A DNA stretch of 24,000 nt from Candidatus Tisiphia endosymbiont of Melanophora roralis (GCF_964026575.1 NZ_OZ032161.1:1422721-1446720), one strand, 5' to 3'. Positions 1-24,000 are shown, counted from the first letter of the stretch. A program made the numbers and translations. The notes: a model not told the origin generated them from the sequence alone.

Positions 1-1261
1 TTAGCATTATAAATCTTATTATATCTTTACCTACCTCATTTGTTACATCTCGCACACTAGTAAAATTACCGCTACGTTTTGACATTTTTATAGCGATACC
101 GTTTTCAACAAAATTTACTAACTGGCAAATCTTAACATCAACTTTAACTTTTTCTCCACCAAGGGCTTTAACTATTGCCTCAATTCTTTTTACGTAACCA
201 CAATGATCTGCACCTAGAATATAAACTAGATGATCAAAACCACGATCTATTTTATCCTTAGCATAAGCTAAATCAGAGGCAAAATATGACCAACTACCGT
301 CAGATTTTTCTATTGGTCTATCTTGATTATCACCAAAAGCCGTAGATTTAAACAATTTCTGAGTTCTTGAATCCCAAGATTCATCTATTTTACCTTTAGG
401 GGGGGGCAACTGCCCCTCATATATTAGTCCCATTTTAGTAAGCATTTGTACAACTTCATCAATATTACCACTATCATGCAGTGACTTTTCCGAGAAGAAT
501 ACCTCGTGTTCAATATCTAGCTCCTTTAAATCCTGCTTAATTATAGCTAACATTTCTTCTATTGCAAAATCCTTAACGAGTTCATGACGTTGCCTATCGG
601 CCATTGTTAATAATTTATTACCAAATTTTTCCACCAACTTTTGTCCAATATCTGCCAAATATTCTCCAGGATAAAGCCCTTCTGGTATTACGATCTCTTC
701 TTTTGTTAATGCTTGTTTATAGCGTAAAATAACTGAATTAGCTAAGTCATCCACTTGAGAGCCGGCATCATTAAGGTAATATTCTTTGGTAACAATATAG
801 CCAGTACTATCTAGAACTTTGGCTAAAGCATCACCATAAACAGCACCTCTAGCATGACCAATATGCATAGGACCAGTTGGATTTGCAGATACATATTCAA
901 TATTAACCTTTTGATTATTACCAAAATTAATCTTAAAAAAATTCTCCTTATCCAACAATATGTCATTGATAGAGTTATGCCACATATCTGCTTTGATAGT
1001 AAAGTTAATAAATCCTGGACCAGCAACTTCTATAGATGCAATATATGGAAGAGGCGTTAATATTTCCTTAAATCTAATAGCTAGTTCCTTAGGTTTAATA
1101 TTTTGTTTTGCAGCGATAATCATAGCTATATTACTTGAAAGATCACCATTGAGATTATCTTTAGGAATTTCTATAGCCGCCAATTTTAACACATCTTCAT
1201 TATCGCATATTTGTCTAGCTGCACTAATGATATCGTCACGTAATTTATTAAATATATTCAT
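1..1261 (-). CDS. argS: Arginyl-tRNA synthetase, N-terminal ~420 aa; the C-terminus lies beyond the window edge
   Basis: The minus-strand frame is open from the ATG at 1261-1259 to position 1. It is missing from the ORF track because no stop falls in the window. My translation begins MNIFNKLRDDIISAARQI and contains the class I HIGH motif (SANPTGPMHIGHARGA) and KMSKRSG (KMSK loop). The start lies 3 nt after the stop of the upstream dgt-like gene. Confidence 0.9.
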   Translation of the reverse strand, partial: MNIFNKLRDDIISAARQICDNEDVLKLAAIEIPKDNLNGDLSSNIAMIIAAKQNIKPKELAIRFKEILTPLPYIASIEVAGPGFINFTIKADMWHNSINDILLDKENFFKINFGNNQKVNIEYVSANPTGPMHIGHARGAVYGDALAKVLDSTGYIVTKEYYLNDAGSQVDDLANSVILRYKQALTKEEIVIPEGLYPGEYLADIGQKLVEKFGNKLLTMADRQRHELVKDFAIEEMLAIIKQDLKELDIEHEVFFSEKSLHDSGNIDEVVQMLTKMGLIYEGQLPPPKGKIDESWDSRTQKLFKSTAFGDNQDRPIEKSDGSWSYFASDLAYAKDKIDRGFDHLVYILGADHCGYVKRIEAIVKALGGEKVKVDVKICQLVNFVENGIAIKMSKRSGNFTSVRDVTNEVGKDIIRFIML

Positions 1262-1264
1262 AAA

Positions 1265-2416
1265 TCAAATATTGTTAGAATTAAAGGAATAAAGAGCCTG
1301 ATATTCTTGAATAGCAAAGCGGTCAGTCATACCAGCTATATAATCTGCTACTATATCAGCCTTAGATTTTATATCCCCTGGTATAATTAATTCTTTCCAA
1401 CTAAATGGTAATAAATCAACATTATCCATATATACTCTAAATAACTCTTGTACAATTTTCTGACATTTTAAAGTTATAGAGGTCAGTTTATTATACCTAT
1501 ATACTTTATCATACAAGAATTGTTTAATTTCCATTATACGCTCTTTTGCTTTGTCAGTAAAATTAACAAGCTGATAATCAAGATGGCGTATATCATCGGT
1601 TGTGATTATTTTCTGTTTTTGTAAATTATTATTTGTTTGTAGCAGTAAATCAGCAATTAAATCGCTGATCAACTTACGCACTACTTCATAAATGAGTCGA
1701 GATGTTGTTATATTTTCAAATTGGGACTTAATTTCAAAAGCATATTGATCAATAAATTTAATTTCCGTTAGATGATTAAAGTCAATAATCTTGGCACCAA
1801 TACTATCTTCTAAATCATGGGAAATATAACTAATATCATCAGCTAACGAAGCAATTTGGGCTTCAGCTGAAGAATAATGAGTTAAATCAAGGTTATGTTG
1901 TAAATCATACTCTACTATATATTTAGGTATATTATTTATTAAAGGACCATTATGTTTCACAATTCCTTCTAGCACTTCCCATGTCAAATTTAATCCATCA
2001 TAAGCCGCATATCTTTTCTCTACTTTAGTAAGAATCTTTAATGAATGAGCATTATGGGAAAATCCACCATAATCTTCCATACATTTATTTAGTGCTATCT
2101 CCCCTGCATGACCGAAAGGAGTATGCCCAAGATCATGAGCAAGACCTATAGTCTCTGCTAAATCACTTGATAAATTAAGGGTTCTAGCAATAGAACGTGC
2201 AACCGTAGAAACTTCAATCGAATGAGTAAGGCGATTCCGATAATGATCCCCCTCGTGATTAATAAAAACCTGAGTTTTATATTGTAAACGTCTGAAAGCC
2301 TTTGAATGAATTATGCGATCCCTATCTCGTTCAAATTCATTTCTATAAGATGTAGGATATTCATTAAACAATCTCCCCCTAGTCTTGGCTGGATCTACTG
2401 CATATGAAGCAAGCAT
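1265..2416 (-). CDS. dgt: dGTP triphosphohydrolase-like HD-domain protein
   Basis: 383-aa ORF with the HD-domain signature ([16 protein letters not shown] ... [14 protein letters not shown]). The N-terminus (RGRLF.E....[19 protein letters not shown]) is typical of dGTPase family proteins. A GGAG lies about 7 nt upstream of the ATG. Confidence 0.85.
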
Positions 2417-2440
2417 ATATTAACTCCTATTTAATTTGAA

Positions 2441-2464
2441 TTCGATGTAACAAGTTACATCGAA
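2441..2464. repeat. Perfect 24-bp palindrome (11-bp arms, 2-nt spacer) in the dgt / erpA divergent spacer
   Basis: TTCGATGTAAC-AA-GTTACATCGAA read directly from the sequence, 25 nt upstream of the dgt start. Function is unknown; operator or hairpin are possibilities. Confidence 0.6.
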
Positions 2465-2478
2465 TGATGAAAAAAGTT

Positions 2479-2516
2479 AAAATGCACTCGCGTCAACCGC
2501 TTCAAGAGTGCATTTT
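2479..2516 (+). repeat. 38-nt hairpin repeat, family H, copy 1 (11-bp stem, 16-nt loop)
   Basis: AAAATGCACTC-GCGTCAACCGCTTCAA-GAGTGCATTTT. A second, inverted copy lies at 7873-7910. Confidence 0.75.
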
Positions 2517-2631
2517 TCCTTATAACAAAGCCAGTATAGAATTACCTAGCAAGCTTTTCAAGGTTTTTAAATGAAACTCTTGCAAAATTAGGTTTTTAGG
2601 ATTATTCTAATGGTCTTTATAATATAAGATT

Positions 2632-2964
2632 ATGTCAATAAAAGTTACTGATAATGCTTTTAAAAGAGTAGATGAGCTAATAAAACTAGAAAGTAATCCA
2701 AGTTTGGTTCTTAGAGTAGTTGTTGATGGTGGAGGCTGTTCTGGATTTGTTTATAAATACGCTCTCGTTCCAAGCAATGATATAACAAAAGATGACTGTA
2801 CTATAGAAAAAGATAATATTAAAGTAGTTATCGATGAAATATCTCAGCAGCTTATGGTTGATTGTATAATAGATTTTATCGAAGAATTAGGTAGTTCCTA
2901 TTTTGAAATTAGAAACCCCCTTGCAAAAAATAAGTGTGGGTGTGGTAATTCATTCTCTGTATAA
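2632..2964 (+). CDS. erpA: Iron-sulfur cluster insertion/assembly protein, HesB/IscA/ErpA family
   Basis: 110-aa ORF with the three conserved cysteines in family context (GGGCSGF ... CGCGNSF at the C-terminus). The size is typical of A-type Fe-S carriers. Confidence 0.85.
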   Translation: MSIKVTDNAFKRVDELIKLESNPSLVLRVVVDGGGCSGFVYKYALVPSNDITKDDCTIEKDNIKVVIDEISQQLMVDCIIDFIEELGSSYFEIRNPLAKNKCGCGNSFSV

Positions 2965-3031
2965 CTGTATATACTCAATTAACCTGAAGAGTTGGCAAAA
3001 TGATTAAAAGTTATAGTCTGAAATTGGTCAG

Positions 3032-3303
3032 TTATAAGAGTAAGCAAATTACCTTGGATTTATCAATATTAGCAAAAAATCTATCTATAGCTTCTGAGAA
3101 TTGAGCAAAATTATGGTAAAATTTATTATTTGTTACAATTCTATGCATAAATTTCCATAATCGTTCAATCGGATTAAGATTAGGGCTATAGGGAGGTAAA
3201 AATACTAATTCTATAGAAGGAATAGTATGTCCGAGTTCTTTATATTTCTCCCGTGGAGTTCTACCATAACTGTCGAAAGTTAGTAAATATAGCTTCCCTA
3301 TAC
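3032..3303 (-). pseudogene. IS630-family (Tc1/mariner-like) transposase remnant, C-terminal ~90 codons only
   Basis: Minus-strand translation: GKLYLLTFDSYGRTPREKYKELGHTIPSIELVFLPPYSPNLNPIERLWKFMHRIVTNNKFYHNFAQFSEAIDRFFANIDKSKVICLLL*. The LPPYSP.LNPIE..W block is the hallmark of the IS630 catalytic C-terminus. There is no start codon or N-terminal DNA-binding part. The frame closes (TGA) where the 146-bp repeat begins at 3309. Confidence 0.7.
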
Positions 3304-3308
3304 ATCAT

Positions 3309-3454
3309 TAGACTTCTTTCGAAACTCGCTTATGCTGAGGGATTTGAAGGAGACGCGGAACGCAGAACCGCAGCGTACTCTAATGTACGTGAGGATTCGA
3401 GTACCGCATCGACGTACAAATCACCAGCAGAAGTAGAGTTTCGAAAGAAGTCTA
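3309..3454 (+). repeat. 146-bp palindromic element, RPE-1-like, copy A
   Basis: 19-nt terminal inverted repeats TAGACTTCTTTCGAAACTC / GAGTTTCGAAAGAAGTCTA with a GC-richer core. It is colinear over its full length with the inverted copy at 17124-17269, sharing the core ACCGCAGCGTACTC..GTACGTGAGGATTCGAGT..ACCAGCAGAAGTAGA. Confidence 0.85.
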
Positions 3455-3576
3455 TTGCGAGGAGTTGCGAAAAAGCGGCGACGCGGCAATCCAAGATACG
3501 CAAAGCGTTACTCTAAAAAAACAGCCTAGCTGTTTACCTAGATCGCTACGGCATCTAAAGAGCCTTGCTATAACGA
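3452..3576. repeat. Degenerate second palindromic element (ATTGCGAGGAG...GGCAATCC type) abutting copy A
   Basis: The left end CTATTGCGAGGAGTTGCGAAAAAGCGGCGACGCGGCAATCC resembles the left arm of the element at 15890-15973 (TCATTGCGAG...GTGGCAATCC). The right arm is eroded (…GCCTTGCTATAACGA). It contains a short hairpin AAACAGC-CTA-GCTGTTT at 3518-3535. Confidence 0.4.
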
Positions 3577-3610
3577 TTATAGAAAAATTTAGGGTACTAT
3601 GGTCACGATG

Positions 3611-4582
3611 TTAAAAGAATTTTCCATAAAATTCCATGATCTTTTCTTTAACCTGAATTGGATCAGTCATCATATTAACCCCTCCTCTAAATTCAGCTGA
3701 GTTTGCTAAACCACTACTATACCAACCTATATGTTTTCTAGCTAGCTGAACAGCTGTATCATTTCCATAATACTCTAACATAGCATCATAATGACTCAGT
3801 ATTATTTCTAGCTGCTCTGCTATTGAAGGTGGCGGGAGTTCTTCTCCGGTTTTAAGATAATGTGCTATTTGAGAAATAAACCATGGTCTACCATATACTC
3901 CCCGACCAACCATTATGCCATCAGCACCTGATTTTTGTAAGCATTCCTTGGCTTTAGACAAAGAAGTAATATCTCCATTAGCGATAACTGGAATCCTCAC
4001 CACATCTTTAACTTGCCTTATAAACTCCCAATCTGCTTGACCTGAATAAAACTGGCATCTTGTTCTGCCATGAATGGTGATCATTTGCACTCCAACATCA
4101 TAGGCTATTTTTGCTAAATTTGGAGCATTCTTAGTTTGCTCATCCCAACCAGTTCGCATTTTTAAAGTTACTGGGATTTTGACAGATTTTACCGTAGTTT
4201 CTAAAATTTTTGCAGCTAATTTCTCATCTCTCATTAAAGCTGAGCCAGAATATCCTCCTACTACTTTCTTAGCTGGACAACCAAAGTTTAAATCAATAAT
4301 CTTTGCCCCCATATCCTCATTCATTTTAGCTGATTCTGCTATTATATCAGGTTCGCACCCAGCAATCTGTACACATGAACCAGTAGCATCGTCCCCAATA
4401 ATCGCACATCTTTGCAAAGATTGTCTTGTTTCAATAATCATCGCTCTACTTGCCACCATTTCAGAAACGACAAGTCCTGCACCAAATTTTTTCACTAACT
4501 TTCTAAATGGTAGATCAGTAACACCAGACATTGGAGCTAATATCACCGGATGAGGTAGCTGAATATTGCCTATTTTTATCAT
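3611..4582 (-). CDS. dusB: tRNA-dihydrouridine synthase (Dus / NifR3 family)
   Basis: 323-aa ORF with the Dus N-terminus (ILAPMSGVTDLPFR), the catalytic-Cys context (IDLNFGCPAKKV) and the FMN-binding TIM-barrel motifs (ITIHGRTR ... IPVIANGDI). Confidence 0.85.
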   Translation of the reverse strand: MIKIGNIQLPHPVILAPMSGVTDLPFRKLVKKFGAGLVVSEMVASRAMIIETRQSLQRCAIIGDDATGSCVQIAGCEPDIIAESAKMNEDMGAKIIDLNFGCPAKKVVGGYSGSALMRDEKLAAKILETTVKSVKIPVTLKMRTGWDEQTKNAPNLAKIAYDVGVQMITIHGRTRCQFYSGQADWEFIRQVKDVVRIPVIANGDITSLSKAKECLQKSGADGIMVGRGVYGRPWFISQIAHYLKTGEELPPPSIAEQLEIILSHYDAMLEYYGNDTAVQLARKHIGWYSSGLANSAEFRGGVNMMTDPIQVKEKIMEFYGKFF

Positions 4583-4756
4583 AAATATATTTTCATTACT
4601 TTAAGTAGCTTTTAATTATAGAATAATTATTATAAATTATCATAAGATACCACAAACTAATGCTATCACTAAGAAAAATTTTTAGTATTATCTGCAGGAT
4701 ATTGTTATATAATATTATTGAGCATTATTGTTGAGTATTTTCAGCCAAGAAATTAT

Positions 4757-5257
4757 GTCATGAAAATCAATGTAGAGATTATTCGAGCTTGTCAAGATTG
4801 GAAAAATCAAAAATTTATTAATAAACTATTAGTGAAGAAGGTTGTTGGTGCTATACTGAGTAAATATAAGAATTTTAAGAGAGTTGCAGAGTTTGAGTTA
4901 GCAATATTACTGACTAATAATAATGAAATGTTGAATTTGAATAGCCAATTTCGTGGCAAAGCAAAAGCTACAAATGTACTATCATTTCCTGATATAGAAT
5001 TAGACTTTCGGCATTTACTTGAATTTACTCCTAATGTACATTGTATGTATTTGGGGGACATAGCTTTTGGCTATGAAATAATTCAAAACGAAGCTATAAG
5101 TCAAAATAAAGCCTTTGGAGACCATTTTGTCCATCTTTTGGTACATAGTATTTTACATTTACTTGGATTCAATCACCAAGATGACGAGGAAGCAGATATT
5201 ATGGAAAATTTAGAAATAGAAATATTAAAGGGTTTTGCTATTGCCTCTCCATATTAG
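4757..5257 (+). CDS. ybeY: Endoribonuclease YbeY (rRNA maturation factor)
   Basis: Zinc-binding HxxxHxxxxxH motif (VHSILHLLGFNH) near the C-terminus and YbeY-like size. The track ORF starts at a TTG at 4718; I prefer the ATG at 4757 (MKINVEII...). Confidence 0.8.
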   Translation, partial: VMKINVEIIRACQDWKNQKFINKLLVKKVVGAILSKYKNFKRVAEFELAILLTNNNEMLNLNSQFRGKAKATNVLSFPDIELDFRHLLEFTPNVHCMYLGDIAFGYEIIQNEAISQNKAFGDHFVHLLVHSILHLLGFNHQDDEEADIMENLEIEILKGFAIASPY

Positions 5258-5314
5258 GTTCTGTCCACTTCTTCGAAAAAAGAAAACCTTACATCTATTC
5301 ATTCTAAAAGGGCT

Positions 5315-6196
5315 ATGCTGAAAAATCCTTCAAAAATTATTACTCTTAAATCTTTTTTCTCTCGGCTGTTTTCTAAAGAGAAGCTAGAGGATAATTTTTA
5401 TGATGCAATTAAAAAGCTAAAATCTAACAGTAAAAAAATGACGTTAGAAGAAAAAAAGATTTTTATGAATCTTCTGAAATTTGGTCATAAAACTGTAGAA
5501 GATGTAATGATCCCTAGATCTGATATTAAGGCAGTAAAATTAACTGCCAGTATAGATGAGTTAAGCCAAATGCTTAATAGCAGAATACCTAATACTAGAA
5601 CATTAGTTTATGATGAAACTTTGGATAATATAGTTGGCTTTATTCATATAAAAGATTTGTTCAAGATACTTGTTACTAAGCAACTTATTACAAATCAAGA
5701 ATTGCAGCTAAAAAAAATAATTCGTAAACCTATCATCTCTGCTCATTCAATGAAATTGATAGATTTACTAGCAAAAATGCGAAGAGATCGTGTACAGATA
5801 TCGATAGTTGTGGATGAGTATGGTGGAACTGACGGTATTGTAACCATGGAAGATATTATGGAGGAGATAGTTGGCAGAATAAATGATGAGCATGATAAGA
5901 AATCAGATAATGATAGTTTCAGAATTATCAATAATAATACTATTTTATCAAATGCTCGAGTGAAAGTTGAGGATCTTGAATCAGCTCTAGGTGTGAAACT
6001 AAAACTCCAAAATGATGAATTCGATACAATTGGTGGTCTAGTCTTAGCAAAAGTAGGTAATGTCCCTTTGGTTGGTACTAAAATTGATATTGAGCAGCAG
6101 GTTGAACTTGAAGTGATTGATGCAAGCCCAAGATCACTTAAGCAAGTTAAGCTGCGGTTAAAAAATGGTACAATATTACATGATAATACCTTATGA
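5315..6196 (+). CDS. tlyC: CBS-pair plus CorC/HlyC transporter-associated domain protein (hemolysin C / CorC family)
   Basis: 293-aa ORF with a CBS-domain region ([14 protein letters not shown] ... [10 protein letters not shown] ... [22 protein letters not shown]) and a CorC_HlyC C-terminus. It sits directly downstream of ybeY, as in the conserved ybeY-ybeX arrangement. Confidence 0.85.
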
Positions 6197-7827
6197 TTAT
6201 TACAACTAATTTGGCCATGAGCTATGGTGCAAAAATATTATTTACCGACGTAAATGTTCATATCAAAAATGGTAATAGATATGGGCTTGTTGGGGCAAAT
6301 GGTGCTGGTAAATCCACGTTCTTTAAGATTTTGCTTCAAGAGGAAGAGGCTAGTATCGGAGAATTTACCTGTATCAAAAATGCACGTATAGGATGTTTAA
6401 AGCAGGATCAATTTCTTTATGAAAATACCTCAATTATTAATACCGTTATTGCCGGTAGAAGTGAATTATGGCAAGCACTGCAAGAAAAAGAAAAATTATT
6501 AGCAATTGATCAATGTGATGAGGAAATAGGTTATCGATTAGGTGAGTTGGAACAAATTATAGCTGACAATGATGGATATATATCAGAAATTTTTGCAGTT
6601 GAGTTACTGCTTGGTTTAGGAATACAAGAAAAATATCATCTTCAGCCTTTATCCGTTCTATCCGGCGGCTATAAACTTAGGGTACTCTTAGCCCAAAGTT
6701 TATTCAATAATCCTGATATATTGTTACTTGATGAGCCAACAAACCATCTTGATATAGTCTCAATTTATTGGCTAGAAAATTATCTAAAACAGAAATTCAA
6801 AGGTGCTTTGGTATTTATTTCACACGATCTTGTTTTTCTTAATAATATTTCTACACATATTCTTGATATAGATTATGGTACTATCAAGATTTATACTGGT
6901 AATTATGATATTTTTGTTCGTGATAAACAGTTGGTTACCGAACAAAAGCTTAAAGAATTTTCTCATTTAGAGAAAAAAATTGCTACTATGCAGAGTTTCG
7001 TTGACCGGTTTAGAGCGTTGGCTACTAGGGCTAGGCAAGCTGCATCACGAGAAAAACAAATAGAAAAAATGGAATTACCTGACATCCAAGAAAGTTCGCG
7101 TGTTAGTCCATATTTTAATTTTAAGCAAAAAAGACCATCTGGAAAATTAGTGTTAAAAGTTCAGGGTATTTCTAAAAGCTACGAGGATAAAAAAATATTA
7201 AATAATGTGAATTTTACTGTCTCACGTGGAGAAAAAATTATTATTATTGGTCCAAATGGTATTGGTAAATCCACTTTGCTTAAGATTCTTATTAATAAAA
7301 TTTCTGCTGATTTAGGAAGTTATGAATGGGGTTATGAAACGCAAGTTTCTTATTTTGCTCAGGATCATCATGAATTACTAAATGAAAGTATGAGTGTTAT
7401 TGATTGGTTATCCGACCAAATACCTACTGAAAGTGATAATGTGCTACGTAATGTACTAGGTCAATTATTATTCCGTAAAGATGAAGTAAGTAAGAATATT
7501 CTAAATTTAAGTGGAGGGGAAGGAGCACGTTTATTACTAGCAAAAATTATATTGGAAGAAAGTAATATATTGATATTAGATGAGCCAACTAACCACTTAG
7601 ATATTGAATCTAAGGATATGTTAAAAAAAGCTCTAATTAACTATCAAGGAACTCTAATATTAGTAACTCATGATCGAGATTTTGCTAGCAATATAGCCAC
7701 AAGGGTTATTGCTCTATCCCACCGAACTATCACTGATTTTAAAGGTAAATATCAGGAATATTTGCATAAATATGGTAATGATTATTTGGATAGTAGTTGG
7801 GTGTTGGCAAATAAGAGAGTGAAATAG
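6193..7827 (+). CDS. ABC-F family ATPase (two nucleotide-binding domains, no membrane domain)
   Basis: 544-aa ORF with two Walker A motifs ([18 protein letters not shown]), two ABC signatures ([18 protein letters not shown]) and two Walker B motifs ([22 protein letters not shown]), joined by a charged linker. Its start overlaps the tlyC stop by 4 nt (ATGA). Confidence 0.85.
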
Positions 7828-7872
7828 TATAGTAAACTCAGGTTACTTTAGCAATTGCCTTTAATATAAGGA

Positions 7873-7910
7873 AAAATGCATTCTTAAAGCGGCTAACGCG
7901 AATGCATTTT
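7873..7910 (-). repeat. 38-nt hairpin repeat, family H, copy 2 (inverted relative to copy 1)
   Basis: AAAATGCATTC-TTAAAGCGGCTAACGC-GAATGCATTTT. Its reverse complement matches 2479-2516 at 33 of 38 positions, and the two stem differences are complementary to each other. Confidence 0.75.
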
Positions 7911-7923
7911 AAACCTTTCTAAA

Positions 7924-7965
7924 GCTAAAAACATGATTTTAAAAGATTAAAATCATGTTTTTAGC
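7924..7965. repeat. Perfect 18-bp-arm palindrome (42 nt)
   Basis: GCTAAAAACATGATTTTA-AAAGAT-TAAAATCATGTTTTTAGC read directly. It lies in the spacer between the ABC-F gene and rsfS. Confidence 0.7.
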
Positions 7966-7980
7966 AAAATATTAATTTAA

Positions 7981-8016
7981 CAATCAGATGCAGAGCCGTC
8001 TCAAATCTGATTGTTT
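7981..8016 (+). terminator. Possible hairpin terminator (9-bp stem followed by TTT)
   Basis: CAATCAGAT-15 nt-ATCTGATTG followed by TTTCC. The stem is AT-rich and lies about 150 nt past the ABC-F stop, so this call is weak. Confidence 0.3.
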
Positions 8017-8025
8017 CCATAATTT

Positions 8026-8075
8026 CACCGAATTTGGGATAAGAATTGATAAATTCTTATCCCAAATTCGCGTAA
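8026..8075 (+). repeat. ~50-nt palindromic element, family P, copy 1
   Basis: CACC-GAATTTGGGATAAGAATT-GATA-AATTCTTATCCCAAATTC-GCGTAA with 18-bp perfect arms. It ends 12 nt before the rsfS ATG, and the GGAG Shine-Dalgarno sequence follows immediately. Confidence 0.85.
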
Positions 8076-8087
8076 TTGGAGATAATT

Positions 8088-8417
8088 ATGATAGAAAATA
8101 CTGAACTATTGAAAGAGTTTGTGGTTAAATGTTTAGAAGAAAAAAAAGCAGAAGATATAATAGTAATAGATATAAGACAAAAAACTACATTAGCTGAATA
8201 TATTATTTTTGCAAGCGGGCGTTCAACTAAAAATGTTGGAGCAATTGCTGAATATTTAGCTTTAGAGTTAAAACATCAAGCTAATATCGATACTAATATT
8301 GAAGGACTTGGAACATCTGAATGGGTATTAATAGATGCTGGAAATATATTAGTTAATATTTTCTATCCAGAAACTAGAGAATATTTTAAGTTGGAAGAGA
8401 TGTGGAGCAAAAAATAA
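8088..8417 (+). CDS. rsfS: Ribosomal silencing factor RsfS (Iojap family)
   Basis: Small ORF with an RsfS-type core (AEDIIVIDI ... ADYIIFASGRS ... WVLIDAGNILVNIFYPETREYFKLEEMW). I prefer the ATG at 8088, which has a GGAG 6 nt upstream, over the TTG at 8076 used by the track. Confidence 0.85.
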   Translation: MIENTELLKEFVVKCLEEKKAEDIIVIDIRQKTTLAEYIIFASGRSTKNVGAIAEYLALELKHQANIDTNIEGLGTSEWVLIDAGNILVNIFYPETREYFKLEEMWSKK

Positions 8418-8500
8418 ATTAAAAATATTAGATTTTTTACTGAAAACTACTTAGTGTATTTAAAAAATAATGTATTAATACTTCTAGGGAAAAGGTGTAA

Positions 8501-10228
8501 ATGGAAGAGCATATTCTTATCAATATTATAATTTTAATAGGAACAGCTGTATTTGTTGTAGCAATACTGAAACGCCTTAATCTAAGCCCAGTTTTGGGTT
8601 ATTTAATTGCAGGAGCGGTAATTGGAGACCATGGATTTAAGATTGTAACATATGATCAAACAAAATTACTAGGAGAATTAGGAGTAGTTTTTTTACTTTT
8701 TGCTATAGGTTTAGAATTATCTTTTGAAAGATTAAAGGTAATGAGGCGGTATGTATTTGGTCTTGGCTCACTACAAGTGTTAACTACAGCTATAGTAATT
8801 GCTGCCGCTGTTGTACTAATCAGCGGTAATAGTAGTGCTGCAATTATTATTGGAGGTGGTCTTGCTTTATCCTCAACTGCCCTTGTTATGCAAGTTATTG
8901 AGGAAAGCCGTAGCCAATCAACTCAACTAGGTCGTATATCCCTAGCTATCTTGTTATTACAAGATTTAGCAGTTGTGCCATTGCTAGTTATGGTACCACT
9001 GTTTGCTAGCAATAGTAAAGATTCGTTAGCGATAGCTCTAGGAACAGCTTTACTTAAGGCTATCATAGCACTACTTGCAATATTTGTTGCAGGTAGAGTG
9101 TTACTAAGACCTTTATTTGGGTTAATTTCATCGGACAATGGCGATATAAACGAGCTACCAATTTCCATGACTCTATTGGTAGTTCTATCTGCAGCTTGGG
9201 CCACGCAATATTTTGGTTTATCACTTGCTTTAGGAGCTTTTGTTGCAGGTGTTTTGGTTGCAGAAACAGAATTTCGGTTGCAAGCTGAAGAAAGTATATA
9301 CCCTTTCAAAAGCTTATTGCTAGGACTATTTTTTATGAGCGTTGGAATGAATATTGACGCTCAAGAAATATACGCTCAAATATCAACTATACTAACTTGT
9401 TCTATTGCCTTGATTGTAGTAAAAGCACTAATTATTGCCGCCTCTTGCATTTTATTTGGTTTTAATAAAGGAGTAGCATTGCATGCAGGTTTATTATTAT
9501 CACAAGGTGGAGAATTTGCTTTTATCTTATTCGGTCTTGGTAAAGAAACTCAGGTTATTAGAGAGAGTACGGCTAATATTCTGTTATTAGTGGTGACATG
9601 TACTATGGCACTAACTCCATTACTGGCAATTTTAGGAAGAAAACTTGCTGAAAGACTTGATAAACAACTTGGCAAGACTCCAATACAAATTATAGAACTT
9701 GGAGCAAGAGATTTAACAAATCATATAATAATTGCCGGTTTTGGTAGCGTTGGTAGAATGGTAGCATTAGTACTGGAAGCTGAAGGAATCAATTATATAG
9801 CACTAGATGTTAATGACGAGATTGTAAAAGCAGAAACAGCTAATGGCTTTCCAGTTTTTAAAGGAGATGTATCACAGATTGATACGCTAAAAGCTGTGGG
9901 AGCAGAAAGGATTTTAACTCTAGTACTTACAATGAATAATAGTGTTACTATCAAAAAATCTCTTCGAACAATTTCAAGTCATTTTCCAGATCTTGAAGTT
10001 ATTGTAAGATTAAAGAATCTAGAAAAGGCTAGAGAATTTTATGATGCTGGAGCAACAACAATCATACCAGAAAATTATGAGACGGGGTTACAGCTTGGTG
10101 GAACAATTTTAAAATTTATTGGCCTTAGTGAATATGAAATAAATCGTATCAAAGGGCAATTTAGATCAGGTAATTATGTAATAGCTAAACGAGATGATGC
10201 TTTGCGTGAATTAGAAGAGAATGATTAA
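8501..10228 (+). CDS. kefB: Kef-type monovalent cation:proton antiporter with a C-terminal TrkA-N (RCK) domain
   Basis: 575-aa ORF. The N-terminal ~390 aa are polytopic hydrophobic in the CPA2 style. The C-terminus carries a Rossmann GxGxxG (IIIAGFGSVGRMVA) typical of KefB/KefC RCK domains. Confidence 0.85.
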   Translation: MEEHILINIIILIGTAVFVVAILKRLNLSPVLGYLIAGAVIGDHGFKIVTYDQTKLLGELGVVFLLFAIGLELSFERLKVMRRYVFGLGSLQVLTTAIVIAAAVVLISGNSSAAIIIGGGLALSSTALVMQVIEESRSQSTQLGRISLAILLLQDLAVVPLLVMVPLFASNSKDSLAIALGTALLKAIIALLAIFVAGRVLLRPLFGLISSDNGDINELPISMTLLVVLSAAWATQYFGLSLALGAFVAGVLVAETEFRLQAEESIYPFKSLLLGLFFMSVGMNIDAQEIYAQISTILTCSIALIVVKALIIAASCILFGFNKGVALHAGLLLSQGGEFAFILFGLGKETQVIRESTANILLLVVTCTMALTPLLAILGRKLAERLDKQLGKTPIQIIELGARDLTNHIIIAGFGSVGRMVALVLEAEGINYIALDVNDEIVKAETANGFPVFKGDVSQIDTLKAVGAERILTLVLTMNNSVTIKKSLRTISSHFPDLEVIVRLKNLEKAREFYDAGATTIIPENYETGLQLGGTILKFIGLSEYEINRIKGQFRSGNYVIAKRDDALRELEEND

Positions 10229-10236
10229 AAATAACC

Positions 10237-10728
10237 ATGGCAATCAAGTTACTAAAGCAACAGTCATATATTTTGATTATAATCTTGACCATTACACCTT
10301 TACTAACGACAGCTGATAATCAGAAATTGCCGATACCTAGATTTGCCTCAATAAAGGCTAATGAGGTAAATGCTAGAGTTGGTCCTTCGATAAAAACACC
10401 TATAGAATGGGTATTTGTTAAAAAAGGTGAACCAATAGAAATTATTGCAGAATATGAACAATGGAGGCAAATTCGTGATATAAAAGGAGAAGGAGGCTGG
10501 GTACATTCAAGTGTATTGTCCGGTAAAAGATCGGTGATTGTGGTAAGTGCCAAGTTAGTAGCTCTGACTCGAGCAGCTAATGATCAACATAAAATTGTTG
10601 CAAGAGTAAGTAATTATGTCCGTTGCCTACTTAATAAATGCAAACAAGATTATTGTCAGGTGTGCTGCAAGAATTATACTGGATGGCTACCTAAAACAGT
10701 ATTGTGGGGAGTATATAAGGATGAATAA
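10237..10728 (+). CDS. Secreted bacterial SH3-like domain protein (COG3807/YgiM-like)
   Basis: 163-aa ORF with an N-terminal hydrophobic signal-like segment (YILIIILTITPLLTTA) followed by PRFASIKANEVNARVGPS...PIEWVF.KKGEPIEII.E...WRQIRD..GEGGWVHSSVLSGKR, a pattern I recognise from alphaproteobacterial SH3-like proteins. It starts 8 nt after kefB. Confidence 0.6.
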   Translation: MAIKLLKQQSYILIIILTITPLLTTADNQKLPIPRFASIKANEVNARVGPSIKTPIEWVFVKKGEPIEIIAEYEQWRQIRDIKGEGGWVHSSVLSGKRSVIVVSAKLVALTRAANDQHKIVARVSNYVRCLLNKCKQDYCQVCCKNYTGWLPKTVLWGVYKDE

Positions 10729-10797
10729 TATATACTCTTGCCTCTACTGCAAATCCTTGCTCTGTGTCTAGGTTCTTATATCTTAATTAGATTTTAG

Positions 10798-10837
10798 TGT
10801 GACTAGGTTAGGACTCTAGTCACATTACAATTTTTTT
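10798..10837 (+). terminator. Candidate rho-independent terminator of the kefB / SH3-like gene pair
   Basis: 9-bp stem TGTGACTAG / CTAGTCACA (10798-10806, 10817-10825) with a 10-nt loop, then TTACAA and a T7 run (10831-10837). It lies 70 nt after the stop codon. Confidence 0.45.
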
Positions 10838-11100
10838 CAAAAGGGGTCAAAAGCATATTGCAATCTACACTTTAAAATTATTCAGGCAAGATTCTCCCAA
10901 AGATTATTAAATTGACATCTATACAAATGTATGATAAGGATTGGTTTATAACAATTCTTATGTCACTTTTGGTTCTAAAATCATCCACTAGGCTGAGCCA
11001 TTCTTCGATTTTAGTGCATTTTGTGAACATATCAAACGGTGGACGTAGCATAAAGTCTAGCTTTCCGTCTTTGTACTAGTACAAATAAATTTATACAAAA

Positions 11101-12852
11101 ATGTCAACCCCATCTTCCTTTCTTTGGTCAGTTATAAAGCCATATAAGTATTTATATTTTATCATGATGATTGCGCCATGTGCACATGGTGTATATCCAA
11201 TTATATATAATTATGCTATAAAGCTATTAATTGATTTGTTTACTCAAAATCAAAATATTACTTTTGAACAAAGTTGGAAACCAATAACGATATTTATAAG
11301 CTCCCAAATTATCCTTGATGGTGCATGGCGAATGCATAATTTTGCTCAATTAAAATGTATGCCATATATTTTACAAAATATATTAAATAAAGTTTGCACA
11401 CATTGCTTTAAATTATCATATACTTTTTTTCAACATAACCTTTCCGGTTCAATTGTTGCGAAAGTAAAAGGAATTGGTGATAACTATTTTAAAATGCATC
11501 AAGCACTTGAATTGCAGCTAAGTAAACCATTGTTTATTACGTTATTTTCTGGTATTGCATTAGGTCTGACCAATATAAAAATACTTTTTTTTGTTCTAGC
11601 ATTTAGCTTTATATATGCACCAATGGCATTTAAATTTTTTACCAAGCTTGCCAAAATGGAGCAGGAAAAGCAAGACTCATGGTATTATTTATTTGGAACT
11701 GTAGCAGATTGTATTACTAACATTTTTACAGTTTTTGCTTTTGCTACTCAGCAGCGTGAGTTACACAAAATACAACACTATTATGATAATATACATAACC
11801 CATTAATTATCAAATATTATAGATACGATTTAATTATATCTATAATATTGTGTTTATTTTATTGGGTATTTTTAATCTCACTATTTTGTTATGTCATTTA
11901 TATGAAAAATAATAATGAGATTTCAATTGGTGATATTGCTTTTGTTATGTCACTTACTTTTTTATTTACTGAAAATAGTTGGCAAACTACAATGGAAATA
12001 AAAGATTTCCTAGAGGATGTTGCTGCTTTTCGCTCTGCTTTTACAATTATGCAAATCCCACAAAATACAATTGATACTCCTTCTGTAACTAACTTAACGA
12101 TTACCAAAGGTGATATTGTATTTCAGAATTTATCTTTTGGTTATAACAACACTAATTGTGTATTTAAGGATTTAAATCTTAATATCAAAGCTGGTCAAAA
12201 AATTGGAATTGTTGGACATTCTGGTGGTGGGAAATCAACATTAATATCTTTATTACTCAAAAATTTTCAAATAACAACCGGGGATATTATTATTGATAAT
12301 CAAAGTATCTATAATGTATCTTGTGAGAGTCTACGTAGTCAAATATCTCTAATTCCACAAGATATTATGCTCTTTCATCGTTCTATTGGAGAAAATATTG
12401 GGTATGCTAAAGAAAATACAACACAAGCTGAGATAGAAAGTGCAGCACTGGCAGCCAATCTTCATGAGTTTATTGAAACCCTACCTGAGAAATATAATAC
12501 CCTTGTGGGCGAAAGAGGAATTAAACTAAGTGGAGGTCAACGTCAACGTATAGCAATTGCCAGGGCTATTCTTAAAAATGCCCCGATTTTAATTCTGGAT
12601 GAAGCGACTTCTTCACTTGACAGTCAAACCGAACTAGAAATTCAAAAATCTATAAACACACTACTTGAAAAAAATAATGCAACTGTAATTGCCATAGCTC
12701 ATCGTCTGTCAACAATAAGACATTTAGATAGAATTGTTGTGATAGAAAACGGCCAAATTGTTGAAGATGGAAATTTTGTAGAACTACTTGCAATGCCAAA
12801 TGGTAGATTCAAAGAACTTTGGGAGCATCAAGTAAACGGTATGGTAATTTAG
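11101..12852 (+). CDS. ABC exporter, fused permease plus ATPase half-transporter (MsbA/MdlB-like)
   Basis: 583-aa ORF. The N-terminal ~300 aa form a multi-helix membrane domain. The C-terminal NBD has Walker A GHSGGGKST, signature LSGGQRQRIAIARA, Walker B ILILDEATSSLD and the H-loop AHRLST. Confidence 0.85.
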   Translation: MSTPSSFLWSVIKPYKYLYFIMMIAPCAHGVYPIIYNYAIKLLIDLFTQNQNITFEQSWKPITIFISSQIILDGAWRMHNFAQLKCMPYILQNILNKVCTHCFKLSYTFFQHNLSGSIVAKVKGIGDNYFKMHQALELQLSKPLFITLFSGIALGLTNIKILFFVLAFSFIYAPMAFKFFTKLAKMEQEKQDSWYYLFGTVADCITNIFTVFAFATQQRELHKIQHYYDNIHNPLIIKYYRYDLIISIILCLFYWVFLISLFCYVIYMKNNNEISIGDIAFVMSLTFLFTENSWQTTMEIKDFLEDVAAFRSAFTIMQIPQNTIDTPSVTNLTITKGDIVFQNLSFGYNNTNCVFKDLNLNIKAGQKIGIVGHSGGGKSTLISLLLKNFQITTGDIIIDNQSIYNVSCESLRSQISLIPQDIMLFHRSIGENIGYAKENTTQAEIESAALAANLHEFIETLPEKYNTLVGERGIKLSGGQRQRIAIARAILKNAPILILDEATSSLDSQTELEIQKSINTLLEKNNATVIAIAHRLSTIRHLDRIVVIENGQIVEDGNFVELLAMPNGRFKELWEHQVNGMVI

Positions 12853-12975
12853 GTTTTTACTTCAGATGTGACAAATGATTTGGAAAATTGGAAATGATAC
12901 TTACAAGGTCAAAAATGATGTCATTCCCCACGGGGAATGCTATCTAGGCTTTTTACTAATTAGGAATAGGAGTTT

Positions 12976-15801
12976 ATGGATAAAAATTTAAAACAAACTA
13001 GTTTTTTATTTGGTAGTAATGCTGTTTTTATAGAAGAGCTATATCAGCTATATTTATCAGATCATAAAGCAGTTGATGAAAGCTGGCAAAACTATTTCCA
13101 AAATATTGAGAATAATAATAGTTACCAAGTTAATAAAACTATTGCTCATGTTATTACTTCACCTCAAGAAAAGCCTTTACCGTATGTTACGGAATTTTCT
13201 GCTACAGCTAACAAGCTCAGAGCAAAAGCAATGATTGCCCGCTACCGTAATTATGGACATTATTTAGTTAAGCTAGATCCCTTGAATCTTGAAGTTCTTA
13301 AGACTAAAAATGAGTTGAGACTTAATATAGAAGATTTTGGTTTTACCACAGATCATTTGAATAATATTATAGAAATTGATGATGAATTTTTTGGAATAAA
13401 AGCATGTTCACTTAAGGAATTGGTTAATTTGCTTGATCAAACTTATACTAAAGATATTGCCGTAGAATTTGCTCATGTGACCAATGAAGATGAGAAAACT
13501 TGGTTTTTTGAGCAGATAGAAAGTAATGTTCAAGCTTTTAATATATTGGAACAAGATAAGAAGGATATACTAAAAGATTTAGTAGAAATTGAAGGATTTG
13601 AACAATATCTACATACCAAATTTCCTGGAGCAAAACGCTTTTCAGTAGAAGGTGGAGAGGCAGCCGTAGTGGCTATAGATAAAGCTATAGATATGTCTAC
13701 TGTCCATGGACTAGAAGATGTAGTAATAGGTATGGCTCACCGAGGAAGACTTAGCACATTGGCCAAGGTAATGACTAAACCTTATAAAGCTATTTTGTCT
13801 GGATTTATAACAGGTAGTATCTTGCCGACTGATTTAGGTATTTCAGGTGATGTGAAGTATCATATTGGCTATTCATCAGATCAGATAAGAGAGGGGTTTA
13901 AGGTGCATCTTTCTATGGCAGATAATCCATCACATTTAGAAGCGGTGAATCCGGTAGTAGCTGGTAAAGTACGAGCAAAACAGGATAGCATCCAAGATAC
14001 TAATCGTAAGAAAGTAATGGGTATTTTGGTTCATGGCGATAGTGCTTTTTGTGGTCAAGGTGTAGTAGCTGAGAGTTTATTTATGTCGGATCTAAAGCCT
14101 TATAATGTTGGCGGGATTATTCACTTTGTCATTAATAATCAGCTTGGATTTACAGCGAATAGTTATGACACTAGGCCAGGTAGATATTCTACTGAGTTTG
14201 CTAAGATAATTAATAGTCCAATTCTACATGTAAATGGTGATGATATTGAAGCAGTGATCAAGGCTACCAATATTGCAGTGAATTACCGATATAAATTTGC
14301 TAGAGACATAGTCGTTGAGATCATTTGTTATCGTAAATATGGTCATAATGAAGGTGATGAACCTATGTATACTCAAGCTGTTATGTATAATGTAATAAAA
14401 AATAAGCAATCCCCGGCAACTATTTTTGCAAATAAACTAGTAGCAGGTGGAATAATTGACCAAAATTATTTTCCTACATTAAAAGAACAATTTAAACTGA
14501 AATTAGATCAAGAATATGAACAAGCCAAAAATTATCAGCCACAAGCTCAGTTTTTGGAAGGTTTATGGTCTAGTTATACTAGGTCAAATGCTCAAATGCT
14601 CTCTACTGGTGTTAACAAAGACACCTTAAAAGAACTTGGTATAAAGCTTTGTCAGATACCAAAAGATTTTCCTTTAAATCCCAAACTTGTAAAATTATTT
14701 GAATTAAGAGAAAATACTTTAAAGCAAGATAAACCTATTGACTGGGCAACTGCAGAACAGTTAGCCTTTGCCAGTTTATTAAATTCAGGTACTAGAATAC
14801 GTTTTACTGGTCAAGATTGTGGGCGTGGCACTTTCTCTCACCGTCATGCAGTGTTACATAGTCAGGTGGATGATAGAACTTATACACCATTAAATAATTT
14901 ATCGCAAAACCAAGGAAATTTTGGGCAAGCAAATTTTGAAATTGCTGACAGTAATTTATCTGAATATGCAGTTTTAGGTTTTGAGTATGGTTATTCATTA
15001 GTTAATCCAAAAGATTTAGTAATTTGGGAAGCTCAATTTGGCGATTTTGCTAACGGAGCTCAAATAATTTTCGACCAATTCATTTCCAGTAGTGAAAGCA
15101 AATGGCTCAGGATGAGCGGTATAGTAGTGCTACTACCACATGGATCTGAAGGACAAGGTCCAGAGCATAGCTCTGCAAGACTCGAGAGGTTCTTGCAGCT
15201 TGCTGCTGAAAATAATATGCAAGTTACATATCCTACGACGCCAGCTTCATTTTTTCATTTATTACGTCGTCAAATATACAGTAATATTCGTAAACCACTA
15301 ATAGTAATGTCACCAAAATCTTTATTAAGACATAAAATGGTTGTATCACCTCTCTCCCAGCTTGATGAGAATACGAGCTTTATACCTGTGCTAGACGAAA
15401 TTAATGATGCTATAAATGCCAAGGAAGTAAAACGAATTATATTATGTAGTGGTAAAGTCTACTATGATTTATTAGAAAAAAGAGAAGAAAAGAATATTTT
15501 AGATATAGTGATTATTAGACTTGAACAGTTATATCCGTTTGAAACGGATATTATCGTTAAAATATTAGGTAAATATAATAAAGCTAAAGAGTTTATTTGG
15601 TGTCAAGAAGAACCTAAAAATATGGGGGCGTGGAATTTTGTTAAAGATCACTTAAATGAGAGCCTAAAAAATGCATCAATTAATAATCAATTTATATATG
15701 TTGGTAGGAATGAGTCTGCTTCACCAGCAGTTGGCTCACCGATCATACATAATGAGCAACAGAAAAAATTGCTTGAAGAAGCCTTGATAATTAAGGGATA
15801 G
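12976..15801 (+). CDS. sucA: 2-oxoglutarate dehydrogenase E1 component
   Basis: 941-aa ORF with the SucA N-terminus ([20 protein letters not shown]...VD.SWQ.YF), a ThDP-binding region ([13 protein letters not shown]...[17 protein letters not shown]) and the C-terminal transketolase-like region ([12 protein letters not shown]...[23 protein letters not shown]). Confidence 0.95.
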
Positions 15802-15889
15802 AGTTAAGTTGGAAATGTCAGCATAATTATTTAACTTACCTTACGCATAACCACCATGGTAATTTAAAAATTGCAGAATAAGTACAAGA

Positions 15890-15973
15890 GTCATTGCGAG
15901 ACCACGTAGTGGTCGTGGCAATCCACATTTATTAGATTGCTTCGTCGCTACTAAAGTAGCTCCTCGCAATGAC
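15890..15973. repeat. 84-bp palindromic element (GTCATTGCGAG ... CTCGCAATGAC type)
   Basis: Terminal arms GTCATTGCGAG / CTCGCAATGAC and inner arms GGCAATC / GATTGCTTCG. It is GC-richer than its surroundings and nested inside an outer imperfect inverted repeat (15838-15875 versus 15991-16020). Confidence 0.8.
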
Positions 15974-16027
15974 GCCGGGCTGTTTTCTCCCTTATGATTT
16001 TTAAATGCCACGCGTAAGGTGAATTAT

Positions 16028-16879
16028 TTAATTATTCAAATCTAATGCACCTAAAGCCAAGATTAAGCCAACGTAATTATTATTTTTAAACCTAGTAAGA
16101 CAATTTTGTGGGTCTGAGATTTCTAATGTTACTACCTGCCAAATCAGCATTATATAAGCACAGAGAATAGCTATATAGTTAGGTCGATGGGTTGCTATAA
16201 TGTTAGCAAATATGAATAATAATATGAAGATGGTATAGTAAACATATAAATGTAATTTATAATTTCTCTTTTCTAAAAAAAGTGGCATTGACTTGATCTT
16301 AATCTTCTTATCGTCCTTTATATCCATAAAACCATAAATAGTGTCATAACCAATAATCCAAAAACAGCAGGCAATATACATAATACCCGATTCTATTGAT
16401 ATTTTATCAATTACAGCACTACTGCCAATCAATACTCCATTAAATGTTAGTCCTAGAAATACTTGCGGAAAGTTTATCATTCTTTTCATTAGCGGATATA
16501 AAACAATCATGATAAAGCTAAGAAACCCTAGGCAAATCGCTGTTTTATTTAATGATAATAAAATTGTCAAGGAACAGACTGATAATATAGTTAGCAAAAT
16601 CATCGCTTCATTTACATTTAATGATCCATTAGCTAGTGGTCTATCCTTTGTTCTTAAAACATGCTTATCAAAATCTTTATCAAAAATATCGTTAAGAACG
16701 CAACCAGCTCCCCTAGTAATGATACTTCCGATAAAAAACAATGATAATAATTTTACTAAATTATAAATTGCAATATTGGTAAGAAGTACCCCAAAGCATG
16801 TTGAGAAAAATAGTAACAGATAGCCAGTAGGACTTTGCAGTCTCATTAATTTAAGGCTCAGAAAAAATTTATTTGGCAT
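16028..16879 (-). CDS. ubiA: 4-hydroxybenzoate polyprenyltransferase (UbiA family)
   Basis: 283-aa polytopic membrane ORF with the first Asp-rich motif NDIFDKDFDKHVLRTKDRPLANG and a second Asp-rich region (YGFMDIKDDKKIKIKS). Confidence 0.85.
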   Translation of the reverse strand: MPNKFFLSLKLMRLQSPTGYLLLFFSTCFGVLLTNIAIYNLVKLLSLFFIGSIITRGAGCVLNDIFDKDFDKHVLRTKDRPLANGSLNVNEAMILLTILSVCSLTILLSLNKTAICLGFLSFIMIVLYPLMKRMINFPQVFLGLTFNGVLIGSSAVIDKISIESGIMYIACCFWIIGYDTIYGFMDIKDDKKIKIKSMPLFLEKRNYKLHLYVYYTIFILLFIFANIIATHRPNYIAILCAYIMLIWQVVTLEISDPQNCLTRFKNNNYVGLILALGALDLNN

Positions 16880-17123
16880 TGCTATAGTTATGATATATTT
16901 TGAATTAATTTAACTAGGTCTGTGAACATTTCCATTTAATGGTCTTATCGATCGTTATTTTCGTTCTCGAATTCGTAACGGAATTTAGTACTGCTTTCGG
17001 TTCTTGCTTAGCGAAAATGCCTATAAATCTACTCAACATAGAAATATTCAAAAAATCTAATATAAAATACTTAGTGGGGTCAAATATTATGATATATTCT
17101 AACCATTAATTCGATAAATGCAC

Positions 17124-17269
17124 TAGACCTTTTGCATAATTCTACTTCTGCTGGTAATTTGTGCGTCGGGACTAGACTCGAATCCTCACGTACGTTTGAG
17201 TACGCTGCGGTTTGAGATTCCGGTCCTCCTACAAATTCCCTAGCAGAAGTGAATTCTGTAAGAGGTCTA
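17124..17269 (-). repeat. 146-bp palindromic element, RPE-1-like, copy B (inverted relative to copy A)
   Basis: It has the same length as 3309-3454 and is colinear with it after reverse complementation. Terminal TAGACC...GGTCTA inverted repeats are present. The track ORF 17080..17304 reads through it, giving ...TAAYSNVREDSS...PAEVE..., the same peptide core as the ORF across copy A. Confidence 0.85.
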
Positions 17270-17308
17270 CTTTTGAAGTGGCTGACACGAATATATTTTA
17301 ACAATCAA

Positions 17309-17358
17309 CCCCAAATTCGGGATAAGAATTAGTTAATTATTATCCCGAATTCGCGTAA
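17309..17358 (+). repeat. ~50-nt palindromic element, family P, copy 2
   Basis: CCCCAA-ATTCGGGATAAGAATT-AGTT-AATTATTATCCCGAAT-TCGCGTAA, with one arm mismatch. It ends 16 nt before the valS ATG. Confidence 0.85.
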
Positions 17359-17374
17359 CTAGGATAGTCTTATT

Positions 17375-19864
17375 ATGATAGAATTTCTAAAAAATTATAG
17401 CTTTATTGAAAGCGAAAGAAAATGGCAAAAATTTTGGCAGGAACAAAAAATTTATCTTTGGGATAAAAATGATACGAGAGAAAATAGTTTTGTAGTAGAT
17501 ACGCCACCACCAACAGTCTCAGGACATTTGCATATAGGACATGTTTACAGTTATACTCAAGCTGATTTTATTGTCCGTTTCCAACGGATGCTGGGTAAAA
17601 ATATTTTTTATCCAATCGGTTTTGATGATAATGGTTTACCTACCGAACGTTTAGTTGAAAAACAAAAACAACTCAGAGCAGCCAGTATGGCAAGAGATGA
17701 ATTTATTGAGATATGTAAGGAAGTTGTTATTTCTGAGGAAGAGAAATTCCGCTCATTATTTAATCAAATGGCTTTATCTGTTGATTGGACTTTGGAATAC
17801 CAAACAATTAATCCATTATCACAAAAAATATCACAAATGTCATTTTTAGACTTAGTCGACAAAGGCGAAATTTACCGTAATAATCAACCAATGTTGTGGG
17901 ATCCAGTTGATCAAACGGCTTTATCTCAAGCTGACATTGAAGACCAAGAAAAAACTACAATGATGAATGATATAATTTTTCATACCAGCAAGGGTGAGAA
18001 GATTATTATTGCTACCACTAGACCAGAAATGCTACCAGCTTGTGTTGCAGTATTTTACAATCCAAATGATGATAGATACCAACAACTGAAAGACCAATTT
18101 GCCATAACACCGCTATTTGATGTTAAAGTACCTATTCTAGCGGATGATTTAGTTCAAATAGATAAAGGAAGTGGACTTGTGATGTGCTGTACTTTTGGTG
18201 ACACAACCGATATAACTTGGTGGAGAACTCACAATTTACCTATGAAAATTATTATAGATAAAAAAGGTATCATAAATATCCCGACTGAATTATCAAATTC
18301 ACATCAGTTAAATGGTTTAAAAATAAAAGATGCTAGAAGTAAAATTATAGAAATCTTAAAAGAGCAAGACCTATTAGTTAGACAAATAGAAATTACTCAA
18401 ACAGTAAAATGTGCTGAACGTTCAGGCTCACCGCTAGAGATACTTACGCTACCTCAGTGGTTTGTTCGCACGATAAAACATAAAGATGTTCTAATGCAAC
18501 GTGCATGTGAGCTGAATTGGCATCCAAAAACTATGAAAATTAAGCTTGAGAACTGGATAAATAGCATATCATGGGATTGGTGTATAAGTCGTCAACGCTA
18601 TTTTGGTGTACCTTTCCCTGTTTGGTATTCTAAAAGAATTGGCGAAATAGGCAAACCCCTATTTCCAGATATCAAACAACTGCCAGTAGACCCTCTTCGA
18701 GACCTACCAATTGGCTATTCTAGAGAAGAAGTAGAACCGGATTACGATGTTATGGATACTTGGGCTACCAGTGCAGTATCACCACAATTAAGTAGTCATG
18801 GTATCTCTGAAAAGTTTAACGTAGATATCGAGCGTCATAAAAAATTATTTCCTGCTGACCTACATCCGCAAGCTCATGAAATCATTAGGACATGGGCCTT
18901 TTATACAATACTTAAAGCCCAATTACATGAGAATACCCTACCTTGGAAAAACATTATGATTAGCGGGTGGTGTCTAGCGTTTGATCGTAGCAAAATGTCA
19001 AAATCTAAAGGCAATGTTATTGTGCCACAAAAATTGCTTGAGCAATACGGTGCTGATGTAACACGTTATTGGACTTCTAAATCTAAGCTTGGGGCAGACA
19101 CTGTTTACTCTGAAGACGTAATGAAAAATGGCAAGAGGCTTGTTAATAAATTATGGAACGCTGCTAAATTTGCTACTATTCACTTCGATAAATTAGACTC
19201 ACTAGATAAAAATGCTGAAATATCTGATATAGAAAGCAAGATTTGTCATAAGTTTGACCAGTGGTTAATAGTTAAACTAGTTGAGTTAGTAAGCAAAGTT
19301 GAATCAGATATGCAAAATTATGAGTATGCCAATGCTGTGGATTTGATAGAAAAGTTTTTTTGGTCAGTATTTTGTGATAATTACCTCGAGATAACTAAAA
19401 CCCGAGCTTATAATATGGATGGTTCAGATAATAAAGGGCAGTATAGTGCCATAATAACCTTATATCATTCTATAAAAATCTTACTTAAATTATTAGCTCC
19501 TTTCCTTCCACATATAACAGAAGAAATTTGGCAAATTTTGTATAGTACAAAATCTATACATACAAGGGGCAACTGGTCTCAAATCAAAAATTTATCTTTT
19601 CCGGTAGATCAGATTCAGCCTGATAGACTTATTGAAATACTAGACTTGGTTAGGAAAGCTAAAGCAGAAAAGAATTTGTCAGTCAAAGCTGATATTGAGA
19701 TACTAGAAATTATAGGAGAAAAACTTTCTGATGACCTAATAATAGATCTCAAAAACGTTACGTCTGCTCGCACCATAGAATTTGTTGAACAATTTTCATC
19801 AACAAATCAAGTATTAAAGAATGGCGATGTTGTAATTAATGTAATATATACTCAAATGCTTTGA
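17375..19864 (+). CDS. valS: Valyl-tRNA synthetase (short form, no long C-terminal coiled coil)
   Basis: 829-aa class Ia synthetase with HIGH ([13 protein letters not shown]), KMSKS (KMSKSKGN) and a [16 protein letters not shown] block of the Val/Ile type. Its size is well below IleRS, and it lacks the LeuRS-type N-terminal motif. Confidence 0.85.
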
Positions 19865-19891
19865 AAAATTGATAAATCAATTTCTAAGTTT
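19845..19891 (+). repeat. 47-nt direct repeat, left copy (valS 3' end plus 27 nt)
   Basis: TATATACTCAAATGCTTTGAAAAATTGATAAATCAATTTCTAAGTTT. 43 of 47 positions are identical to 20533-20579. It contains the 16-bp palindrome AATTGATAAATCAATT (19867-19882). Confidence 0.9.
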
Positions 19892-19947
19892 TTAGAGTTT
19901 AACACAAATAAAATTAGTATAGTTAGCTTTTAGTGAGATTAAACAAA

Positions 19948-20499
19948 ATGACTACCATTATCTACCTAATAGGTAAACTAGGGACTGGCAAGTATACTAT
20001 AGCAAAGGAAATAGCAAAAGCTGGCTACAGCATATGTGACAACCAACATATCAATAATCCTATTTTCTCACTTCTAAATTATGATGGGTTGACTCCCATT
20101 CCAGAATTTGCTTGGGATACAATTAAACATATACGAGATGGTATTTTTAATTTTCTAAGCCAAGAAACTTATAATAACTATGTTCTTACTAATTGTCTCT
20201 ATGAGATTGATGGTGATCATAAGCTTTTTAATCAAGTACAACAGCTAGCATCGAACCGTAAGTCAACATTTATTCCTGTAAAATTATTGATTTCAGAAGA
20301 AGAAAATATTATGAGAATTCAACAACTAGATAGGCTGCTTCGTTACAAATCAATCGATATACAAGATGTTTATCCAAAATATCCTTTGATTCAAATTTCT
20401 CATCCTAATTTATTTGAGCTTGATGTTACACTCCTTCCTGCTAGTGAGGCTGCAAAGAAAATTTTGCAGCATGTTAGGTTATACGCGAATTCGGGATAA
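19948..20499 (+). CDS. Orphan P-loop NTPase, small kinase-like, with a non-canonical Walker A
   Basis: Roughly 183 aa from the ATG at 19948 (the track uses a GTG at 19933). The N-terminus is beta-strand then P-loop: TIIYLIGKLGTGKYTIAKEIA, so the GxxGxGK is followed by Y rather than S/T. The size and layout resemble small nucleotide/metabolite kinases. I cannot assign a specific family by eye. The last 6 codons and the stop lie inside palindromic element copy 3. Confidence 0.55.
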   Translation: MTTIIYLIGKLGTGKYTIAKEIAKAGYSICDNQHINNPIFSLLNYDGLTPIPEFAWDTIKHIRDGIFNFLSQETYNNYVLTNCLYEIDGDHKLFNQVQQLASNRKSTFIPVKLLISEEENIMRIQQLDRLLRYKSIDIQDVYPKYPLIQISHPNLFELDVTLLPASEAAKKILQHVRLYANSG

Positions 20500-20529
20500 G
20501 AATTAACTAATTCTTATCCCGAATTGGGG
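20482..20529 (-). repeat. ~50-nt palindromic element, family P, copy 3 (inverted relative to copies 1 and 2)
   Basis: TACGC-GAATTCGGGATAAGAATT-AACT-AATTCTTATCCCGAATT-GGGG. It overlaps the 3' end and TAA stop of the P-loop ORF and ends 3 nt before the right copy of the 47-nt direct repeat. Confidence 0.85.
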
Positions 20530-20532
20530 TGT

Positions 20533-20579
20533 TATATACTCAAATACTTTGAAGAATTGATAAATCAATTTACAAGTTT
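20533..20579 (+). repeat. 47-nt direct repeat, right copy
   Basis: TATATACTCAAATACTTTGAAGAATTGATAAATCAATTTACAAGTTT. In the valS register it still reads YTQIL-stop, against YTQML-stop in the left copy. Confidence 0.9.
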
Positions 20580-20727
20580 GGTGTGTAATATTTTAGCCTT
20601 CCCTACGATATTATATAATTTATTTTTTGCTTTTATTTATTACGATACAAAATTTTATTTGTTACAATATAAATTTTATGATAACCTAAATATCAGGAAA
20701 CTTTAAAAGGTTACGGGGGCATAGTTT

Positions 20728-22374
20728 ATGACTACAAATCAAACAGGACAAAACAAAGTTCTTTGCCTTTCAGGTGGTGGGGTAAAAGGAATAGCTGAGT
20801 TAGTTGTACTAGCGAAAATAGAAGAAATAACCCAGCAACCTATATCTAAATTATTTAATATTATTTCTGGCACTAGTGTTGGAGGATTAATTGCAGCCTT
20901 ATTAACAATTCCTAAAGAAGAAGGATCAACAGAACCTCGTTATTCAGCTAAAGAAGCTTTAGAATTATTTGAAAACACTGCTCCTGAAATCTTCCCTCAA
21001 AGCTGGTTTAACTGGGGAATAATAAAACACAAATATAGTCAAGAACCTTTGAAGAAAATGCTAGAAAAGCATTTAGGGGATAATAGATTGGATGATAGTC
21101 TATGCCGTCTTATTATACCAGTTGCTGATTTGAATGAAGGAAAGAATAGTATGAAGATTTTTGATAGTCATGATCAACATAGTCCACATGTTAGAACAAA
21201 GGACGTGCTTCTTGCAACTACAGCAGCACCAACCTATTTTAAAGCTGTTGTTAATAAAGAGGCCGTAAAAGATTATGATTATGCTGCGGGTAAGCCTTAT
21301 GCTTTTGCCGATGGTGGTCTTGGTGCTAATCGTCCAGCTGCTACAGTGCTACAGGTGCTTAAAGAAGGGCTTAGTTATCATGAACAAGCAGACATTATGG
21401 AACGCACTATGATTTGTTCTATCAATTTTGGAAAAGGTGAGCAAACAAAAGCCCAAATACCATCACCTAATTTTGATGGAGCATTAGGGTGGTTGCTTAA
21501 CGGCTTAATTGATACACTTATGAAAAACGACGAGGAAGCTGACGTAAATGAGGTTAGGTTAGATCTAACAGGTGAAGGACAAAATACAGAGATATGGCTG
21601 CCTATCCCAAAAGAATGTAAAAACTTAGACGATTCTAGCCAAAATAATATAACAAAGTTAAAGCTAGTCGCTGAGCAATATTTAGAAAATAATTCCAAGT
21701 TAGTACAAGATCTGTGTGATAGGTTAAAAGCTGATTGGAATGATAATCTTGAGCAATCTGAAATCTCAAATGCACTGGTAAGTTCTGAGGTTAATGATGA
21801 AGGGTATGAAAATGATAGCATCTCAGAATCTGATATAACTTCTACAAAACCTAGAGTCACTGCAATGATAAATACTGAAGTTAGTGATGAAGGGTATGAA
21901 AGTGATAGCAACTCAGACTATTCTGATATAGTGGTGGCTACTGCAGAACCTGAAGTCTTAAATGCAATGGTAAGTAATGAATTAGAATCTAGTAGTACTA
22001 TAGTGACTAATGGAGAAACAGATTTTGCTGTAAGTAGTGAGAAATTTACAACAACACTTCAGTGGATTAAAGAATTATATGCAAAGGATTCCAAATGTGC
22101 ATTAGAATATTTAGAATATGTTAATAATGTATCTCCTGAAGAGTTAGATCTTACTACAATTGCATCACTACCTGAAGAAGTACAGAAAACCGTTCAATGG
22201 ATTGTAGGGTTAGATACAGAAAGTCGTTCAGAGCTATTAGAAAATATTAAGTCATTAATAATTAGTACCTCTCATGATTATAAGGATAATATTTATTGTG
22301 TTCAAGAAGTGACTAAACTTGAGGGACAGGATACACTATACGAGCATGCTGACGACTTAGTTGACTGTTATTAG
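20728..22374 (+). CDS. Patatin-like phospholipase (PLA2-type Ser-Asp dyad) with a ~210-aa acidic, repeat-containing C-terminal extension
   Basis: 548-aa ORF with the oxyanion motif LSGGGVKG (aa 14-21), the nucleophile elbow GTSVG with Ser50 (20875-20877) and the catalytic Asp in ADGGLGANRP (Asp195, 21310-21312). A conserved ATTAAPTYF block lies between them. A GGGGG-containing Shine-Dalgarno sequence lies about 8 nt upstream. Confidence 0.85.
   Translation: MTTNQTGQNKVLCLSGGGVKGIAELVVLAKIEEITQQPISKLFNIISGTSVGGLIAALLTIPKEEGSTEPRYSAKEALELFENTAPEIFPQSWFNWGIIKHKYSQEPLKKMLEKHLGDNRLDDSLCRLIIPVADLNEGKNSMKIFDSHDQHSPHVRTKDVLLATTAAPTYFKAVVNKEAVKDYDYAAGKPYAFADGGLGANRPAATVLQVLKEGLSYHEQADIMERTMICSINFGKGEQTKAQIPSPNFDGALGWLLNGLIDTLMKNDEEADVNEVRLDLTGEGQNTEIWLPIPKECKNLDDSSQNNITKLKLVAEQYLENNSKLVQDLCDRLKADWNDNLEQSEISNALVSSEVNDEGYENDSISESDITSTKPRVTAMINTEVSDEGYESDSNSDYSDIVVATAEPEVLNAMVSNELESSSTIVTNGETDFAVSSEKFTTTLQWIKELYAKDSKCALEYLEYVNNVSPEELDLTTIASLPEEVQKTVQWIVGLDTESRSELLENIKSLIISTSHDYKDNIYCVQEVTKLEGQDTLYEHADDLVDCY
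21769..21990 (+). repeat. Imperfect in-frame tandem repeat (about 90-102 nt units, 2.3 copies) inside the patatin-like gene
   Basis: Units are ALVSSEVNDEGYENDSISESDITSTKPRVT / AMINTEVSDEGYESDSNSDYSDIVVATAEPEVLN / AMVSNELESS.... An identical 16-nt core, GATGAAGGGTATGAAA, sits at 21796 and 21886 (90-nt period). AATGCA(C/A)TGGTAAGT recurs at 21769 and 21961. Confidence 0.8.
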
Positions 22375-22477
22375 AAAGTAAAAAATGCATTACTTTGCCA
22401 GTCGATCGACTTTTAAATTTCTCTGATTGCAGACTTTAAGCTTTTGTTGTATGTTACATAAAAAACTCTAAAGAACA

Positions 22478-22729
22478 ATGGCAATATCTATTAAAGAACT
22501 TGAAGAAATTATACGTTATAGTTTTCCAAATGCCAAAATAAAAATTGTTGATTTAGCTGGAGATCAGGATCACTATTCCTTAGAAATACAAGATGATGCT
22601 TTTCTTGGAATTAGTCTAATTAATCAGCATAAGATGGTAAAAAAAGCTTTAGCAGAAATACTGAATAATAATAAATTACATGCTATCACCATAAAAACTA
22701 CCAGTTCTCCATTAAATATAGTCAAATAA
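22478..22729 (+). CDS. BolA/IbaG family protein
   Basis: 83-aa ORF with the family pattern (...GDQDHYSLEIQDDAFLGISLINQHKMVKKAL...LHAITIKT). Confidence 0.8.
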   Translation: MAISIKELEEIIRYSFPNAKIKIVDLAGDQDHYSLEIQDDAFLGISLINQHKMVKKALAEILNNNKLHAITIKTTSSPLNIVK

Positions 22730-22760
22730 TCATACACCTGCATTCCCAACATTGGGGTAG

Positions 22761-24000
22761 TTATTGTTCTATACTACTATCATAAGCAAAAGTTAGTGTT
22801 ACAGTTGTGCCTATGCCTATTTTACTTTGTATATCAAATTTACCTCTCATTAGTTCAACCAACTTTCGAGTGAGTGGTAAACCAAGACCAGTCCCTTGAT
22901 ATTTTCTGCCAACGGCACTATCAATTTGACCAAATGTTGAGAGTACTTTTGGAATATCTTTCTCATCAATTCCTATACCAGTATCTATAACTTGCACATA
23001 AACTAGTCCTTGAGATTCATTCTTTTCAGCATGAATTGTTATAGAACCTAATGCGTTGGTGAATTTTATAGAATTAGATAAAAGGTTAAAAAATACTTGT
23101 TTAAGCCTTTTAGGATCTGCTTTTATAATAATATGATCTTTTGGTAGTTTTTCAATTAATGCTACATTCGCTTGGTCAGCTCTTGGTTGCATTATCCTTA
23201 TAGTAGAAGTAATTAATTTATTTAGGTCTAACTCTACAAAATCAACTAATAGCTTGTCAGCAGATGCTTTTGACAAGTCTAATATATCGGTTATTATACC
23301 TAGTAAATGCTTGCCTGCGTTATGAATATCTTTTACATAAGCATCATGTTCCTTATTGTAAGGTGTAGACATCATAATTTCTGAAAAACCTATAATAGCA
23401 TTTAGAGGGGTACGCAGCTCATGACTAACATTGGCAAAAAATTTAGTATGAGCAGAACTTTCATTTCTAACCTTAGTTACTGCTTCCTCTAATGCTTTAT
23501 TAGCCTCAAATTGTCGGTCTATAATTTTTTGTGCATAATTTGTGTTACTCATAACTATAACTAAAAATATTACCAAAATGATAACAAAAGTTAATAATAC
23601 TTTTCTTTCAAGCTCTATAATACTTGACCATAAACTAGTAATATTGGTATGTATCTCTAATACACCATCAACAGGATAGTTCAATGGATCACGGTTTATT
23701 ATTGGGATATAACTTGTTATACAAGATGCTTTCTTTACCTCCCCTGATATATGTAACATGGCTCTAGGAATTAATAGATGAGTTGTTATCCCTTTAAAAG
23801 CTTTGTTAAAGGCTTGTTCTATACTCAATTCTTTTAAAAAATATCTATCAATTTTGGTAATAATTTTTTGATACAGAGTATCTTCAGGAAAATTCATGTG
23901 ACTTGTTACTTGAATTGGCGAACTAGTTATAATTTTATTACCTTGTAGATCATACAAAGAAATATATGCATTAAGATTAACAAAAATATCAACTGAAGTA
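22761..24000 (-). CDS. Sensor histidine kinase (HisKA plus HATPase_c); the N-terminus probably lies beyond the window edge
   Basis: H-box FFANVSHELRTPLNAIIGFSE, N-box FFNLLSNSIKFT, G1 DTGIGI and G2 GTGLGL. One transmembrane helix (LLTFVIILVIFLVIVMS) precedes the kinase core. The frame stays open upstream of the TTG at 23957 as far as position 24000. Confidence 0.85.
   Translation of the reverse strand, partial: TSVDIFVNLNAYISLYDLQGNKIITSSPIQVTSHMNFPEDTLYQKIITKIDRYFLKELSIEQAFNKAFKGITTHLLIPRAMLHISGEVKKASCITSYIPIINRDPLNYPVDGVLEIHTNITSLWSSIIELERKVLLTFVIILVIFLVIVMSNTNYAQKIIDRQFEANKALEEAVTKVRNESSAHTKFFANVSHELRTPLNAIIGFSEIMMSTPYNKEHDAYVKDIHNAGKHLLGIITDILDLSKASADKLLVDFVELDLNKLITSTIRIMQPRADQANVALIEKLPKDHIIIKADPKRLKQVFFNLLSNSIKFTNALGSITIHAEKNESQGLVYVQVIDTGIGIDEKDIPKVLSTFGQIDSAVGRKYQGTGLGLPLTRKLVELMRGKFDIQSKIGIGTTVTLTFAYDSSIEQ

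Follow-up and report, generated by a model that had tools for sequence, protein, structure and literature searches.

The locus between valS and the patatin-like phospholipase gene of this Tisiphia symbiont holds a kinase-like gene flanked by two copies of a 47-nt direct repeat, and we favor, with a probability of roughly 60%, the interpretation that it is the fixed product of one old recombination event and not a cassette with a mobility of its own. The stretch of DNA that was analyzed, hereafter called the window, is 24 kb long (24,000 nt). The first-pass annotation had read the repeats as the attL/attR boundaries of a mobile unit, a reading that gained no support from comparison with related genomes: one event is enough, the right end of the unit lies inside an ORF, no recombinase is encoded in the window, and the 47-mer was not seen at a second locus among those compared.

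A 47-nt direct repeat brackets one gene downstream of valS

The two repeat copies (Table 1), spaced 688 nt apart, agree at 43 of 47 positions, as originally described. The left copy is made up of the final five codons of valS (Y-T-Q-M-L), the stop codon, and the next 27 nt, and the second copy still reads Y-T-Q-I-L-stop in the valS register. Comparison of C-termini across relatives indicated that conserved valine-tRNA ligase (ValRS) sequence ends in ...INV(I/V)Y, which here corresponds to Y825 (codon 19847-19849); TQ(M/I)L is a lineage-specific tail, of which TQML and the stop codon lie within the left copy. The repeat had been taken to restore the 3' end of valS; the part of valS that it contains falls outside the conserved ValRS sequence. 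Between the two copies there is exactly one gene, and the segment encodes no integrase or transposase, both of which had been noticed at the outset; the whole 24-kb window likewise lacks an integrase or transposase, no recombinase domain having been detected in its ORFs, and the insert has no terminal inverted repeats. Not counting a short palindromic element (family P, see below), the insert measures about 594 nt and consists of a 40-nt spacer and the P-loop kinase-like gene.

Table 1. Features of the valS-patatin interval and copies of the palindromic element in the window
Feature	Position	Strand	Basis or remark
Third family-P copy (P1)	8030..8069	.	Loop holds the 14-nt match to 47R
Second family-P copy	17313..17352	.	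22 nt upstream of valS start; outside the insertion; present in L140, absent from L141
valS, valine-tRNA ligase, 829 aa	17375..19864	+	Pfam tRNA-synt_1, Anticodon_1
Left repeat copy (47L)	19845..19891	+	valS codons Y-T-Q-M-L, stop, 27 nt; CT at positions 40-41
Spacer, 40 nt, left end of inserted DNA	19892..19931	+	Conserved in all filled genomes
16 nt matching the kinase-gene upstream at other Tisiphia loci	19932..19947	+	Alignment; blastn boundaries 19932-20483
P-loop kinase-like gene, 183 aa	19948..20499	+	Native to about 20483; last four codons (ANSG) and stop from the P element
Family-P palindromic MITE, 47 nt	20484..20530	.	GTTATA duplication at 20478-20483 and 20531-20536
Right repeat copy (47R)	20533..20579	+	YTQIL-stop and 27 nt; AC at 40-41, private G at 22
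Patatin upstream region	20580..20727	+	Directly 3' of the single 47-mer in empty sites (alignment; L147 sequence)
Patatin-like phospholipase gene	20728..22374	+	Pfam Patatin 2e-25; synteny; right-hand neighbor of the insertion site

Searches with the repeat and its surroundings gave no sign of a wider distribution. The 47-mer was not found at a second locus in any locus sequence compared, and a metagenome-wide scan for its 21-nt core, in a collection that contained no contig of this organism, returned 45 single matches, all in unrelated contigs; we discarded these as chance matches, with at least 15 of 47 positions mismatched outside the core. The whole insertion unit had no match in a plasmid collection, Rfam gave no match over positions 17000-21000, and promoter and terminator scans together with RNA folding of the 47-mer revealed nothing significant and no terminator-like site.

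Each repeat copy had been credited with a perfect 16-bp palindrome; this proved to be imperfect, since AATTGATAAATCAATT differs from its own reverse complement at 2 positions and is better described as two 7-nt arms around AA. Folded as a hairpin it is only weakly stable, at -4.2 to -4.8 kcal/mol (z about -1), no better than shuffled sequences, and the palindrome is mutated in the left copy of L142 and in the right copy of L148. The palindromic motif of the 47-mer can be written AAATTGAT-AA-ATCAATTT, and in the form AAAAATTGAT-AA-ATCAATTTCT it has imperfect 10-nt arms around a 2-nt center. The 14-nt identity between 47R and the center of P copy 1, taken as a hint of a link between the repeat and the P element, does exist but is at chance level, as is the ancestral word of 11 nt common to the two. 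The longer match needs, at repeat position 22, an A-to-G substitution seen in the window lineage alone, all other genomes having GAAAAATTG; it also needs the loop of P1 (8030-8069), which P2 and P3 do not have.

Filled and empty sites in related genomes

The arrangement valS-repeat-kinase-repeat-patatin is common to six other assemblies with identical junctions. The left junction, AAGTTT/TTAGAG, is the same in the window, L140, L142, and L148, and left and right junctions together are identical in six filled assemblies (the window, L140, L142, L145, L146, and L148). Since all filled junctions are identical, a single integration event suffices, and these alignments indicate that the insertion arose once. 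That the segment is an insertion, as had been proposed, is confirmed by two genomes with a single 47-mer. The Tisiphia of Dioctria rufipes (L147; OZ032158.1) has a pristine empty site, in which valS ending in ...IYTQML-stop is followed by one 47-mer, the patatin upstream region, and the start of the patatin gene. The Sergentomyia symbiont (L141; AP029170.1) has one 47-mer and an unrelated 141-nt MITE with a 9-nt duplication, TATATACTC. Three unrelated MITEs were observed within or beside the 47-mer site in different genomes.

The two repeat copies differ informatively at positions 40-41. AC is common to 47R and the empty-site 47-mers, and CT is specific to the left copies, where it occurs in all genomes that retain that stretch; the exceptions are the right copies of L148 and L149, which also have CT. 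At position 14 (G/A), the same base is frequently found in both copies of one genome (L142, L148). Because the sequence downstream of it and the AC at 40-41 match the empty sites, the right copy is, on this comparison, the resident valS tail. The distal end of the left copy is probably incoming, a CT/AC difference being what one would expect of copies derived from two parental molecules. The second copy had been called a displaced original or incoming 3' end of valS; of these, the first description suits the right copy, and incoming sequence is more probably to be sought in the distal part of the left one.

Among Tisiphia strains that are ~98% identical in the rest of the sequence, valS is a strong recombination mosaic, and its last 300-700 nt are mosaic in every pair of genomes, filled versus filled included. 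In the L142 gene, an L141-type allele gives way to a window-type one at about nt 1700, and the ubiA-valS block of L141 is foreign, with ubiA 89% identical to that of all others; ubiA of the window is 98% identical to that of L146, L147, and L148. We had considered that the ubiA-valS-kinase block of the window was a single import from a donor ~10% diverged, with its right edge at the insert. This model had rested on the identity profile of the window against L141, and was overturned when more genomes revealed L141 as the ubiA outlier. The divergence of the valS 3' flank was likewise rejected as an arbiter between site-specific and homologous gain or loss, as a filled/filled pair is equally diverged. 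Homologous recombination is rampant at the valS locus, which matters for single-gene typing of Torix-group Rickettsia.

Insert junctions and the nested palindromic element

When compared with the sequence preceding the kinase gene at other loci, the left end of the inserted DNA (the 40-nt spacer) shows no homology. The 16 nt that follow it match sequence that, at other Tisiphia loci, is made up of the stop codon of a 155-aa partner gene and a spacer of 10 nt; that gene is itself absent here. On its right side the insert breaks off within the kinase ORF, 1-2 codons short of the native stop: related kinase genes end in ...QHVKFYS-stop, ...QHVNN-stop, and so on, whereas here the homology stops at ...GTTAGGTTATA and the valS tail TATACTC... 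follows. The kinase end, ...GTTATA, and the valS tail share TATA (4-nt microhomology). Judged by its sequence, this right junction is the product expected of illegitimate joining and lacks the character of a recombinase site.

The family-P palindrome indeed ends just before the right repeat, and more copies are present in the window (Table 1), as had been recognized; P has three copies in the 24 kb, occurs also in L140, and has related copies in L093/L094. Its hairpin is strong (-30.3 kcal/mol; z = -7.95). The view that P is the terminal part of the unit did not survive comparison: the site is a 53-nt insertion (47 nt plus GTTATA) relative to L142, L145, L146, and L148, all of which are filled, and P beside 47R was found only in the window genome and one relative. 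As P is absent from four filled genomes and multi-copy elsewhere, it is a separate, later, nested insertion. The kinase C-terminus, which reads ...LYTQML-stop in the filled genomes that lack P, as in valS, reads ...LYANSG-stop in the window.

The inserted gene encodes a kinase-like protein

The encoded protein was initially regarded as an orphan P-loop NTPase, a label contradicted by 299 homologues at E<=1e-3. Its AlphaFold model (pLDDT 89; pTM 0.86) was matched by Foldseek to putative, gluconate, APS, and shikimate kinases (2rhm, 3t61, 1knq, 7yq1; probability 1.00; TM 0.61-0.69), so that a kinase-type P-loop NTPase fold is predicted. The sequence does not contain the canonical Walker A motif GxxxxGK(S/T); G12, G14, K15, and Y16 are invariant. 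A P11L change is private to the window copy. The best Pfam and NCBIfam matches fell below curated cut-offs, and PADLOC, NCBIfam, and PDB sequence searches left both the kinase and its 155-aa partner unassigned. In every pairwise comparison of the kinase genes, synonymous changes are at least as many as non-synonymous ones, and the ORF is intact in six genomes, a pattern indicating that the gene is under purifying selection; it probably remains functional and is probably co-transcribed with valS. At three or four other Tisiphia loci (L085-L094, L143, L144) homology is limited to the genes, with no flanking repeats, and a search for direct repeats around the 155-aa plus kinase module at three other loci gave only short matches at chance level.

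Proposed history of the locus

The comparisons place the start of this history in a Tisiphia (Torix Rickettsia) lineage whose valS, ending in ...IYTQ(I/M)L-stop, had the patatin gene directly behind it. The foreign DNA of about 594 nt, i.e., the spacer and a kinase gene without its partner and without its last 1-2 codons and stop, entered once, leaving 47 nt of target (five valS codons, stop, and 27 nt) on both flanks, with the resident right copy supplying the truncated kinase ORF with valS tail codons and a stop. Later, in the lineage of the window and the Thecophora symbiont, the P MITE entered the kinase/right-repeat junction and created the ...LYANSG-stop end. The donor may have been a related chromosome that already carried the kinase gene 3' of valS, bringing with it the CT-variant valS tail. 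Its left side would have been integrated by homology (valS or the 47-mer) and its right side joined illegitimately, through the TATA microhomology of the kinase 3' end with the resident valS tail, i.e., by homology-facilitated illegitimate recombination or, equivalently, by Campbell-type integration of a molecule circularized at the TATA. Both genomes with empty sites would most likely be secondary losses, through deletion between the 47-nt repeats or homologous replacement by an empty allele. Three observations count against a two-parent origin: the donor layout (valS, CT-type 47-mer, spacer, kinase, no right copy) was not found among 12 genomic contexts, the right copies of L148 and L149 have CT, and position 14 agrees within genomes. 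The last two point to a two-parent signal blurred by gene conversion or exchanges of another kind.

The opposite polarity is possible, though less likely: the empty sites of L147 and L141 would be ancestral, and an insert that arose once would have spread between strains by homologous recombination, using the homology in valS and the 47-mer/patatin flank. Consistent with such transfer, the L142 insert sits on a window-type valS 3' tract of ~800 nt within an L141-type backbone, the 400 nt beside the repeat contain 26 substitutions between L146 and its empty sister L147 compared to ~0.5% further upstream, and over its last 90 nt valS has one haplotype in the empties and the outgroups. However, filled L148 has that same outgroup-like haplotype, filled L146 and L148 are equally diverged from each other in the flank, which makes this divergence independent of whether the cassette is present, and the valS block of L141 is itself an import. 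All three background groups contain the insert, which one member each in two of them lacks, with empty L147 nested between filled L146 and L148; spread would require at least 4 gains by transfer versus 2 losses, a count that does not rigorously separate gain from loss given that the valS 3' end is mosaic in every pair.

We consider it unlikely that the repeat is a true target-site duplication made within one genome, by insertion of a linear or templated fragment, made up of the spacer and the truncated kinase gene, at two nicks 47 nt apart or by microhomology-mediated replication template switching, the 47 nt being doubled by fill-in, with copies identical at birth that diverged afterwards. 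This explanation departs from the recombination event favored above solely in the way the duplication was made. It would account for the sharp repeat edges on both sides and the microhomology at the right junction, for CT in both copies of L148 and L149 and the shared position-14 base in both copies of L142 and L148, and for the failure to find the donor layout among the contexts examined. The CT/AC difference could then be a later double substitution, but the left copy would have to have fixed an adjacent AC-to-CT pair ahead of the diversification of the clade, with the right copy retaining exactly the empty-site state, and a 47-nt stagger is unusual.

A site-specific cassette is improbable. 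In such a scheme the 47-mer or its imperfect palindrome would be an att-like site for a recombinase encoded elsewhere, an excised circle could re-integrate, and the empties would be excision products. The direct repeats that restore the 3' end of the target gene, the precise empty sites in two genomes, one nested among filled relatives, and the undisturbed sequence right of the repeat in three filled/empty comparisons are all in keeping with it, as are the 10-nt imperfect arms around a 2-nt center, an arrangement that recalls serine-recombinase crossover sites. Against it, the junctions are identical and one integration is enough, the unit ends on the right within its own ORF, no recombinase is encoded nearby among the window ORFs, no second 47-mer locus was found among the loci compared (the metagenome core matches being due to chance), the kinase gene occurs elsewhere without such repeats, and the palindrome is mutated in some copies and folds no better than shuffles. 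Furthermore, precise deletion between 47-nt direct repeats requires no dedicated enzyme. At least as improbable, in our estimation, is the extended form in which the 47-mer serves a recombinase encoded elsewhere, the kinase unit excises precisely and re-integrates as a recombinase-less cassette, and the site also attracts other small elements; if true, the system would be of a cassette type as yet undescribed in Rickettsiales. An assembly artefact or chance repeat has a negligible probability, as we found no point in its support, the 39-nt core of the repeat occurs twice in the window and never twice in 100 shuffles (0 matches), and both junctions recur in an independent JGI metagenome contig (L002) and, with the same layout, in complete genomes of three other host-associated strains belonging to other species (L140, L146, L148).

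The recombination event that we favor would be a well-resolved natural example of gene-content change in obligate intracellular symbionts without dedicated mobile machinery, in which a truncated ORF was saved by its neighbor's last codons and stop, a MITE then rewrote the C-terminus, and the insert was afterwards lost or transferred via ordinary recombination. No new class of mobile element is shown by these data.

Comparison with known systems

The kinase-like protein resembles the P-loop small-molecule kinases (gluconate, APS, shikimate, and NMP kinase fold; Pfam AAA_18-like) in predicted fold (TM 0.65-0.69), size, glycine-rich loop, and invariant Lys. It differs from them in its G-x-G-K-Y motif, with Tyr in place of the Walker A Ser/Thr; sequence matches are all sub-threshold, and the usual 155-aa partner gene is absent at this locus.

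Classical Rickettsia palindromic elements (RPEs) are about 100-150 nt long, and P, at 47 nt, is much shorter. Like RPEs and other bacterial MITEs, P is a short, non-coding, multi-copy, strong palindrome that is polymorphic for presence at an orthologous site and flanked by a short target duplication; it is no part of the kinase insertion. It is also similar to RPEs in lying in frame at the end of a gene, where it gives the protein a new C-terminus. A report on Torix Rickettsia (PMC5656822) describes an RPE inserted in frame in a gene. A literature search on palindromic elements in Tisiphia did not turn up family P.

Integrative elements (genomic islands, ICEs, and Rickettsiales amplified genetic elements) have similar flanking direct repeats, a restored target 3' end, and single-copy empty sites. 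Direct repeats containing the 3' end of the target gene and a single-copy unoccupied site (L147, L141) are present here as well. Unlike these elements, the unit has no tyrosine or serine integrase of its own and no repeated independent integrations, comprises a single 0.6-kb gene whose right end is inside the ORF, needs one event only, and has as its target a subclade-specific tail of a protein gene and not a tRNA gene.

Integron cassettes and XerC/D pdif modules are similar in having a single promoterless-looking gene, short repeated sites, and no internal recombinase. Unlike integrons, the window contains no attC-like site, no cassette array, and no integrase of the integron type; at its 3' end the unit has a truncated ORF that runs into the valS tail, and the 47-mer hairpin is no better than that of shuffles. 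pdif sites are 28 nt long with a 6-nt spacer and occur as inverted pairs, whereas the repeats here are direct, with an imperfect palindrome around a 2-nt center.

Homology-facilitated illegitimate recombination has been described in Acinetobacter, Streptococcus pneumoniae, and Pseudomonas stutzeri; to our knowledge, natural transformation is not known in these obligate intracellular bacteria. Unlike in those systems, the donor layout was not found among 12 contexts and the mechanism is read from the junctions alone. Like that process and Campbell-type integration, the locus has one end anchored by homology (valS and the 47-mer, on the left) beside an illegitimate junction at a 4-nt microhomology, with foreign DNA gained, the target duplicated at the illegitimate end, and no dedicated enzyme encoded.

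An insertion in the 3′ tail of valS

The first-pass annotation had reported a 47-nt direct repeat at the 3′ end of valS, and we confirmed it: the two copies, spaced 688 nt, share 43 of 47 positions, and the 39-nt core is matched twice within the window, against no match over 100 shuffles. The left copy comprises five valS codons (Y-T-Q-M-L) and their stop, followed by 27 further nt; translated in the valS register, the right copy gives Y-T-Q-I-L-stop. A single gene, coding for a P-loop kinase-like protein, lies between them. Since ValRS ends across Rickettsiaceae in ...INV(I/V)Y, after which comes either a stop or 1–5 variable residues, and the TQ(M/I)L tail is restricted to one Tisiphia subclade, what the repeat contains of valS is a lineage-specific tail and not a conserved part of the enzyme. 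In two more distant Tisiphia (loci L005 and L021) valS ends in ...IIY-stop and is followed within 10–20 nt by hemC, not by the patatin gene; both the valS–patatin junction and the 47-mer are thus confined to a single subclade. In Candidatus Megaira (locus L020), bolA lies ~4.8 kb 3′ of valS. The motif AATTGATAAATCAATT, described initially as a perfect palindrome, is an imperfect one, two 7-nt arms flanking AA, with a hairpin no more stable than shuffled sequence. A 14-nt match of the repeat to the centre of the palindromic element P1 is real, but the proposed link between them is not sustained, as it needs a lineage-private A-to-G change and a loop found only in P1, and the 11-nt word left in the ancestral state is no more than chance would give.

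To compare relatives, we examined the genomic surroundings of close homologues of patatin and valS. The segment had been called an insertion, with a search for empty sites suggested as a check; two such sites, each with a single 47-mer, were found (L147 and L141), bearing out the claim. All filled genomes have the same left junction (...AAGTTT joined to TTAGAG...) and right junction (...GTTAGGT joined to TATATACTC...), and we therefore conclude that there was one insertion event. Kinase homology to other Tisiphia loci is confined to 19932–~20483, beginning two bases ahead of the stop codon of a 155-aa gene located before the kinase there; for the 40 nt to its left (19892–19931) no source was found. 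At other loci the kinase ends in ...QHVKFYS-stop or similar. At valS the native sequence breaks off at ...GTTAGGTTATA and the valS tail follows, so that the insert ends on the right within its own ORF, where TATA forms a microhomology; in genomes lacking P the ORF ends in ...LYTQML-stop, the last residues of valS. The insert has no terminal inverted repeats. The evidence fits best with one old event in which recombination inserted the kinase and duplicated the valS tail, a later addition of a MITE (P), and loss of the insert in two lineages through ordinary recombination.

Features of the window and of loci in relatives, with the filled or empty state of the valS–patatin site
Locus	Feature	Coordinates	Remarks
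Window	47-mer, left / right copy	19845–19891 / 20533–20579	filled, with P: valS–left copy–kinase–right copy–patatin–bolA
Window	kinase gene	19948–20499	
Window	P-loop codon 11	19978–19980	Leu
Window	P1 / P2	8030–8069 / 17313–17352	
Window	small-element insertion	20478–20536	47-nt palindrome at 20484–20530
Window	valS mosaic	17375–19864; about 16200–16879	valS; ubiA
Window	short ORF between sucA and ubiA	15841–16011 (- strand)	
L140 (OZ032145.1, Thecophora)	filled		with P
L142 (JARBCI010000126.1)	filled		without P
L145 (short Logan contig)	filled; small-element insertion	1–60	without P
L146 (OZ032143.1, Ditula)	filled; small-element insertion	about 7502–7795	without P; large MITE partly destroyed left copy
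L148 (OZ060452.1, Nedyus)	filled; altered left copy	7480–7530	without P
L149	filled		without P
L147 (OZ032158.1, Dioctria)	empty		valS ...IYTQML-stop, single 47-mer, patatin upstream region and start, nothing more
L141 (AP029170.1, Sergentomyia)	empty; small-element insertion	7656–7814	single 47-mer and unrelated 141-nt dispersed MITE
L085 / L093 / L143	155-aa gene + kinase	5523–6546 / 5523–6519 / 4465–5537	
L005 / L021	valS end	8487–8510 / 8487–8500	

The resident and the probably incoming repeat copy

Positions 40–41 of the 47-mer are AC in right copies and both empty sites, and CT in left copies. Because right copies also run on into the same patatin-upstream sequence as the empty sites, we identify them as the resident valS tail; the left copy, in its distal part, probably arrived with the insert. 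A donor molecule with its own slightly diverged valS tail, joined by Campbell-type or homology-facilitated illegitimate recombination, would yield this pattern. The case for an incoming left copy is weakened by L148 and L149, which have CT in both copies, and by position 14 (G/A), where copies within one genome often agree. Both observations, including the left-type CT in the right copy of L148, suggest gene conversion between copies, and given these signs the repeat could instead be a true target duplication in which one copy later underwent a double substitution. The left copy of L148 has gained 2 nt, a frameshift after which the valS tail reads ...YTPNALKN-stop.

Gains, losses and mobility

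Background similarity defined three groups: L146 and L147 with L148; the window with L140; and L141 with L142. The insert is present in all three and absent from one member in two, which takes either two losses or no fewer than four gains; the insert could have disappeared by deletion between the 47-nt repeats or by replacement with an empty allele. Among Tisiphia strains, valS has a strongly mosaic structure produced by recombination. Over its nt 1–1700 there are three ~10%-diverged alleles in genomes ~98% identical in sucA, and L142 switches allele at ~nt 1700. As the last 300–700 nt of valS differ in every genome pair, filled or not, flank divergence does not discriminate between ways of gaining or losing the insert. 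This mosaic was seen across the window, L141, L142 and L146–L148 and extends into ubiA. That the ubiA–valS block of the window was an import ending at the insert was rejected, L141 being the outlier; it is L141 that carries a foreign block. The patatin-like phospholipase is 548, 550 or 518 aa long among close relatives, identity to relatives falls to 92–94% at window ~21700–22000, where an acidic, repeat-like portion of the C-terminal region is encoded, and IS elements interrupt the gene in L147.

The closest kinase homologues (82–87% protein identity) lie elsewhere, either flanked by genes for cytochrome c and a glycosyltransferase, or by dnaB and radA, or adjoining a 120-kDa-antigen-like gene, or ahead of xseA. 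There the kinase is usually paired with the 155-aa gene, sequence homology is limited to the genes, and flanking repeats do not exceed chance. Further copies of the 47-mer, another suggested check, were absent from every fetched locus beyond the valS site; metagenome matches to its core were chance, and a plasmid search gave no match. Nothing demands more than one integration. The attL/attR-bounded new mobile unit proposed earlier is thus not upheld: the event was single, the right end lies within an ORF, and neither the insert nor the 24-kb window holds a recombinase. That the 47-mer is used in trans by a recombinase is very improbable.

The kinase gene and its partner

Described at first as an orphan P-loop NTPase, the kinase has 299 homologues. 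Its confidently predicted structure (pLDDT 89) has a P-loop small-molecule-kinase fold, with best matches to a putative kinase (2rhm) and gluconate, APS and shikimate kinases (TM 0.61–0.69, identity 12–18%); sequence-family matches were all below threshold, and a defence-system search found none. Residues G12, G14, K15 and Y16 are invariant in the family, the Tyr occupying a Walker A position normally Ser or Thr. The window copy alone has Leu for the nearly invariant P-loop proline (GKLGTGKY vs GKPGTGKY). In six genomes the reading frame has stayed intact, with at least as many synonymous as non-synonymous changes, which points to function; as no terminator-like site separates it from valS, co-transcription is likely. 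The conserved 155-aa partner gene, with a sub-threshold NfeD-like match, usually lies 10 nt ahead of the kinase in other Tisiphia genomes, where the pair was seen in three or more different chromosomal settings. No such partner accompanies the kinase at valS.

Palindromic and other small elements

At the junction of the kinase and the right copy, the window and L140 are 53 nt longer than L142, L145, L146 and L148, the surplus being a 47-nt palindrome plus a GTTATA duplication. The hairpin is very stable (-30.3 kcal/mol, z = -8) and the element multi-copy. P is a later MITE/RPE-like insertion that swapped the kinase end ...TQML-stop for ...ANSG-stop; it is no part of the kinase unit, to which it had been assigned, those same four loci being filled without it. 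In Torix Rickettsia, a case of an RPE inserted in frame within a gene is already known (PMC5656822). Three unrelated small elements lie in or beside the ~50-nt valS tail in different genomes: the P palindrome, the 141-nt MITE, whose 9-nt flanking duplication is TATATACTC, and a large MITE that is bounded by ~55-nt terminal inverted repeats and contains a nested RPE-like element. The tail may be a TA-rich insertion hotspot. The product of the short ORF that separates sucA from ubiA includes ...LRGATLVATKQSNKCGLPRPLRGLAMT... and resembles peptides of classical Rickettsia palindromic elements; similar 'CATTGCGAG...GGCAATCC' elements lie 3′ of the kinase in L085 and L143.

We regard the significance of the locus as modest.
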